This document shows positions 1-64,000 of a stretch of 64,000 nucleotides of DNA, piece after piece (position 1 is the stretch's first letter; every line of letters starts with the position of its first letter). Source of the DNA: an uncultured delta proteobacterium. GTDB lineage: Bacteria > Desulfobacterota > BSN033 > UBA1163. The translations under genes were made by a program, and so were the position numbers. The stretch is taken from contig CAVPSJ010000004.1 of NCBI GenBank assembly GCA_963708295.1, positions 288,001-352,000 on the forward strand, read 5' to 3'. The notes beneath the pieces are model-generated. The model saw only the letters and a program-made list of their open reading frames with translations. It was not told where the DNA came from and searched no databases.

Positions 1-1
1 C

Positions 2-493
2 GAGGATGTTCAGCCGGGAGAAACAGGTGAAGTGATCACCCGGGGGCCTCATGTGATGAAGGGGTATCTGAACCTTCCCGAAGCCAATGAGGAGTCCTTC
101 AGGAACGGGTGGTTTCATACGACAGATGTCGCGAGAATCGATGAAGAGGGGTTTATTACCATTGTCGGTCGAAAGAAAGATATGATCATCAGCGGCGGCG
201 AAAACATTTATCCCCGGGAGATCGAATTGGTCCTCAATAGCCACCCCAAGATACTGGAGGCCGCCGTCTTCGGAATTCCCCACCCCAAATGGGTCGAATC
301 GGTCAGCGCCGCCGTTATTCTGAAAAAGGGTGAGACGCTCACCGAAGAGGAAGTGATCGACTACTGCAAGGAAAATCTCGCCAGTTACAAAAAGCCGACA
401 AAAGTTATCTTCTGTGAATCCTTCCCAAGAAACGATACAGGTAAAATTGTAAAGGAGAAGTTGAAAGAGATGGCTCTTTCAAGGAATGGTTGA
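2..493 (+). CDS. Acyl-CoA synthetase (AMP-binding enzyme), C-terminal part; 5' end outside window
   Basis: Frame is open from position 2; motifs RGPHVMKGY, GWFHTTD, GRKKDMIISGGENIYPREIE and terminal GKI of ANL adenylate-forming enzymes. Confidence 0.9.
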   Translation, partial: EDVQPGETGEVITRGPHVMKGYLNLPEANEESFRNGWFHTTDVARIDEEGFITIVGRKKDMIISGGENIYPREIELVLNSHPKILEAAVFGIPHPKWVESVSAAVILKKGETLTEEEVIDYCKENLASYKKPTKVIFCESFPRNDTGKIVKEKLKEMALSRNG

Positions 494-556
494 AAATTAG
501 CCAGAACACCAGGTTACTCGTACCGTATATCGTGTCGAAATAAAGGAGAGTCTGAT

Positions 557-1468
557 ATGGATTATGAAAATGTTCTTTACGAGGTAAATGATCGAATCGC
601 AGTGATTACTCTAAACCGTCCAGAGAAGCGGAATGCGTTAAATTGGCCTTTATTGGCGGACCTCAGCGCAGCGTTGAAGCAGGCAGAGAGAGATAAGAAT
701 GTGCGGGTCATCATCCTCAAAGGAGCGGGGCCCTGCTTTTCGGCCGGCCATGATCTGAGTGAGACCATGGGGGATGCGCCGCTCCATTATGGGTCCAAGA
801 CGTGGGATGAAACGCTCAAGAGCGAAGGAGGTGTCGGTGTGGGGGTCAGTGTCTGGGACAGCAGGGCCCATGTCCAGGGACACATCGACTATCTGCTTGA
901 GATATGGAATAACTGGAAGCCGATCATTGCCCAGGTACACAGCTTCTGCCTCGGCGGCGCCTCAGGAATCGCCCTGGCGTGTGACATGCTGATCGCTTCG
1001 GAAGATGCCAGGCTGGGATATCCGCCGGCGAGAGGCATGGCGCCCGGCGATGAAATCGTGATCTACTCATGGCACATGGGATTGAAGAAAGCCAAGGAAC
1101 TCTCCCTTACCGGCGACAGCCTGACCGCGAAGGAGATGCTTCGGTACGGGGTGGCAAACTACGTATTTCCAAAGAAGAAGCTGGAGGAGGAGACCTGGAA
1201 AATTGCCAGAAGAATCGCCAACGTCGATCTTGAGCTGCTCTCTCTTTCCAAGAGGGTGGTGAACAGGACCTTTGATCAAATGGGTTTTACGGTATCCATG
1301 CAATATGGGGCCGAGTTTGACAGTTTCGGTCATTTTCTGCAAAACGCAGTCGGTACATTTAAGAAGATCCGCCGGGAGAAAGGGATAAAGGCTGCCTGCG
1401 AATGGAGGGATCGGCCGTTCGGAGGGATCGTCGGCAGGTACCCTCCGGTCGAAGGGACCGAGGAGTGA
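557..1468 (+). CDS. Enoyl-CoA hydratase/isomerase (crotonase) family protein
   Basis: ITLNRPEKRNAL, FSAGHDL, KPIIAQVH, ALACD motifs; SD GGAG upstream. Confidence 0.9.
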   Translation: MDYENVLYEVNDRIAVITLNRPEKRNALNWPLLADLSAALKQAERDKNVRVIILKGAGPCFSAGHDLSETMGDAPLHYGSKTWDETLKSEGGVGVGVSVWDSRAHVQGHIDYLLEIWNNWKPIIAQVHSFCLGGASGIALACDMLIASEDARLGYPPARGMAPGDEIVIYSWHMGLKKAKELSLTGDSLTAKEMLRYGVANYVFPKKKLEEETWKIARRIANVDLELLSLSKRVVNRTFDQMGFTVSMQYGAEFDSFGHFLQNAVGTFKKIRREKGIKAACEWRDRPFGGIVGRYPPVEGTEE

Positions 1469-1518
1469 AAGCCATTGAACCCCTGACAAACGCATCATCG
1501 AACCATCCGAATAGAGGA

Positions 1519-3574
1519 ATGGGTATGACGCAAAAGCAAACAGAGACCGAGACCGCAACGGAGAATGATCGGGTATCCGGGGATCTGCTTTCATGGGTTG
1601 AAGCCAAAACCCTCGCGCTGACCCAGCGTATCGCATTTGTTGGCGTCATCGGCATGGTGATCATCGGCATTCTCACCGTCATCGATGTCGTTGTGCTGAG
1701 ATCCATGTTCAAAGCGCCCATCCCCGGCTCCAATGAGTTCCTCGTGACGATATTCGCAGTTGCGATTGCCGCGGTTCTTCCCAGCGGGTTTGCACAGCGT
1801 GCCGTCCTGGATATCGACATCCTGGCGAAACGGTTCGGAAAGCGCACGACGGCGTGGCTGCGGGCGGTCGGCAGCGCGATTTTCACCGCGACACTTGTCC
1901 TGATCGCCTGGCGTACCGGTGTGCGTACCTATGAGGCGCATCTTCGGGGCATGGAGACTGTGATCCTTCAGTGGCCGATGTGGCCTTTCCTGTGGTCAAT
2001 TACGGTCTTTTTCGTGTTGTGCGTGCCCGTTCAATTTGTCTCCTTCCTTCGATCGGTGACATCCGCCGTCGCCGTCAGCCGGCAGAAATCCCAGCAAGGA
2101 TGGGGGGCGAAGGCCTTGCTTCCAGACCAAGGGCAAGTGGTGTGCAGCAGAAGCTCAGTCGCTGGTCCGGCCCAACATCACACCGCCGGCCGCTGACGAT
2201 TTAATCGGAGTTCTGGTTGTAGCGGCGATCCTTTACTTCGGAGTCGACTCGCTGAACCCACTTTTGAAATCCCACGGAACGAGCTTGGCGATTTTCATGT
2301 TCCTTTTCCTGTGGGCGGTCATTCTGTTCCTGGTGCCACTGGCTGCGGCCCTGGTGATCTGTGCCCTCCTGGGAGCCGCGGCGTTGGCCGGTTTCTCACC
2401 GGCCCTCAGCGTCTTGGGCTCGGAAACGGTGGGATTGATCACGAATGCTGATCTCGCCGTGATCCCTCTCTTTCTAATGATGAGCGGCTTCGCCACTGCC
2501 GGAGGTATGTCCGCCGATATCTTTCGTCTGGCGCACGCCTTGTTCGGTTTCCTGCGGGGCGGATTGGCGATTGCAACCATCGGGGGGTGCGCCGGTTTCG
2601 GCGCCCTCACCGGCTCTTCGGTTGCAACCGTTGCGACGATCGGTTCCGTCGCTTTGCCCGAGATGAAGCGGCGGGGTTATTCGATGGAGTTGTCTACGGG
2701 AACGATTGCCGCGGGCGGAACGCTCGGACAGTTGGTGCCGCCCTCGACCGCCATTGTTATCTACGCGCTGCTCCTCGAGCAATCGATCGGCCGGTTATAT
2801 ATTGCGGTGCTCATCCCTGCGATGATCACCGCACTATTCTATATGATGACGGTGTCCGTCACGATCCGGCTCAATCCTCTGTCCGCTCCCGTTCGGGATA
2901 AGTTCAGCGGCCGGGAATTGGTGCTTGCCCTCAAGAGCTCCGTATGGGTCTTTCTGATGTTCGGCTCGGTGATCGGAGGCATCTATACCGGTGTTTTTAC
3001 CGCCACGGAAGCGGCTTCGGTCGGGGCGGTCATCGCCTTCCTGGTTGCTCTGTTTAGGGGCAAACTCAAAAAGGGAGCGTTGTGGCAGGTGGTGGGAGAG
3101 ACAACCCGTTCCACCTCGATGCTTTATTTCCTGATTATCGGCGGGATGGTGATTTCTTTCTTTATGGGCACCTCGGGGCTTCCGGAGACGGTGACAAAAA
3201 CGTTAACCGGCTCCGGCCTTTCGGGCCTGGCGATTATCTGCATCCTGGTCGGAATCTATATTCTGCTCGGCATGGTCATGGATTCGTTCGCGGTGATGAT
3301 CGCGACCGCATGCCTGGTCGCGCCGATCGTCATCAGCTTTGGTTATGACCCGATCTGGTGGGGAATCATCATGGTGGTGCTAATTGAGATGGGCGTGGTG
3401 ACGCCGCCGTTCGGCCTCAATCTCTTTGCGATCAAGAGCATTGCACCGGACGTATCGCTGACTACGGTGTATCGCGGGGTCATCCCGTTCCTCTTCGCGG
3501 ACATGGTAAAATTGGCTCTATTAATTGCTTTTCCGTACCTGATCCTGTGCCTTGTGAACGTGGGCGTGAAATGA
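1519..3574 (+). CDS. TRAP transporter permease, probably a fused DctQ-DctM interrupted by frameshift(s) near 2070-2200
   Basis: DctQ-like 4-TM part (DVVVLRSMFKAPIPGSNE) then DctM (IPLFLMM, GGTLGQLVPPS, FTATEAA, TPPFGLNLF); the DctM frame is open and hydrophobic upstream of 2264 with no clear start. Confidence 0.75.
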
Positions 3575-3743
3575 TATAGAAGGAAACCTCGGACCGCGAA
3601 GGCGTTTGGTTCGTTCGGCTGTAAGCGCGGGATGCTGCTGGAGCGACGGGGCCAAAGCCCTGAAGTTACCCGACCCGCGCGAAATGAAAGGATGTTGTCT
3701 TGAAGAGGTCAATGTTTTTCAACTCAACGAAGGGAGGACTGTT

Positions 3744-4812
3744 TATGCTTAAGAAGAAAGGAAAAGCAATGAAACCTTGTTTCAATGGGAGGACTTTGGG
3801 TTTTGTCCTGCTCTGGATGGTTACACTCATCCTGGTCGGGTCCCTGCTGTTGGAGTCCAGTGCGGTTCGGGCCGAGCCAGCGACGCTGAAGTTTGCCACA
3901 ACCATTCCACCGTCAAACCCGATTGTCACAGAAGTCTTTGAGCCGTGGGCAAAGAAGGTTAACGAGGCCTCAAATGGAGAACTGAATATTCAGGTCATTT
4001 CCGGCCCTACCCTGGCCAACCCGGCAAACGTGTGGGAGCGGACTGTCAGCGGAGTGACGGAAATTGGGTTCGGCATCCATGGCGCGGTCGGCCTGCCGTT
4101 TCCGAAAACCACGGTAACCAGCGTGCCTTTTGTGGTGGACGACCTGACTGCCGGATCGGTTGGCTTGTGGCGTCTTTATGAGAAGGGTCTAATCGCCGAC
4201 GAGTACAAGGATGTCAAGGTCCTGGCGTTGGTGGTCACTCCCGGTTCACTCATTGCCTCCAAGAAACAGGTCACTTCGCTCGAAGACATGAAGGGGCTGA
4301 AGGTGCGAGCCGCGAACAAAATCGTCGCCAATATCATTTCCGCCCTGGGCGGCGCCCCGATCTCCGTTCCGGCGCCGGAAACCTATCAGGCCCTTCAACG
4401 GGGTGTCGTGACCGCGAGTGTTGCGGGCTGGGTGCTCGTTAACAATTTCAAGTTCTACGAGGTGGTAAACTATTACCTGGAGGGTGTGCCTCTCGGCGAG
4501 CCTTCCGGATTCGTCATCATGAACCGTCAGTCCTACGATAAGCTTTCGCCCAAGGCAAAGGAGGTCCTCGACCGGTTCTCGGGCGAGCCTTTTTCGCGCG
4601 ATTACGGCGCCTGGTTCAAGATGGATGCGGGGAGGGGTCGGCAGCGTATTGCATCCCTGCCCAACCAGCATATCATGACGCTTACCCCCCAGGAGAAGGA
4701 GCGCTGGAAGAAAGCACTGGAACCGGTGGTCAAGGATTGGGTTACTAAGACGCCCGACGGCGCGAGGATCCTTGAGACGTATCGCGCCGAGTTGAAGAAG
4801 CTCGGTCAATAA
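3744..4812 (+). CDS. TRAP transporter substrate-binding protein (DctP family)
   Basis: Signal peptide; SLEDMKGLKVR and ETYQALQRGVV motifs; start uncertain (3744 or 3769). Confidence 0.9.
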
Positions 4813-5030
4813 GATGGTTCCTGGTATGCAATGAGCCGGAGCCGTGCCACCGATCTAATGAATGGGCGATAGCAAGAAGATTTGCCGAAGAAGCCGGAGC
4901 CCCCGGGGCTCCGATTCGGTATTATTTTCGATTCGAAGGATCGCCCTCTAAGGGTTATTCCCAGAGAAAAGGCCTTGGTTGTGACAGTGCAGATCCGAAT
5001 CATATCGGGCGATACGAGGAGATACTGATA

Positions 5031-5923
5031 ATGAGCATTCTGGGATTACACTGCGGCAGACGGATGGGCAATTCGGAAATCTTGCTGAAAGAGGCCCTGA
5101 TGGGGGCTGAAGAGAGAAGCGGCGTCGGGGTCGAAATCATTCGTCTGATGGATCTGACGATCAAGCCCTGTACCGGGTGTGAATCTTGTGCGAGAAAACG
5201 CTCACGGGGAGAAGAGATGGAGTGCGTCCAGAAAGACGACCACATGTCCTTTCTTCTGGAGAAGACTCCTGCAATGTGACGCGTTGATTCTGAGCACGCC
5301 AGTCTATGTCCTGACGCCTCCGGGATTTTTGAAGATGATCGCCGACCGGGTATTTCGCCATGCATGGGCCCCGATCAAGCCCAAAGTCGGCGCGGTGATC
5401 TGCGTCGGAGGGACCGACTGGGTCAATCTGGCGCTTCCCCTTGCAAATCTCTGCCTTCCGCGGAAGATCAAGATTGTCGACCAGCAACTGGTGACCTATT
5501 CGGCCGGGGCCGGGCAAGTCTTGATGAATGACAGAGCCATGGCCGATGCAAGAAGAGCTGGGCCGAAGAGTGGGCGAAGCCATGGGCATCCCCATTGATG
5601 AAGTGAAGTATCTGGGCGAAGAGGAAGAGACTTGCCCTCTGTGCCATTCGAATCTGCTCAGGCTGCGAGGGAAATTTGTGGAATGTCCCCTTTGCGACAT
5701 CAAGGGAAGGATTGAAATAAAAGGGGAGCAAATATCGGTTGTGTATGACTGATGAGGAACTGGAAAGGTGGCGCTGGGGAGGATCGGGGACCTAGAAGCA
5801 CCACCAGGAGATTCGGGAGACGCATCAAGCATACGATGAAAATCTGCCTGAAATAAAAGAGAGAATTAAGAAATACAGGGCCTACAAATCCTGTCTGGTT
5901 CCCCCACCCCTCAAAGCAAAGTA
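5031..5923 (+). pseudogene. Flavodoxin family / NADPH-dependent FMN reductase-like (iron-sulfur flavoprotein) gene with several frameshifts
   Basis: GNSEILLKEAL, IKPCTGCESC, DALILSTPVY, C-terminal CPLCH...CPLC spread over ORFs 5031-5279, 5179-5598, 5528-5752; 3' end approximate; may be sequencing error. Confidence 0.7.
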
Positions 5924-5971
5924 GCGGTTCCAACGAGTGGGTGAACGGGAGGCAAATGAGGAGACCCGATC

Positions 5972-7145
5972 ATGAAAATCGTGGACCTGAAAACATATGT
6001 CGTTGGAACGCCCCCTCCTCACCGTGGAGGTCGCAACTGGGTATTCCTCAAATTGACAACGGATCATGGCATCAGCGGTTTTGGCGAAGCCTATGGAATC
6101 CCTTTCCATCCTAAGAAGGCCGCAGGCCTGATTGAAGACATCGGCGAAAGGTTTGTTATCGGAGCCAATCCGTTTGATGTCGAGAAGCTGTGGCGAAGCA
6201 TCTATGGAAGCATGTTCGGCCAGCATCCGGACATGGTCAAGGTGGCTGTGATCAGCGCCGTCGAAATGGCATGCTGGGATATCATCGGAAAGGAATTGAA
6301 TCAACCCCTTTACAACCTGCTGGGGGGTCGGTACAGGGAAAAGCTTTGGTCGTATACGTATTTATATGCCGAGCCGGGGACGGGTGTATCCACTTCCCAA
6401 TTGCAGTGCGATCCGGAAATGGCTGCCAGGCGGGCGCTCGATTACGTGAAACAGGGCTTCACTGCCGTTAAGTTCGACCCGATTCACGACCTGATGCTGC
6501 CCTTCAGTCCCTATGAACTTACCCTGGAAGTACTCGACCGGGCGGAAGATGTGGTCAGAATCTGTTCGGGAGGCGGTCGGAAACAAAGTTGAATTGCTCA
6601 TCGGAACTCACGGGCAGACGAACACTTCCAGCGCCATTCGATTGGCGAAGAGACTGGAGAAGTATGACCCTCTCTGGTTTGAGGAGCCGGTGCCTCCGGA
6701 AAATGTGGACGAAATGGCCAGGGTCGCCCGTTCGACCAGCGTCCCCATTGCCACAGGCGAACGATTGTCTACGATGTATGAGTTTGCGGCCTTAGTCGAA
6801 AAACAGGCGGCCTCCATCTTACAGATGTCCATCGGACGCTCCGGCGGTATTCTGATGGCCAAAAAGATCGCGGCCATGGCTGAGGTCCACTATGCGCAGA
6901 TTGCGCCGCACCTCTACTGCGGCCCCATCGAGCAGGCCGCCAATATCCATATCGGCATCTCCACTCCCAATTTCCTCATCCAGGAGACGATCGAGAGAAT
7001 GGATGGATTCCACGCTGAAATCGTGACTGACCCGATTCAATGGGAAGACGGATATATTTTCCCTTCCGACAAACCCGGTTTGGGTGTCGAACTGAATGAA
7101 GAGGTGGCTGAAAAGCATCCCTGCAATGACCAATTGTGGGATTGA
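5972..7145 (+). CDS. Mandelate racemase/muconate lactonizing enzyme (enolase superfamily), split by a +1 frameshift at ~6559
   Basis: KLTTDHGISGFGE, SAVEMACWDIIGK, WFEEP, ATGERL, APH; removing one A in GTCAGAATCTGTT gives VVRSVREAVG and joins the two ORFs. Confidence 0.85.
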
Positions 7146-7186
7146 AGCGCCAGAACCCGGCTCTAGGTTTAAGATGGAGGTAGTCC

Positions 7187-7717
7187 ATGATGCCCCGCGA
7201 CTTTTTTCTCAATAAAGAGTTTATGGAGAATGCGGTCATCGAAGATCATGAACTGAAGGGCATCACTCCGGAAATGGTGGATTGGTGGTGGGGCCATATC
7301 GATAATTCCGAACGCTATAAGTTGTGGCATCCCAAGGACCATATCTCTTTCAGGTGGCTTGTCCCTCCGACGCGGGAAAGTTATATCGGGGCGGTCCAGC
7401 TGGTCGAGGAGTACATCGGTGGGCAACTTGTCACCGTCCGAATCCGTTGGGAAGACCCGAGGGACGTTCCCGCCGAATACGGTCACGTGCTGGTGGCCAG
7501 CATCCTGGACGACAAGGGAGAGATTATCAGGTCCTTCAAACACGAGTACGAGGAGACGCTCTATGGTGTCCGGATGCGCTCGACCTTTCCTCTTACGCCC
7601 GACACCCCAAAATGGCGTGCACAGGGACTTCCCACTCACAACCGTGAGGAGATGCAACGGCTTCCGGAATTCCTGCCCAGGCTCTATCGGGAAGAAGTCT
7701 TGAGTCAAAGAGAATAG
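7187..7717 (+). CDS. DAPG hydrolase (PhlG)-like protein
   Basis: ITPEMVDWWW...RYKLWHPKDH and C-terminal HNREEM resemble PhlG-family metal-binding motifs; SD GGAGG. Confidence 0.7.
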   Translation: MMPRDFFLNKEFMENAVIEDHELKGITPEMVDWWWGHIDNSERYKLWHPKDHISFRWLVPPTRESYIGAVQLVEEYIGGQLVTVRIRWEDPRDVPAEYGHVLVASILDDKGEIIRSFKHEYEETLYGVRMRSTFPLTPDTPKWRAQGLPTHNREEMQRLPEFLPRLYREEVLSQRE

Positions 7718-7736
7718 CGAATTACCGAGAAAAGGT

Positions 7737-8162
7737 TCATTTTCGTGAGGCACGAAGAGGAAACCTCTCTCCATCTATTTCAACCGTCGTTTTTGAATAC
7801 GTCAACTTCCTCATGATCTTTCCATCCTGGAAATGAAGGACATCGACCCCCCTTCGTTTTTCAGGCTTTCCCTCATAACCTCTTTCGAGCGAAGGCCACA
7901 CGAGCTGCCATCGGAAAAGAACTTTTTGTTCTTTCTCATCGATAAACGTCTCTTCTTCTATGAACCGAAATCCTCCGTGGTTTGTGAACCAGGATGCCCA
8001 TGCTTTCTTGAGCGCCTCCTTCCCGCTGACTTTTCCACCCGTCCAGTTTTCAAATAGAACCTCATCATGCATCAGTTTCAAAACCCCTTCAAGATCATGA
8101 TGATCCCAGGAAAGATTCCATTCGTTTAACGCATTCCTGATCTCTTCTCTTGTAAGTAACAT
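7737..8162 (-). CDS. SnoaL/NTF2-like family protein
   Basis: WDHHDLEGVLKLMHDEVLFE, RGVDVLHFQDGKI pattern. Confidence 0.8.
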   Translation of the reverse strand: MLLTREEIRNALNEWNLSWDHHDLEGVLKLMHDEVLFENWTGGKVSGKEALKKAWASWFTNHGGFRFIEEETFIDEKEQKVLFRWQLVWPSLERGYEGKPEKRRGVDVLHFQDGKIMRKLTYSKTTVEIDGERFPLRASRK

Positions 8163-8428
8163 GGAATAGCTTGGGTTATCTTGGATTATTTTTGGTTAAG
8201 ACGGTTACACTTTGGTTACACTCTCTTACCACGGAAATTTCGTAGGGCCCCCTGTTATTCACTCCATGGTCCTGCAATATTTAAGTCTTCAATATTGTGA
8301 CCCCGTGGCTCCTCGAAATGCTCCCTTACGTTCACCTGATAACAGATGGGCTGGCCCCGTATGGGCCGGGTAGAACATCAGGGTGCAGACATGCTTCAGT
8401 CAAGTGAGCCATCAGTCTGCGAGCCTTC

Positions 8429-9028
8429 TCAATGCATGTTCCGCTCCATTGCCGCCACCAGCTCTTTTGATCCCTGGCCCCAGCGCGAGATGACCTTGAT
8501 CGCCTGGGTGAAGGGGACGTCAATTGGGTGGACGCGCCCCCGCTCAAGGATGTAGACCGCCCCTGCAAGAGGGGTGGGCACCGAAGGGACAAAGACCGTG
8601 TAGCGCCCGTCATCGAACTCTTCGATAATGAACGCCGGCACCAGTGCTTCCTCGATCTCGGCCAGGGCAGGTTTCCAGACGTTTTCGCGGTCTTCTCCCA
8701 CAAGCCGCTGCGTAAGGCTGCGCAGCAGGGCATATCCGGGAATCCGCTCGAACAGCGAACGTTCGATCCTTTCTCTGACGGCCCTTCCTGCTTTTGTCCG
8801 TACGATCATGCCCACCATGAGGCACAGGATCAACAGCAACAGAAATGCAATCAAATCTTCACCCGGCAGCCAGTCCGGGACCAAGAGGGCTACGGGCTTC
8901 ACCAGCCCCCTGACCGAACTCATCGCCTTGAGGAGCAGCAGAATGGACAGATACACCGGCACAATGACGATAAATCCGGTGACCAGCCCGCCCAGCAGGT
9001 ATCTACGGATACTTTTCATCGCGCTCAC
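8429..9028 (-). CDS. DUF502 family membrane protein
   Basis: Two TM helices, RIPGY and VFVPSVPTPLAG motifs. Confidence 0.8.
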   Translation of the reverse strand: MSAMKSIRRYLLGGLVTGFIVIVPVYLSILLLLKAMSSVRGLVKPVALLVPDWLPGEDLIAFLLLLILCLMVGMIVRTKAGRAVRERIERSLFERIPGYALLRSLTQRLVGEDRENVWKPALAEIEEALVPAFIIEEFDDGRYTVFVPSVPTPLAGAVYILERGRVHPIDVPFTQAIKVISRWGQGSKELVAAMERNMH

Positions 9029-9189
9029 CCTTTCAACAGAATGGTTTGATCACTGAAATTCCTGTTGAGGACTCGCCCCGCTTAGCACCATCGAGGCCTT
9101 TATCCAGTTCGGTGTGGGGGACGTTTTTTACTATATCACAGTTTTTTCCAATCGGCGAACCTTTGTCTGGAGGCAGGCTAAAGTAGATG

Positions 9190-9261
9190 AATTGGTGCCG
9201 GAGGTCGGAATCCCTTCGATTGACTCAGGGCAGGCTCCCCGACATGGGGTGGAAGCCCCGC
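9190..9261 (-). repeat. Duplicated 3' half of tRNA-Leu(CAA) (att-like), with a 26-nt insert at the T-loop
   Basis: 9190-9212 is identical to 11334-11356; 9239-9261 matches 11360-11382 with one mismatch. Confidence 0.9.
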
Positions 9262-9368
9262 CGCGTTCATTTTTTGTGAACATACAAAAATATTGAACAA
9301 AATCCAACCCTTTTACGATTAGCGACAGGCGGAGTAAAAGGTTACCGTCCGATAGTCTCAAAAATACC

Positions 9369-9428
9369 TTGACATTTGTTCATTATTATGATATGTTCAT
9401 AATCAGTGAACACTAATATATATTGAAC
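9369..9428 (+). promoter_or_regulatory. Sigma70 promoter of the abiE operon with overlapping inverted-repeat operator
   Basis: TTGACA(9369)-N17-TATGTT with extended TGn; TGTTCA-N7-TGAACA at 9394-9412. Confidence 0.7.
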
Positions 9429-9444
9429 CATACGGGTCATCTCC

Positions 9445-10480
9445 ATGGAAAAAACGAAAGAAAATGAGCTCTTGCAACTTGCCTTGGAGGCACTTAAGAA
9501 TAACCTTCCCGAACAGGCAGAAATTAAGACTATAAAACCAGTTCGCGATCCGAGGGTTCCTGCAGATTACCTATTGCAGATAGCAATGCAAGGTAAAGAA
9601 ACCAGGTATTATGTTGAGGTCAAGACCAATGTGACGAAGGCGGACAAGCTGTTGGCGGTGATGCGCAAAGCTGACCTGCACCATCCGCTCTTGCTGGTCA
9701 CCAAATACATAAACCCACAACTGGCCGACGAACTGAAACAGAACGGCACCGAATTCGTCGACGCTGCTGGAAACACATTTATCAATCAGCCGCCTCTATA
9801 CGTTTTCATCAAAGGAAACAAGCCTGGTATTGTCATCAAAGCCCCTCCTCCCAAACGAACCTTCAAGCCCGCAGGGCTTAAAGTAATTTACGGCTTTCTT
9901 TGCAATCCTGGCCTGGAGAACAAGACATATCGAGAGATTGCTGCCGAAACGGACGTAGCCCTCGGGACCGTTGACTGGATCATGAAAGAACTAAAAGAGT
10001 TAGGATTTTTATTGGACATGGGGAAACGAGGTCTCAGGCTACTCCAGAAGGAAAAGCTGTTGCAGCGGTGGGTTACCGCGTATCCGGAGCAATTAAGGCC
10101 AAAACTCACATTAGGACACTTCAGGGGCGAACCCGGAATGGTGGCGACAAAAGAAGCTCGATCCGCTAAAAGCGCAGTGGGGAGGAGAGGTCGCTGCTGA
10201 AAGGCTTACCCAATATCTTCAACCTCAAATCATAACCATCTATACAACACCCCAGCAGCTCAATCAATTGTTAGCCGAAAACAGACTCAGGAAAGACGAA
10301 ACCGGGGATGTTGAAATCCTGAAGAGATTTTGGAAGCCACCTGAAATGTGGCAATATGAAGATCTCGTCCATCCGATTCTTATTTATGCGGATCTCTTAG
10401 CAACAGGCAATGAGAGAAATATCGAAACCGCCAAGATGATTTATGACAAACATATTCTTGAACTTATCAGGGAAGATTGA
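9445..10480 (+). CDS. Type IV TA antitoxin AbiEi (AbiEi_2-like), split by a +1 frameshift at ~10137
   Basis: FVDAAGN, HTH TYREIAAETDVALGTV, YADLL; removing one A restores WWRQKKLDPLKAQWGGEVAA in frame with ORF 10268-10480. Confidence 0.8.
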
Positions 10481-11312
10481 AAACCCAGTCGTTGACGCTC
10501 TTCAAATCTTGAAGAAGGTGGCAGACTCCTTAGGCGTCAACTTTTTCGTGGTTGGTGCCTCCGCCAGGGATTTCATCCTCAGACACCAGTACGGTATCGA
10601 GCCTCGAAGAAAGACCGGGGACATCGATTTAGGAGTGGAGGTTGCAAGCTGGGAACAATTCAAGACGTTGTTCGAGTCACTGATTTCAACAGGCCAGTTT
10701 TCTCCTGCTTCCGAAAGGCATAGGTTACGCTGTGGAACCGTTCTCATAGATATTCTCCCCTTTGGTCCTATCACCGACGAGGACAAGAAAATCAGTTGGC
10801 CTCCAGAACACGAGATCATTATGAGTATGGTAGGTTTCGAAGAGGCTTATGAACATTCGATAACCGTCAGAGTAAGCTCTGATCCCGATCTCGATATCAA
10901 ATTGGCCACCTTGCCTGGCTTGGCAATCATGAAGCTTGTTTCCTGGAAAGAAAAATATCCGGACCGAAAAAGGGATGCCGAAGATTTACTGCTCATTATG
11001 AATAAGTACGAGGAAGCTGGAAATTCCGAGCGATTGTATGAGGAGGACTTGCCATTGCTCCAAGAAGAGGGGTTTGATACAACATTAGCCGGTGCTCGGT
11101 TGTTAGGCCGCGACATGGCCAAAATATCCGACTCAAAAACATTCCTGATTGTCAAAGAAATCTTGGATGACGAAACCAAGGAGACGAGTCAATACAAATT
11201 GATTTCGGATATGATGAGGGAGGCTGGTATGTCCGATACGAGGTTTGACGGAATACTGGCCCAGCTAACGAAGCTTAGAGAAGGGTTCGTCGAGGTCGGA
11301 GAAAAACCCTAA
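10443..11312 (+). CDS. AbiEii/AbiGii-family nucleotidyltransferase toxin
   Basis: VVGASARD...TGDIDLGV Pol-beta-like NTase motif, KLVSW...RDAEDL; overlaps the abiEi 3' end. Confidence 0.85.
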   Translation: MTNIFLNLSGKIENPVVDALQILKKVADSLGVNFFVVGASARDFILRHQYGIEPRRKTGDIDLGVEVASWEQFKTLFESLISTGQFSPASERHRLRCGTVLIDILPFGPITDEDKKISWPPEHEIIMSMVGFEEAYEHSITVRVSSDPDLDIKLATLPGLAIMKLVSWKEKYPDRKRDAEDLLLIMNKYEEAGNSERLYEEDLPLLQEEGFDTTLAGARLLGRDMAKISDSKTFLIVKEILDDETKETSQYKLISDMMREAGMSDTRFDGILAQLTKLREGFVEVGEKP

Positions 11313-11336
11313 ATAAGTAATCAGGGGTGAAAAAAT

Positions 11337-11425
11337 TGGTGCCGGAGGTCGGAATCGAACCGACATGGGGTTGAAGCCCCGCGGGATTTTGAGTCCCGTG
11401 CGTCTACCAGTTTCACCACTCCGGC
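11337..11425 (-). tRNA. tRNA-Leu(CAA)
   Basis: GCCGGAG acceptor stem, GGGA-CT-CAA-AA-TCCC anticodon arm, long variable arm, GGTTCGATTCC, encoded CCA. Confidence 0.97.
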
Positions 11426-11561
11426 ACAGAAATTCAATATAAGAAAAACTGCTCATATGTCAAATCTAAAATGTCAATTCATCCCCTAGACATTGGCCAT
11501 TTAGGACGAATTGACAATTTTTCCGACTTGATGTTATTTTGCACTGTGTTAATAAATTCGT

Positions 11562-11637
11562 GGGGCTGTAGCTCAGCTGGGAGAGCGCTTGAATGGCATT
11601 CAAGAGGCCGACGGTTCGATCCCGTTCAGCTCCACCA
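11562..11637 (+). tRNA. tRNA-Ala(GGC)
   Basis: GGGGCTGTAGCTCAGCTGGGAGAGCG, CTTGA-AT-GGC-AT-TCAAG, GGTTCGATCCC, CCA end; 76 nt. Confidence 0.97.
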
Positions 11638-11660
11638 TTTCAACTCACTTAATTGATAGA

Positions 11661-11713
11661 GGGAGAGCGGTCGAATCGACAGGCCGACGGTTCGATCCCG
11701 TTCAGCTCCACCA
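11661..11713 (+). repeat. tRNA-Ala-derived repeat 1 (anticodon arm replaced by GTCGAATCGAC)
   Basis: GGGAGAGCG and AGGCCGACGGTTCGATCCCGTTCAGCTCCACCA are identical to the tRNA. Confidence 0.9.
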
Positions 11714-11732
11714 TTTAACCTCTTTCATTCCC

Positions 11733-11978
11733 ATGCCCTACTTTGTTTATGTCCTCAGGAGCGAATCAGCTGATTCTTCTTACGTAGGTCACACTGCCAA
11801 TCTTGAGAAAAGACTTGTTGAACATAACAATGGTAAAAGCTTATCAACGCGAGGGAAAAGACCATGGCGGCTCGTTTACAAGGAAGAATATCATACACGG
11901 TCTAACGCTGCTTCAAGGGAAAGGTATTTCAAATCCGTTGAAGGTAGATTAGAACTGAGAGCAAAAGGGATATTGTAG
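11733..11978 (+). CDS. Small GIY-YIG nuclease (UPF0213/YhbQ-like)
   Basis: YFVYVL...YVGHT.NLEKRL.EHN...TRGKRPW.LVY.E...RE.YFKS; ATG at 11733. Confidence 0.9.
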   Translation: MPYFVYVLRSESADSSYVGHTANLEKRLVEHNNGKSLSTRGKRPWRLVYKEEYHTRSNAASRERYFKSVEGRLELRAKGIL

Positions 11979-12001
11979 CTTTTCCAGTCTTAAACTCAAA
12001 A

Positions 12002-12073
12002 GGGAGAGCGGTCGGATCGACAGGCCGAGGTCGGTTTCGACTCGTACCGAGTCGATCCCGTTCAGCTCCACCA
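12002..12073 (+). repeat. tRNA-Ala-derived repeat 2, with an extra palindrome in the T-arm
   Basis: GGGAGAGCGGTCGGATCGACAGGCCGA...TCGACTCGTACCGAGTCGA...TCCCGTTCAGCTCCACCA. Confidence 0.9.
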
Positions 12074-12259
12074 TTTAATCTTTCTTGCCTGTCATTCCCT
12101 GCTTTACAGACTTCCTCAAGAGTCGTCGAGAATACCTTCCTGATTGTGTTCTTATTGGATTTCATCCCCCCATGCGCCAGTTTACAGGAATGGCTCGTCA
12201 CGGACTGTCAACCTCTTCGAATTGAGGCAAAGACTTAAAGATCATTGACTGGAAAGGAA

Positions 12260-12297
12260 CGCTGAGAACCCGCCTTACTCAAGGCGGATTCTCAGCG
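12260..12297 (-). terminator. Strong hairpin, probable terminator of the sigma54 transcript
   Basis: CGCTGAGAACCCGCCTT-ACTC-AAGGCGGATTCTCAGCG. Confidence 0.55.
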
Positions 12298-12368
12298 GCT
12301 AGGGGTTGAAATGAGGAGGAAGAGAGATGGATGGTTCTTCACTGCCAAAATAACGCTAAGAACTGCAT

Positions 12369-12488
12369 TCAATCCGACTCAATGTTGCCTGATTTTGCGG
12401 ATCCGATTTTAATAATCCCCTCTAGAACGATCAAAACAATTATGAAAACGTTAATGAGGGCAAGTTCAGTTGCTGTTGGACTGACCAT
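12369..12488 (-). CDS. Small hydrophobic protein (39 aa), absent from the ORF track
   Basis: MVSPTATELALINVFIIVLIVLEGIIKIGSAKSGNIESD; SD GAAAGGGGG; sigma54 motif upstream. Confidence 0.5.
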   Translation of the reverse strand: MVSPTATELALINVFIIVLIVLEGIIKIGSAKSGNIESD

Positions 12489-12525
12489 ATATATCCCCCT
12501 TTCACTGCATTTGACAGTTTAAAAA

Positions 12526-12541
12526 AGCACATTCCATGCCA
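12526..12541 (-). promoter_or_regulatory. Sigma54 (-24/-12) promoter
   Basis: TGGCATGGAATGTGCT with correct GG-N10-GC spacing. Confidence 0.65.
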
Positions 12542-12775
12542 AAATGCTGGATTTCTCAACACTTCGGAATCAATAAGAATTTTAGGATTCGGGGGATGTG
12601 AATTTGGTCGCTAAATAAGAAAAAATTTCACATTTTTTTGGGGAATACCGGGAAATCGCATTAACGGATAGAAAAGTAAGAAGAAATTCAATTGACACAA
12701 TAAGTCACTCATCGTTCATGAGTGTGCATATCATGACGGACGGTTCTCGAAAGAGAAGGACGGAATAAGTCGAGT

Positions 12776-13270
12776 TTATTTGGTGAGATTTCTTTTCTCT
12801 TCCATCTGGCGGTCGAGGTTCGTCAGTCTTTCGATTCTCTCTCTCATTTTATTATTCAACTCTTTCAGCCCGGCCACCTCATCCTGCAGGCTTTTGTTCG
12901 TCTTCTGCACCTTTTCCAGAGTGGTCTGCAACTTCCCGACTTCTCTTAGAACGGTAAGCCAGTTCTGAATGTCGTCTGTTTTCTCCTCCGTCGGTGCAAG
13001 AGAGACATAGCTTTCCATTTCCTGGAGGGCTCGATTGTAGTTTAATTGGGGGTTTTTATGATTCACATAGAGAAAAGCGAGGCGCAGGTGAGATCGTGCC
13101 CGAACGGAGGCATCGGGATCCTCGCGAGCGAGCTTCCCTAAGCGGGTACTCTCCTGGGAGAATTCCTTTCCTCCTTCCGGTTTCTTTAGTCCCTCCCGGC
13201 CGCAACTTGCCACGAAAAAAAACAGGAGAAAAATGCAACTCCACCGAATGCGATGAAATCCTGAATCCAT
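12776..13270 (-). CDS. Helical/coiled-coil lipoprotein
   Basis: Lipobox FVASC; C-terminal coiled coil ending IERLTNLDRQMEEKR. Confidence 0.75.
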   Translation of the reverse strand: MDSGFHRIRWSCIFLLFFFVASCGREGLKKPEGGKEFSQESTRLGKLAREDPDASVRARSHLRLAFLYVNHKNPQLNYNRALQEMESYVSLAPTEEKTDDIQNWLTVLREVGKLQTTLEKVQKTNKSLQDEVAGLKELNNKMRERIERLTNLDRQMEEKRNLTK

Positions 13271-13311
13271 GTCTCCCCCTCTCATTTTCTCCAGGAAAGC
13301 GGCAGCCTGTT

Positions 13312-14679
13312 TCAGTCTGCCCCCCCCGAGGTGCTGTCCTTGCGCCGATTCACCACCAGCATGCTATGGGAAAAAGACTTGGCATAATTTTTTAGTTCCG
13401 CCGCGATCTCTCCGATTTGGATATGGCTCTTCAGATTGTAGTATCGGTTGGTGACCACGGCGATGGCCAGGGTCATGATGGGAAAGGAGACTTTCTGCCC
13501 TTGTCGTGTCTCCCCTTGGATATAACCCTTCTCCCGGTCCTCCAAGTCGTAAAAATCCAGGACCATCCTATCAAAGGCATCAATGGTGGCAAGACAAATT
13601 TTCTCATACTTTTCAGCTGAGGTGATCAGGACGAAATCATCTCCTCCGATATGCCCGACGAAGGATTCTTCGTCTCCCTGGCCCTTGACGACTTCAGTCA
13701 TGATTTTAGCCGTCGCCTGGATCACCTCATTGCCCCTGGCATATCCGTACCGATCGTTAAACGCCTTGAAGTGGCTCAAATCGAGCTGGCAAAAAGCCAG
13801 TGAACTTTCTTCCTTCAATCGCTTATTCAGGACATTTTCGATGGCATTGCTGCCAGGAAGGTGAGTGAGGGGGTTGGCGTCAAGAGACATCTCCTCCAGG
13901 CGCTTCAACCGCTGGGCCATCAGTTGAACAGCCTGGGATAAATCTCCCAGTTCATCCTGGTTGTGAACTTCGGGAAGATGGTCGAACTTCCCTCCCGATA
14001 TTTCCCAGGTGGAAAGTTTCAACTGATTGATCGAGCGGGAGATGTTGCGGGTAAGAATCAGGGCAATGAGGACTCCAAGAACGAGGCCCCCCAGACTCAA
14101 TCCCGCGGTTAGCCAAAACGCGGAATGACCAATGCTGAGAGTCTCCAGACTTTTCTCGTTCTGGTCCGCCCTGGCATCACGAGCGATCTCTTTCACCAGT
14201 TGAATTTGTTCTTCCAGCTTTCTTCTGACTTGCCGATCATGGTGCTCGATCGCCTGGGAAGAAACATTTTCCCCCTGGTCCAATCCTGATGCGAAAAGAT
14301 CATTATACTCTTTGTGGAGGGCGGTCAGTCGATCGAGCGGAAGACCGGAGGTTTCTGGAAGGCGGGCGATCTCCCGAAGGAAGTTTTCGAATTCCTCACT
14401 TCTTTTCCAGAAGAGCGCCTCCATCTCTGAACTCTTAAGGATGGCGGAGCGACGCCCGTAAAGTTCCTGGGCCAGCAAGGCCTCGATCATTTTATCGCCG
14501 ATTTCTACCAGGGGAATATCGCGATTGATAATCCGATTGTTGATTTCATTCAACTGTTGGAGGCTGGAGAGGGCGATCAGGGCGATGAGGATGGTCAAGA
14601 TCCCGTAGGATACAAACCCAAGGAGCAATTTCCTGGCGATCGTCAGACGGAAAAACCGATGCATGACCTTTTTCATCAA
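13312..14679 (-). CDS. Membrane diguanylate cyclase (periplasmic sensor-HAMP-GGDEF)
   Basis: Two TMs, HAMP (DELGDLS), DANPLTHLP, FKAFNDRYGY, HIGGDDF. Confidence 0.9.
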   Translation of the reverse strand: MMKKVMHRFFRLTIARKLLLGFVSYGILTILIALIALSSLQQLNEINNRIINRDIPLVEIGDKMIEALLAQELYGRRSAILKSSEMEALFWKRSEEFENFLREIARLPETSGLPLDRLTALHKEYNDLFASGLDQGENVSSQAIEHHDRQVRRKLEEQIQLVKEIARDARADQNEKSLETLSIGHSAFWLTAGLSLGGLVLGVLIALILTRNISRSINQLKLSTWEISGGKFDHLPEVHNQDELGDLSQAVQLMAQRLKRLEEMSLDANPLTHLPGSNAIENVLNKRLKEESSLAFCQLDLSHFKAFNDRYGYARGNEVIQATAKIMTEVVKGQGDEESFVGHIGGDDFVLITSAEKYEKICLATIDAFDRMVLDFYDLEDREKGYIQGETRQGQKVSFPIMTLAIAVVTNRYYNLKSHIQIGEIAAELKNYAKSFSHSMLVVNRRKDSTSGGAD

Positions 14680-14877
14680 TCGTCCATCTTGTTCTTGCTT
14701 GTTTTATGTTAGCACAAACATAAATTCGAAAACAGTGTTGAATCGCCTCCTATGAAAGCTAACGCAGTCCGGGACCGGCGTCGGTATCTAGATTTCTGAT
14801 GAAGGTCGAGGAGGATGGACGACACACCGGGTTGGTTTCCGGATCATCTTGCTGTCTCGGTTCGGCTAACCCAGTCG

Positions 14878-15264
14878 TCAGGAAGCGTAGGATGTTGTTT
14901 GATCGAAGTTTGTTAAGAAATTTTTCAAAACAGTTATATTCGGCTGAGAGATGTCTTCAAATCTCACCCCCATTCGATAATCCCACGTCCAATCCTTCTT
15001 CAGATGAATATCCATCCAAACGACCCGGACGACCGCCTCAATCATATTTAATCCAGATTGAAGAGGAAAAAATAATTTCAACACCAGGTGGTGACCAATG
15101 TCCATTTTTTCAGGAAGGCAGATCATCAATCCTCCTTCACTGGCATTGGCGACCCGACCGTGTTTGAAGAAGAGGTTGGTTCTGCTATATTTCACCGGCA
15201 AATCGATATCGGATCTTGGAAACTTTCTTTTCTCTGGGACGAGAGCATTTTCCATGAACGCCAT
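14878..15264 (-). CDS. PilZ domain protein
   Basis: EKRKFPR (RxxxR) and NASEGG motifs, MGVRF; SD GGAG before ATG 15264. Confidence 0.85.
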   Translation of the reverse strand: MAFMENALVPEKRKFPRSDIDLPVKYSRTNLFFKHGRVANASEGGLMICLPEKMDIGHHLVLKLFFPLQSGLNMIEAVVRVVWMDIHLKKDWTWDYRMGVRFEDISQPNITVLKNFLTNFDQTTSYAS

Positions 15265-15304
15265 TCTCCTTACTCCGATTTGATTTGATTTTGCATTACT
15301 TAAT

Positions 15305-15320
15305 AGCAAGAATTATGCCA
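15305..15320 (-). promoter_or_regulatory. Sigma54 promoter of the PilZ gene
   Basis: TGGCATAATTCTTGCT, near consensus. Confidence 0.75.
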
Positions 15321-15577
15321 GAGATAGTTTGTCCGCCTAAGACTGATAACTATTTAAAATCTAAAGCTTAATTTTAGATGCAGTTGCCCGCAAGGGTTGA
15401 AATGGGCCTTCGCCGAACGTGACATATTGTCGAAGATAAAACGATTTTTGGCCGCGTGGAGAGCCACCCTGGAGCCCCTGAGACAGGGGATAAGTATGAT
15501 CTGTCTCCTATTTTATTGCCTTCTCGTTGAAAATGAGTCCTTATTCAATTATGATTGTCCAAAGAAACGAGGAACGG

Positions 15578-16213
15578 ATGCAAGAGAAGGCAAACCCAAA
15601 GATCTCAGCCGATTCTTTCTATTGGGATAAACTCTCTCAATTTCATCCAACCGATGTGTGTCACCGCACAGAGGCCATCTATCATCCTGGCCGAGAAGGT
15701 TTTCTTTTGCCCGTTTATAACTTGCGTTACCTCATCCTCCCGAAAGAAAGAGAAATTCTGAGGATGGAGTGGAATGATAAACCTGTTCGGGAGACACTTC
15801 GTCCCTATTTCTCCCTGATGGTCCTCGTGTATCTGACGGAGGCCAAAGACCTCAAACCCACCCACACCTGGATCAGCGAGAAAGACCTGAAGGGAGGACC
15901 CACCTTTTTTCGGGGTCCTCATCGCCTTGAAGTTGAAGAGCTGATCCACCTTTTTGGAGACAATCCGGAGGCCTTTCTTAAGGCAGGCGAGAAGATCGGA
16001 GGAAGCGAGATCCTTTTCGGAGACAAGGGATTTGCCCTACACGTATTTCCAAAAGTTTTTCTTGCTTATATTCTATGGAAAGGGGACGAAGAATTTCCTC
16101 CCAAGATCAGTGTGCTATTTGATTCTACCATCGAGTCCCACTTCCCTTTGGATGTCCTATGGTGCATGGTGGCTGAAACGAGCCGTCGCCTCACCGGACG
16201 CGCCTCTGTATAA
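15578..16213 (+). CDS. DUF3786 family protein
   Basis: WISEKDLKGG.FF, WKGDEEFPP...LFD motifs. Confidence 0.75.
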   Translation: MQEKANPKISADSFYWDKLSQFHPTDVCHRTEAIYHPGREGFLLPVYNLRYLILPKEREILRMEWNDKPVRETLRPYFSLMVLVYLTEAKDLKPTHTWISEKDLKGGPTFFRGPHRLEVEELIHLFGDNPEAFLKAGEKIGGSEILFGDKGFALHVFPKVFLAYILWKGDEEFPPKISVLFDSTIESHFPLDVLWCMVAETSRRLTGRASV

Positions 16214-16321
16214 TCAGCTCTGATGTCGCAAAAAAAGCGAGGCCTGTGGACACCGGCAAATTCCGCCGCGGCAGGATTTGTCCAGTTTCGTTTCTGCAAG
16301 GGCTGGTTAAGAAAGCATCGA

Positions 16322-16502
16322 GTGAAGCTCCCTGCCCACCGGGCGGGGCCGTTCGACAGAGTTCACGGCCCTGAGCATGTCGAATGGACTTCCCGGGCAC
16401 GCAGTGGAGAGCAGAATGCGAGTAAAGGAAGTTTCGTCCATAGGGTGCCCCTTCATCCCGCCTATCCCGCTACGGCGGGAGGGGGAACGTTCCGGCCAAG
16501 GG
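16322..16502 (+). repeat. Dispersed structured repeat, copy A (with nested REP-like insert)
   Basis: TGAAGCTC...GGGCGGGGC...CTTCCCGG...GTGCCCCTT...ACGTTCCGGCCAAGG, shared with 27847 and 58019. Confidence 0.8.
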
Positions 16503-16592
16503 ACGCTGGCGGACACCTGCAAAGAATGGGGAGGAACGAGCCACGCCGGTAATGAATTCCCTTGAATCCATTTAAAGTATTTGTTAGTATGA

Positions 16593-17660
<1,068 letters not shown>

Positions 17661-17665
17661 GATTG

Positions 17666-18553
17666 ATGAGGATACGTGATTTTTTCCTCTCCCGCAGGTA
17701 CAGCCTTTTTATTATCGTCACCCTCCTTTTGCTGTTTGCCCTCGTCCTGATGTCATTGAGGGCGAAACAGCGAAGGGGCGTGGAGTTTTTCGACGCCCTC
17801 TCGATGGAAATTTGTTCTCCGTTGCAAAAAGCCTCCACGGTCATCATTAAGACGGTCCAAGAACCCTTCCGAAAATATGTTTTTTTGGTTGGCCTCGAAA
17901 GAGAAAACAGGATGCTCAAGCAGAAAATCGCCGAACTTCAGGAAGAGAACAACCGGGCAAAGGAAATGCGGTTGGCCGTGGACCGGTTGAAGCAACTTCT
18001 CCAGTTTCGGCGGGAAAACTCCCTTGCCATGATCGGGGCTGAAGTCATCGGCCAAGACCCTTCTTCTTGGTTTAAGAGTGTGACCATTGACAAGGGGGAA
18101 CGGGACGGAGTGAAAAAGGGAATGGCGGTGATCTCGTCGGCGGGGGTCATTGGCCAGATCCTAAAAACCGCTCCCCGTTATGCGACGGTTCTTCTCATCA
18201 CTGATTACAACAGCGCGATTGATTCCATTGTCCAGAGAACTCGCGCAAAGGCCATTGTTGAAGGGAAGGGAGAAAACCGTTGCCAGCTCAAGTACCTTCT
18301 TCGAACCGAAGAGGTCGCTGTCGGGGATTCCGTCGTCACCTCGGGGCTGGCCGGGAATTTTCCAAAAGGGTTCATGGTGGGTGAGGTCAGGAAAGTGGAC
18401 AAGAAGGGGCACGGCGTTTTCCAATACGCTGAATTGGTACCCAGTGTGGATTTCACAAAGCTGGAAGAAGTCTTCGTCGTCATGGAGCCCATCCTGCCGC
18501 CGCCGCCTCCCAAAGAAGAAAAAGCAAAGAAGGGGAAGAAAATCAAGAAATGA
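17666..18553 (+). CDS. mreC: Rod shape-determining protein MreC
   Basis: TM plus coiled coil, IDKGERDGV, VVTSGL.G.FPKG; follows mreB. Confidence 0.95.
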   Translation: MRIRDFFLSRRYSLFIIVTLLLLFALVLMSLRAKQRRGVEFFDALSMEICSPLQKASTVIIKTVQEPFRKYVFLVGLERENRMLKQKIAELQEENNRAKEMRLAVDRLKQLLQFRRENSLAMIGAEVIGQDPSSWFKSVTIDKGERDGVKKGMAVISSAGVIGQILKTAPRYATVLLITDYNSAIDSIVQRTRAKAIVEGKGENRCQLKYLLRTEEVAVGDSVVTSGLAGNFPKGFMVGEVRKVDKKGHGVFQYAELVPSVDFTKLEEVFVVMEPILPPPPPKEEKAKKGKKIKK

Positions 18554-19074
18554 GACGGTTTCTTTTGCTTCTTCTCGCAGGAATTCTTCTTCTGATCGTT
18601 CAAACGACCTGGCTGTCCCTCTTTCCGATTCAAAGGATGCGGCCGGACTTCCTCCTCATCTTCACCCTCTACCTGGCCTTTTTATTTCCGCCGTTTCTCG
18701 GCGGAATCCTGGCATTTTTCATGGGATATCTTATGGATCTGTTTTCCGGGAACACCCTGGGCCTTTACGCCTTCTCCCGAACGCTTGTTTTTTTTGCGAC
18801 TCAATTTCTTAAAGAACGATTTTATCTCGAAGGATTCTCCTTCCAGTTTCTTTTCGCCTTCGCCTTCAGTTTCGTGGAAGGGGGTCTTCTCCTCGTCTTG
18901 ATCAATGGCCCTGAACCCGCCTCCTTCGAAAACCTTTTAATCTCATTGCTCACGTTCCTCCTCCCCCGATCACTGGGTACCGCTCTGGCCGCTCCCTTCT
19001 TCTTTTCCCTTTTCCAAAAGGGGATGTCGTACTTCATTTCTCAGCCGGAGCAGGGAATAAAGGCAAGGGGATAG
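18550..19074 (+). CDS. mreD: Rod shape-determining protein MreD
   Basis: Hydrophobic, RPDFLLI, GYLMDLFSG; operon position. Confidence 0.9.
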   Translation: MRRFLLLLLAGILLLIVQTTWLSLFPIQRMRPDFLLIFTLYLAFLFPPFLGGILAFFMGYLMDLFSGNTLGLYAFSRTLVFFATQFLKERFYLEGFSFQFLFAFAFSFVEGGLLLVLINGPEPASFENLLISLLTFLLPRSLGTALAAPFFFSLFQKGMSYFISQPEQGIKARG

Positions 19075-19077
19075 GCG

Positions 19078-20952
19078 ATGATGGAATTAAATACCCAGAA
19101 GATGGAGGATTTCAAGGGACGATATAGATACCTCGTCATTTTTGTCGGTCTCGCCTTTCTGGTGATCTTCATCCGCCTGTGGTCTCTTCAGGTGATGAAG
19201 GGAACCGACCTCCGGCATCTGTCCGATAACAATTGCATCCGACTCCGCGAGAATCCCGCCGATCGAGGAATGTTACTGGATCGTAACGGGAATATTCTGG
19301 CTCATAACCGCCCCTCCTTCGAGGTCTCTCTCGTCCCGGAAGACTTAAGAGCAAATCCAGAGGTTCTGGTCAAAACAGGAGAGATGTTGAATATAACCCG
19401 GGACGAGATCGAGGAAAAGATTAGGGCTCAAAAACGACGGACTCCCTTTAATCCGGTGAAGATCAAATCGGATATCGATTGGGATAAGCTGGCTGTCCTC
19501 GAAACCAATCGGGTTCATCTCCCGGGTATGATCGTGAATGTCAGACCCAGGAGAGCCTATGACTACGGGGACCTCGCCTCCCATCTGATCGGTTATCTCG
19601 GAGAGGTGGATGAGAATGACTTGAGGCAGGCCAAGGGGTCTCCCTACCGAATGGGTTCCCAGATTGGAAAATACGGAGTGGAATACCGGTGGGAGAATGA
19701 TCTCAGAGGAAGCGATGGGGGCCAGCAGATTGAAGTCGATGCCCTGGGGAGGGAGATCAGGCCTCTGGGGGTCGTTGAGCCCTTTCCGGGTAACAACCTC
19801 TTCCTGACCATCGATCTGGAACTCCAGAAGGTTGCTGAGGAAGCCTATCAGGATAAGACCGGGGCGCTCATTGCGATGGACCCGAAAACCGGGGAAATCT
19901 TGGCCATGGTGAGCAAGCCTTCTTTCAAGCCGGATATTTTTGCAAGAAATATTTTACCCGAGGAATGGAAGTCTCTTGTGGAAAACCCTCATCACCCTCT
20001 TCAAAACAAAGGGATCCAGGGACAATACCCTGCGGGATCGGTCTTCAAGATCATCACGGCGATTGCAGGCCTCGAATCGAAAACGATTACTCCGGCCACC
20101 CCCTTCACTTGCACGGGAGCCTTCTCGTACGGAAATCGGGACTTTCGGTGCTGGAAAGCAGGCGGCCATGGAAGCCTTAGCCTCCATCGGGCGATCGTCG
20201 AGTCTTGTGATATCTACTTCTATCAACTGGGATTAAAAGTGGGCCCTGATCTCATCGCGCGCTATGCCAGCGAGTTTGGTTTGGGGAGGATAACGGGTAT
20301 TTCACTTCCTCATGAGAGGCCGGGGATCGTCCCTTCCAGTTCCTGGAAAAAGAAACGTTATGGAGTTCCATGGTACAGCGGCGAGACCCTATCCTTCTCC
20401 GTCGGTCAAGGCTATCTGAATGCAACCCCCCTTCAGCTGCTGGTGCTCATTTCTGCCGTTGCCAACGGAGGGAGGATCTTTTTGCCTCAGGTGGCTGAAC
20501 GGGTAGAGGATATCTATAAAAACAGACTGAAAGAGTATCCGCCCGTGGAAATGGAACAAGTGAACGTTTCAGAGAAGACCCTCCAGTTTATCCAGGAAGC
20601 TCTGACGGGAGCAGTCAACGAACCTCACGGGACCGGTTCGGCGTGCGCGTTGAAGGAGGTCAAGGTTGCGGGGAAAACGGGCACGGCCCAAGTCATCGCG
20701 ATGCCGGAGGATTTTAAAAGAGGGCAGGTAAACCGGATCCCTCTCAAATTTCGGGATCATGCCTGGTTTGTGGCTTACGCCCCTGTGGAAGACCCCAAGA
20801 TCTCCGTGGTTGTCCTCGTTGAGCACGGAGGATTCGGGGCTTCGGCAGCCGCCCCGATCGCAAAGAAGGTGATCGCAAAATATCTCAACATCAACCCTTC
20901 GCCTCCCCTAAAGATAGAGGAGAAACAGAGCGACACAGATGATGCAGATTGA
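19078..20952 (+). CDS. mrdA: Penicillin-binding protein 2
   Basis: RGMLLDRNG, GSVFK (SxxK), SCD, KTGTAQ. Confidence 0.97.
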   Translation: MMELNTQKMEDFKGRYRYLVIFVGLAFLVIFIRLWSLQVMKGTDLRHLSDNNCIRLRENPADRGMLLDRNGNILAHNRPSFEVSLVPEDLRANPEVLVKTGEMLNITRDEIEEKIRAQKRRTPFNPVKIKSDIDWDKLAVLETNRVHLPGMIVNVRPRRAYDYGDLASHLIGYLGEVDENDLRQAKGSPYRMGSQIGKYGVEYRWENDLRGSDGGQQIEVDALGREIRPLGVVEPFPGNNLFLTIDLELQKVAEEAYQDKTGALIAMDPKTGEILAMVSKPSFKPDIFARNILPEEWKSLVENPHHPLQNKGIQGQYPAGSVFKIITAIAGLESKTITPATPFTCTGAFSYGNRDFRCWKAGGHGSLSLHRAIVESCDIYFYQLGLKVGPDLIARYASEFGLGRITGISLPHERPGIVPSSSWKKKRYGVPWYSGETLSFSVGQGYLNATPLQLLVLISAVANGGRIFLPQVAERVEDIYKNRLKEYPPVEMEQVNVSEKTLQFIQEALTGAVNEPHGTGSACALKEVKVAGKTGTAQVIAMPEDFKRGQVNRIPLKFRDHAWFVAYAPVEDPKISVVVLVEHGGFGASAAAPIAKKVIAKYLNINPSPPLKIEEKQSDTDDAD

Positions 20953-22042
20953 CCGACGTCTCTTCTTCCATTTCGATTGGACCTTATTGGGAATCATCCT
21001 GGCCATCGCGTCAATCGGGATTCTCAATCTGTATAGCGCCACGGCTAAGATCGAGATGGCCGGTACCCCCTTTTATATCAAACAAATCCTGTGGGTGCTG
21101 ATCGGATTGGCGGCGATGGTGACGCTCGCTTTCGTCGAATACCGTTTCTACTCCGATTTCGCCTATCTCGTTTACACGATCGCCTTGGTCCTTTTACTGC
21201 TGGTCTTGGCTTATGGGATCATCACCTCCGGGGCCCAGCGGTGGGTCAAAATTGGATCCCTTTCTTTTCAACCTTCGGAATTCGTCAAAATCTCATTCAT
21301 CCTGGCCCTGGCAAAGTTTTTTCATCGACCTCCGGATCGAGAAGGTTATTCGCTGAAACAACTTCCCTTCCCGTTTCTCCTTCTCCTGTTGCCGATGGTT
21401 CTGATCCTCAAACAACCCGACCTGGGAACCGCGATCATCCTTCTTTTAGTTTTCTTCTCGGTCCTGATCTTCGTTAAGATTCGATGGTCCTCCCTGCTCA
21501 TCATCGGACTGACCGGAGGAGCGGCCGTGCCACTCCTCTGGAAATTCCTTAAGGAATACCAGAAGAAGCGAATCATGACCTTTTTCAATCCGGAATTGGA
21601 CCCACTGGGTGCGGGATATCATCTCATTCAATCGAAGATCGCTGTGGGATCGGGGGGGATCCTCGGGAAAGGTTTTATGAAGGGAACTCAATCCAGGTTG
21701 GGCTTTCTCCCGGAGCAACAGACGGACTTCATCTTCTCAGCTTTGGGAGAGGAGTGGGGCTTGATCGGATCTGTCTTTGTCATCGGGCTTTATCTGGGAC
21801 TGATTCTCTGGGGACTTCGCATCGCCGTCCAGGCGAAAGATCGTTTTAGTGCCATCCTTGCTTTCGGGGTGGTGGCGATGCTCTTCTGGCATGTCTTCAT
21901 TAATATCGGAATGGTGCTGGGAATAATGCCGGTGGTAGGAATTCCCCTTCCCCTGCTCAGTTATGGGGGGTCTTTCATCATCTCCACGCTCATCGGAGTG
22001 GGGCTTCTCTTGAATGTCAGCATGAGGCGGTATCTCTTCTAA
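20939..22042 (+). CDS. rodA: Rod shape-determining protein RodA
   Basis: GAQRW, FQPSEF, QPDLGT, GIPLPLLSYGGS. Confidence 0.97.
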   Translation: MMQIDRRLFFHFDWTLLGIILAIASIGILNLYSATAKIEMAGTPFYIKQILWVLIGLAAMVTLAFVEYRFYSDFAYLVYTIALVLLLLVLAYGIITSGAQRWVKIGSLSFQPSEFVKISFILALAKFFHRPPDREGYSLKQLPFPFLLLLLPMVLILKQPDLGTAIILLLVFFSVLIFVKIRWSSLLIIGLTGGAAVPLLWKFLKEYQKKRIMTFFNPELDPLGAGYHLIQSKIAVGSGGILGKGFMKGTQSRLGFLPEQQTDFIFSALGEEWGLIGSVFVIGLYLGLILWGLRIAVQAKDRFSAILAFGVVAMLFWHVFINIGMVLGIMPVVGIPLPLLSYGGSFIISTLIGVGLLLNVSMRRYLF

Positions 22043-22114
22043 TTTCAAATTGCAGATCGCAAATCGCAAATTGTATTTTTTTCAATTTGAAATTTGAAAT
22101 CCAAAATCTGCAAT
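22041..22114. repeat. Palindromic heptamer-repeat array between convergent rodA and ssb
   Basis: TTCAAAT TGCAGAT CGCAAAT CGCAAAT...CAATTTG AAATTTG AAATCCA AAATCTG. Confidence 0.7.
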
Positions 22115-22536
22115 TAAAACGGTACGTCATCACTCGACCCGGGAGGGACTTCCTGGTCGATATCAAAATCTTTTCCCGTATCCGGAACCTCAGTGGGTGC
22201 TCCAGCTGCGCCTAACATCTGCATTTGGTTTGCCACGATTTCAGTCGTCGACCTTTTGTTTCCATCCTTGTCTTCCCATGTTCGGGTGCGAAGCCGGCCT
22301 TCAATGTAGACCTGTTTTCCCTTATTCAGATATTCTCCACATATCTCAGCCAATCGGCCGAAAGCCACGATCCGATGCCATTCCGTCATCGTCGTTTTTT
22401 CCCCGGAAGATCGATTTACCCGATTTTCACTTGTCGCCATCCGAAAATTTGCGACCGTGGTACCATTGCTTAAATACTTGACCTCAGGGTTTGCACCCAG
22501 GTTCCCGATAAGGATAACCTTGTTCACTCCCGCCAT
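22114..22536 (-). CDS. ssb: Single-stranded DNA-binding protein
   Basis: [19 protein letters not shown]-terminal DDVPF. Confidence 0.97.
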
Positions 22537-22731
22537 AAAACCCTCCTCGCTGCTCCGAACCGGAAAGGGTTCGTCCCATGACTCACGCCGCACAGGCGCG
22601 AAAGCAAAAAAGAATCTTTCACGTCACCTTACCATTTCTAAGATCTCTTTTCAAGAAGATATTAACGGAATATTGACGGGGTTAAGAATATATTTTAGGC
22701 TTTGGGGTGGTTGTTCCATTCGGAGGTCGAG

Positions 22732-23304
22732 ATGGGGAAAAAGATCGGTTTTTCGCTTTCAATCTTGATAGGAATCGCAACGGTGCTCCTCCCCTGTCTC
22801 CAGGCAGGAAGGGCCGCTTCCCCATCTCAACCGGAATGCCCGTCCTGTAGTTCCTTTGGTGTTCAGAGGCCTCAGGAAAGAAAGCAAGCCCCGTCTTTTT
22901 CACTCAAGGGGTTGGATGGGAAGCAAGTTTCCCTCAGCGATTTCAGAGGGAAACCCGTCCTCATCACTTTTTGGGCCACCTGGTGTGAATCCTGCAAGGA
23001 AGAAATGCCTGTATTAGAAAAATTCTCCCAAGGGAAGAGAGATCAGCTGGCCATCCTGTTCATTACCATTGACGGAGAAAGAAAGAAAGCCGCTCAAACG
23101 ATCATCGACAAGAATAAAGTCACCCTTCCTGTTCTCTTGCTCTTGAAGGAAAAGGTGATGGACCAATACGGAGTAAGGGGCTGGGTTCCACAAACCTATC
23201 TGGTCGATCAAGAGGGGATGCTGGTGGGAAAGATTATAGGGCAAAGGGATTGGTCTTCAGCAGAAGCTTGGTCCTGCATAAAAGAACTATTCAGTCTTCG
23301 TTGA
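22732..23304 (+). CDS. TlpA/ResA-like thiol-disulfide oxidoreductase
   Basis: FWATWCESCKEEMP, VPQTYLVD; N-terminal anchor. Confidence 0.9.
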   Translation: MGKKIGFSLSILIGIATVLLPCLQAGRAASPSQPECPSCSSFGVQRPQERKQAPSFSLKGLDGKQVSLSDFRGKPVLITFWATWCESCKEEMPVLEKFSQGKRDQLAILFITIDGERKKAAQTIIDKNKVTLPVLLLLKEKVMDQYGVRGWVPQTYLVDQEGMLVGKIIGQRDWSSAEAWSCIKELFSLR

Positions 23305-23328
23305 CAAATACCGTAATTTTCGTATAAT
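23301..23328 (+). promoter_or_regulatory. Sigma70 promoter of lon
   Basis: TTGACA-N16-TATAAT. Confidence 0.7.
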
Positions 23329-23362
23329 AATTCCTGTTTTCATTCCGGAGCCGGGGTTTTCT

Positions 23363-25747
23363 GTGAGATATCTGTATAAATCGGAGAGCATTTCCATTCC
23401 GCAAAGACTTCTCTTCATCCCCCTGAAAGAGACGATCATTTTCCCTTATGTTGTCGCCCCTCTTTTTTTCCAATCGGATGAAGCTTTAGCGGCAATCAAT
23501 AAGGTATTGCTGGAGAATAGTCTGATCGGGTGTGTCGGTCTTCGTGATCCTTATCTCAAAGATCCCCAGACCAAGGATCTCCTCTCTATTGGAACCGTCT
23601 GTAAGATTCTCCAGTTGGTCAAGTTGCCAAATAAAGGGGTGAAGATTCTTGTGGAAGGGCTTTCGAGAGTGTTTCTGCAGAACATCACCCGGGAAGCCCC
23701 TTATTTCAAGGCAGATGTCAATGAGATTAACGAGCTTCAAGAACGGACCGTCCTTTCTGAAACGCTTATCCAGAGCATCGGAACTCTTTTTAAAATTTCA
23801 CTCTCCATGGGAAAGCCCCTCCCCGAGGAGTTATTGAAGACCCTCGACAAGATAGACCATCCGGGCAGGCTTGCTGACCTGATCGCGATCACCCTCCACT
23901 TGCCATTGAAGGAGCAGCAAGACATTTTTGAGACCGTCGACCCTCTGGAGCGATTGAAGAAGGTCTTTCAATCCTTCAGCCGAGAGATTCAATCCTCCCC
24001 GACCCGCCCACACCCTCTTCTCAATTCCGGAAAGGAAGCCGGGAAATTTCAAAAGGACCATTCCCTTCGCCCTCCCGTAAGAGGACAGAGGGAGGTGTCG
24101 GATGAGGACCCCTATCAGGCTGAAATTCATGAACTCAGGGAAAAGGTCCAAAATGCAGGGATGCCCCAAAAAGTTGAAGAGATCGCCCATAAGGAGATCA
24201 ATCGACTGGAACGGATGAACCCCATCTCCGCAGAATATACCGTTTCCAGAACGTATCTCGATTACCTCATCACGATGCCGTGGAATAAAAAAACGGTGGA
24301 CAACCTTGACCTCAGCCGGGCTCAGGCCATCCTCAACGAGGACCATTATGACCTCGAAAAAGTGAAGGAACGAATTCTAGAGTTCCTGGCCGTTAAGAAA
24401 CTAAAGGACCCCATGAAGGGCCCGATCCTCTGTTTTGTCGGGCCCCCGGGTGTTGGAAAGACTTCCCTCGGACGCTCCATCGCCCGCGCCTTGGAAAGGA
24501 AATTTATCCGTATCTCTTTAGGAGGGGTCCGGGATGAAGCAGAGATCCGGGGGCACCGTCGAACGTACGTGGGAGCTCTTCCGGGCCGTATTATTCAAGA
24601 GATCCGGCGGGCGGAAACGTTCAACCCTGTTTTTATGCTCGATGAGGTGGATAAGATCGGTCAGGACGTCCGCGGAGATCCCGCGGCAGCCCTTCTTGAA
24701 ACACTCGACCCGGAACAGAATTTCTCCTTCACCGATCATTACTTAGATGTCCCCTTCGATCTTTCCCATGTCTTGTTCATCACAACGGCAAATACCCTCT
24801 CTCCTATTCCTGCCGCTTTATTAGATCGTATGGAAGTGATTCCTCTGGCAGGGTATACCGAAGAGGAAAAGGAGAAAATCGCCTTCCAATTCTTGATCCC
24901 CCACCAAAAAGAAGAAAATGGGCTGAAAAACCATCCTCTCTCTTTCACTTCTGAAGCCCTTGACCGGATCATTCGAGAGTATACCCGGGAGGCAGGGGTA
25001 CGAAACCTAGAGAGGGAGATTGCCACCCTCTGTCGAAAAATTGCCAAGGAAGTGGCCATGGGAAGGTCCTCGAAAGAGAGAATTGATCGGGAGACTGTCG
25101 AGGAACTCCTGGGGCCACGAAAATTCTTTCGCGAGGTTGCTCAGGAAAAAGATCGCATCGGCATGGCCACAGGACTGGCCTGGACAGAAAATGGAGGAGA
25201 TATCCTTTTTATCGAAACGTCTAAAATGAAAGGCGATAAGGGACTTATTTTGACGGGATCTCTTGGGGAGGTCATGAAGGAATCTGCTCACGCGGCCCTC
25301 TCTTATATTCGGACCAACGCCTCCTCGCTTCATATCCCTGAGAATTTTTATCAAGAGTGCGACATCCATGTCCACATCCCGTCTGGGGGGACTCCTAAAG
25401 ATGGACCTTCTGCAGGAATTACCATTGCCACCGCCGTTCTCTCTCTTCTCAGGGACAAACCCGTTCCTCACGAGATTGCGATGACCGGCGAATTGACCCT
25501 GACCGGAAGGGTGCTTCCGGTCGGGGGGATTAAAGAAAAGATCCTCGCTGCTCGCAGGGCAGGAGTGAAGACCGTGATCCTGCCTAAGAAAAATGAGAAG
25601 AACCTCGACGATATTCCGGACTATATAAAGAATGAGATGAATTTCATCTTAGTCGAACATATCCAGGAGGTGCTCGATCTCACCCTCCCCTCGGTAAGTC
25701 AGATGAAAAGAGGGGAGGACTCCTGCCGGGAAAGGGCGAGTTCATAA
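23363..25747 (+). CDS. lon: ATP-dependent protease La (Lon)
   Basis: [36 protein letters not shown]. Confidence 0.97.
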
Positions 25748-25761
25748 ATTCAAATCTCAGT

Positions 25762-26676
25762 ATGGCAGCTCCCTTCAAATCTGGTTTTATCTCTATTTTG
25801 GGAAGGCCGAACGTAGGGAAATCGACCCTTTTTAACCGCCTCCTCGGCGACAAGATCGCCATCGTCGCTGAAAAACCTCAGACGACACGAAACCGAATCC
25901 TCGGCATCAAAAACACCGGAGGAGCTCAACTCATTTTTCTCGATACCCCGGGAATTCACCAGGGACGCTCTGAATTGAACAATCGGATGGTCCGAACGGC
26001 CATTGCTTCGGGTCGGGATGCGGATATTCTTCTCTTTCTCATCGAGGCCACCTCCCCGGCCATAGAAAAAGACCGGAAGGTGATAGAATCTCTCCGGGGA
26101 AGCAACGGCGTTCCCATCCTCGTCATCAACAAGATTGATTCGGTGAAAAAAAGGAACCTTCTTCCCATCATGGATCAGTATCAGAAACTCCATCCCTTCA
26201 AAGAGATCATTCCCGTCTCCGCCCTCACCGGAGAGGGGATCGACATCCTCTTAGATGAAATGATCAAGGTCCTCCCCGAATCCCATCCTTATTATTCAGA
26301 AGACATGATCACGGATCAGACAGAACGCTTTTGGATCTCTGAAATCATTCGAGAGAAGGTTATCCATCGATCCTATCAAGAGGTTCCGTATTCGACCGCT
26401 GTGACGATTGATGAATTTAAAGAGCACCCGGAGAGAAATCTGGTGGTCATTAAGGCGACGATCCATGTTGAAAGAGATTCTCAAAAAAGGATTCTCATCG
26501 GAAAAGGTGGGCAAAAATTGAAAAAGATTGGAGAGGAGGCGAGAAAGGAAGCCGAGGCTTTCTGGGGAACAAGGGTCTTTCTGGAATTGTGGGTGCATGT
26601 GGAGGAAGGTTGGACCCGGGATCCCCGTGCCTTGAATCGGTTAGGCTATCCATCGACTTTAAACCAATCCGCTTGA
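25762..26676 (+). CDS. era: GTPase Era
   Basis: GRPNVGKST, PQTTR, DTPG, NKID, KH domain IGKGG. Confidence 0.97.
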   Translation: MAAPFKSGFISILGRPNVGKSTLFNRLLGDKIAIVAEKPQTTRNRILGIKNTGGAQLIFLDTPGIHQGRSELNNRMVRTAIASGRDADILLFLIEATSPAIEKDRKVIESLRGSNGVPILVINKIDSVKKRNLLPIMDQYQKLHPFKEIIPVSALTGEGIDILLDEMIKVLPESHPYYSEDMITDQTERFWISEIIREKVIHRSYQEVPYSTAVTIDEFKEHPERNLVVIKATIHVERDSQKRILIGKGGQKLKKIGEEARKEAEAFWGTRVFLELWVHVEEGWTRDPRALNRLGYPSTLNQSA

Positions 26677-26688
26677 GGGAATTGACCC

Positions 26689-27597
26689 GTGGATGAAAGG
26701 GAAACCTTAGGAAAATATCTGAAGAGCCAGAGGGAGTCCAAGAAGATTTCCTTGAGAGAGGTGGCAAAAAACACGAGGGTGAGGGAACACATTCTCAGGG
26801 CCATCGAGGAGGACCAGCATACCCTTCTCCCTCCCGCGACCTACGTGAAAGGGTTTCTCCTGGCCTATGCCAAATATCTCGGCCTCGATCCCAACGATAT
26901 CCTTCTCCGTTACGAAAGAGTCTTGAAGGGAGAACCCATCGCCCCTCCATCCGTTCCATCCCCGGGGCCCAAACAGGAGAGTCCTGCCCCTCAACCGTCA
27001 AAACCCAGACAGAAGAGGCCATGGAAGACGAGACAAACCTGGGTGGTCATGGGAGTCATCGTGGCAAGCTTCTTTGTCTTTTATTTCTTCTCCCCTTACT
27101 CCTACAAACCTCCGGCGGAACCCGGCTCCGATAAACGTGTCGAGGAGAAACCTTCGGTCGCTCCTTCACCTCCTGTGACGGCAACCCCTCGACCCTCGGA
27201 GCGAAAACCCTCCGACCAGGAGAAAAAACCTCCCACGCCATCTGCTCCCGTTGCGGCAACCACCTCCGTTCAACAAATAAAGGCAATCTCTCTCCAGCTC
27301 AAAGCCGTTGAACAAACATGGTTGAGTCTCCAAGCGGACAATCAGTCCGGACAGGAGATGATCCTGAAGCCAGGGGAAGAGGTGGCCTTTCAAGCATCGG
27401 CTCGGATTCTCATGAAACTTGGAAACGCAGGAGGACTCGATCTGGCCTTAAACGGAAAGTCTCTGGGAAAGCTTGGGAAGTCAGGGGAGGTCCTGAATCT
27501 CATCCTCACGCCCCAGGGGGTGGAAGTAAAACGCTCGGAGAAGCCGAAACCGCCCGATGAAGGAATTCCAAATTCCGAACCTCAACGTTCCAATTAA
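26689..27597 (+). CDS. rodZ: RodZ-like protein (HTH, TM, DUF4115)
   Basis: YVKGFL.AYAKYLGLD, TM, Pro-rich linker, LGNAGG. Confidence 0.85.
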   Translation: MDERETLGKYLKSQRESKKISLREVAKNTRVREHILRAIEEDQHTLLPPATYVKGFLLAYAKYLGLDPNDILLRYERVLKGEPIAPPSVPSPGPKQESPAPQPSKPRQKRPWKTRQTWVVMGVIVASFFVFYFFSPYSYKPPAEPGSDKRVEEKPSVAPSPPVTATPRPSERKPSDQEKKPPTPSAPVAATTSVQQIKAISLQLKAVEQTWLSLQADNQSGQEMILKPGEEVAFQASARILMKLGNAGGLDLALNGKSLGKLGKSGEVLNLILTPQGVEVKRSEKPKPPDEGIPNSEPQRSN

Positions 27598-27846
27598 GCC
27601 TTTATCCCGTCGCCCGGGAGCTCAAGGAATCTTCATCGCTGGAGGACTCTCTCCGAAGAGCTGACCCGTTCGGCGGCGCCCCTCGGCCCTGAGTTCAATC
27701 GAGGGTTTCGGATCGAAGGCAAGTCCGTGGCCTTTGGCTCGGCAAGCTCACCCTCCTGAGCAAAGCCGGGGGGGCCGAAAGTCGAAGAGTTGACTTTTCT
27801 TGTACGGGTGATATAAAAAGGTGAGATATAAAGAGATGAAAGGATT

Positions 27847-27958
27847 GTGAAGCTCTCCGCCCTAACGGGCGGGGCTTCCCGGCAAGGTGGTTTTATCATA
27901 GTGTGCCCCTTGGCCCCGCTCTGAAGGGTGGGGCTTGCGGAGCACGTTCCGGCCAGGG
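27847..27958 (+). repeat. Dispersed structured repeat, copy B
   Basis: GTGAAGCTCTCCGCCC...GGGCGGGGCTTCCCGG...GTGCCCCTTG...GCACGTTCCGGCCAGGG. Confidence 0.8.
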
Positions 27959-27969
27959 CAGACGAGAAC

Positions 27970-28461
27970 ATGATTCGGCATCACGACGAAGACGAAAGGG
28001 AACGGATTTCCTGGAGAGAAATTGATCGGAGGAAAGATCGAAGCCGCTACGCTCCCAAAGACCCCCCCCAGGATCAGCCAAGATCCCGTCGTTCCGAATG
28101 GGTGATGAAAAAGTATCGAAAGGAGGCCGATAAACTCTTCATGGGAAAGAAAGGAACAAAAAAACATCAGAAGGCCCATAATGACATCGATCGTTATCAT
28201 GGGTCCGATCAGTTTGAGACAGTAGCGAAAGCGTACTTGGATCAATACGGCCTACCGGAGGACTGGAGCACGCTGTTGCTTCTGTTGGATTACTCGGATT
28301 CGAAAATGGTCTTGCAGGCCCTTACCGCGATGAAGGATCTCTATGAGGCCAGGAGCCCCATTGAGAAACAAGGCTTCAAAGCCAAGGTGGATATTTTAGC
28401 CATGACGGCCAGTGACAGCGACCTGAGAGATTTTGCGGAAGAGATGCTTAAGTCCCTATAG
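27970..28461 (+). CDS. Hypothetical protein
   Basis: ORF with SWREIDRRKDRS N-terminus and helical C-terminus. Confidence 0.7.
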   Translation: MIRHHDEDERERISWREIDRRKDRSRYAPKDPPQDQPRSRRSEWVMKKYRKEADKLFMGKKGTKKHQKAHNDIDRYHGSDQFETVAKAYLDQYGLPEDWSTLLLLLDYSDSKMVLQALTAMKDLYEARSPIEKQGFKAKVDILAMTASDSDLRDFAEEMLKSL

Positions 28462-28603
28462 CCTCAAACCCAATGGATGAAGAACCCGCCCCACGCGTCC
28501 GCGGATCGGCCAAACAGCACTGAACCGAAATAACTGTGGACCCTGGACCGTTTCTTTGCGGGAGTTTTCCGGCAATCGCACGCTTCGTCACGAGCCTTCC
28601 GAT

Positions 28604-29014
28604 TTAAGAAAGGGAAGGCTGGAGATTTCGACGTTTTGATGGAAGAGCGTCCTGGATATACTTATCCAGAAGACTCTCAAGCTGGCTTTTATCCCATCCC
28701 GTATAGGTCTCTTTCCCTTCCACAATAAAAGTGGGATAGGTGCGGATCCGATGGCGCAAGGATTTGTAGACCCCGACAAACGATGGGGCATCAATCAGCC
28801 TAATCGAGATACGGTGTTTGTAGAGCCGATTTAACTCTCGCATCCAGTCCGAAAGCTTCCTGTTCTCCTCTCTCAAATCCGGAGGATACTCGTCTACCTC
28901 TTTCTGCTGGAGTTTCTGGTTCAACCCTGTTTGATCGAAGAAGATCTTGCAGCGGCGGCACTGATCAAAAGCGGTCATCATTCTTGCAACAACTTCCAGG
29001 ACAATGGGCTTCAT
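28604..29014 (-). CDS. Thioredoxin-fold-like hypothetical protein
   Basis: CRRC near N-terminus, IRTYPTFIVEG cis-Pro-like motif; SD GGAG. Confidence 0.7.
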   Translation of the reverse strand: MKPIVLEVVARMMTAFDQCRRCKIFFDQTGLNQKLQQKEVDEYPPDLREENRKLSDWMRELNRLYKHRISIRLIDAPSFVGVYKSLRHRIRTYPTFIVEGKETYTGWDKSQLESLLDKYIQDALPSKRRNLQPSLS

Positions 29015-29314
29015 GATCTCTCTCCTTAGGCTATCTATCCTATAACCCAAAGACCTGTGAAATTTCAAATGGGAGATGTGAACATCTCTCTTTTCCGCAT
29101 TCGCAAGTAGCTCGATGACCCATCACGCTAAAAGACCGCATGACCAAAGCTGAGGAGCAGTGCCTATCCCGACCGTATCTCCCGTTCATGATGATTGCGC
29201 AAGGAAGAGGGGAAAGGAAAAAGCGTTTGCCGGTTGCGGGCAAAGAAGAAGCTGGATAGGTCCGGCCAGAACTCGGCGTTGACCCCTCCCCATGGAATGG
29301 GTTAAGGTGTTGCG

Positions 29315-30661
29315 ATGAAGATTCTTTTGGTCTCACCCGAGAGAAAGCGAAGAAGGGAAGAGGCCTTCCTCTTCCGGCTGAGCTTCTTAAACCTCCCTTA
29401 TATCGCAGCGGTCACACCTCCCGATGTGGAGGTGAAGATTGTGGATGAAGCTTTTGACAGAATTAATTTCGAAGAAAAGGTGGATCTGGTGGGGATTACG
29501 GCTCAGACGCCTGTTGCCCCAAGGGCCTACCAGATCGCGAGGGAATTTAGGAGGAGAGGGATCCCCGTGGTCATGGGAGGTGTCCACGCCAGTATGCTCC
29601 CTCAGGAAGCGCTTCAACAGGTCGATGCCGTGGTGGTAGGAGAGGCAGAAGGGGTCTGGCCGCATCTGATCGAGGATCTGAAAAAGGGCCAAATGAAGCG
29701 AATGTACGCAGGGAGTGACTTTTTCAACCCCTCCCATCTTCCCCTTCCGAGGAGAGAACTTCTCAACCAGAAATTCTACTTTCCGTTGAAGTTACTCGAA
29801 ACCACGCGGGGGTGCCCGCATCATTGCGACTTCTGCGGTGTCTCAAAATTCTTCGGATTCCGATACCGTAATCGGCCGGTCAGCGAAATCGAGCGAGAGC
29901 TCAAAACCCTTTTTCAAGAGGGACCGGTCATGAATCCGATCTTAAAAAATATTCTCTCCTTATTGAGCAAAGACCTTCCCTACTTCCTCAAGAGAAGACT
30001 CCTTTACATCATCGATTCCAACGTCGCAGGAGATAGGCGATTTTGCCTTGAACTTCTCTCCGTTCTTAAACGATTCGACCTCCTCTGGTACGGCCATGCC
30101 CCGGTTTCCGTCGCCTTCGATCAGGAACTCCTGGAAGGATTCGCGCAAAGCGGCTGCATCGCTGTCAATATCGGTTTCGAGTCCTTTTCCACAAAAAACC
30201 TGAAAGCGATGGGGAAGGGATTCAACCAGCCCATCCGATATGCGGAAGCCGTCCGTCGGATTCACGATCAGGGAGTTGGCATCATGGGAACCTTCATCGT
30301 AGGGTTGGATGACGATGACCCCGGTGTCTTCCGACGGATTATTGATTTCTCCATTGATTCAAAGCTTGACTGGGCCCTCACCTTTATCATGGCGCCTTAT
30401 CCCGGAACGGATTCGTTTCTTCGACTGGAAAAAGAAGGAAGGATCCTATCCAGGGATTGGGAGAAATACGATTCTCTCCATGTCGTCTATCAGCCTCTCG
30501 GGATGTCCGTGGAAGAGTTGGAGAAAGGGATGAGGAGCGCCTGGAAAGACGTCTTTTCAACTTCTTCCATCTGTAAGAGGGTTCTCAAGAGACCCTGGAT
30601 TCATCCCCTCTTTTATTTAGGGATGAATTGGGGATTTCACCGATTGACAAAAACATGGTAG
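29315..30661 (+). CDS. Cobalamin-binding radical SAM protein
   Basis: VVMGGVHAS, VVVGEAE, TRGCPHHCDFC, IGFES. Confidence 0.92.
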   Translation: MKILLVSPERKRRREEAFLFRLSFLNLPYIAAVTPPDVEVKIVDEAFDRINFEEKVDLVGITAQTPVAPRAYQIAREFRRRGIPVVMGGVHASMLPQEALQQVDAVVVGEAEGVWPHLIEDLKKGQMKRMYAGSDFFNPSHLPLPRRELLNQKFYFPLKLLETTRGCPHHCDFCGVSKFFGFRYRNRPVSEIERELKTLFQEGPVMNPILKNILSLLSKDLPYFLKRRLLYIIDSNVAGDRRFCLELLSVLKRFDLLWYGHAPVSVAFDQELLEGFAQSGCIAVNIGFESFSTKNLKAMGKGFNQPIRYAEAVRRIHDQGVGIMGTFIVGLDDDDPGVFRRIIDFSIDSKLDWALTFIMAPYPGTDSFLRLEKEGRILSRDWEKYDSLHVVYQPLGMSVEELEKGMRSAWKDVFSTSSICKRVLKRPWIHPLFYLGMNWGFHRLTKTW

Positions 30662-30893
30662 CTCCCTCATCCCCCTCCACGGCGGAAACTGTGTCGCAAC
30701 AGGGAGAAGGCAGAGGCGGTCGGGGATGTCGGGCGGCCTGCCGGGAAGCGGCCTGTCAAGGGATAAACGGGACGCTTCCCAAAGATTTAGAGCGGTAACC
30801 TTTAACGTTTGGATTCAGGATCGCCAACCATAGGAAAACATTCGATTTTGAGCCAACGACGGTTTCCCATACCTAAAAGACCCGCATTCTTCT

Positions 30894-31142
30894 ATGTTGA
30901 AAGTCAAGCCTCATTCACAATAACAGAGCCACGCCGGTATGTTTGTTGAGACAGCACCTCCCTTTAAAATCAACCTTCTATTAGCAGACATAGCTTGGGG
31001 TAGCTGCAGTATCTTCTCATATTTTAAAGATGTGGGCTCGGAGTCTAAAGGATACAGACATCATCCTTGTGATGAGCTGTAAGAATGCGGCATCCGATGC
31101 CCACATGAGCGATTTATCGGGTCGGTTCTTGTCCCCCCATCG
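30894..31142 (-). ncRNA. Candidate bridge/seek RNA region of the IS110 element
   Basis: Stem ATGTGGGC..TCGGA/TCCGA..GCCCACAT with internal loop strands matching the flanks; second stem CTTTAAAAT/ATTTTAAAG; strand assumed from the transposase. Confidence 0.65.
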
Positions 31143-32213
31143 TCATTCAATAACACTCGTCACGTATTCCGCCTCATTCTTCAGGACATAACGGATCCGG
31201 TTCAGCAGCTTCCTGGCGATCTTAATGATGGCCTTGGTCTTGCGCATCCTTTTACAATATTCGTTAAATGCCTCCATCATCGCCGGGTCCTTACGGACAG
31301 CAATCCAGGAGGCTTCGATCAACAACCATCTCAGGGACGAATGTTGTCGCCGGGTCATGCCTCCTACGTGTTCTTTCTCGCCACTGCTCCGAGTATCTGG
31401 AATCAATCCCACGTAACTACACAATTGATCAATCGAACGAAAACGGGTGACCTCATACAACTCCGTCAGCACGATCATGGCCGTCAGGGTGCTAATCCCC
31501 GGGATGGTCTTCAGCAACGAAATCCACGAACGGTACTCTTCCGTCCGGGCCAACGCCACCACCGAGCGATTCAGCTTGGCCAGGATCTGGCGCAGGTGGC
31601 CAAGTTCTTCCAAGTGAAGCTTAAGCGCCACGTCCCCGCTGGTTCGCTCCATCCGAACCTTCTCAATCCACTGGATGAATCGTCGCGACCAATGGCCCAT
31701 CTCCCTTTGCTCTGGAATGGCCACCCCATAGAAAAGAAGCATCGATTTAATCTGGTTTTTGCACCGCGCCTGTTTCCGCCCCATGCTCAGCCGAGTCCGG
31801 ATCAGGCTGCGGTCCTCCAATTTCCACCTCGGAGGGGTATAGATCCCTTCGATCTCACCCCCTCGAAGTCCCCTGGCCAATTTGCGACAATCGATCCGAT
31901 CCCGTTTGCTCCTTCGCTCCTTATCTCGGGTCGGTATGTCAGCCGGGTTCGCAACGATATTGTCAATCCCCTTCTCTCTCAGTTGGTCATGGATCCAGAA
32001 ACCACAATAACCCGCTTCATAGACCGAATGGTATTGACCCCCTGGAAAATGACGCTGCAGGTACTGGATCAGCACTTCTGCTTCAGGCGGTTGGCTAAAC
32101 GTCTTGTACTCACCGTGTTGCGTAAAAATGCTCACACTCCAGCTCTTTTTGTGTACGTCCAGACCGAGATAAATCGCTTGACCCGAAAAATTAAGTTTGC
32201 TACGCTTGTTCAT
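31143..32213 (-). CDS. IS110-family transposase/recombinase
   Basis: YLGLDVHKK, VYEAG, KRDRIDC (DEDD RuvC-like), TIPGIS, YVGLIPDTRSSG. Confidence 0.95.
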   Translation of the reverse strand: MNKRSKLNFSGQAIYLGLDVHKKSWSVSIFTQHGEYKTFSQPPEAEVLIQYLQRHFPGGQYHSVYEAGYCGFWIHDQLREKGIDNIVANPADIPTRDKERRSKRDRIDCRKLARGLRGGEIEGIYTPPRWKLEDRSLIRTRLSMGRKQARCKNQIKSMLLFYGVAIPEQREMGHWSRRFIQWIEKVRMERTSGDVALKLHLEELGHLRQILAKLNRSVVALARTEEYRSWISLLKTIPGISTLTAMIVLTELYEVTRFRSIDQLCSYVGLIPDTRSSGEKEHVGGMTRRQHSSLRWLLIEASWIAVRKDPAMMEAFNEYCKRMRKTKAIIKIARKLLNRIRYVLKNEAEYVTSVIE

Positions 32214-32639
32214 GGCAAGTCTCTCCTTTCGGTTGGATTTTGTGGCAACGAAATTATAGCCGAAACTTTGAGACTTGCCTTTCTTTTCTTATGCCTTACC
32301 AAAAGGACAGTGCCCGTTCGGGAGTCATCCACAGCCGGATACAGGGCGGAGAGATTTTAGCCCAGCGCCCCCACGTCGCGCAGGGCGGCCCGAAGGGCAA
32401 AATCTCGAAGCTCCCCCAATATGTCGTTAACGTCCGGCAACGGTTCATCCTCATATCCTTTCAATCATAAGGTCTAAAGCTTTGGAACCCGTTTGCCTCT
32501 CGCCCCAGACGTTCCATTACGACACAACCTCTCTGGGGAGAGGGGAAGGTCGCCGACGCGTCATAGCCGTTTTGGCGACGGCGCGGTGAGGATTGGGGAA
32601 CAGAGTATTTCACCAATTCGAAAAAACATGTTAAGATAA

Positions 32640-33470
32640 TTGGTTATGGATGTTCTCTTTTTCAAAGTGGCTTCCCTTCTTTATCTCTTCGGGACATTGG
32701 CCTATCTGGCCTACATTCTCTTCCTTAAAGGAGTCCTCTCAAAAACGGCAGTTGCCATCGTCTCCTTCGGCTTCGCCTTTCATACCCTGGCCATCCTCGC
32801 GAGGTATGTTGAGGCGGGCTATACTCCTGTCACCAATCTCTACGAGTCTCTCTCCTTCTTTGCATGGATGATCATTGGCCTTCTGTTGATCGCCAATTTG
32901 AAATATAAAGTCAAGGTCCTGGGCTCCCTTCTTACCCCCATTGGTCTTATCCTGATGCTCTTCGCCTTTGCCCTTCCGAAAGAAATTTTGCCCCTGGCTC
33001 CGGTTTTGAAGAGCTTCTGGCATCCTTTCCATGTGATCTTTGCCTTCTTGGGCAATGCCATCTTCACTCTGACCTTCTGCTTCGCAGTGATGTATTTGAT
33101 TCAGGAAAATCAGCTTAAAGCAAAGAAGATGGGGGCAATCGCCAAAAGGCTTCCTTCATTGAGCCTCCTGGACGACCTGAGCTACCTCTCCCTCAAGTTC
33201 GGATTTCCGCTGTTGACCCTGGGGATCATCACAGGGGCCGTCTGGGCGGAATACGCCTGGGGAAGATATTGGAATTGGGATCCCAAAGAAACATGGTCCC
33301 TGATCACGTGGCTTCTCTATGCGGCACTCCTTCATCAGCGACTGACCGTCGGATGGAGGGGACGGAAGGCCGCCATCATGGCTATTGTCGGGTTTCTGGC
33401 AGTCCTCTTTACATTTCTAGGAGTGAACCTCCTTCTCCCGGGACTGCATTCTTACTCCAAATGGCAGTGA
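32640..33470 (+). CDS. ccsA: Cytochrome c biogenesis protein CcsA (system II)
   Basis: GAVWAEYAWGRYWNWDPKETWS (WWD domain), C-terminal GLHSY. Confidence 0.92.
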   Translation: MVMDVLFFKVASLLYLFGTLAYLAYILFLKGVLSKTAVAIVSFGFAFHTLAILARYVEAGYTPVTNLYESLSFFAWMIIGLLLIANLKYKVKVLGSLLTPIGLILMLFAFALPKEILPLAPVLKSFWHPFHVIFAFLGNAIFTLTFCFAVMYLIQENQLKAKKMGAIAKRLPSLSLLDDLSYLSLKFGFPLLTLGIITGAVWAEYAWGRYWNWDPKETWSLITWLLYAALLHQRLTVGWRGRKAAIMAIVGFLAVLFTFLGVNLLLPGLHSYSKWQ

Positions 33471-33502
33471 GGAAAACAGGGCGAGGGTGAGGTTCTTGTT
33501 CT

Positions 33503-34843
33503 ATGGAACTTCTCGTTATTGGACTGAATCATAATACGGCACCCATTGAGATTCGTGAATGTCTGGCCTTCCCGGAAGACAAATTGGGGGAAGCCCTCTC
33601 CGAGGTGCATGCCCTCTCTTCGGTGAAAGAAGACATGATCGTCTCGACATGCAATCGGGTAGAGGTTTATGCCGCCACGCGAGAGACTGAAAAAGCCATT
33701 CACGATTTGAAGGAATTTCTGTGCCGGTACCATGGAATCTCCTTGAAGGAATTCGAAAAAAGCCTGTACATTCATGTTGGGGAAGAAGCCGTAAGGCATA
33801 TTTTTCGAGTCGCCTCTAGCCTGGATTCGATGGTTTTAGGGGAACCCCAAATTTTGGGCCAAATCAAAGATGCTTACGATGTCTCGCAGCAGGCCAATAC
33901 TTCGGGTCTGATTCTCCATCGACTCCTGCATCGGGCCTTTCATGTCGCAAAAAGGGTAAGAACCGAGACGAAAATTGCCATTAGTGCCGTGTCGGTCAGT
34001 TCTGTGGCGGTTGAGTTGGCTGAAAAAATTTTTGGAACCCTTGAAAAAAAGACCGTTTTGCTCATCGGAGCGGGAGAGATGTGTGAACTGGCTGCCCGGC
34101 ACCTCGTCGGGGGAGGGGTGGAGAGGATGTTGGTGACCAACCGCACTTATGAACGGGCCGTGTCATTGGCGAAGGAATTCAGGGGCGAAGCCATCCCCTT
34201 TGAAGACATGACACTGGGGTTGAAGAAAGCCGATATCGTGATCAGCGCGACCAATTCCCCCCATCACCTCATCGGGCATGACCAGATCACCAAGGTGATG
34301 AAGGATCGAAGGCAGAAACCGATCTTCTTCATTGATATCGCTGACCCCCGAGATATCGAACCCAAAGTCGGCGATATGGAGAATGTTTACCTCTACAATA
34401 TCGATGACCTTCAAAAAGTGGCCAACGAAAACATTAAGGATCGTGAAAAAGAGGCCAAAAAGGCGGAGACCCTCGTCCAGGATGAGGTGGTGCAATTCGT
34501 GAACTGGTATCGATCTCTGGATGTCACTCCCACCCTCGTGGCCTTAAGAAAGAAGTTTGAAGAAATCAGAAAGAAGGAGTTGGAGAAGACCTTTTCCCTT
34601 CATCCCAATCTGTCCGACAAAGAGAAGAAATCCTTGGAAGCCCTCACCTCCGCCATTGTCAATAAGATTCTGCACACGCCGACCGCCTTCCTCAAGCAAA
34701 CCGACGAGGGGGCGACCGCAGACCTTTATCTCGACGCCCTCCAGGCTCTTTTTGGACTGCCGGAAAAATCTTTAGAAACAACCTTGGAAAAATTTGGAGA
34801 AAGGGAAGAAAAGGAGGAAGCCAATCTCGAAGATGCCCTCTGA
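33503..34843 (+). CDS. hemA: Glutamyl-tRNA reductase
   Basis: STCNRVE, SLDSMVLGEPQILGQ, GAGEM. Confidence 0.98.
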   Translation: MELLVIGLNHNTAPIEIRECLAFPEDKLGEALSEVHALSSVKEDMIVSTCNRVEVYAATRETEKAIHDLKEFLCRYHGISLKEFEKSLYIHVGEEAVRHIFRVASSLDSMVLGEPQILGQIKDAYDVSQQANTSGLILHRLLHRAFHVAKRVRTETKIAISAVSVSSVAVELAEKIFGTLEKKTVLLIGAGEMCELAARHLVGGGVERMLVTNRTYERAVSLAKEFRGEAIPFEDMTLGLKKADIVISATNSPHHLIGHDQITKVMKDRRQKPIFFIDIADPRDIEPKVGDMENVYLYNIDDLQKVANENIKDREKEAKKAETLVQDEVVQFVNWYRSLDVTPTLVALRKKFEEIRKKELEKTFSLHPNLSDKEKKSLEALTSAIVNKILHTPTAFLKQTDEGATADLYLDALQALFGLPEKSLETTLEKFGEREEKEEANLEDAL

Positions 34844-35780
34844 GCTCAAAATCGGGACCCGCGGAAGCCAACTCGCCCTCTTTCAGGCGAATTGGGTGAA
34901 GGATCGGCTAAGCGAGGCCCATCCCGGCCTTAACGTCACGCTGATCAAAATCAAAACCACCGGGGATAAAATCCAGGATGTCCCCCTGGCGAAGATCGGG
35001 GGGAAAGGTCTCTTCGTCAAAGAGATTGAGGAATCCCTCCTGCAAAAAAGGATCGACCTCGCCGTCCACAGCATCAAGGATGTCCCCACCGAATTTCCCC
35101 GAGGTCTCCATCTTTCTGTGATCACAAAGAGAGAGGACCCTCGAGATGTCTTCATCTCAAAGGATGGGAGGACATTGAAAGAGCTTCCTCAAGGAGCAAA
35201 GATCGGCACGAGCAGCTTGAGGCGGCAGGCGCAATTGCTCCACTTCAGAAGCGACTTGGAGCTGATCCCTCTGAGAGGAAATTTAGATACCCGGCTGAAG
35301 AAGCTAAAAACCATGAACCTCGACGGAATCGTGCTGGCCCTCGCCGGGGTGAGAAGACTCGGCCTTGAAGAGAGGGTTACGGAAATTATTTCCCCGGACA
35401 TTTCTCTCCCGGCGATCGGGCAGGGGGCATTGGGCATTGAGATAAGAATGGATGACAAAGAAGTGGAGGGACAAATCCGATTCCTCAACGATCGAGACTC
35501 TTCGATCGCCGTGACCGCAGAGAGGGCCTTCCTTAAGAAGTTGGAGGGGGGTTGCCAAGTTCCCCTTGCCGCTTATGCTCGACCCGCGGGGAAGATCCTG
35601 CACGTGGATGGTTTAGTGGGATCGATAGACGGGAAGACGCTGATCAGGCATCATGTGGAGGGGCCCACCGAGAATGCGGAATGGCTCGGGGTGAAACTCG
35701 CTGAGATCCTCTTGAGCAAGGGAGCAAAAGAAATCCTGGATGAGGTCTACCAGAGATCAGGCCCTGTCATTTCGATTTGA
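34833..35780 (+). CDS. hemC: Hydroxymethylbilane synthase
   Basis: IGTRGSQLA, GKGLFVKEIE, GTSSLRR, LEGGCQVP. Confidence 0.98.
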   Translation: MPSELKIGTRGSQLALFQANWVKDRLSEAHPGLNVTLIKIKTTGDKIQDVPLAKIGGKGLFVKEIEESLLQKRIDLAVHSIKDVPTEFPRGLHLSVITKREDPRDVFISKDGRTLKELPQGAKIGTSSLRRQAQLLHFRSDLELIPLRGNLDTRLKKLKTMNLDGIVLALAGVRRLGLEERVTEIISPDISLPAIGQGALGIEIRMDDKEVEGQIRFLNDRDSSIAVTAERAFLKKLEGGCQVPLAAYARPAGKILHVDGLVGSIDGKTLIRHHVEGPTENAEWLGVKLAEILLSKGAKEILDEVYQRSGPVISI

Positions 35781-35783
35781 AAA

Positions 35784-36566
35784 ATGAATAGGAAATCCCT
35801 TTCCGGAAAAAGAATTCTGATCACCCGAGCCCTTGGCCAATCGGGGGATTTTGCGACCCGGCTTAAGAAAGGTGGGGCAGAAGTCATCGAGTTTCCCACG
35901 ATTGAGATTGTCCCTCCGCTCCGTTGGGGAGAAGTGGACCGCGCGATTGACCAGCTTAAATCCTACGACTGGATCATTTTTACGAGTGCGAACGGAGTCG
36001 ACTTCTTTTGGCAAAGGATGATGGAACAGGGCAAGAATCTCCGCCTCCCCTCCTCTCTCAAAGTATGTGCCATCGGACCGGCTACGGCCCATCGATTAAA
36101 GAAGAAGAGAGCCTCCGTCCACTATATCCCAAAAGAGTTTATGGCTGAGTCCATCCTTGAAGGATTTGAGAAAATGGCCATCAAGGAAAAAAGAATCCTT
36201 CTGGCTCGGGCAAAGAAGGCACGCGACATTCTTCCAACAGGATTGAAAAAAATGGGCGCAGAGGTGGATGTGGTGGCGGTCTACCGGACGATCAGGCCGA
36301 AGGGGGGATCGAGGAGATTGGAAAAACTCCTGGCCGAAGGAAAGATCGATGTGATCGCTTTCACCTCTTCTTCCACTGTCAATCATTTTGCCGAACTGCT
36401 TAAAAAGGAAGAACTTAAAAAGCCCTTGAGGCGTGTCGCAGTTGCCTGTATCGGACCGATCACTGCAAGGACGGCAAAGGAATGGGGAATGAAAGTCAAG
36501 ATTCAGCCAAGGGAATTTACCATTCCAGGTCTGACCCGAGCGATCGCTGAGTACTACCAAAAATAA
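35784..36566 (+). CDS. hemD: Uroporphyrinogen-III synthase
   Basis: ILITR, IIFTSANGV, AIGPAT, FTSSSTV. Confidence 0.93.
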   Translation: MNRKSLSGKRILITRALGQSGDFATRLKKGGAEVIEFPTIEIVPPLRWGEVDRAIDQLKSYDWIIFTSANGVDFFWQRMMEQGKNLRLPSSLKVCAIGPATAHRLKKKRASVHYIPKEFMAESILEGFEKMAIKEKRILLARAKKARDILPTGLKKMGAEVDVVAVYRTIRPKGGSRRLEKLLAEGKIDVIAFTSSSTVNHFAELLKKEELKKPLRRVAVACIGPITARTAKEWGMKVKIQPREFTIPGLTRAIAEYYQK

Positions 36567-36585
36567 GTCCATCTATCAAGGTCCC

Positions 36586-37236
36586 ATGCCCCAGCCCTTT
36601 ATTGAAGTCATCCTCTACGACCTGGGAAATGTCATTCTCCCGTTCAATCATTATCAGATCGCAGAAAAGCTCTCCAGGTTCTGTCAGAAAAAAGAGCTGG
36701 ATGATCCCCAAAAAATATTTTCTTATCTCTTCGATCTAAAAAAAGGGATGATCAATGACTTTGAGGTTGGCAACGTCTCCCCCCAAGAGTTTTTTCAATC
36801 CATAAAAGAACATCTTGGCCTCTCGATCTCCTTCGATGAGTTCATTCCCATCTGGACCGACATCTTTTCAGAAAATGTTGAGGTCTCTCAAATCATCCTT
36901 GCTCAGAAGGGGAGATGGAGGCTTGGCCTTCTCTCGAATACGGATCAGCTCCACTTCCATTACATCCTTTCAAAATTCTCTATTATGAAAGCTTTTGATA
37001 AATGGATTTTGTCCTATGAGGTAGGATTCAAGAAACCAGCCGTCGAGATCTTCCAAAGGGCCATCGCGTGGGCTTCGGTCGAACCCCAAAAGATTCTCTT
37101 TATCGACGACGTGAAAACACATGTTGACGTTGCCATCTCGCTCGGCATACAGGGGATCCACTTCCTTTCCGCGGAGCAATTGAAGAGGGAATTGTCGCCG
37201 AAACTGTATCCCCGGGAAGAACCTGGGAAGAGTTAG
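36586..37236 (+). CDS. HAD-superfamily phosphatase (YihX-like)
   Basis: YDLGNV, LLSNT, KP, FIDD. Confidence 0.88.
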   Translation: MPQPFIEVILYDLGNVILPFNHYQIAEKLSRFCQKKELDDPQKIFSYLFDLKKGMINDFEVGNVSPQEFFQSIKEHLGLSISFDEFIPIWTDIFSENVEVSQIILAQKGRWRLGLLSNTDQLHFHYILSKFSIMKAFDKWILSYEVGFKKPAVEIFQRAIAWASVEPQKILFIDDVKTHVDVAISLGIQGIHFLSAEQLKRELSPKLYPREEPGKS

Positions 37237-37321
37237 ACCGCCAAAAGCGATCAAACATCGGAACCGCGGCTATGGCTTGGAATGCATCTGTCTTGGAGGG
37301 GTCACGAATTCAGGACGGGTC

Positions 37322-37618
37322 TCATTTCATGTTGATGAAGCGATAGATGGCTTTAGCCATGTCGTCTACTTTCTCCTTCACATCTGCTTCGTCGTGCATG
37401 CTGGGTATCGTGGAGGCACAATCGCGCATGCACCCTTCCATAATGACCATCCCCAGTCTTCGGGCTGCAGAGGAAAGGGCCGAGATCTGAACGAGAATAT
37501 CGGTACAATTGCCGTCCTTCTCCACCATCCCCCGGATCCCACGCGCCTGTCCCTCGATCTTTTTAAGGCGAGAGAGTATCTCCTTTCTCTTTTCTTCTGT
37601 TAAGGATGAGGCCTGCAT
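37322..37618 (-). CDS. CsoR/RcnR-family metal/sulfur-sensing repressor
   Basis: RLKKIEGQARGI..M...CTDILVQISA. Confidence 0.88.
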   Translation of the reverse strand: MQASSLTEEKRKEILSRLKKIEGQARGIRGMVEKDGNCTDILVQISALSSAARRLGMVIMEGCMRDCASTIPSMHDEADVKEKVDDMAKAIYRFINMK

Positions 37619-37753
37619 TTTACTTCCTCCTTTCATGGATGCGATCAGTTATAAACAGGATGGCATCATTCTTACACAATTCTACCCCCCGGATAATCAA
37701 GGCCGGATCGTCCCCGCTCTGTGAAACGAGTAAAGTCTCCTTATATTTCCCAT

Positions 37754-38191
37754 TTATTTGCATACCTCTTTGTACAACGTCTCCGTCATAGAATCGGGGG
37801 CGATAAAATGCCATTCATCGTTATCCATGGGATGGAAAACGTTTCCATTTTTGGAATAAAAGACAATCCGCAGATAGCGCGCGGATCTTTCGACACAGTT
37901 CAGTCCAAGCCCTATGAGACTAAAGTCCAAGTCCTGGAATCCTTTTCCACCCTCTCTCACCCAATGAGAGATGCCTTTCTCTGAATAAGCGGACTGCACC
38001 CAGACCTCGATCAAGTCTTTGGATGACCGGGTCATGCTTTCAGTATCGTAGAAATACGACCCTTCCTCATTTGTGCCATAATACTTCCAATCCACTCCCC
38101 ATCCTTCCGTATGCCCAAAGGCGATCAGTCCGATGATTCCAAGGATGACTCCTCGTCTGCTCCACCCTAATTTCATTTTGGCCCCTTCCAT
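37754..38191 (-). CDS. Secreted protein, surface-adhesin-E-like
   Basis: Signal peptide, DWKYY...YFYD...VWV...LNC...W..I.PDS...VCK. Confidence 0.65.
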   Translation of the reverse strand: MEGAKMKLGWSRRGVILGIIGLIAFGHTEGWGVDWKYYGTNEEGSYFYDTESMTRSSKDLIEVWVQSAYSEKGISHWVREGGKGFQDLDFSLIGLGLNCVERSARYLRIVFYSKNGNVFHPMDNDEWHFIAPDSMTETLYKEVCK

Positions 38192-38196
38192 TCTTT

Positions 38197-38415
38197 TTAG
38201 GCTACCGCTTCTGCGAGCTCGACTGAAACAAGGAATTCTGTATATTGGTCATATCCCTTTAGAAAAATATCAAGTTCCTCCTTGTTAAAAAGGTAAACAT
38301 TCATCACAGGATTTTTTCCAAGGGGGATAACCGTGGTTAACCGATACCTGGAGGAGAGATAGATATCAACCTGACTACTCTCAATGGGTTTGGATTCGAT
38401 CAGCACCCCGATCAC
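38197..38415 (-). CDS. Small hypothetical protein
   Basis: GTG start with SD AAGGAA; adjacent to the downstream gene. Confidence 0.55.
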   Translation of the reverse strand: MIGVLIESKPIESSQVDIYLSSRYRLTTVIPLGKNPVMNVYLFNKEELDIFLKGYDQYTEFLVSVELAEAVA

Positions 38416-38865
38416 TTCCTTTCTTTTTTTGTCTTCCTCTCCACTTTAATTAAAACTTCATCTCGAAAAGAACAAGGGGGGGAGGAGATTTTAAGAGATC
38501 GCATCCTGAAGCCGAGGAGCTTGAATCCCGATCCCGGCGGTATCCCCCTCTTACGGGGATTGTGCCGACCCACTTTACACCTCTGTCGAAAAAGTGGTAA
38601 AAAAATGGAAATTCGTTCCATCCCCCTGTACAAAGACGGCGGAGCAGGAAACTATGGAGCGACTTACTAATCAGTCCACCATTGTACGGACACTGGAGAC
38701 AAAAAACTCCTCAACTCCCTCTACAATGGGGAAGAATTACCCCTCTTTGGCAAAGGGTTCGACTTGCTCACCATCCTGAGCTTGTCGAAGGAGAGGGGCG
38801 AGGGGAGATTTTCAGAAACATATCTTTTCTATTATGGACTCCTTAGTCACTCACGGAGGCAGGAA

Positions 38866-40266
38866 ATGAAATGTAAAAGTACAAGAGGATTCCGGTTTAC
38901 GGGGACACTCCTGCTGGCTTTCGCTTTTACCGCGGGTTGCGCCCACTATCCGGTCAATCCGCCGATGAAAGAGGTTCACCCTGAGGCAGGTTACAGATCC
39001 ACCTCCATGAAAGCTCCCGAAAATTCAGACAGCCTATTTCTGTTTCTCACTTTTTCAGGCGGAGGGATGCGTGCGGCTGCACTTTCCTATGGGGTTCTCG
39101 AAGAATTGCGAAGGGCTGAAATCGTTCTTGAAGGAAGAAAGCGGCGGCTTCTGGATGAGGTGGATGGCATATCGAGTGTCTCCGGAGGAAGTTTCACGGC
39201 AGGGTATTACGGCCTCTTTGGAAAACGCATCTTCGAGGATTTTGAAAGCACGTTCTTGAAGAAGAACATTCAAAGAGTTCTTGTCTTAAAAGCCCTGCTC
39301 AATGTCACCAATTGGGTACGGCTTTTTTCACCGGCCTTCGCCCGGAGTGATCTGGCTGCTGAATACTATGACAAGCGTATTTTCGAAGGAGGCACCTTTG
39401 GCGACTTGGCAGCCCGAAAAGGCCCCTTTATCCTCATCAACGCGACGGATATGACCCATGGGACCAGGATAGCGTTTACTCAAGAGGTCTTTGATGTGAT
39501 TTGTTCAAACCTTTCTCTTTTCCCCGTAGCAAGGGCTGCCGCTGCCTCGTCAGCCGTTCCTATGGCGCTCACTCCCATCACATTGCGGAACTACGCCGGG
39601 ACCTGCGGTCTTAAGACATCGGAGGAATTCGAGAAGATGCCGGAAGGCCGTGATATTTCAGTGCGACAGTTTTATCTGTTCAATGACTTTACTCCATTCT
39701 TGGATTCCAAAAAGAAGGCCTATATTCATCTGGTCGATGGAGGGGTGGGAGATAATTTGGGTTTAAAGGCCCTTCTTGACCGGGTCATCGCCAGGGGAAG
39801 CGTCTGGGGAGCAATCAAAGGGACTCCGATGGAAAAGGTCCGCAAGGTGGTCTTTATCGTGGTGAACGCTGAGACAGAACCCGATCCGAAGTGGGACAGG
39901 ACAGAGAGGGTTCCTACCTTCGGCGTCATGCTTGCCTCTTACTCCTCCATCGCGGTCGACCGGTACAACGAAGAGACCATCGCTCTCTTGAAAGAAAGCG
40001 TCGGTCCCTGGGCGGATGAGATCAGGGATCAGAGATGCAACGGAGAAGTGGTTTCTGCCTCGCCGGGTTCTTGCGGTGATATTCAATTTTACGTCATCGA
40101 AGTGAAGTTTGATGCGTTGAAGGATGAAACGGAGCGAATGCACTTCAAGAGGTTACCCACTGCCTTGAAGCTAGCTCCTGAGGAAGTGGACCGGTCGCGG
40201 GATGCCGCCCGCCGCATCCTTGCGGAATCCGCGGAATTCCAGCGCCTGCTCAATGACCTGAAGTAG
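38866..40266 (+). CDS. Patatin-like phospholipase lipoprotein
   Basis: Lipobox TAGC, SGGGMRAA, SVSGGS, DGG. Confidence 0.88.
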   Translation: MKCKSTRGFRFTGTLLLAFAFTAGCAHYPVNPPMKEVHPEAGYRSTSMKAPENSDSLFLFLTFSGGGMRAAALSYGVLEELRRAEIVLEGRKRRLLDEVDGISSVSGGSFTAGYYGLFGKRIFEDFESTFLKKNIQRVLVLKALLNVTNWVRLFSPAFARSDLAAEYYDKRIFEGGTFGDLAARKGPFILINATDMTHGTRIAFTQEVFDVICSNLSLFPVARAAAASSAVPMALTPITLRNYAGTCGLKTSEEFEKMPEGRDISVRQFYLFNDFTPFLDSKKKAYIHLVDGGVGDNLGLKALLDRVIARGSVWGAIKGTPMEKVRKVVFIVVNAETEPDPKWDRTERVPTFGVMLASYSSIAVDRYNEETIALLKESVGPWADEIRDQRCNGEVVSASPGSCGDIQFYVIEVKFDALKDETERMHFKRLPTALKLAPEEVDRSRDAARRILAESAEFQRLLNDLK

Positions 40267-40660
40267 GAAACCGAGAAGAAGATGGTGTGCACTTTTCAAG
40301 TTTAAATCCTAAAAAACGGTGCACTTTTGAAGTTTAAATGACACACCGGAGACACTCACCTGACAATAATCACCTTTCTGATTCTTGTTGGCCTCTTTTT
40401 CTACATTTTGCTCTTGTTCACCTGACAAAGCCAAACCCTTCGTGAGGAGGGGACAGAAAGCGGCGTGTCTTTGAAGGAGATGGCCGAGCTGCCGCCTATT
40501 TACTCTCATAAATCAAGCGCCTGTAATTGTCAAAAATCGTTCGAATCTCGACAAAAAGTCACTCCTGATGAGTGGTTCTAGGGAATCAACTTTAACCTAT
40601 AATTTGCGCTAAGCATTGAAGATCAAACACTTATGAAATTAATATGTCTAGCATCCGCCT

Positions 40661-40676
40661 GGGCATACTTATTGCT
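40661..40676 (+). promoter_or_regulatory. Sigma54 promoter
   Basis: GGGCATACTTATTGCT, GG-N10-GC. Confidence 0.6.
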
Positions 40677-40715
40677 CTTAAATGGAAGAAACAGGGATTA
40701 AATGGTGACAACCCG

Positions 40716-40928
40716 ATGTCATTAATAGAAAGTGATTTGGTTTTGACAACTGACGAGGCAATTGAATACCTAAAAATCTCGAAGCCCACCTTCTTAAAAT
40801 ACATCCGGCTCGGAAGGATAAGAGCTATCAAAGCGGGGAAAGGGTGGAGAGTTCTGCAATCAGAACTGCATAAATTCTTAAAAGGAAGGACAGACATCGA
40901 GGATATCTCATTGGAGCAAACCGCATGA
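40716..40928 (+). CDS. Excisionase-like (HTH_17) DNA-binding protein
   Basis: LTTDEAIEYLKISKPT...GRIRAIKAGKGWRV. Confidence 0.8.
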   Translation: MSLIESDLVLTTDEAIEYLKISKPTFLKYIRLGRIRAIKAGKGWRVLQSELHKFLKGRTDIEDISLEQTA

Positions 40929-40956
40929 ATGAGACCTTGACGGTTAGGGAATAAAA

Positions 40957-42462
40957 ATGGAAAAGCGATTATGGGTGTTAAGTCTGGTTATCCTGGTATC
41001 CGCAGGTTGTTATGGTAAAAAGATTGATGGGACATACGAGCCTTCTGGAGAAGTCACTGTAGAGAGCCGTTATGAAGCCCCTTTAGACAAACCCCCTGAA
41101 GCGAGATCCAACCCAGAAATATCTTTAACACCCTCAGAGGAAAAATCCCCTGACATTAAAATGATGGACCCCTCTGCTAAAGCAAAAGATGAGAAAGGAA
41201 TCGCAAAAAGAAAAGGGAATCGCGATAAGAAGCAGAACCTTCTTGATACGGCACTTGATTTTTACCAGGCTTCCCAAGAACGCTGGTCGCGTGGTGAGTT
41301 TGAGGAAGCGATCGATGCTCTTGATGAGGCTTACTCATTCATTCTTGATGTGAACAGCCATAGTGACCCTGCCATCATCCAGCAGAAAGAGGATATGAGA
41401 ATCCTGATCTCAAGGAGGTTAATCGAACTATATGCATCAAGATATACTGCGGTCAATGGAAATCATAAGGCGATTCCTTTAACAATGGATGAGCATGTTA
41501 AGTACGAAATCAATCAATTTCAGACAGTTGAAAGAGACTTCTTTATAAACTCCTCTAGACGATCAAGAAGATACATTGATAAGATTGTGAAAGAATTGAA
41601 CGAAGCAGGGCTTCCTCCAGAACTTGCGTGGCTACCCCTTGTTGAGAGTGGGTTTAAAGTAAACGCACTTTCCCCCGCGAGGGCACTTGGTCTATGGCAG
41701 TTTATCCCATCTACAGGATATAAATTTGGGCTTAAGAGGGATGACTGGATTGATGAGAGGCTTGATCCTGAAAAATCAACAAGCGCTGCCATTGCCTATC
41801 TCCAGGAACTCCATCGTATGTTTGGTGATTGGACAACCGTCCTTGCGGCCTACAACAGTGGGGAGGGAAATGTTCTCAGAGTGATCAGGGGACAGAGGAT
41901 AAATTACCTTGATAACTTCTGGGACCTCTATGAAAGGCTACCTCGGGAGACAGCCCGCTATGTGCCAAGATTTCTGGCAACGCTTCATATCCTCAAGGAT
42001 CCGGGACAATATGGCTTTGATTTGAGAGAGACGGAAGAACCTCTTCCCTTTGAAGTGGTAACCATCGAGAAGCAGGTGAGATTAGATGCCATTGCAAAGG
42101 AATTAGGGATTTCAGAGGCTTTACTCTCCGACCTGAACCCCGAACTCCGGCTAAACGTCACACCCCCAACTCCCTATTCTCTCAGGATTCCACCTGCAAT
42201 GTCAGAGGCGCTGCTTGCGAGCCTTCACAGGATACCAGAGTGGTCACATGTCAGGACAAGTCTTGCGAGTTATATCTATCACCACGTTACAAAAGGCGAG
42301 ACCCTGTCCTCCGTCGCGATAAAATACAGGACAACCGTTGCGGCCATATCAAAGGCAAATGACCTTAGGAGTAGTCAGTTCATCAAGATCGGTCAAAGGC
42401 TTAAGATACCTTTAAGTGATGGCAAGGTCTATACCTCAAAATCGGGTAAACAGACACGGTAA
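40957..42462 (+). CDS. MltD-like lytic transglycosylase lipoprotein with LysM
   Basis: Lipobox SAGC, VESGF, GLWQF, AAYNSGEG, LysM HVTKGETLSSVA. Confidence 0.92.
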   Translation: MEKRLWVLSLVILVSAGCYGKKIDGTYEPSGEVTVESRYEAPLDKPPEARSNPEISLTPSEEKSPDIKMMDPSAKAKDEKGIAKRKGNRDKKQNLLDTALDFYQASQERWSRGEFEEAIDALDEAYSFILDVNSHSDPAIIQQKEDMRILISRRLIELYASRYTAVNGNHKAIPLTMDEHVKYEINQFQTVERDFFINSSRRSRRYIDKIVKELNEAGLPPELAWLPLVESGFKVNALSPARALGLWQFIPSTGYKFGLKRDDWIDERLDPEKSTSAAIAYLQELHRMFGDWTTVLAAYNSGEGNVLRVIRGQRINYLDNFWDLYERLPRETARYVPRFLATLHILKDPGQYGFDLRETEEPLPFEVVTIEKQVRLDAIAKELGISEALLSDLNPELRLNVTPPTPYSLRIPPAMSEALLASLHRIPEWSHVRTSLASYIYHHVTKGETLSSVAIKYRTTVAAISKANDLRSSQFIKIGQRLKIPLSDGKVYTSKSGKQTR

Positions 42463-42484
42463 AGATCTTCAACTTCCTTCCCGT

Positions 42485-42892
42485 TTATTTGCACACTGCT
42501 TTGCATAGATTCTCATCAATGGATCCTCGGGGAATAGTTTTCCAGGCCGGGGGCCGGTCTTTAACCGAACTGGCGTATAAGATCTTCCCTTCTGCGGAAT
42601 ATTCGGTAATCGACAGAATACGATCCTTTTCTTCTGCGCAACTGATTTCCCATAATTCCAATGAATAACTCACATCTGCATCATATTTTCCAAACCGTCT
42701 TACCATTCCGGTTCTACCTTGCTTTGTGTATTCCAATTTCGTCCAAACATCGATAATGTTCTTTGATGACGGAGTCGTATCTTCCACATCATAGAAACAT
42801 TCGTACAAATCGGTCTCCGCAAACAACTTCGCCCCGGAAGGCTGATCCCAAGATCCTTCCCCACCGACGGTGGGTCCATCTTGGTTTATCAC
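42485..42892 (-). CDS. Surface-adhesin-E-like protein lacking a signal peptide
   Basis: Similar to 37754-38191 (FYD, VWTK, EISC, W..IP.GS, AVCK). Confidence 0.55.
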   Translation of the reverse strand: MINQDGPTVGGEGSWDQPSGAKLFAETDLYECFYDVEDTTPSSKNIIDVWTKLEYTKQGRTGMVRRFGKYDADVSYSLELWEISCAEEKDRILSITEYSAEGKILYASSVKDRPPAWKTIPRGSIDENLCKAVCK

Positions 42893-43128
42893 CCGTCGCC
42901 TTCATTGTGATCAATGTGGATACCTTTGAATGAACTCTTCACCGCTTTGCAGACTGGACAGCACCAGTCATCGGGTAGCTTGTCAAATGGATCCATTTCT
43001 AAATCATCATCATAGCGATAGCTGCAAACGGGACAGATGTAGAGCACTTTGAACCTCCGATCGGTGGAAGATCCGGGGCCCGTAAAGACCCCCCACTTAC
43101 CTCCCCCCGAACCAAAGACTACTTGCAC
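42889..43128 (-). CDS. Rubredoxin-like protein (start uncertain)
   Basis: YICPVCSYRYD...LPDDWCCPVC. Confidence 0.75.
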   Translation of the reverse strand: MQVVFGSGGGKWGVFTGPGSSTDRRFKVLYICPVCSYRYDDDLEMDPFDKLPDDWCCPVCKAVKSSFKGIHIDHNEGDG

Positions 43129-43239
43129 CCCGGACCTTTAGCCATGGATTTCCACAGTTTCAATTTTCCAAATTGAAGGGTCCGAATGGCCTCCACTTCC
43201 GGTCGGGACTCACAGTCAGAATCTAAATTGAACAATACC

Positions 43240-44454
43240 TCATTTGCTCCAGTCCGGCCTGGGATAGACCAACTTGGTCGTGGCTACTTCTTTCGGCCAC
43301 AACAACCTGTTCGAACCATTGACGGTCTGGACGGTATAGCAGAACGGAGGAGGTAACCCCTTTGAATCGAAGACAATTCCCTTGCCATAAGGTAGATCAA
43401 ACTTCCGTGATCTCAAATAGTCTCTTATCTTCTTGTCGTCAAGACTACGCGTTCCCTCCACCGCCAGCTCAAGCGTCCTCATCCAGCAGTAGCCCTGACC
43501 AAAGTAGTCAGGAGGCTGAGGCATCCTCAATCGTTCCTTGGAAGCCTGGATGATCTTGTCGTTGCCGGCATAAGGCAGATCAGGAGCCCAAAAAGTATTG
43601 CAGAGCACATTGTTACCGTCCTCGCCAAGTTCCTTCATCCATGCAGGTACTTTCGAGGCGACGAGTTCCCATATGATCTTTGGGTTATACCGTATAGACT
43701 TGGCCGCGCGCATGATCAGCACTCCGTCATCAAAAACGCTGATCGAACAGAGTACCTCCGCACCTCTGGCTTTGGCTTTACTCACCAAGGGTGTTGCATC
43801 GCTTAACGGAAGATTATAGGTCTCATCCACGACGACTTTGATCCCTCGTGCCTCAGCAGATTTGATCAAAGGAGCCCGTGCCGAGAGACCCGTTACGGTA
43901 TTCATCGTCAAAACGGCCATCGTTTTGGGTCTCTCCGCTTTTGGGATGAGGTCATCAAAGACACCTTGTAAAGAAAGGTAAGCCCAATCGCTCATCAAAG
44001 GAGGACTTCCAAAACTGTAAGTATACCCCTGTTCAAAGGACTTCATATGTCCCCCCATGCCCACAAAGACCTTCCCATACTTCTCAACGAGGGGCATCAC
44101 GGCGGGATTGGTCGTCCCGGGAATACCGCCAAATACCAGATCGACTTTGTCTACCGTGATCGCCCTCTCATAATAGGTAACTGCTTTGTCCGTGTCACTT
44201 TCATTGTCGTATATAATCATTTCGACGGGGCGTCCCAAAAGGCCTCCCCTCTTGTTGATATCGTCTGCCCAAAACTCGATTCCCCCTTTCACGTACTTTC
44301 CGGCTTCTGACCATCCTCCGGTCAACGATAACGCTCCCCCTATCCTAATTGGAGTTGACGATGGCCCGGATTTCGTTGGTTGGCTAAGAACAGAGGATGC
44401 GAACAATACCATGATCATGGAAACAATAAGAGTCATTAAGGTTCCTTTCCTCAT
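43240..44454 (-). CDS. ABC transporter substrate-binding protein (branched-chain amino acid type)
   Basis: Signal peptide, IRIGGALSLTG, INKRGGLLGRPVE.IIYDNES; SD GGAGG. Confidence 0.9.
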   Translation of the reverse strand: MRKGTLMTLIVSMIMVLFASSVLSQPTKSGPSSTPIRIGGALSLTGGWSEAGKYVKGGIEFWADDINKRGGLLGRPVEMIIYDNESDTDKAVTYYERAITVDKVDLVFGGIPGTTNPAVMPLVEKYGKVFVGMGGHMKSFEQGYTYSFGSPPLMSDWAYLSLQGVFDDLIPKAERPKTMAVLTMNTVTGLSARAPLIKSAEARGIKVVVDETYNLPLSDATPLVSKAKARGAEVLCSISVFDDGVLIMRAAKSIRYNPKIIWELVASKVPAWMKELGEDGNNVLCNTFWAPDLPYAGNDKIIQASKERLRMPQPPDYFGQGYCWMRTLELAVEGTRSLDDKKIRDYLRSRKFDLPYGKGIVFDSKGLPPPFCYTVQTVNGSNRLLWPKEVATTKLVYPRPDWSK

Positions 44455-44733
44455 CGATATCTTCCTCCTTTCATAAGGGTTTGATGTACTTTCTCTCACA
44501 ATTTCCCCCAGCCCATATAATGTTTCTGAGAAAGTCAACACATGCATTTTGCTAAGACGACCCAAACAGCCTGGGGAAGCAAGAACTAAAACCTTGAAAA
44601 ACGCTCACCCTGATCTGACGGTCACCCATTCTTCACATACGATATAAATGGAAGATGGTCGTCCTGTCTCCAATGCCTGTATTCGTCGGGCTCATCATCG
44701 CAAAACTTTTCCAAATTTCTTGACGCATCACTT

Positions 44734-46149
44734 TTAAGGAATGATCTTCCAACGTGGTTCGATCTTAATGCCGATCCTTTTCATGACTTCCGAAGAAGCG
44801 CGGTCAACATTTTCTAGGATTTCCCGCTCGTTCACGGTGAGGATATTTCTGTGTCGCATGATGATCTTTCCGTTGATGATCACGGTATCCACACTCTTGC
44901 CGTCTGCAGAATAAACGAGATTGGATATGGGATCCATGAGCGGATGCCATTCGGGATGGGATGTATCAACGATGATCAAGTCTGCATTCTTCCCACTCTC
45001 CAATGACCCGATTTGATCTTCCCAAAGCAGCGCACGGGCGCCATCGATGGTCCCCATTTCCAAAGCTTTGTAAGCACCTATTTCTTCGGGGTTTCCGGTA
45101 GCATCTTTATGCGCCTCTGCTGCCAGGTACATGGTCCGGACCATGTCCAGACAACGGCCTGCCGTCGCTGAATCGTTCCCGAGTGCAACCGTCACCCCGG
45201 CCTTCGTCATCTTCGGAATCATCCTATTGGATATGGCTCCGTTAGCGAAATGCATGCTTCCGCCGGGACAATGGACAACTTTCACGTCATGGCTTCTTAG
45301 CCATCCTATTTCCCGCGCGTTCGGGAATCCCATATGAATCAGCAGAAGATTAGGGCCGAAAAGCCCCAAATTGTAAAATCTTTCAACAGATCGAACCCCC
45401 CACCTTTTCTGGACACCTTCATTCTCCTCTCGCGAACACGCCAAATGAGCGTGAATTCCAACGTTGTATTTGTCAGCTAATGATTTGATGGCCTTCGCTA
45501 GGTCATCACTCACGTTGAAGACAACCCGAAGTGAAAACCAGGCTCGGATTCTGTCATGTTCGGCCCTATTCCATTTTTTTACAAGGTCTTCCGCTTTTGT
45601 CAGTGTCTTTTCACGGTTTTCACGGAGATTGGGTGGAAGTGGGAAGAGGGGGTCTTCAATATCTCTTGTGGATCGGTTGGTAATGCCTCTTATGCCAATC
45701 CGTATCGCTGCCTCTACTGACTTGTCAGGGTAATAACCTCCTGAATCACAGAAGCACGTTGTCCCGCTTTTGATCATTTCAAGAAAATTCCCCATCGCGC
45801 TCCAATAGACATCCTCTTCGGTCAGATAAGTCTCATACGGGAATATCCGTTCATACAAACACTTATAGGCGGGTACATCATCAGCAATCCCTTTTGAAAG
45901 ATATTGGACGACGTGGTTATGAGCGTCTACAAAGCCGGGTAAGACCAAGCAACCCGAGGCGTCGATCTCCTTATCGGCGGTGTGCCTGGCTTTAAGGTCT
46001 TCTGTCTTGCCCACGTCTCTTATGAAGGGACCTTCCACATAAACAGCTCCGCTCTTATAGATTTCTCTATTTTGATTCATTGTTACGACATACCCGTTGT
46101 GTATCAAGATACTCGCCACTTCACTTGGTTCTGGAGGTATCGTTCTCAT
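44734..46149 (-). CDS. Amidohydrolase (MtaD/AtzA/guanine-deaminase-like)
   Basis: PGFVDAHNH, HAHLA, LGND, IGSLESGKNADL. Confidence 0.9.
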   Translation of the reverse strand: MRTIPPEPSEVASILIHNGYVVTMNQNREIYKSGAVYVEGPFIRDVGKTEDLKARHTADKEIDASGCLVLPGFVDAHNHVVQYLSKGIADDVPAYKCLYERIFPYETYLTEEDVYWSAMGNFLEMIKSGTTCFCDSGGYYPDKSVEAAIRIGIRGITNRSTRDIEDPLFPLPPNLRENREKTLTKAEDLVKKWNRAEHDRIRAWFSLRVVFNVSDDLAKAIKSLADKYNVGIHAHLACSREENEGVQKRWGVRSVERFYNLGLFGPNLLLIHMGFPNAREIGWLRSHDVKVVHCPGGSMHFANGAISNRMIPKMTKAGVTVALGNDSATAGRCLDMVRTMYLAAEAHKDATGNPEEIGAYKALEMGTIDGARALLWEDQIGSLESGKNADLIIVDTSHPEWHPLMDPISNLVYSADGKSVDTVIINGKIIMRHRNILTVNEREILENVDRASSEVMKRIGIKIEPRWKIIP

Positions 46150-46229
46150 ATCGATTTCCTTTCAAAGTTACATCGTTAAGTTGTAGGAGTCAATCCTTTT
46201 TTAGCCCTTTTTTTAGCTGCCCTTTTTGC

Positions 46230-46258
46230 TTGACAATCGAAAGGAGGGCTAATAGGAT
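46230..46258 (+). promoter_or_regulatory. Sigma70 promoter
   Basis: TTGACA-N17-TAGGAT upstream of the hydrolase. Confidence 0.55.
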
Positions 46259-46307
46259 AATGGTCAATTCATCAATGATGTAGAATGCTTTTTCAGGGGG
46301 ATATGGG

Positions 46308-47552
46308 ATGGGACCATTATCTGCACAGGTCGAAAGGCGGATGAAACGGTGGCAGGAACAGCGCTGGATTCTGGACAACGTCATTAAAACAGTTGGGGTC
46401 GAATGGGACCAGAACCGCATCGGGTATACCCTCGGCCCTTGTGGTCCCGAGGCAACATTTGATTTTATGGGTGTCCGGACTCGGGTTCAGAAGTTCACCG
46501 ACATCACCCGAGAGTTCGGGAAAGCGGCATCCCGTCGGGAGGCCATCGCTCGGCAGTTCGAAGACGAAGGGCGGACGGTCGCTGCCCGGGAGAACTTCTT
46601 CATTGCCTCTCTTCTTTATGGGAGCGCGCAGTGGCCGATTTTCGAGAATTCGGAGGATAACATCGCCTTAAATAAGAAGAAGGTCGATTGTTATCTGAAG
46701 TATGCCCAATATGCTGACCATGAGATACGGAAGGTGGAGATTCCTTTCGGCACTCAGTCACTGCCGGGCTACCTTCATTTGCCGAATAAAAGGCCGTCGG
46801 GAAAACTGCCGTGCGTTCTCTCAATCGATGGTATGGACGGTTTCAAGGAGATGATACATTCACTCTATGGAGACCGGTTTTTTGAAAGAGGGATCGCAAG
46901 CCTTGCGATCGACGGTCCCGGGCAGGGCGAATGTTGCATCCGCAATATCCACGTGACCGCCACAAACTTCAAGGATGCGGGTCGTGCAGCCCTGGCATGG
47001 ATGCGGACCCAACCGGAACTCGACCCGGACCGCGTCGCAGTCTCCGCAGTCAGTTTCGGTTCCTTTGTGGGGACCCAGGTGGCCTCTATCGATGATCGAA
47101 TCAAGGGTTGCGCTGTTGCCTTTGTCTGTCACGAACCGGGGTTCAATACAATCTTCAACATGGCTTCGCCGACCTTCAAACTCCGTTTCATGTACATGGC
47201 AGGATATGAAGATGAAGATGAATTTGACAAGTTTGCAAAAACCTTAACCCTGGAGGGGGTTGGCGAGCAGATCAGGTGCCCCTACCTGGTCATCGCCGGC
47301 GAAGACGATGAGTTGAGCCCCATTGAGTATACCTATAAATTGCTCAACAAGATCAAGGCCCCGAAACAACTTGTACTCTATCAGGGTGAGAAGCACGCCC
47401 TCCATTCCACCAGTTCTACCGCCCTGGGGCCTCATTGGGGAGTCTACATAGCGGAATGGATAAAGGATCGCCTGGATGGCAAACCCATGGAATCGAAAAG
47501 TATCATGGTGGATTTGCTAGGACAGACTCATGCCTTTGAGATCCCCCGTTGA
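46308..47552 (+). CDS. Alpha/beta hydrolase, 2,6-dihydroxypseudooxynicotine hydrolase/FrsA-like
   Basis: LPGYLHLP, GMDGFKE, DGPGQGE, AVSFG nucleophile elbow, GEDD, H. Confidence 0.82.
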   Translation: MGPLSAQVERRMKRWQEQRWILDNVIKTVGVEWDQNRIGYTLGPCGPEATFDFMGVRTRVQKFTDITREFGKAASRREAIARQFEDEGRTVAARENFFIASLLYGSAQWPIFENSEDNIALNKKKVDCYLKYAQYADHEIRKVEIPFGTQSLPGYLHLPNKRPSGKLPCVLSIDGMDGFKEMIHSLYGDRFFERGIASLAIDGPGQGECCIRNIHVTATNFKDAGRAALAWMRTQPELDPDRVAVSAVSFGSFVGTQVASIDDRIKGCAVAFVCHEPGFNTIFNMASPTFKLRFMYMAGYEDEDEFDKFAKTLTLEGVGEQIRCPYLVIAGEDDELSPIEYTYKLLNKIKAPKQLVLYQGEKHALHSTSSTALGPHWGVYIAEWIKDRLDGKPMESKSIMVDLLGQTHAFEIPR

Positions 47553-48022
47553 ACGCCAGGATTGATTCAGCATGATCCGGACTAATGAGAAGACTGTAGC
47601 CAAAAGTACAATTGCGTGGAGGATCCGGACCATGCTGAAAGTGGTCGTGATAAGCATGGGGTCTTTCTCCCATATCACATTTCGCGGAGATGACAATCAT
47701 GAGATGTATGTTTGAGCTGAAGAAATGCCTCCCTCTCCATACCACCCCTACTTCCCTCAAATGAAAACCTTCCTGATAAATCGCCTGATGAATAGATTTA
47801 TCGATGCTCGGCTTCTCGGCTCGGCACCGGGTGGAGCAGGAGGCATGATGGTGATGAGTTTGGAGGCTTCGATGTGAAGGGTATCCAATTTACCCAGAAA
47901 ACTCGGCTTTGTTCCGTTAACACCGATAGAATTGTTGGTTATGTTGGGAATAGTCTTGGGAAAAACCTATTTTGGATAAAAATTGGGAAGAGGATTAGCC
48001 AGGCAAGTCATTGATATGCTTA

Positions 48023-48098
48023 TGGTAGGCGGAACAGGGATTGAACCTGCGACCTCCGGCTTGTAAGGCCGGCGCTCTCCCAACTGAGCTATCCGCCC
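48023..48098 (-). tRNA. tRNA-Val(TAC)
   Basis: GGGCGGATAGCTCAG..., CCGGC-CT-TAC-AA-GCCGG, GGTTCAATCCC, CCA. Confidence 0.97.
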
Positions 48099-48141
48099 TC
48101 TCTTGCGGGGGAAAGGATGGAATCCGGTTCCAAAGCCGAGG

Positions 48142-49392
48142 TCAGGCCACCTCGACTTCTTTCTCATAAAGAAGGATCGGGCTTTCGTTATGGAGGACGA
48201 CCTCTTCGCTGATGATACATTCACGGATGTTGGATTGGGAGGGGATCTCATACATCACATCCAGCATGGTGTTCTCCATGATCGCGCGAAGTCCCCGGGC
48301 GCCGGACTTTCTCTTAATGGCCTCCTTCGCAATCGACATCAACGCCCCCTCGGTGAATCGAAGCTTCACACTTTCAAGCTCGAAGAGTTTTTGGTACTGT
48401 TTCACCAGGGCATTCTTCGGCTTTTTTAGGATATCCACCAATGCATCGACGCTCAGCTCGTCCAGGGTGGCAATCACCGGAAGTCTTCCGATGAACTCAG
48501 GAATCAACCCAAACTTCAAGAGGTCCTCGGGTTGAACCTCCCTGAGCAGCTCTCCCATGTCCCGCTCATACTGGGACTTGATATCCGCCCCAAACCCGAG
48601 AGTCTTCCCTCCGACCCGTTGCTCAACGAGTTTTTCAAGCCCGACGAAAGCTCCGCCGCAGATGAAGAGGATGTTGGTGGTGTCGATCTGAATGAATTCC
48701 TGCTGGGGGTGTTTCCGGCCCCCTTTCGGCGGGATGCTCGCAACGGTTCCTTCGATGATTTTCAGGAGGGCCTGCTGCACACCCTCCCCTGACACATCTC
48801 GCGTAATCGAGGGGCTATCGGATTTTCTCGAGATCTTGTCGATTTCGTCAATGTAAACGATTCCCTTCTGAGTCCGCTCGATATCGTAATCAGCCGACTG
48901 AAGAAGACTCAGAATAATATTCTCCACATCCTCGCCCACATACCCTGCTTCCGTCAGGCAGGTGGCATCCGCAATCGTGAAGGGGACATCGAGGATACGG
49001 GCCAGCGTCTGGGCGAGGAGCGTTTTCCCGGACCCGGTGGGACCGATGAGGATGATATTTGATTTCTGGAGTTCTACCTCTCCGGAGGCCACTCGAGCAT
49101 CGATCCGCTTATAGTGATTGTGGACGGCCACCGACAGGATCTTCTTCGCATGCTCCTGCCCGATCACATACTCATCGAGCTTGGCCTTGATCTCCATGGG
49201 CTTCGGGACCGTCAGTCTTCCCGGGACGAACCGTTCCTCCGTCTCCTCTGCAATGATCTCGTTACAGAGTTCGATGCATTCGTCGCAGATGTAGACCGTG
49301 GGGCCGGCGATGAGCTTTCTTACCTCATCCTGACTCTTCCCGCAGAAGGAACAATGTAAGACGGTCCCGTAATTTCCTCCGTTCGCCTTCAT
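48142..49392 (-). CDS. clpX: ATP-dependent Clp protease ATP-binding subunit ClpX
   Basis: CSFCGK zinc finger, [18 protein letters not shown]. Confidence 0.98.
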
Positions 49393-49422
49393 CGTCTTCT
49401 CCTTTCTGTCTCCCTTCAGGAA

Positions 49423-50022
49423 CTACCCTTGAGACCGGACGGGACGCTGGAGAACCACCTCATCGACAATACCGTATTCCCTCGCCTGATGGCCACTCAT
49501 AAAAAAATCTCGATCAGTATCCGCCTGGATTCGTTCCAATGGTTGAGACGTATGTTTGACCATAATCCGATTCAGCTCTTCCCGAAGCCGGAGGATCTCC
49601 TTTGCCTGGATGTCCACATCCGACGCCTGTCCTTGAAACCCCCCCATGGGCTGATGGATGAGAATCCTCGAATGGGGAAGGGCGAATCGTTTCCCCTTTT
49701 CCCCTGCCGCAAGAAGCAAGGCCGCGATACTGGCCCCCTGTCCCATACATAACGTGGAAACCTTGGGTCGAATATACTGCATCGTATCATAAATAGCAAG
49801 CCCGGAGGTCACAACCCCTCCTGGGGAATTGATGTAGAGATGAACGTCCTTATCCGGGTCTTCCGATTCCAGGAAGAGCATCTGGGCAATCACCAGATTG
49901 GCTACATCATCGTCAATCGCCGTCCCCACAAATATGATTCGCTCTTTCAAAAGACGAGAATAAATATCATAGGCTCGTTCGCCTCTCCCGTCCTTTTCGA
50001 TCACAATCGGTATCAGTGTCAT
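49423..50022 (-). CDS. clpP: Clp protease proteolytic subunit
   Basis: [23 protein letters not shown]. Confidence 0.98.
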
Positions 50023-50033
50023 CGCTTTTTCCC

Positions 50034-51317
50034 TCAGACATAGTCGATTTCTGCTTTCTCAAGCAGAAAGCTCAAAGCTCTGTCCCGGAGGATTCCGGCC
50101 TTCACTTCAGGAAGAAGTCCATTCTTTTCGTAGTATTGTTTGACCACTTCGAATTTTTGGTGCGTCCTCTCCGACATCTCTTTCAGGCGATCCTCTGCCT
50201 CCTGATCGGTGACCGCAATCCCCTCCTGGCCCGCAATTTTGTCAAGGATAAGAACAGTCCTGACTTGCTTCTGGGCCATCGCCTTATAATCCTCCTGGAG
50301 CTTCTCCTCCGAGACGCCCAGATTCTTGAAAACCACCCCCTGAGCAGCCAGTTTCAACTTCGTGTCCGAGACCATGGCCTTGGCCTGCTCTTCCACCAAG
50401 CTTTCGGGAACCTCGAAGGGATTTGCCTCAAGCAGTCGATCGACCACCGAATCCTTTAATTGCCGTTCTAATGCGAGCTCTTTCTCCTTTTTGATGTCTT
50501 CCGTCAATTTCGCCTTTAATTCTCCCAAAGACGAATAATCCCCCAGATCTTTCGCAAATTCATCATCCAGCGGAGGGAAGATCTTTTCCTTTATCTCCTT
50601 GATCTTTACCTGGAAGGAGATGGTTTTCCCCGCCCATTTTTGATATCCATAATCCTGAGGGAACGTGACCTCAATCTCCTTCTCTTCCTCCGGTTTCAGT
50701 CCGATGATCTTCTCTTCGAAGGCAGGGATAAATTGTCCGCTTCCCACCTCTACGGTAAAATCAATCGCCTTCCCTCCCTCCAAGGGTTTGCCATTCAAAC
50801 TCGCCTCATAATTGAGGATGACAAAATCTCCTGCCTGGATGGTTCTCGCCTCTGAAACGGTTTTTAAATTGGAATGGAGGTTCTGGAGGGCTTTCAACCG
50901 CTCCTCCACCTCTTCGTCTTTCACCTCTTCTCTCTTCCCTTCGATCTTCAACCCCGTATACCCTTCTAATTTGATCTCGGGTTTGACCTCAATCACAGCG
51001 GAATATTGAAACGGCTTTCCTTGTTCAAATTCTCCAGGATCGACCACGGGCGGAGAGACGGGCTCGAGATGCGTCTCCGTGAGGGCTTTTGGATAGGATT
51101 CTTCTATCAATTTGCGGACGACCTCTACCTTGACATGATCTTTAAAATACCTCTCCAGAATGTTTCTTGGAACCTTTCCGGGCCTAAACCCTTTGATCTT
51201 GGCCGTCCTCCCCAACTCTTTATAGATGGATTCAACTTCCTTGCCGACCTCGTCTTCCGGAATTTCTACGGCTATCTTCTTCTTGATCGGACTGATCTCT
51301 TCAGCACTGGCTCTCAT
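50034..51317 (-). CDS. tig: Trigger factor
   Basis: [12 protein letters not shown] domain FIPAFEE; upstream of clpP. Confidence 0.96.
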
Positions 51318-51338
51318 GAAATATCCCCTCAAATGTGA

Positions 51339-51476
51339 AAATACGAAATCCGAAATTCTAAATTCGAAACAAATCCTAAATTCAAATGATCAAATTTCTA
51401 AAACTCTTCGTTCCACTTGTTCTATTTCGGTCATTCGAATTTGTTTCGTGCTTCGTATTTCGTGATTCGAATTTGC
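51339..51476. repeat. Palindromic heptamer-repeat array
   Basis: AAATACG AAATCCG AAATTCT AAATTCG...TTCGAATTTG TTTCGTG CTTCGTA TTTCGTG ATTCGAA. Confidence 0.7.
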
Positions 51477-51488
51477 TTGAAATTGACT

Positions 51489-51575
51489 TGGTGCCGAGGG
51501 CGGGACTCGAACCCGCACAGTCTCACGACCACGAGATCCTAAGTCTCGCGCGTATTCCAATTTCGCCACCCCGGC
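51489..51575 (-). tRNA. tRNA-Leu(TAG)
   Basis: GCCGGGG acceptor, CGAGA-CT-TAG-GA-TCTCG, long variable arm, CCA. Confidence 0.96.
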
Positions 51576-51845
51576 CCGTGACGTTGCTAGCGTCTTCAGG
51601 CGAGACGTCGCCTTATTTGTGCCCGCGCCCTTCCTGCAACCCGCGAATAATCAAGAACTTCTTGTGATAATAATAACTTAATTTAATACTATAATCCATT
51701 TGGTCCGTGCTGTCAATCAAACTACGTTCCCCTCCCCTCTCCCGCTGGAGGAGAGGGGAGGGGGGAGGGAAAAAACTGCTTACAAAAACTTCCATGATAG
51801 TTGATTTTGTTACAATATGTTTTATGATAGAGCATGGATAAGATC

Positions 51846-51905
51846 ATGCAAAGAATGGCCAATTTTTATTATCGGTACTACTTTTTCGTTAGAGGCCTCC
51901 CATAG
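51846..51905 (+). CDS. Attenuator leader peptide MQRMANFYYRYYFFVRGLP (in-frame ATGs at 51834, 51846, 51855)
   Basis: 4 Tyr and 3 Phe within 8 consecutive codons (51864-51887); stop codon lies inside a predicted antiterminator strand. Confidence 0.8.
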   Translation: MQRMANFYYRYYFFVRGLP

Positions 51906-51926
51906 GTTCTCTTCCCGACGGATGAG

Positions 51927-51968
51927 AAGCCATGGGTGATGAATGGCCCCATGGCTTTTTTATTTTTT
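51927..51968 (+). terminator. Attenuator terminator 1
   Basis: AAGCCATGGG/CCCATGGCTT stem followed by TTTTTTATTTTTT. Confidence 0.85.
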
Positions 51969-51969
51969 G

Positions 51970-52000
51970 AAGCCACGGAGCCAGCTCTGTGGCTTTTTTT
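51970..52000 (+). terminator. Attenuator terminator 2
   Basis: AAGCCACGGAG-CCAG-CTCTGTGGCTT followed by a T7 run. Confidence 0.85.
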
Positions 52001-52034
52001 GTTCTGAGGATAAGCAAACGATGGAGGAACAGGG

Positions 52035-54197
52035 ATGACAGAGTTCAGATATTCGAATGTCGATCGTGAAATGGAGGTCTACGGCTATGACTCCATGGTC
52101 AAAAGCCATTGCCGGATGTGTCATGGGGGTTGTGGGGTCCTTGTCTACCTCAAAGACGGCAAAGTGGCAAAGATCGCCGGTGATCCCGATTGTCCCATTA
52201 ACCATGGAACGCTCTGCACCAAAGGGCTTGCCTCGGCACAGCTGGCTTATCATCCGGACAGGCTGACCCACCCCGTCAAAAGGGTCGGGCCAAAAGCGAG
52301 CGGTCAATGGGAACGGATTTCATGGGATGAAGCCCTGGACGCCATCGCAAATCGAATCCTCGAATATAAAGAAAAACACGGGCCTGAATCCGTCGTATTC
52401 GGCTACGGGACAGGCCGCGAAAATGAGGCCGTGATCTACCGCATCGCCAACCTCCTCGGGTCCCCAAACGTGCTGACGGCAGGCCATTTCTGTTATGGCC
52501 CGCGGGTGTCGACGGGCATCATCACCTGCGGCACGAATCCTATTGTCGATTATGAGAATTTCCCCAAGTGCGTCATGATGTGGGGAAATAACGTCACGAT
52601 CAGCAATGCCGACGAATATAAAGGCGAGTCCTTCTCCGTCGCTCTCGACCATGGCGCCAAGCTCATCGTGGTTGACCCCAGGCTCACTCGTCCGGCTGCA
52701 CGGGCAAACGTCTGGCTCCAGTTGAGACCCGGCACAGACGCAGCCCTTGCCCTCGGAATGCTCAACGTGATCGTTAACGAAGAGCTTTATGACAAGGAAT
52801 TCGTCGAGCATTATACCCACGGCTGGAATCCTTTTGTCAAAAGGGTGAACGAGTATCCCCTTGAGAAGGTCGAAGAGATCACGTGGGTTCCGAGAGAAAA
52901 GATCAGGGAGGCGGCAAGGCTCTTCGCTACGACCAAACCCGCTGCCATTCAGTGGGGTGTGGCCATCGAGCAGCAAATGAACTGCGCAGACAATGACCGG
53001 CTATTGATGTTCCTCTTAGGGTTGACCGGCAACATCGATGCACCCGGCGGCCAGGTTCTCAACCGGACGCCAAATATCGTTAATGTAGGCCATTTCGGCG
53101 CCCATGGCATGCTTCCCAAGGAACAGTTCGCAAAACGATTGGGCGGGGATCGTTTCCGTCTTGCCTCGCGGTTCGCCATCCTTCAGCCGAAATGTGTCTG
53201 GGATGCCATCCTCGAAGAAACACCCTATCCCGTGAAAATGCTCTTTCTCATCAGTTCCAATCCTGTCATCACCCGTGCCAATGCAAAAGAGGTTTACCGT
53301 GCCCTTGAGAAAGTTGAATTCATGGCGGTGGCCGATTTCTTCCTGACCCCGACCGCGGAACTTGCCGACATTGTGCTCCCCGCTGCAACCTGGCTTGAGA
53401 TGGATTATATCGGCGACTTTTGGAAGCGTCACGGCTATATCCTGCCCCGGCGCAAAGTGATCCAGGTGGGGGAGTGCCGCTCAGACCACGAGATGCTCAA
53501 TGATCTTGCCCACCGGATCGGCCAGGGCCCCTACTGGTGGGACAACTTCGAGCAGGCCCTTGATTATATCCTTCATCCGATGGGTATCGCCTGGGATGAT
53601 TTCAAGAAGATGAATTATATCAGGGGAGAGGTGAAGTATTACAAGTACAAACAGGGAGGATTTTCCACTCCGACCAGAAAGTTTGAGCTCTTCTCCACAG
53701 CCCTCGAAAAGATGGGGTATGATCCTCTTCCCCAGCACAGGGAACCGCCTGAAAGCCCGGTGAGCGCACCGAAGCTTCATCAGGAGTATCCTTATATCCT
53801 CATTACAGGTGCGCGACCGCCCGGTTTTTTCCACACAGAAAACAGACAGGTCCCCCGACTCAGAGAGCTTCACAAGGACCCCATCGTTGAGATCCATCCG
53901 GATGTCGCTCTAAAGGAAGGGATTAAAGAGGGCGATTGGGTCATCATCGAATCCCCGAGAGGGAAAGTGAGACAGCGGGCGAAACTCGCCCTTGGACGGG
54001 ATCCCCGGATCGTAGCGGCCCAGCATGCGTGGTGGTTTCCGGAAAACAGGAATCCCGGTCATGGTTGGGACGAATCCAACATCAACATCCTGACTGACAA
54101 TGCTCTGGAGGGCTGTGACCCGGCAATGGGGGCATCGAATATCAGGACGCTCCTTTGCAGGATACGTCCCGAAAAGAAGGAGGTCAGCCATGAATAA
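52035..54197 (+). CDS. Molybdopterin (bis-MGD) oxidoreductase, acetylene-hydratase-like clade
   Basis: CRMCHGGC...LCTKG [4Fe-4S], WERISWDEALD, HFCYGP (Cys ligand position), RPGTDAALALG, TPTAELADIVLP; no Tat signal. Confidence 0.9.
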   Translation: MTEFRYSNVDREMEVYGYDSMVKSHCRMCHGGCGVLVYLKDGKVAKIAGDPDCPINHGTLCTKGLASAQLAYHPDRLTHPVKRVGPKASGQWERISWDEALDAIANRILEYKEKHGPESVVFGYGTGRENEAVIYRIANLLGSPNVLTAGHFCYGPRVSTGIITCGTNPIVDYENFPKCVMMWGNNVTISNADEYKGESFSVALDHGAKLIVVDPRLTRPAARANVWLQLRPGTDAALALGMLNVIVNEELYDKEFVEHYTHGWNPFVKRVNEYPLEKVEEITWVPREKIREAARLFATTKPAAIQWGVAIEQQMNCADNDRLLMFLLGLTGNIDAPGGQVLNRTPNIVNVGHFGAHGMLPKEQFAKRLGGDRFRLASRFAILQPKCVWDAILEETPYPVKMLFLISSNPVITRANAKEVYRALEKVEFMAVADFFLTPTAELADIVLPAATWLEMDYIGDFWKRHGYILPRRKVIQVGECRSDHEMLNDLAHRIGQGPYWWDNFEQALDYILHPMGIAWDDFKKMNYIRGEVKYYKYKQGGFSTPTRKFELFSTALEKMGYDPLPQHREPPESPVSAPKLHQEYPYILITGARPPGFFHTENRQVPRLRELHKDPIVEIHPDVALKEGIKEGDWVIIESPRGKVRQRAKLALGRDPRIVAAQHAWWFPENRNPGHGWDESNINILTDNALEGCDPAMGASNIRTLLCRIRPEKKEVSHE

Positions 54198-56184
54198 ATA
54201 TGCGCTGATTATCGAAGAGTATGCCTGCTGGGGGTGCAGGACCTGTGAAGTCGCCTGCCAACAGGAATACAATCCGGTCGAGTCGAAAGACGGGGTCAAG
54301 TATCTCTCGGTTTGGCCGGATGGTCCCAAGGTCATGAACGGGAAGCTTGATTTCATATGGCGTGTGAACGTCTGCAAACATTGTGCGGAGCCCCTCTGCG
54401 CCAAGGCCTGTCCCGAAGATGCCATTACGAAAGACCCAAAGACAGGCATTGTCCTCAGCGAAAGAGAGAAGTGCAGCGGCTGTCAGGCAGTCATGGGTGA
54501 GTCCCGAGCTGAAAAGCAGGAAACCTCTCCGTGTAAGATGGAATGTCCGGCGCACAACAATGTTCAGGGATACGTGAATCTTGCTGCCAAGGGGAAGTTT
54601 CAGGAAGCTCTGCAACTGATCAAGGAGACCAGCCCCTTCCCGTCGATCTGCGGGAGGATCTGTCATCACCCCTGTGAAACGGACTGTCACCGGTCTCAAA
54701 TCGACGAATCCGTAGCCGCCCACTCCATTGAGCGCTTCCTGGGCGATTTGGATCTCAATTCAAGCACCCGCTATCAGCCCCGCATAAAAGCCAGGAAAAA
54801 AGAGAAAGTCGCCGTTGTCGGATCCGGCCCTGCCGGATTAACCTGTGCCTACTATCTTGCACGAGAAGGCTACCCGGTAACGATCTTCGAAAAAGCTGAC
54901 CTGCTGGGAGGGATGCTTGCAATGGCCATCCCCTCCTACCGTCTTCCCTCGGAAGTTATCGAGGCTGAAATCCGGCTCATTCGCGATCTGGGTGTGACCA
55001 TGAAAACCGGCGTGGAGGTGGGCAAAGATAAAACCGTTGCTCAATTGCGCCAAGAGGGCTTCAAGGCCTTCTTCATCGCCATCGGAACACAGGAGTGTTC
55101 GCGACTGGGAATTGAAGGCGAGGACCTGAAGGGCGTCTATCAGGGATTGGACTATCTCCGAAGTATCAAGCGTGGAGAATCGTTGGCCCTGGGGAAGGAC
55201 GTCGTCGTCATTGGCGGAGGGAATGCCGCAATGGATGCCGTCAGGTCAGCCCGCAGATCGGGAGCCGAAAACGCCACGATTCTCTATCGCCGGGGTCTGG
55301 AGGAAATGCCTGCAAGACCTGAAGAGATTGAGGAATGCCGGGAAGAAGGGATTTCCATCCAAACCCTGACTCAACCTGCGCGATTCATCGGCAAGAATGG
55401 AGAAGTAAAAGCGATCGAATGCGTAAAAGTGCGCCTGGCGGACCCGGACGGGAGTGGCCGGCGGAGACCCGAGCCCATCCCTGCCTCGGAATTTACGATT
55501 CAAGTCAGCGCCGTCATCACGGCCCTGGGGCAAGAAGCGGACTGGGCCTGCCTGACCCCGGAGTGCTCCTGCACGTTGACCCCATGGGGAACAATGAAGG
55601 TGGACCCTTTGACGCTTCAGAGCGAGGATCCTGACATCTTTGCGGGCGGAGATGCGGTCAGAGGCCCCCAGACCGTTATCGAAGCGATTGCAGACGGGAG
55701 ACGGGCAGCGGTATCGATCGATCGATACATCGAAAGCCGGGGCCTTCGATCGGATGGAGATATTGAATTGAAAGCAATCACGACCCCGCAGAAAGGGAAA
55801 TACGATCCGTCTCCCCGGTCTCAGATGCCCCGTCTGGAGGCTCAAGAGCGAACCAACAATTTCGCGGAGGTTCAAAAAGGCTTCACCAAGGAGACGGCCA
55901 TGCAGGAGGCACAGCGGTGTATCTCCTGCGGCAGTTGCTGCATACAGGCCTGTCCCTATGGCGCCATTGCCTTTGACCCAAAGACCGGAAAGATCCAGAA
56001 GTGCAACCTTTGTCATCACCGGGTGACGAACGGACTCTATCCTGCCTGTGCGGACAACGTCTGCCTCGCCCATTGCATCTACTTCGGCGATCCCGCCGAG
56101 ATTGAACAAAGGATTCTGGAGAAAAGGAAGATCAGAGGAGGCTGGGGAGAAATCCTTCCTAAGGCTTTCATCGGCTCGAGGTGA
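54190..56184 (+). CDS. DmsB-like 4Fe-4S protein with an inserted GltD-like FAD/NAD(P)H oxidoreductase
   Basis: CWGCRTCEVAC, CKHCAEPLCAKACP, CGRICHHPCE, GSGPAG, GGGNAAMD, YRR, CIQACPY, KCNLC. Confidence 0.9.
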   Translation: MNKYALIIEEYACWGCRTCEVACQQEYNPVESKDGVKYLSVWPDGPKVMNGKLDFIWRVNVCKHCAEPLCAKACPEDAITKDPKTGIVLSEREKCSGCQAVMGESRAEKQETSPCKMECPAHNNVQGYVNLAAKGKFQEALQLIKETSPFPSICGRICHHPCETDCHRSQIDESVAAHSIERFLGDLDLNSSTRYQPRIKARKKEKVAVVGSGPAGLTCAYYLAREGYPVTIFEKADLLGGMLAMAIPSYRLPSEVIEAEIRLIRDLGVTMKTGVEVGKDKTVAQLRQEGFKAFFIAIGTQECSRLGIEGEDLKGVYQGLDYLRSIKRGESLALGKDVVVIGGGNAAMDAVRSARRSGAENATILYRRGLEEMPARPEEIEECREEGISIQTLTQPARFIGKNGEVKAIECVKVRLADPDGSGRRRPEPIPASEFTIQVSAVITALGQEADWACLTPECSCTLTPWGTMKVDPLTLQSEDPDIFAGGDAVRGPQTVIEAIADGRRAAVSIDRYIESRGLRSDGDIELKAITTPQKGKYDPSPRSQMPRLEAQERTNNFAEVQKGFTKETAMQEAQRCISCGSCCIQACPYGAIAFDPKTGKIQKCNLCHHRVTNGLYPACADNVCLAHCIYFGDPAEIEQRILEKRKIRGGWGEILPKAFIGSR

Positions 56185-56386
56185 GATTCGGGACAATTTC
56201 TCGAGATATCGAGTCGAATTGAATTTCTAGTCTGTCTTGACGAAACGTCTCATAAAGGTTATCAAATTTGTCAGGTGAGGCTTCTTCTCAGCAAAACTCT
56301 CAGAAGTTTTTCTTGAGAAGGGCGGAGGGATTTGGCCTATGAAAAGGAGTGGGATGGGGGAGACAGGGCCAAAGGAGAAAAACTGA

Positions 56387-57097
56387 ATGGATCATAAGAG
56401 TTGTTTCGGTTCAATCAAGGAGGTCACCCTCAGCAATAGCCAAACCTCTATCCAGTCAAGACCCGAGTGCCGAACCTGCCAGGAAATCCGCGACTGTTTG
56501 CGCCAGACCAGACAGCTTGTGGATGAGCAGAATGAAAAAGACGAGCTGAAGAAACAGAGCTGGATTACTGAAATTATCGACCACTCTTTTGTCGTCTCGA
56601 ATGAACTCGGCTCCTGCTTGCTGAAGTTTCTGAATAAAATTTACAGCTCATCCATCGGGGCAATCCTTTTTAAGAACCTCTTTCTATTTTTTGACGTCCC
56701 GCAGAATACCCTGTCTTCAAACCTGTCCATCTCCATCTCCCGGACGATGATGGGCTTGCTCCGGGGAGAGAAGGAAGAATCAAGCCCTCCTCCCAATCCG
56801 CAAGCTTTCTATCAGCGGCGGGCACCCGATGAAGGATTTATTCTCCGGATCATTCTTTTCCAGAAGTCTTTTCCCAACTCCCAAGAGGCGAACATGGGAA
56901 TGATCGCTTATGAAGCGGCCCGTGCGCTTGCTTCCGACGATCTCGGGATCAAGCAGATTCTTCAGGTTCTCCCCGAGTCTGAAGCCAGCGCATTCAGGAG
57001 AATGGATCCCGAGGCCCGAATAAAATGGCTGATTGGGAAATGGGGTTTTCTGGAAGAGTATGGAGCCTTGAAAAAAATAGTGGCGTTATCGGAGTAA
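56387..57097 (+). CDS. Hypothetical protein with N-terminal Cys motif
   Basis: SCFG...ECRTC...DC; SD AGGAG. Confidence 0.7.
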   Translation: MDHKSCFGSIKEVTLSNSQTSIQSRPECRTCQEIRDCLRQTRQLVDEQNEKDELKKQSWITEIIDHSFVVSNELGSCLLKFLNKIYSSSIGAILFKNLFLFFDVPQNTLSSNLSISISRTMMGLLRGEKEESSPPPNPQAFYQRRAPDEGFILRIILFQKSFPNSQEANMGMIAYEAARALASDDLGIKQILQVLPESEASAFRRMDPEARIKWLIGKWGFLEEYGALKKIVALSE

Positions 57098-57160
57098 ACC
57101 CCGTAAGAAATTCCAGCCGTTGCGACTCGAAACCGAGCGGGGCATTATTTCTAACGGGGT
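57098..57160. repeat. Miniature inverted-repeat element
   Basis: ACCCCGTAAGAAAT...ATTTCTAACGGGGT terminal inverted repeats. Confidence 0.6.
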
Positions 57161-57351
57161 AATCCCGTCCGTTCCCCGCCTTTAAACCCGTCTTCCACCC
57201 TGTTCATTTCTCCAACAAATCGGAACCGGGTGCTGAAACCGGTTCAGCATGACGGTTTAGTTCTGGCCTTTTTGTCATCCCGAACTGGGTTCGGGATCTC
57301 TCTTTGGGTCTAAGAATTTAGGCGCTAAAGCCCTGCCCCGGGCGGGGCTGT

Positions 57352-58014
57352 TTATTGTTTTGACAGCCTCCTTCCCTTCAATTCTGGCTTCTTTAAAGCT
57401 GCCCCAAGGAGCGGTGGAGATTTTTTCACAGGGGGAATGTTTTCCGTATTTCTGGCAGGGGTACAGATCAGCACGTTTCTCTCGTCTCTCTCGAAAGCAC
57501 ATTTTTCTTCGAGGACGGTCTTTAGCTTCTTCCGTGCCCTGTGAAGCCTCACTTTGACGTTCTCAATCGTTATTCCAAGAATTTCCGCGCTCTCCTGATG
57601 GCTGAACTCCATCATATCGAAAAGGACAAGCACGGTTCTCAGAGGCTCCGGCAAAAGGTTGATCTGGTTCTGAACACATTCTCCCATTTGACGTTGTTCC
57701 ATTTCTTCTTGAATGCCGAGCCCTTTTTGAATCAGGGCTTCTTTAAGATCTCCCGTTTCTTCCTGGTCTATGCTTTCTTCTTTGCGAGATTTCTTCAACC
57801 CGCGAAAATGGTCCTGGCAGAGGTTATGGGCAATCCGAAATATCCAGGGAGACAACCGGGAGGGATCTCTCAGGCTTTCAACGTTCTGCTGAACTTTCAA
57901 AAACGTTTCCTGGATGATGTCATCCGCCGCCCATTCCTCCTTTACAAGGGCCAGGATGAACTTTCTTACTCTCGAATAGTGCTGATCGTAAATTTCCCAG
58001 AATTCCATCTCCAT
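57352..58014 (-). CDS. ECF sigma factor with Cys-containing C-terminal extension
   Basis: ADDIIQETFL, WIFRIAHN, VKVRLHRAR, CAFERDERNVLIC. Confidence 0.9.
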   Translation of the reverse strand: MEMEFWEIYDQHYSRVRKFILALVKEEWAADDIIQETFLKVQQNVESLRDPSRLSPWIFRIAHNLCQDHFRGLKKSRKEESIDQEETGDLKEALIQKGLGIQEEMEQRQMGECVQNQINLLPEPLRTVLVLFDMMEFSHQESAEILGITIENVKVRLHRARKKLKTVLEEKCAFERDERNVLICTPARNTENIPPVKKSPPLLGAALKKPELKGRRLSKQ

Positions 58015-58018
58015 TTCA

Positions 58019-58176
58019 CCTTGACCGGAACGTGCCCCGCAAGCCAAGCCTTGGAGGCCGGGTCAAGGGGCAAAATACGAACGAAATTTCCTTTGCTCGC
58101 ATCCTGCTCGCCACTGCGTGCCCGGGAAGCCCCGCCGTGCCTGCCCCGTCCTAACGGGGTGGGCGGGGAGCTTCAA
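58019..58176 (-). repeat. Dispersed structured repeat, copy C
   Basis: Reverse complement matches copies A and B, including the central GGGCACGCAGTGG.GAGCAG.ATGCGAG.AAAGGAA block of A. Confidence 0.8.
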
Positions 58177-58177
58177 A

Positions 58178-58438
58178 TTAGCCGCAACATGATTTGCTGG
58201 CCTGCTTATCGCAGGGCAAGGCATACTCCTTTTCTTCACCCATGAGGCCATTGATGCAATTCTTGATGGCCATATGGGCCCCTTTCTTCACTTGACTGGC
58301 AAGGTCGACAGACTCCTGAATTTCTTCGGTAGAGAGGCCTACCGTTTTGGCCTTTCCAAAGTAGTACTCAAAGCAGGGGATACAGTTCGCTGCCGTAGCT
58401 GCTCCCAAGCATATCAAAACCCTTGTCTTCTCTTCCAT
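58178..58438 (-). CDS. Carboxymuconolactone decarboxylase (AhpD-like) family protein
   Basis: LICLGAATAANCIPC...GLSTEEI, C-terminal SCCG; SD AGGAGG. Confidence 0.8.
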   Translation of the reverse strand: MEEKTRVLICLGAATAANCIPCFEYYFGKAKTVGLSTEEIQESVDLASQVKKGAHMAIKNCINGLMGEEKEYALPCDKQASKSCCG

Positions 58439-58470
58439 CGGCCAGTTCCTCCTTTTGTTTTTTATAGATA

Positions 58471-58498
58471 AGACGGAAAAGGCCTCCGAAAGGTTACA
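58471..58498 (-). promoter_or_regulatory. ECF-type promoter upstream of the CMD-ECF operon
   Basis: TGTAAC-N17-CGTCT. Confidence 0.6.
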
Positions 58499-58563
58499 TC
58501 TTTTTGCATTCTCCAGGTCGGAGTTGTTGAAACAGAGGGGACAGGACGTCTTTTGCCAATCGC

Positions 58564-58995
58564 TCATGACTTATCCCGATCTTCTACGCTGAGTTCCATA
58601 ACGATGTGTCCCCAGCCACCACATTGCACCCCCACATCAAAGCATCCAGCCCTCCTGAATCGCATCTCATTGGGGTCGATGCCGGCGTAGAATAATTCAT
58701 TCGATGTGAAAATTAAGCTTGCGATCGAGCTTAATGCATAGATGCAAATCTTCTTAGGACAGAGTTTCGTGATGAGGTTGCCTGCCCCATCAAAATAGAA
58801 TTTATCCCCTGCTTTGTGCCCGCTATTGCACCCATGAGAGTCCACCACCGTGGCAACAATGGTTTTATTCATCAGGGCAGATGCTTTGGCCAGGACATCC
58901 GCATTCCTCGGATCTTCTCTGAACTTCTTTATCTCTTCATCGTTGTAACCCAGGCGCTGTTGGACCGTTTTCCATGCTCCTTCATCCATTTTCAT
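58564..58995 (-). CDS. Cys-rich hypothetical protein (TIGR04076-like)
   Basis: GCNSGHKAGDKF, KICIYAL, GCFDVG..CGGWG. Confidence 0.7.
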   Translation of the reverse strand: MKMDEGAWKTVQQRLGYNDEEIKKFREDPRNADVLAKASALMNKTIVATVVDSHGCNSGHKAGDKFYFDGAGNLITKLCPKKICIYALSSIASLIFTSNELFYAGIDPNEMRFRRAGCFDVGVQCGGWGHIVMELSVEDRDKS

Positions 58996-59069
58996 GTTTG
59001 TCTCCTTTCTCAGGATCTCATTCCTTTTTCGATTCACCCCCCCTCACACCGGGGTTCGTCTCCTGTGTT

Positions 59070-60713
59070 CTATTGGAGGCCATACTCCTCGGTGGCCATC
59101 TCTCTTATCTTGAATTTCTGAACCTTGCCCAGGGGTGTCGTCGGAAATTCCCCGACGAATTTGACATACCGGGGAAAGTGAGAAACGGGGAGTCTCTCTC
59201 TGCAGTATTGACGAATCTCCTCCTCGGTGGCTATCGCCCCTTCTTCCAGTTGAATCCACGCAGCCACCTCCTCTCCCAACCTCTTATCCGGAACTCCAAA
59301 GACCTGAGCGTTCGAGATTTTGGGATGACGAAAGAGCACTTCTTCGATTTCGCTTGGAAAGATCCCCTCCCCTCCCTTGTTGATCACCTCTTTTAGCCTT
59401 CCAGCTGTCCTCACATATCCCTCTCTATCCATACTCCCAAGATCCCCGGTATGGAGCCAACCTCCTGAATCGATCGCGTTGGCTGTGGCAGAAGGCATCT
59501 TATAATAGCCTTTCATATTAAAACCCCGTGCACAGATCTCACCCACAGCACTCCCATCTCTGGGGACTTCATCGCCCGATACCGGGTCTATGATCTTCGC
59601 CTCCACGTGAGGCAGGGGTCTGCCCACCGTTGAAACCCTCAACTCCAGGGCATCATCGGGACGGGTCATCGTGACCCACGAAGACGACTCCGTTTGGCCA
59701 TATCCGATAACGATCTCCCGGACTCCCATCTCGCCCACCACCCTCCTCATCACCTCCATGAGACACTGGGCCCCGCCCATAATCCCTGTCCGAAGAGAGT
59801 TTACAATGGAGGCTCGATATCGCGGGTCCCCCATCAGGGCAATAAAAGCACTGGGAGACCCATAAACGGCCGTGCACCGCTCTTTCTCGATTGCCTCGAG
59901 AATCCTGGGTGGGTCAAAGGTCTCAGAAGGGATGATGAGGGTTGCCCCTTTGATCACCGAAGCCAAGGACACGCAGACACAACCAAACATATGGGACAAA
60001 GGAACGGAGAGGCAAAGCCGGTCTTTTTCAGTTATTCTCTGGTTCTCCGCACTCGCCAACGTTGTGTTAACGATGCCAAAGTGTGTGGACATCACGCCCT
60101 TTGGGGCTCCGGTTGTTCCTGAAGTGTAAAGGATGGTTACGATATGATCTTCACGACAAGTCCCCTGCCGTTCGGCCAACCTCTGATCCGGAACCTCCCT
60201 CCCCATGCCCAGAATCTCCTTCCATTGAAACATGCCACCCGAATTTCGACCTGAGATGAGGATAATATTTCGGAGCTCCGGAAACGCGCTGCTGGTCAAC
60301 TGGCCGGGGATTGCTTCCTTCACTTCCGGGCAAAGCTGACGGATCATGTCGATATATTCAGATCCCTTCATTCCTTCCGCCATGACAAGGGACTTTGAAT
60401 CGGACTGGCGCAGGAAATATTCGAGTTGCTCGATTTTGCAGTTGATATCGATGCTGACGAGGATCACCCCTATCTTTGCCAGCGCGAATTGAGTGATTGT
60501 CCACTCCCAGCGATTTGGACTCCACAGGGCCAGGTGATCTCCTTGCTTGAGGCCGAGCTTCAGAAATCCCTTTGCCGTCTGGTTCACCGTTGCCAAGAAT
60601 TCTGTGTACGAGAACCTCACGCCCTGGGACAGATCCACCAGCGCCTCTTTCTCGGGAAATTTCAAAGCGACTTCATCCAATAGGTCGCCCACGGTCTTTC
60701 TCACCAAGTCCAT
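59070..60713 (-). CDS. Acyl-CoA synthetase (AMP-binding)
   Basis: YTSGTTGAPKG, GYGQTE, WLHTGDLG, GKVQK. Confidence 0.93.
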   Translation of the reverse strand: MDLVRKTVGDLLDEVALKFPEKEALVDLSQGVRFSYTEFLATVNQTAKGFLKLGLKQGDHLALWSPNRWEWTITQFALAKIGVILVSIDINCKIEQLEYFLRQSDSKSLVMAEGMKGSEYIDMIRQLCPEVKEAIPGQLTSSAFPELRNIILISGRNSGGMFQWKEILGMGREVPDQRLAERQGTCREDHIVTILYTSGTTGAPKGVMSTHFGIVNTTLASAENQRITEKDRLCLSVPLSHMFGCVCVSLASVIKGATLIIPSETFDPPRILEAIEKERCTAVYGSPSAFIALMGDPRYRASIVNSLRTGIMGGAQCLMEVMRRVVGEMGVREIVIGYGQTESSSWVTMTRPDDALELRVSTVGRPLPHVEAKIIDPVSGDEVPRDGSAVGEICARGFNMKGYYKMPSATANAIDSGGWLHTGDLGSMDREGYVRTAGRLKEVINKGGEGIFPSEIEEVLFRHPKISNAQVFGVPDKRLGEEVAAWIQLEEGAIATEEEIRQYCRERLPVSHFPRYVKFVGEFPTTPLGKVQKFKIREMATEEYGLQ

Positions 60714-60760
60714 TCTTTGCCTCCATTCTTCTTTCCAATTGTCTTTGTCATGCAATCCTC

Positions 60761-60808
60761 CCCTCACCCTTCCCCTCTCCCCGCCGGGGAGAGGGGAAGG
60801 GTGAGGGG
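60761..60808. repeat. REP-like palindrome
   Basis: CCCTCACCCTTCCCCTCTCCCCGCCGGGGAGAGGGGAAGGGTGAGGG; relatives near 32531, 38741-38808, 51730. Confidence 0.75.
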
Positions 60809-60827
60809 AAAATCTCAATATTTCTTA

Positions 60828-61250
60828 CTAGAATTTGTTAAATGCTCCAAACAATACCTTCGTGAAACTCCCGATTTCCTCTTTTGAGTATCCTTCTTTG
60901 ATTTGCTCGTTCAACTTTTTAACGATGGGCAACGCCTTCTTAGCCACCTTATTTCCTTTTTCAGTGAGATGGACTAAGTAAACACGCCTGTCATTCGGAT
61001 GATCGGAGCGTTTGACATAGCCCGATTTCTCCAATCGGTCGATCAAACCTGTGACTGTCGGATTTTCTAACATCAATCCCTGACTGATCTGCGTGAGACT
61101 TAAACCGTCATTTTGCTGAAGAAGGAAGAGGAGCATGACCTGGATCGGGGTCACCTCGACCCCGCTCTCCGAAAACGATTTTTGGAGCTTTGTGATAAGT
61201 TTCTGATATACCTTTGATATTAGAAAGATAAGACGGTCTTCAGCTGGCAT
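60828..61250 (-). CDS. MarR-family transcriptional regulator
   Basis: TVTGLIDRLEKSGYVKR...DRR..LVHLTEKG. Confidence 0.93.
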   Translation of the reverse strand: MPAEDRLIFLISKVYQKLITKLQKSFSESGVEVTPIQVMLLFLLQQNDGLSLTQISQGLMLENPTVTGLIDRLEKSGYVKRSDHPNDRRVYLVHLTEKGNKVAKKALPIVKKLNEQIKEGYSKEEIGSFTKVLFGAFNKF

Positions 61251-61283
61251 CCATGAGCCTTTTTATAGAGTTTTATATGCTGA

Positions 61284-61311
61284 AGTTTAGCATACTAAGT
61301 AAATGTGTCAA
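61284..61311 (-). promoter_or_regulatory. marR promoter with overlapping palindromic operator
   Basis: TTGACA-N16-TAAACT on the minus strand; TTAG-CATA-CTAA palindrome. Confidence 0.55.
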
Positions 61312-61506
61312 GAAAAAAGTGCCAGGCAGATTAGATATTCGCCCAGTGAGCATAAAAAGGCGCATTTTTTGGAGGGATAAGAGAAGTCTTGAGGACTGCG
61401 GCTGTGAGTTTCTAAGAGAAGGCTCCGACTCCCACACCCACCCCAAGATTTAGCTTCATCCCTTGACTTTCAAAGGTATTTTATTTACCCTTAATACCTA
61501 AGAAAG

Positions 61507-61917
61507 ATGATTGAGGAACCGGATTCTGAACCCTTGAACCCACCCTTTCCTACCAACGAAGCGGGGAGTAAGGTGAAAGCAGGAAACATATCGTCTGGAG
61601 ATCCTCAGGGAAAAACGCCACCGGATGTCCTGCAGAAGTTTGTCGGCATTTTCGAGGAAAAAGGATGGCTTAACCAGACGCTGCGAATCAAACACCGCGA
61701 CAGAAGATATCGGATCTGCTGCACCGAGCGGGAGTTCCTGGCCTACCGGATTAACGATCACTGCAGCGTCTTACCGGGTTTTCCCGGTTGGTCCGTGTGT
61801 ATTGTCACCCCTGATCAAATTGTCGAGGATTCGCACATGTCCGCCTTCCCGTCTTCTGAGCCCAGCGTAAATGAATGGTTGCGTTGTATCGCCGAAGAGG
61901 ATTTCGAACTTATCTGA
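61507..61917 (+). CDS. Hypothetical protein
   Basis: 136-aa ORF immediately upstream of the kinase. Confidence 0.55.
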   Translation: MIEEPDSEPLNPPFPTNEAGSKVKAGNISSGDPQGKTPPDVLQKFVGIFEEKGWLNQTLRIKHRDRRYRICCTEREFLAYRINDHCSVLPGFPGWSVCIVTPDQIVEDSHMSAFPSSEPSVNEWLRCIAEEDFELI

Positions 61918-61924
61918 GGAGTCG

Positions 61925-62851
61925 ATGGAGATCATTGTTTCGGGGTCACTGGCATACGATCGGATTATGGATTTTCCGGGACACTTCTCGGACCATATCC
62001 TCCCTGAAAAGATCCATGCCTTGAACGTCTGTTTTCAGGTGGACGGCATGAAGGAAAAATTCGGCGGGACGGCGGGAAATATTGCCTACGCACTCACCCT
62101 CATGGGGGAAAAGCCTGCCATCTCCGCTACGATCGGCCGCGATTATCATCAATATTTTAAATGGCTGGAGCAAAATGGGATCTCCCATGAAGGCATCAAA
62201 ATCGTCAAAGACGAATTCACTGCAAGCGCCTACATCACCACCGACAAAGCAGACAACCAGATCACGGGGTTTAACCCGGGCGCTATGAAATACTCCTCCT
62301 CCCTGGATTTCGAGAGACTCAATCCAAGGGAAACCCTGATGATCATCTCTCCCGGAAACCTTGAAGACATGGTAAAATACCCGCGCCTTTGCAAGGCCCG
62401 TGGGATCAACTATATCTTTGACCCGGGCCAATCCCTGCCTATGCTGGCTGCGCAGGATTTGATCCAAGCCATCGAAGGGTGCCTGATTCTAATCTCGAAC
62501 GATTATGAACTGGATCTGATCACGAGCAAGACGGGTCTCAGCAAAGAGACCTTGCGCCGGCGGGCCACAACAATCATTGTCACCCTGGGGGAGCTGGGTT
62601 CGAGGGTGCTCGCGCCGGAGGGTGAAATATGCGTTTCTGCCGTTAAGCCGTTGAAGGTAGAAGATCCAACAGGCGCCGGAGACTCCTACAGGGGCGGGCT
62701 GATCAGCGGTCTGCTCCGGGGAAAAGACATTGAACAGTGCGCCAGGATGGGGAGTGTATGCGCTTCCTTTGCGGTGGAGTGTTACGGCACTCAGGAGTAC
62801 AGGTTTAGCCCCGAGGAATTCAATGAGAGGCTCAAGAGGTGCTCCGGGTAG
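61925..62851 (+). CDS. PfkB-family carbohydrate/nucleoside kinase (adenosine-kinase-like)
   Basis: SGSLAYD, FGGTAGNIA, DPTGAGDSYRGG. Confidence 0.9.
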   Translation: MEIIVSGSLAYDRIMDFPGHFSDHILPEKIHALNVCFQVDGMKEKFGGTAGNIAYALTLMGEKPAISATIGRDYHQYFKWLEQNGISHEGIKIVKDEFTASAYITTDKADNQITGFNPGAMKYSSSLDFERLNPRETLMIISPGNLEDMVKYPRLCKARGINYIFDPGQSLPMLAAQDLIQAIEGCLILISNDYELDLITSKTGLSKETLRRRATTIIVTLGELGSRVLAPEGEICVSAVKPLKVEDPTGAGDSYRGGLISGLLRGKDIEQCARMGSVCASFAVECYGTQEYRFSPEEFNERLKRCSG

Positions 62852-62982
62852 TCTCGGCTGAAAGCTTTTCCGTCTGTCCCAGCCCTCCTGTCATCCTTCG
62901 AACAAATTCCCTGTATGCTTTGAACCTCAGTCGGTAATGAGGCATCCCATCATCGTCCCTTCCACGTTACAACAGAACAACT

Positions 62983-63495
62983 TCATCCCTTTAAGGTAAA
63001 TCTCCACTTGCAAAACATGTCCTTGGGATGAGGGTCTGGGGGAGCAAAAAGACACTCTGTTTGGATTCGCGGGTCAATCTCCCGGGCATAACTCTCAAAC
63101 TCGCCCTTGTGCATCTCTTTGCACACAAACTCTCCCAACCCCCTTTTAAGGCGTGCCTCCTGGGTAGGGCAGCTGGGAACGGTGATAATCACCTCGTTCT
63201 CCTTTTCCTCGAACTGATAGCCCACCAGGATGGTCCAGGGAAAGTATTTCAAGGCTTTTACAAAACCCTTAAGGCCTTTCTCTTTGACTCCGAAACGCTG
63301 GATCAGATCTTTTGCAGCCATCCCTCCCACACGGCCCCATACCTGCTCATTGAGCCTTTCGGCAGTGGGTTGATCGAACATTTTAGCCACGGACAGAAAC
63401 CAGAAGGCGTCCATGAGTCGGTAATGCCAGAGTAAAAATTGAACATAATTCTTAAGCTCAGCGGCATCCATCTTCTCAAAAATGTTGAGATCCAT
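62983..63495 (-). CDS. DUF6125-like protein
   Basis: [23 protein letters not shown]...CKWRF. Confidence 0.7.
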
Positions 63496-63558
63496 ATCTT
63501 CTCCTATTTTAAAATTTCGAATGAAACGAATGACAGCGAATGGGGCGAATAAAACTCC

Positions 63559-64000
63559 TTATCTCCCCATCTCCTTATCTCCCCATCTTTTGTTAGAATG
63601 AGCGAGTCTCTCAATTCGTTCGACCAAAGGAGGATGAGAGTAGTAGAACCATGCGTAGAGAGGATGAGGGGTCAGATTGGCCAGGTTGTCCGAAGCCAGC
63701 CGCTTCAGTGCGGTGGTCATGGGCTCCGCCGTCCCGATGAGCTGCAATGCAAAATCATCCGCCTCGCGTTCGAATTTTCTTGAGATGGCCGATTCCAGTG
63801 GCCCGGCAAAAAAACCAAGCAGGCTGATGAATGTTCCGATGAGAAACAGTCCGACATAGGCATGCAATTCTTGAAAGCCAAACGTCCGATAGATTAACGG
63901 CCAGTTCAACAATCTGGCCACGGCATAAAACGAGACCAAAGAGAGTATCTCCAAAGGAACGAGCATCCGGAGGATATGTTTCTTCTTCCAGTGCCCTGCC
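63559..64000 (-). CDS. M48 (Ste24/HtpX-like) metallopeptidase, C-terminal part
   Basis: SRKFEREADDFA, DNLANLTPHP, YSHPPLVERI. Confidence 0.88.
   Translation of the reverse strand, partial: AGHWKKKHILRMLVPLEILSLVSFYAVARLLNWPLIYRTFGFQELHAYVGLFLIGTFISLLGFFAGPLESAISRKFEREADDFALQLIGTAEPMTTALKRLASDNLANLTPHPLYAWFYYSHPPLVERIERLAHSNKRWGDKEMGR

Follow-up and report, generated by a model that had tools for sequence, protein, structure and literature searches.

The closest described counterparts of the control region reported here are the phenylalanine leader-peptide attenuators of enterobacteria (pheL-pheA and pheM-pheST; Rfam RF01859), in which ribosome stalling induced by starvation leads to read-through. 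Acetylene hydratase of Pelobacter acetylenicus, the best solved relative of the enzyme encoded downstream, is a non-redox, single-subunit enzyme. The bis-MGD catechol dehydroxylases (Dadh, Hcdh and relatives) are described as a class closest to acetylene hydratase, with uncharacterised homologues abundant in anaerobic degraders of aromatic compounds (PMC7028382).

We report that a locus within a 64,000-nucleotide stretch of DNA (the window, meaning the whole stretch analysed) shares with the Phe leaders an aromatic-codon ORF, a Pro-stop end and a terminator whose 5' arm is able to pair with a strand lying upstream. It differs from them in that Tyr would be sensed alongside Phe or in preference to it, in that two serial terminators are coupled by relay pairing, and in that the cargo is a molybdoenzyme operon and not pheA or pheST. 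Our data make it likely that a ribosome-mediated transcription attenuator gates an operon of two or three genes, encoding a Mo/W-bisPGD enzyme, an FeS/GltD-like flavoprotein and probably ORF3, and the leader and its two linked terminators very probably turn on the Mo/W enzyme under tyrosine shortage.

Organisation of the control region and operon

Table 1. Features of the attenuator and operon, with positions counted from the first letter of the window
Feature	Position	Strand	Remarks
tRNA-Leu gene	51489..51575	-	divergent; upstream limit of the control region
Promoter-like site TTGATT-N16-TATGAT	51801..51828	+	consensus scan, 9 of 12 matches; putative promoter
Leader ORF MQRMANFYYRYYFFVRGLP	51846..51905	+	ATG 51846, TAG 51903-51905
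Control codons F-Y-Y-R-Y-Y-F-F	51864..51887	+	Tyr or Phe at 7 of 8 consecutive codons
Antiterminator 5' strand CCCATAGGTTCTC	51899..51911	+	overlaps Pro codon and stop codon
Terminator T1	51924..51968	+	5' arm 51924-51936, 3' arm 51947-51960, U-rich tail to 51968
Terminator T2	51969..52000	+	12-bp stem 51969-51996 and U-run
Enzyme Shine-Dalgarno GGAGGA	52023..52028	+	
Mo/W-bisPGD enzyme, 720 aa	52035..54197	+	Fe4S4, Molybdopterin and Molydop_binding domains
Partner, 664 aa	54190..56184	+	N-terminal 4Fe-4S dicluster, GltD-like FAD/NAD(P)H module, C-terminal 4Fe-4S dicluster
ORF3, 236 aa	56387..57097	+	no family match
Terminator-like hairpin	57329..57349	+	possible operon end

No plus-strand gene lies upstream of the control region, the sole upstream neighbour being the divergent tRNA gene (Table 1). 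The promoter-like site and the leader ORF with its run of aromatic codons are located where a preliminary description of this DNA had placed them, the former being recovered by the consensus scan as well, and the pairing that it had proposed between the segment containing the leader stop and the 5' arm of a U-tailed terminator is seen at 11 of 13 positions (CCCATAGGTTCTC with GAGAAGCCATGGG, 51924-51936). The T1 5' arm doubles as the antiterminator 3' strand, and as the antiterminator 5' strand overlaps the Pro and stop codons it would be covered by a ribosome at the stop. The promoter-like site contains the ATGTTTTAT motif, which in the other copies of the family (see below) comes after TTGACA. 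Taken alone the site is weak evidence, since the scan, with sigma-54 and other promoter types outside its coverage, returned 3 such sites over the 1-kb region compared with 1.1 +/- 1.0 in shuffles.

Neither T2 nor the gap behind it was part of the preliminary description. The T2 5' arm is able to pair with the T1 3' arm, thereby forming a relay, and its U-run is separated from the enzyme ATG by 34 nt, Shine-Dalgarno sequence included, which leaves no room for a separate promoter. In a cmscan of positions 51300-52300 with E values up to 10, no Rfam leader family, Phe_leader RF01859 included, was matched, and only the tRNA exceeded its gathering score.

The ATG of the partner overlaps the stop codon of the enzyme gene by 8 nt, and the two are translationally coupled. 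Many orthologous loci keep only the first ~104 residues of the partner, as a small FeS subunit. ORF3 is kept behind the partner in the leader-type loci L137-L139 (82-85%) and in L170 (51%) and is probably the third gene of the attenuator-gated operon.

A lineage-wide scaffold with two alternative folds

Judged from its sequence and predicted pairing, the window leader is a paralogue of an attenuator scaffold that is present throughout the lineage. Using a covariance model (R1), to which the window copy (105.8 bits) itself contributed as a seed sequence, the scaffold was detected in 53 of 55 same-family genomes with up to 6 copies each; the T1-T2 part matches at least one place in 54 of the 55 (75-90% identity), and an F/Y-rich ORF ends beside T1 in all 21 family loci inspected. 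The usual cargo is a class-I aminotransferase, with one such copy in the window's own genome (G000 C8:88728-88869), while copies with other codon mixes are positioned 5' of shikimate/pheA genes, DAHP synthase, an MBL-fold protein and a DUF362 operon; it is the last of these, and not the molybdoenzyme operon, that carries the pure-Tyr leader of the family. The window and aminotransferase-linked copies are 75-83% identical over T1-T2 (blastn) and have the relay and the stop-overlapping antiterminator in common. The window differs from other scaffold copies in having a molybdoenzyme as cargo instead of an aminotransferase or shikimate operon and in the shift of its leader to a Tyr run. Moreover, whereas the antiterminator of the scaffold is (G)HP-stop/ATGGGTGAC, the window has GLP for GHP and the register is moved inward.

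The layout of ORF plus hairpins recurs 5' of the closest enzyme orthologues, at 7 loci besides the window, and before other genes at 61 of 76 terminator-pattern loci, and is therefore beyond chance. The 8 Mo-linked loci (the window, G044, G002, L137, L138, L139, L154 and L155) have a Tyr-centred leader (FYYYYYFF) in which the choice of TAT or TAC differs among copies and the flanking residues vary. The other 7 carry 4-5 consecutive Tyr codons with synonymous variation and Phe flanks, and the CGG (Arg) codon that interrupts the run in the window (51873-51875) is missing in frame from the DNA contig of a relative. Even the most distant Mo-linked copy, with nucleotide identity down to about 77-80%, retains the spacing together with the ORF and its two terminators.

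An alignment of 66 copies backs two mutually exclusive folds, T1 plus T2 versus a relay fold in which the T1 5' arm is bound by the 3' end of the leader and the 5' arm of T2 by the T1 3' arm. For T1 plus T2, 98.6% of the cells are paired, with covariation in T2; both partners have changed in 9 pairs (0 of 500 shuffles reach 9), and the antiterminator set is paired at 95.2% compared with 32-47% when the partners are slid; these values come from kin and not from independent copies, with the window among the model seeds, and part of the invariance is ascertainment because the pattern used for scanning already specified parts of T1. Folding of the 66 copies with ribosome masks gave anti-T1 in 62 and the T1-3'/T2-5' pairing in 48 when the leader end was free, and T1 in 65 and T2 in 64 when the ribosome was placed at the stop.

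In the window copy 6 of the 10 pairs of the canonical anti-T1 helix form, as do 6 of the 11 relay pairs, and in computed, ribosome-masked folding it switches between both states. Until the terminator 3' arm is made, its antiterminator is the fold of lowest energy for the nascent RNA. Counted against the attenuator reading are a leader Shine-Dalgarno sequence weaker than in G044 and G002, a canonical anti-T1 helix weakened by a His-to-Leu change (CAC-to-CTC), with a different, inward register used in its place (predicted -20 to -26 kcal/mol), and the fact that T1 is the thermodynamic minimum at T1-complete length, so that read-through in this copy would need kinetic trapping.

Attenuation of the trp/pheA type, as suggested in the preliminary description, gains strong support from homology, from the retention of Tyr/Phe codons through synonymous changes and from the mutually exclusive helices. 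The genes that the scaffold precedes elsewhere, which belong to aromatic amino-acid metabolism, also speak for it. The attenuator would operate as follows. Transcription would start near 51835. With charged tRNA-Tyr and tRNA-Phe plentiful, the ribosome would reach the Pro-stop (51900-51905) and cover 51899-51911; with the antiterminator 5' strand covered, T1 and next T2 would form and transcription would stop before 52035. A ribosome stalled in F-Y-Y-R-Y-Y-F-F would leave the 5' strand free to capture the T1 5' arm, the T1 3' arm set free in this way would then take the T2 5' arm, and with neither terminator formed the operon would be transcribed. We infer the promoter, stalling, read-through and the membership of the operon in a Tyr (and Phe) starvation regulon.

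The molybdoenzyme and competing explanations

The Pfam domains Molybdop_Fe4S4, Molybdopterin and Molydop_binding are all above their cut-offs in the enzyme, which assigns it to the DMSO-reductase (Mo/W-bisPGD) superfamily. It did not reach any curated NCBIfam equivalog: the 25 families listed of 27 matched were all below cut-off, and the best equivalog, formate dehydrogenase alpha (TIGR01591), was rejected at 337.9 bits (cut-off 666.25). In keeping with the clade assigned in the preliminary description, acetylene hydratase (PDB 2e7z) is the closest solved relative and aligns over the whole length (E 5e-118). The two share the N-terminal C-x2-C-x3-C cluster motif (C26-x2-C29-x3-C33 in the enzyme), and Cys153 aligns with the metal-ligand Cys. 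In 2e7z we take this Cys to be the ligand to W/Mo and the Asp beside the second cluster Cys to be catalytic (water activation); at the latter position the window enzyme has His30 (CRMCHGGC, compared with CQSCDINC in 2e7z). Unlike acetylene hydratase, the enzyme has a translationally coupled redox partner gene. The partner is a GltD-like flavoprotein of the NAD(P)H type, as had been anticipated, and scores 505.8 bits against NF009410 (cut-off 516). It shares the Fer4_20 and Pyr_redox_2 architecture with GltD, NfnB and AegA-type modules and differs from them in carrying a 4Fe-4S dicluster domain at either end and in its coupling to a Mo/W subunit. Such an NAD(P)H-fed partner would suit the reductive removal of a ring hydroxyl. 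A relation to the catechol dehydroxylases would run through acetylene hydratase, the closest solved chain to the window enzyme and, according to PMC7028382, the closest relative of that class; the electron module is a GltD-like flavoprotein here, Dadh being named together with a predicted membrane-anchor partner gene in a file legend of that source.

The attenuator might be real and the operon nevertheless unrelated to tyrosine making, that is, an aromatic reductase or dehydroxylase, catabolic or serving as electron sink, that was wired to a starvation cue in a sublineage; we regard this as a serious contender, if not quite a probable one. Among 578 metagenome stretches encoding enzyme relatives (the best 80 of the 578 at 78-94% identity), a uORF precedes the enzyme gene at 5 of the 77 assessable loci, limited to one or two small enzyme subclades, and is missing from the other 72 as well as from 7 of 9 genome orthologues (relatives set). 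The aromatic-codon uORF and terminators that the preliminary description led one to look for upstream of orthologues are thus found at the 8 Mo-linked loci and lacking from most others, and the link between leader and enzyme is therefore a lineage-specific recruitment. A catabolic or electron-sink role is also in line with the neighbours in 80 metagenome loci (IclR regulators 9, AMP-forming ligases 8, HAD hydrolases 11), the 31 matches to the enzyme's superfamily in the window genome, the position of the pure-Tyr leader on the DUF362 operon instead, and the inclusion of respiratory catechol dehydroxylases in the acetylene-hydratase-like class (PMC7028382). However, all other nameable scaffold cargoes are biosynthetic or transaminating, the window leader is reshaped towards Tyr, a 64% paralogue of the enzyme directly follows trpA in G017, and a 91% orthologue abuts a Tyr-leader operon in G012.

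Very improbable, in our assessment, is that the ORF and two terminators constitute an independent small gene (for a peptide or sRNA), with the enzyme operon using its own unrecognised promoter. Short, highly expressed units do typically end in tandem strong terminators, and sigma-54 and other promoter types were outside the scan, but the space between T2 and the ATG is too short, the ORF-terminator unit stands at an equally short distance before unrelated genes in dozens of genomes, the alternative helices overlap the terminators, and Rfam, at E values up to 10, matches nothing but the tRNA. Least credible of all is a decaying relic of duplication or rearrangement with regulation lost, to which the Arg inside the Tyr run, the weakened helix and weak Shine-Dalgarno sequence of the window copy might point, as might a possible third copy in its genome (G000 C10, 46 bits; degenerate-looking and before a CoA-transferase gene split into two frames), but the architecture is kept at 8 loci despite their divergence, the leader changes are synonymous or in frame, and an alternative antiterminator register exists.

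Link to tyrosine supply

Returning to an attenuator that would answer to tyrosine shortage, a role for the enzyme in tyrosine supply, which the preliminary description had put forward as an O2-independent step yielding Tyr/Phe, is plausible but unproven. It is favoured by the Tyr-centred leader, by canonical TyrA being above cut-off in 2 of 55 family genomes and by the enzyme paralogues or orthologues beside aromatic amino-acid operons, and disfavoured by the many orthologues devoid of a uORF and by the DUF362 operon, which with its pure-Tyr leader fits TyrA replacement better. A direct role, through aryl-precursor salvage or a TyrA-independent step, is conceivable though rather doubtful. Phenylalanine hydroxylase, presented in PMC7311316 as the only other known tyrosine route, requires O2. 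That the Mo/W enzyme and flavoprotein act as an O2-independent tyrosine supplier, by reductive dehydroxylation of a 3,4-dihydroxyphenyl compound to a 4-hydroxyphenyl precursor or by prephenate oxidation at the metal centre, within a TyrA-independent tyrosine metabolism of Syntrophales-type anaerobes whose second half would be the DUF362 operon with its Tyr-only leader, we consider unlikely.

A literature search yielded no paper describing a Syntrophales-type two-terminator aromatic attenuator, and the molybdoenzyme is a new cargo of the scaffold. The attenuator would be a clear natural case in which a single decision by the ribosome is passed on to two serial terminators. Finally, an attenuator leader is the genome's own label of the amino acid served, here tyrosine (and phenylalanine); the label belongs to an enzyme that is both widespread and highly conserved, would connect it with the metabolism of aromatic amino acids and provides a testable lead to the tyrosine source of strict anaerobes without TyrA.

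The predicted attenuator and the operon in the window

The Mo/W-bisPGD protein of the window (the enzyme) and its FeS/GltD-like flavoprotein partner are preceded by a Tyr/Phe-rich leader ORF (F-Y-Y-R-Y-Y-F-F) and by two tandem U-tailed hairpins, T1 and T2; leader, T1 and T2 together are referred to as the scaffold. The preliminary description had placed the promoter, leader, pairing and terminator correctly, as judged from re-reading the window sequence, and T2 is an element additional to those it contained. The distance between T2 and the enzyme ATG is 34 nt and would therefore leave no space for a separate sigma-70-type promoter. An Rfam scan with E values up to 10 matched neither a leader or T-box family nor a riboswitch, that for Moco included. 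Upstream of the promoter there is a G+C-rich palindrome, CCCCTCCCCTCTCCC...GGGAGAGGGGAGGGG (51729-51771), possibly a REP-like insertion; a relative's DNA contig has 71 other letters in its place, and a resembling element stands 5' of the orthologous gene in the related genome G008. An ordinary tig-clpP-clpX cluster (48142-51332, minus strand) is located downstream of the tRNA-Leu gene.

Features of the control region and operon (window numbering), and related loci in other genomes (L numbers, retrieved DNA loci)
Feature	Position	Strand	Remarks
tRNA-Leu gene	51489-51575	minus	divergent from enzyme operon
Promoter-like TTGATT-N16-TATGAT	51801-51828	plus	sequence reading and promoter scan
Leader ORF	51846-51905	plus	19 codons, MQRMANFYYRYYFFVRGLP-stop
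Small hairpin	between leader ORF and T1	plus	
T1	51924-51968	plus	strong hairpin with U-rich tail
T2	51969-52000	plus	12-bp hairpin and U-run, immediately 3' of T1
Enzyme Shine-Dalgarno	52023-52028	plus	enzyme ATG at 52035
Mo/W-bisPGD enzyme	52035-54197	plus	720 aa, three Mo/W-bisPGD domains (domain search)
Partner	54190-56184	plus	664 aa; ATG 54190 behind GAAGGAGG; 8-nt overlap with enzyme stop
ORF3	56387-57097	plus	kept 3' of partner in nearest related loci
DUF362 gene behind two-terminator scaffold	L222:15830-19151 (G012), L229, L230, L231, L246, L247		pure-Tyr leader, 3-4 consecutive Tyr codons
DUF362 gene behind two-terminator scaffold	L238:201-347, L257:1637-1763		mixed leader
64% enzyme paralogue of G017	L220:2430-5090	minus	886 aa, fused to own 4Fe-4S subunit; last gene of aro-pheA-trp supraoperon
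MBL-fold loci with Phe-rich leaders	L084, L092, L074, L103, L088, L119, L083, L056; L224, L226, L228		

The enzyme scores below every curated NCBIfam cut-off (the best being formate dehydrogenase alpha, 338 bits vs. 666), and among solved structures the best match is acetylene hydratase (2e7z, E = 5e-118). In the alignment to 2e7z it keeps the cluster motif as well as Cys153, which is aligned with the metal-ligand Cys; however, the second cluster Cys is followed by His, while acetylene hydratase has an Asp, which we take to be its catalytic residue. In the domain search the partner has a GltD-like FAD/NAD(P)H module flanked on either side by a 4Fe-4S dicluster domain. The cargo first proposed, an acetylene-hydratase-related enzyme with an NAD(P)H-type partner behind the leader, was borne out. 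For ORF3 there was no family match in Pfam or NCBIfam and no usable match in the ESM Atlas. Contigs from one metatranscriptome run, X4 (90-99% alike), overlie stretches of both the enzyme gene and the partner gene, and no contig covers 51728-52049. Being contigs, they give neither transcript ends nor levels, and such a library may include DNA; they are uninformative on termination.

Predicted switching between alternative folds

In an alignment of 66 copies, T1 and T2 are paired in 98.6% of the cells and nine pairs have changed on both sides, a result reached by none of 500 shuffles. An alternative set of pairs is paired in 95.2% of the cells vs. 32-47% with slid partners. It has two parts: the last leader codons, (G)GTCACCCAT, pair with the T1 5' arm and loop at ATGGGTGAC(C) (anti-T1), and the T1 3' arm pairs with the T2 5' arm (relay). 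For both sets, the T1-pattern search had fixed parts of T1, the aligned copies are kin and shuffle counts are not probabilities. Because of the relay pairing the T2 5' arm is always like the T1 5' arm, with the remainder of T2 covarying freely. Minimum-energy folds follow the same division. With the leader end free, anti-T1 is predicted in 62 of the 66 copies when the RNA ends before the T1 3' arm, and an RNA ending after the T2 5' arm again gives anti-T1 in 62 copies, with the relay in 48 and T1 in one; a ribosome masking the stop codon gives T1 in 65 and T2 in 64.

The first-seen antiterminator register, 51899-51911 x 51924-51936 (11 of 13 pairs), was confirmed in the folds of the window copy, and together with the enclosed small hairpin it has a computed energy of approximately -20 to -26 kcal/mol. 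Modelling a stalled ribosome yields the relay, and placing the ribosome on the stop codon yields both T1 and T2. Once complete, T1 is the thermodynamic minimum in this copy, so that read-through would require the antiterminator to form ahead of it. In the mechanism that we infer for promoter, stalling and read-through alike, a stalled ribosome would allow the antiterminator and the relay to form and transcription to continue into the operon. We conclude that the attenuator is real with respect to its sequence, its homology and its predicted switching, and that the device is of a known kind, here as a two-terminator variant specific to the lineage.

Distribution of the scaffold and its cargoes

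Using 51795-52005 as the blastn query, we obtained matches in 54 of 55 same-family genomes, mostly to the T1-T2 part (75-83% identity), and each of the 21 loci inspected has an F/Y-rich ORF ending shortly 5' of T1. A covariance model trained on 66 copies gave one to six copies per genome in 53 of the 55. The T1 pattern search of species-representative genomes yielded 76 loci with record titles of Syntrophaceae, Syntrophales, Syntrophorhabdales, Thermodesulfobacteriota or Deltaproteobacteria MAGs, and a scripted search found an F/Y-rich leader in 61 of these. The downstream gene encodes an aminotransferase (50 loci), a 307-aa MBL-fold protein (eight), DAHP synthase (two) or a window-type Mo enzyme (two), or is cut off (two); 12 loci are unrelated matches in other taxa and have no leader.

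Among 47 secondary covariance-model matches sampled, the codon mix of the leader follows the cargo. F/Y/W leaders stand before an archaeal-type aroA'/aroB' shikimate-pheA supraoperon, trp genes are preceded by partial scaffold matches and a DUF362 gene by a pure-Tyr leader, e.g. MDLSSKRLSDYYYYLQAIHLCA-stop. Phe-rich leaders ending in HPCP, HPYP or HPCL precede the conserved 307-aa MBL-fold protein (Lactamase_B/ODP), which is a further predicted member of the aromatic attenuator regulon. The shikimate supraoperon (L220/L221 of G017 and L223 of G012) has archaeal-type entry enzymes, a DeoC-family aldolase and 3-dehydroquinate synthase II, and also encodes a 525-576-aa protein with a weak GNAT match.

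The window's own genome (G000) carries a second copy on contig C8, with the leader MFNFCFFYFYFWKGHP-stop in front of a monocistronic class-I aminotransferase gene. A third, weaker copy (46 bits; C10:16472-16625, minus strand; L219:1501-1654) is situated at the extreme end of contig C10, where its leader is truncated and its T1 has no U-tail; the gene behind it encodes a family-III CoA-transferase and is broken into two frames, of 135 and 307 aa.

DUF362 (PF04015) shares a Pfam clan with the lactate racemase LarA (PMC11770544), and in G012 its gene is followed by those for biotin carboxylase and BCCP. A DUF362 orthologue is present in 20 of the 24 family genomes that have prephenate dehydratase (PDT) and lack TyrA, in neither of the two with TyrA and also in 12 without PDT, these genomes being kin and not independent. 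This distribution makes DUF362 a candidate replacement for prephenate dehydrogenase. We also considered whether the Mo-linked leader is complementary to the DUF362/shikimate genes; G000 and G044 lack a DUF362 orthologue but G002 has both, and the pattern is not a clean one.

Chorismate synthase was found in 30 and PDT in 26 of the 55 family genomes. Several MAGs that are 97-98% complete are among those in which they were missed, and in some assemblies the attenuator-flanked cluster is on 2-3.5 kb contigs; losses at binning, and not auxotrophy, may account for these gaps.

Origin and possible role of the molybdoenzyme link

The preliminary description proposed to look for aromatic-codon uORFs and terminators upstream of orthologues; this held for a minority. 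The genome representatives in which the enzyme gene follows the leader are G000, G002 and G044, and upstream DNA is unrelated in the other seven of nine orthologues of at least 85% identity in the relatives set. Of the best 80 metagenome orthologues (78-94% identical) 79 were examined; the leader is present at five of the 77 with sufficient upstream DNA, and most orthologues thus lack it. The eight Mo-linked leaders approximate F-Y-Y-Y-Y-(Y)-F-F with differing TAT/TAC usage, variable flanking residues and an invariant end, R-G-(L/H)-P-stop, and the odd CGG codon of the window is exactly missing from a relative's DNA contig. In a quick tree of 86 enzymes, the leader-bearing rows form one clade of six and a nearby pair. 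A single origin was rejected since two changes are needed (eight leader rows of 86; none of 500 shuffles equally clustered). In G058 a window-like leader precedes an aminotransferase gene. Given the clustering, the scarcity of the leader and the G058 copy, the Mo link looks like a duplicated leader that was recruited in one or two small subclades, with a later shift to Tyr codons.

As to function, an aromatic redox role unrelated to tyrosine supply and wired to starvation is quite plausible, if short of probable. PMC7028382 places reductive catechol dehydroxylases in the acetylene-hydratase-like class, and NAD(P)H-driven dehydroxylation of a ring is on that ground a sensible guess at the chemistry of the enzyme. 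A direct role of the operon in tyrosine supply is offered as a hypothesis and is possible, though somewhat less likely. The leader is Tyr-centred, which counts towards it; against it, most orthologues are leaderless and have IclR regulators, AMP-ligases and HAD hydrolases as neighbours, and the pure-Tyr leader marks DUF362 rather than the enzyme. The surroundings of enzyme relatives in other genomes speak for tyrosine: in G017 (another genus) the 64% enzyme paralogue lies 72 nt behind trpA, at the end of an attenuator-led supraoperon, with no hairpin visible in the gap; in G012 approximately 220 nt separate a 91% orthologue from the Tyr-leader DUF362 operon, the two being divergent; and 3-11 kb from that operon both G009 and G012 encode a 58% paralogue whose partner is GltD-like. 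On the other side, the partner is reduced to a small FeS protein in many loci and G000 has 31 superfamily matches. TyrA (PF02153) is above cut-off in two of the 55 family genomes, with the same search positive in 14 of 14 control genomes, and this again counts towards tyrosine; the single sub-threshold match in G000 was discarded, since the protein exceeds the cut-off for 2-hydroxy-3-oxopropionate reductase by 441 bits. In G000 (91% complete) the searches recovered none of PDT, chorismate synthase, TrpA and TrpE, a point against the tyrosine hypothesis. We do not take this absence for a loss of the de novo aromatic genes, given this completeness, a cluster that is contiguous in relatives and an attenuator copy at a contig end, where repeats may have broken the assembly. 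This genome has four indolepyruvate-oxidoreductase-like alpha genes (one above the curated cut-off) and the F/Y-controlled aminotransferase, so that aromatic amino acids could conceivably be made from aryl acids.

Recurrent neighbours among the best 80 metagenome orthologues are the FeS/flavoprotein partner (48 loci), a HAD hydrolase (11), IclR (9), AMP-ligase (8) and a second HAD hydrolase cluster (8), and recurrence beyond the partner is too sparse for a substrate to be named.

Neither the scaffold nor a Mo enzyme under amino-acid attenuation was described in the literature searched, with supplementary lists outside the reach of the searches. The attachment of the attenuator to a molybdoenzyme operon is new, and it is useful as a functional label.
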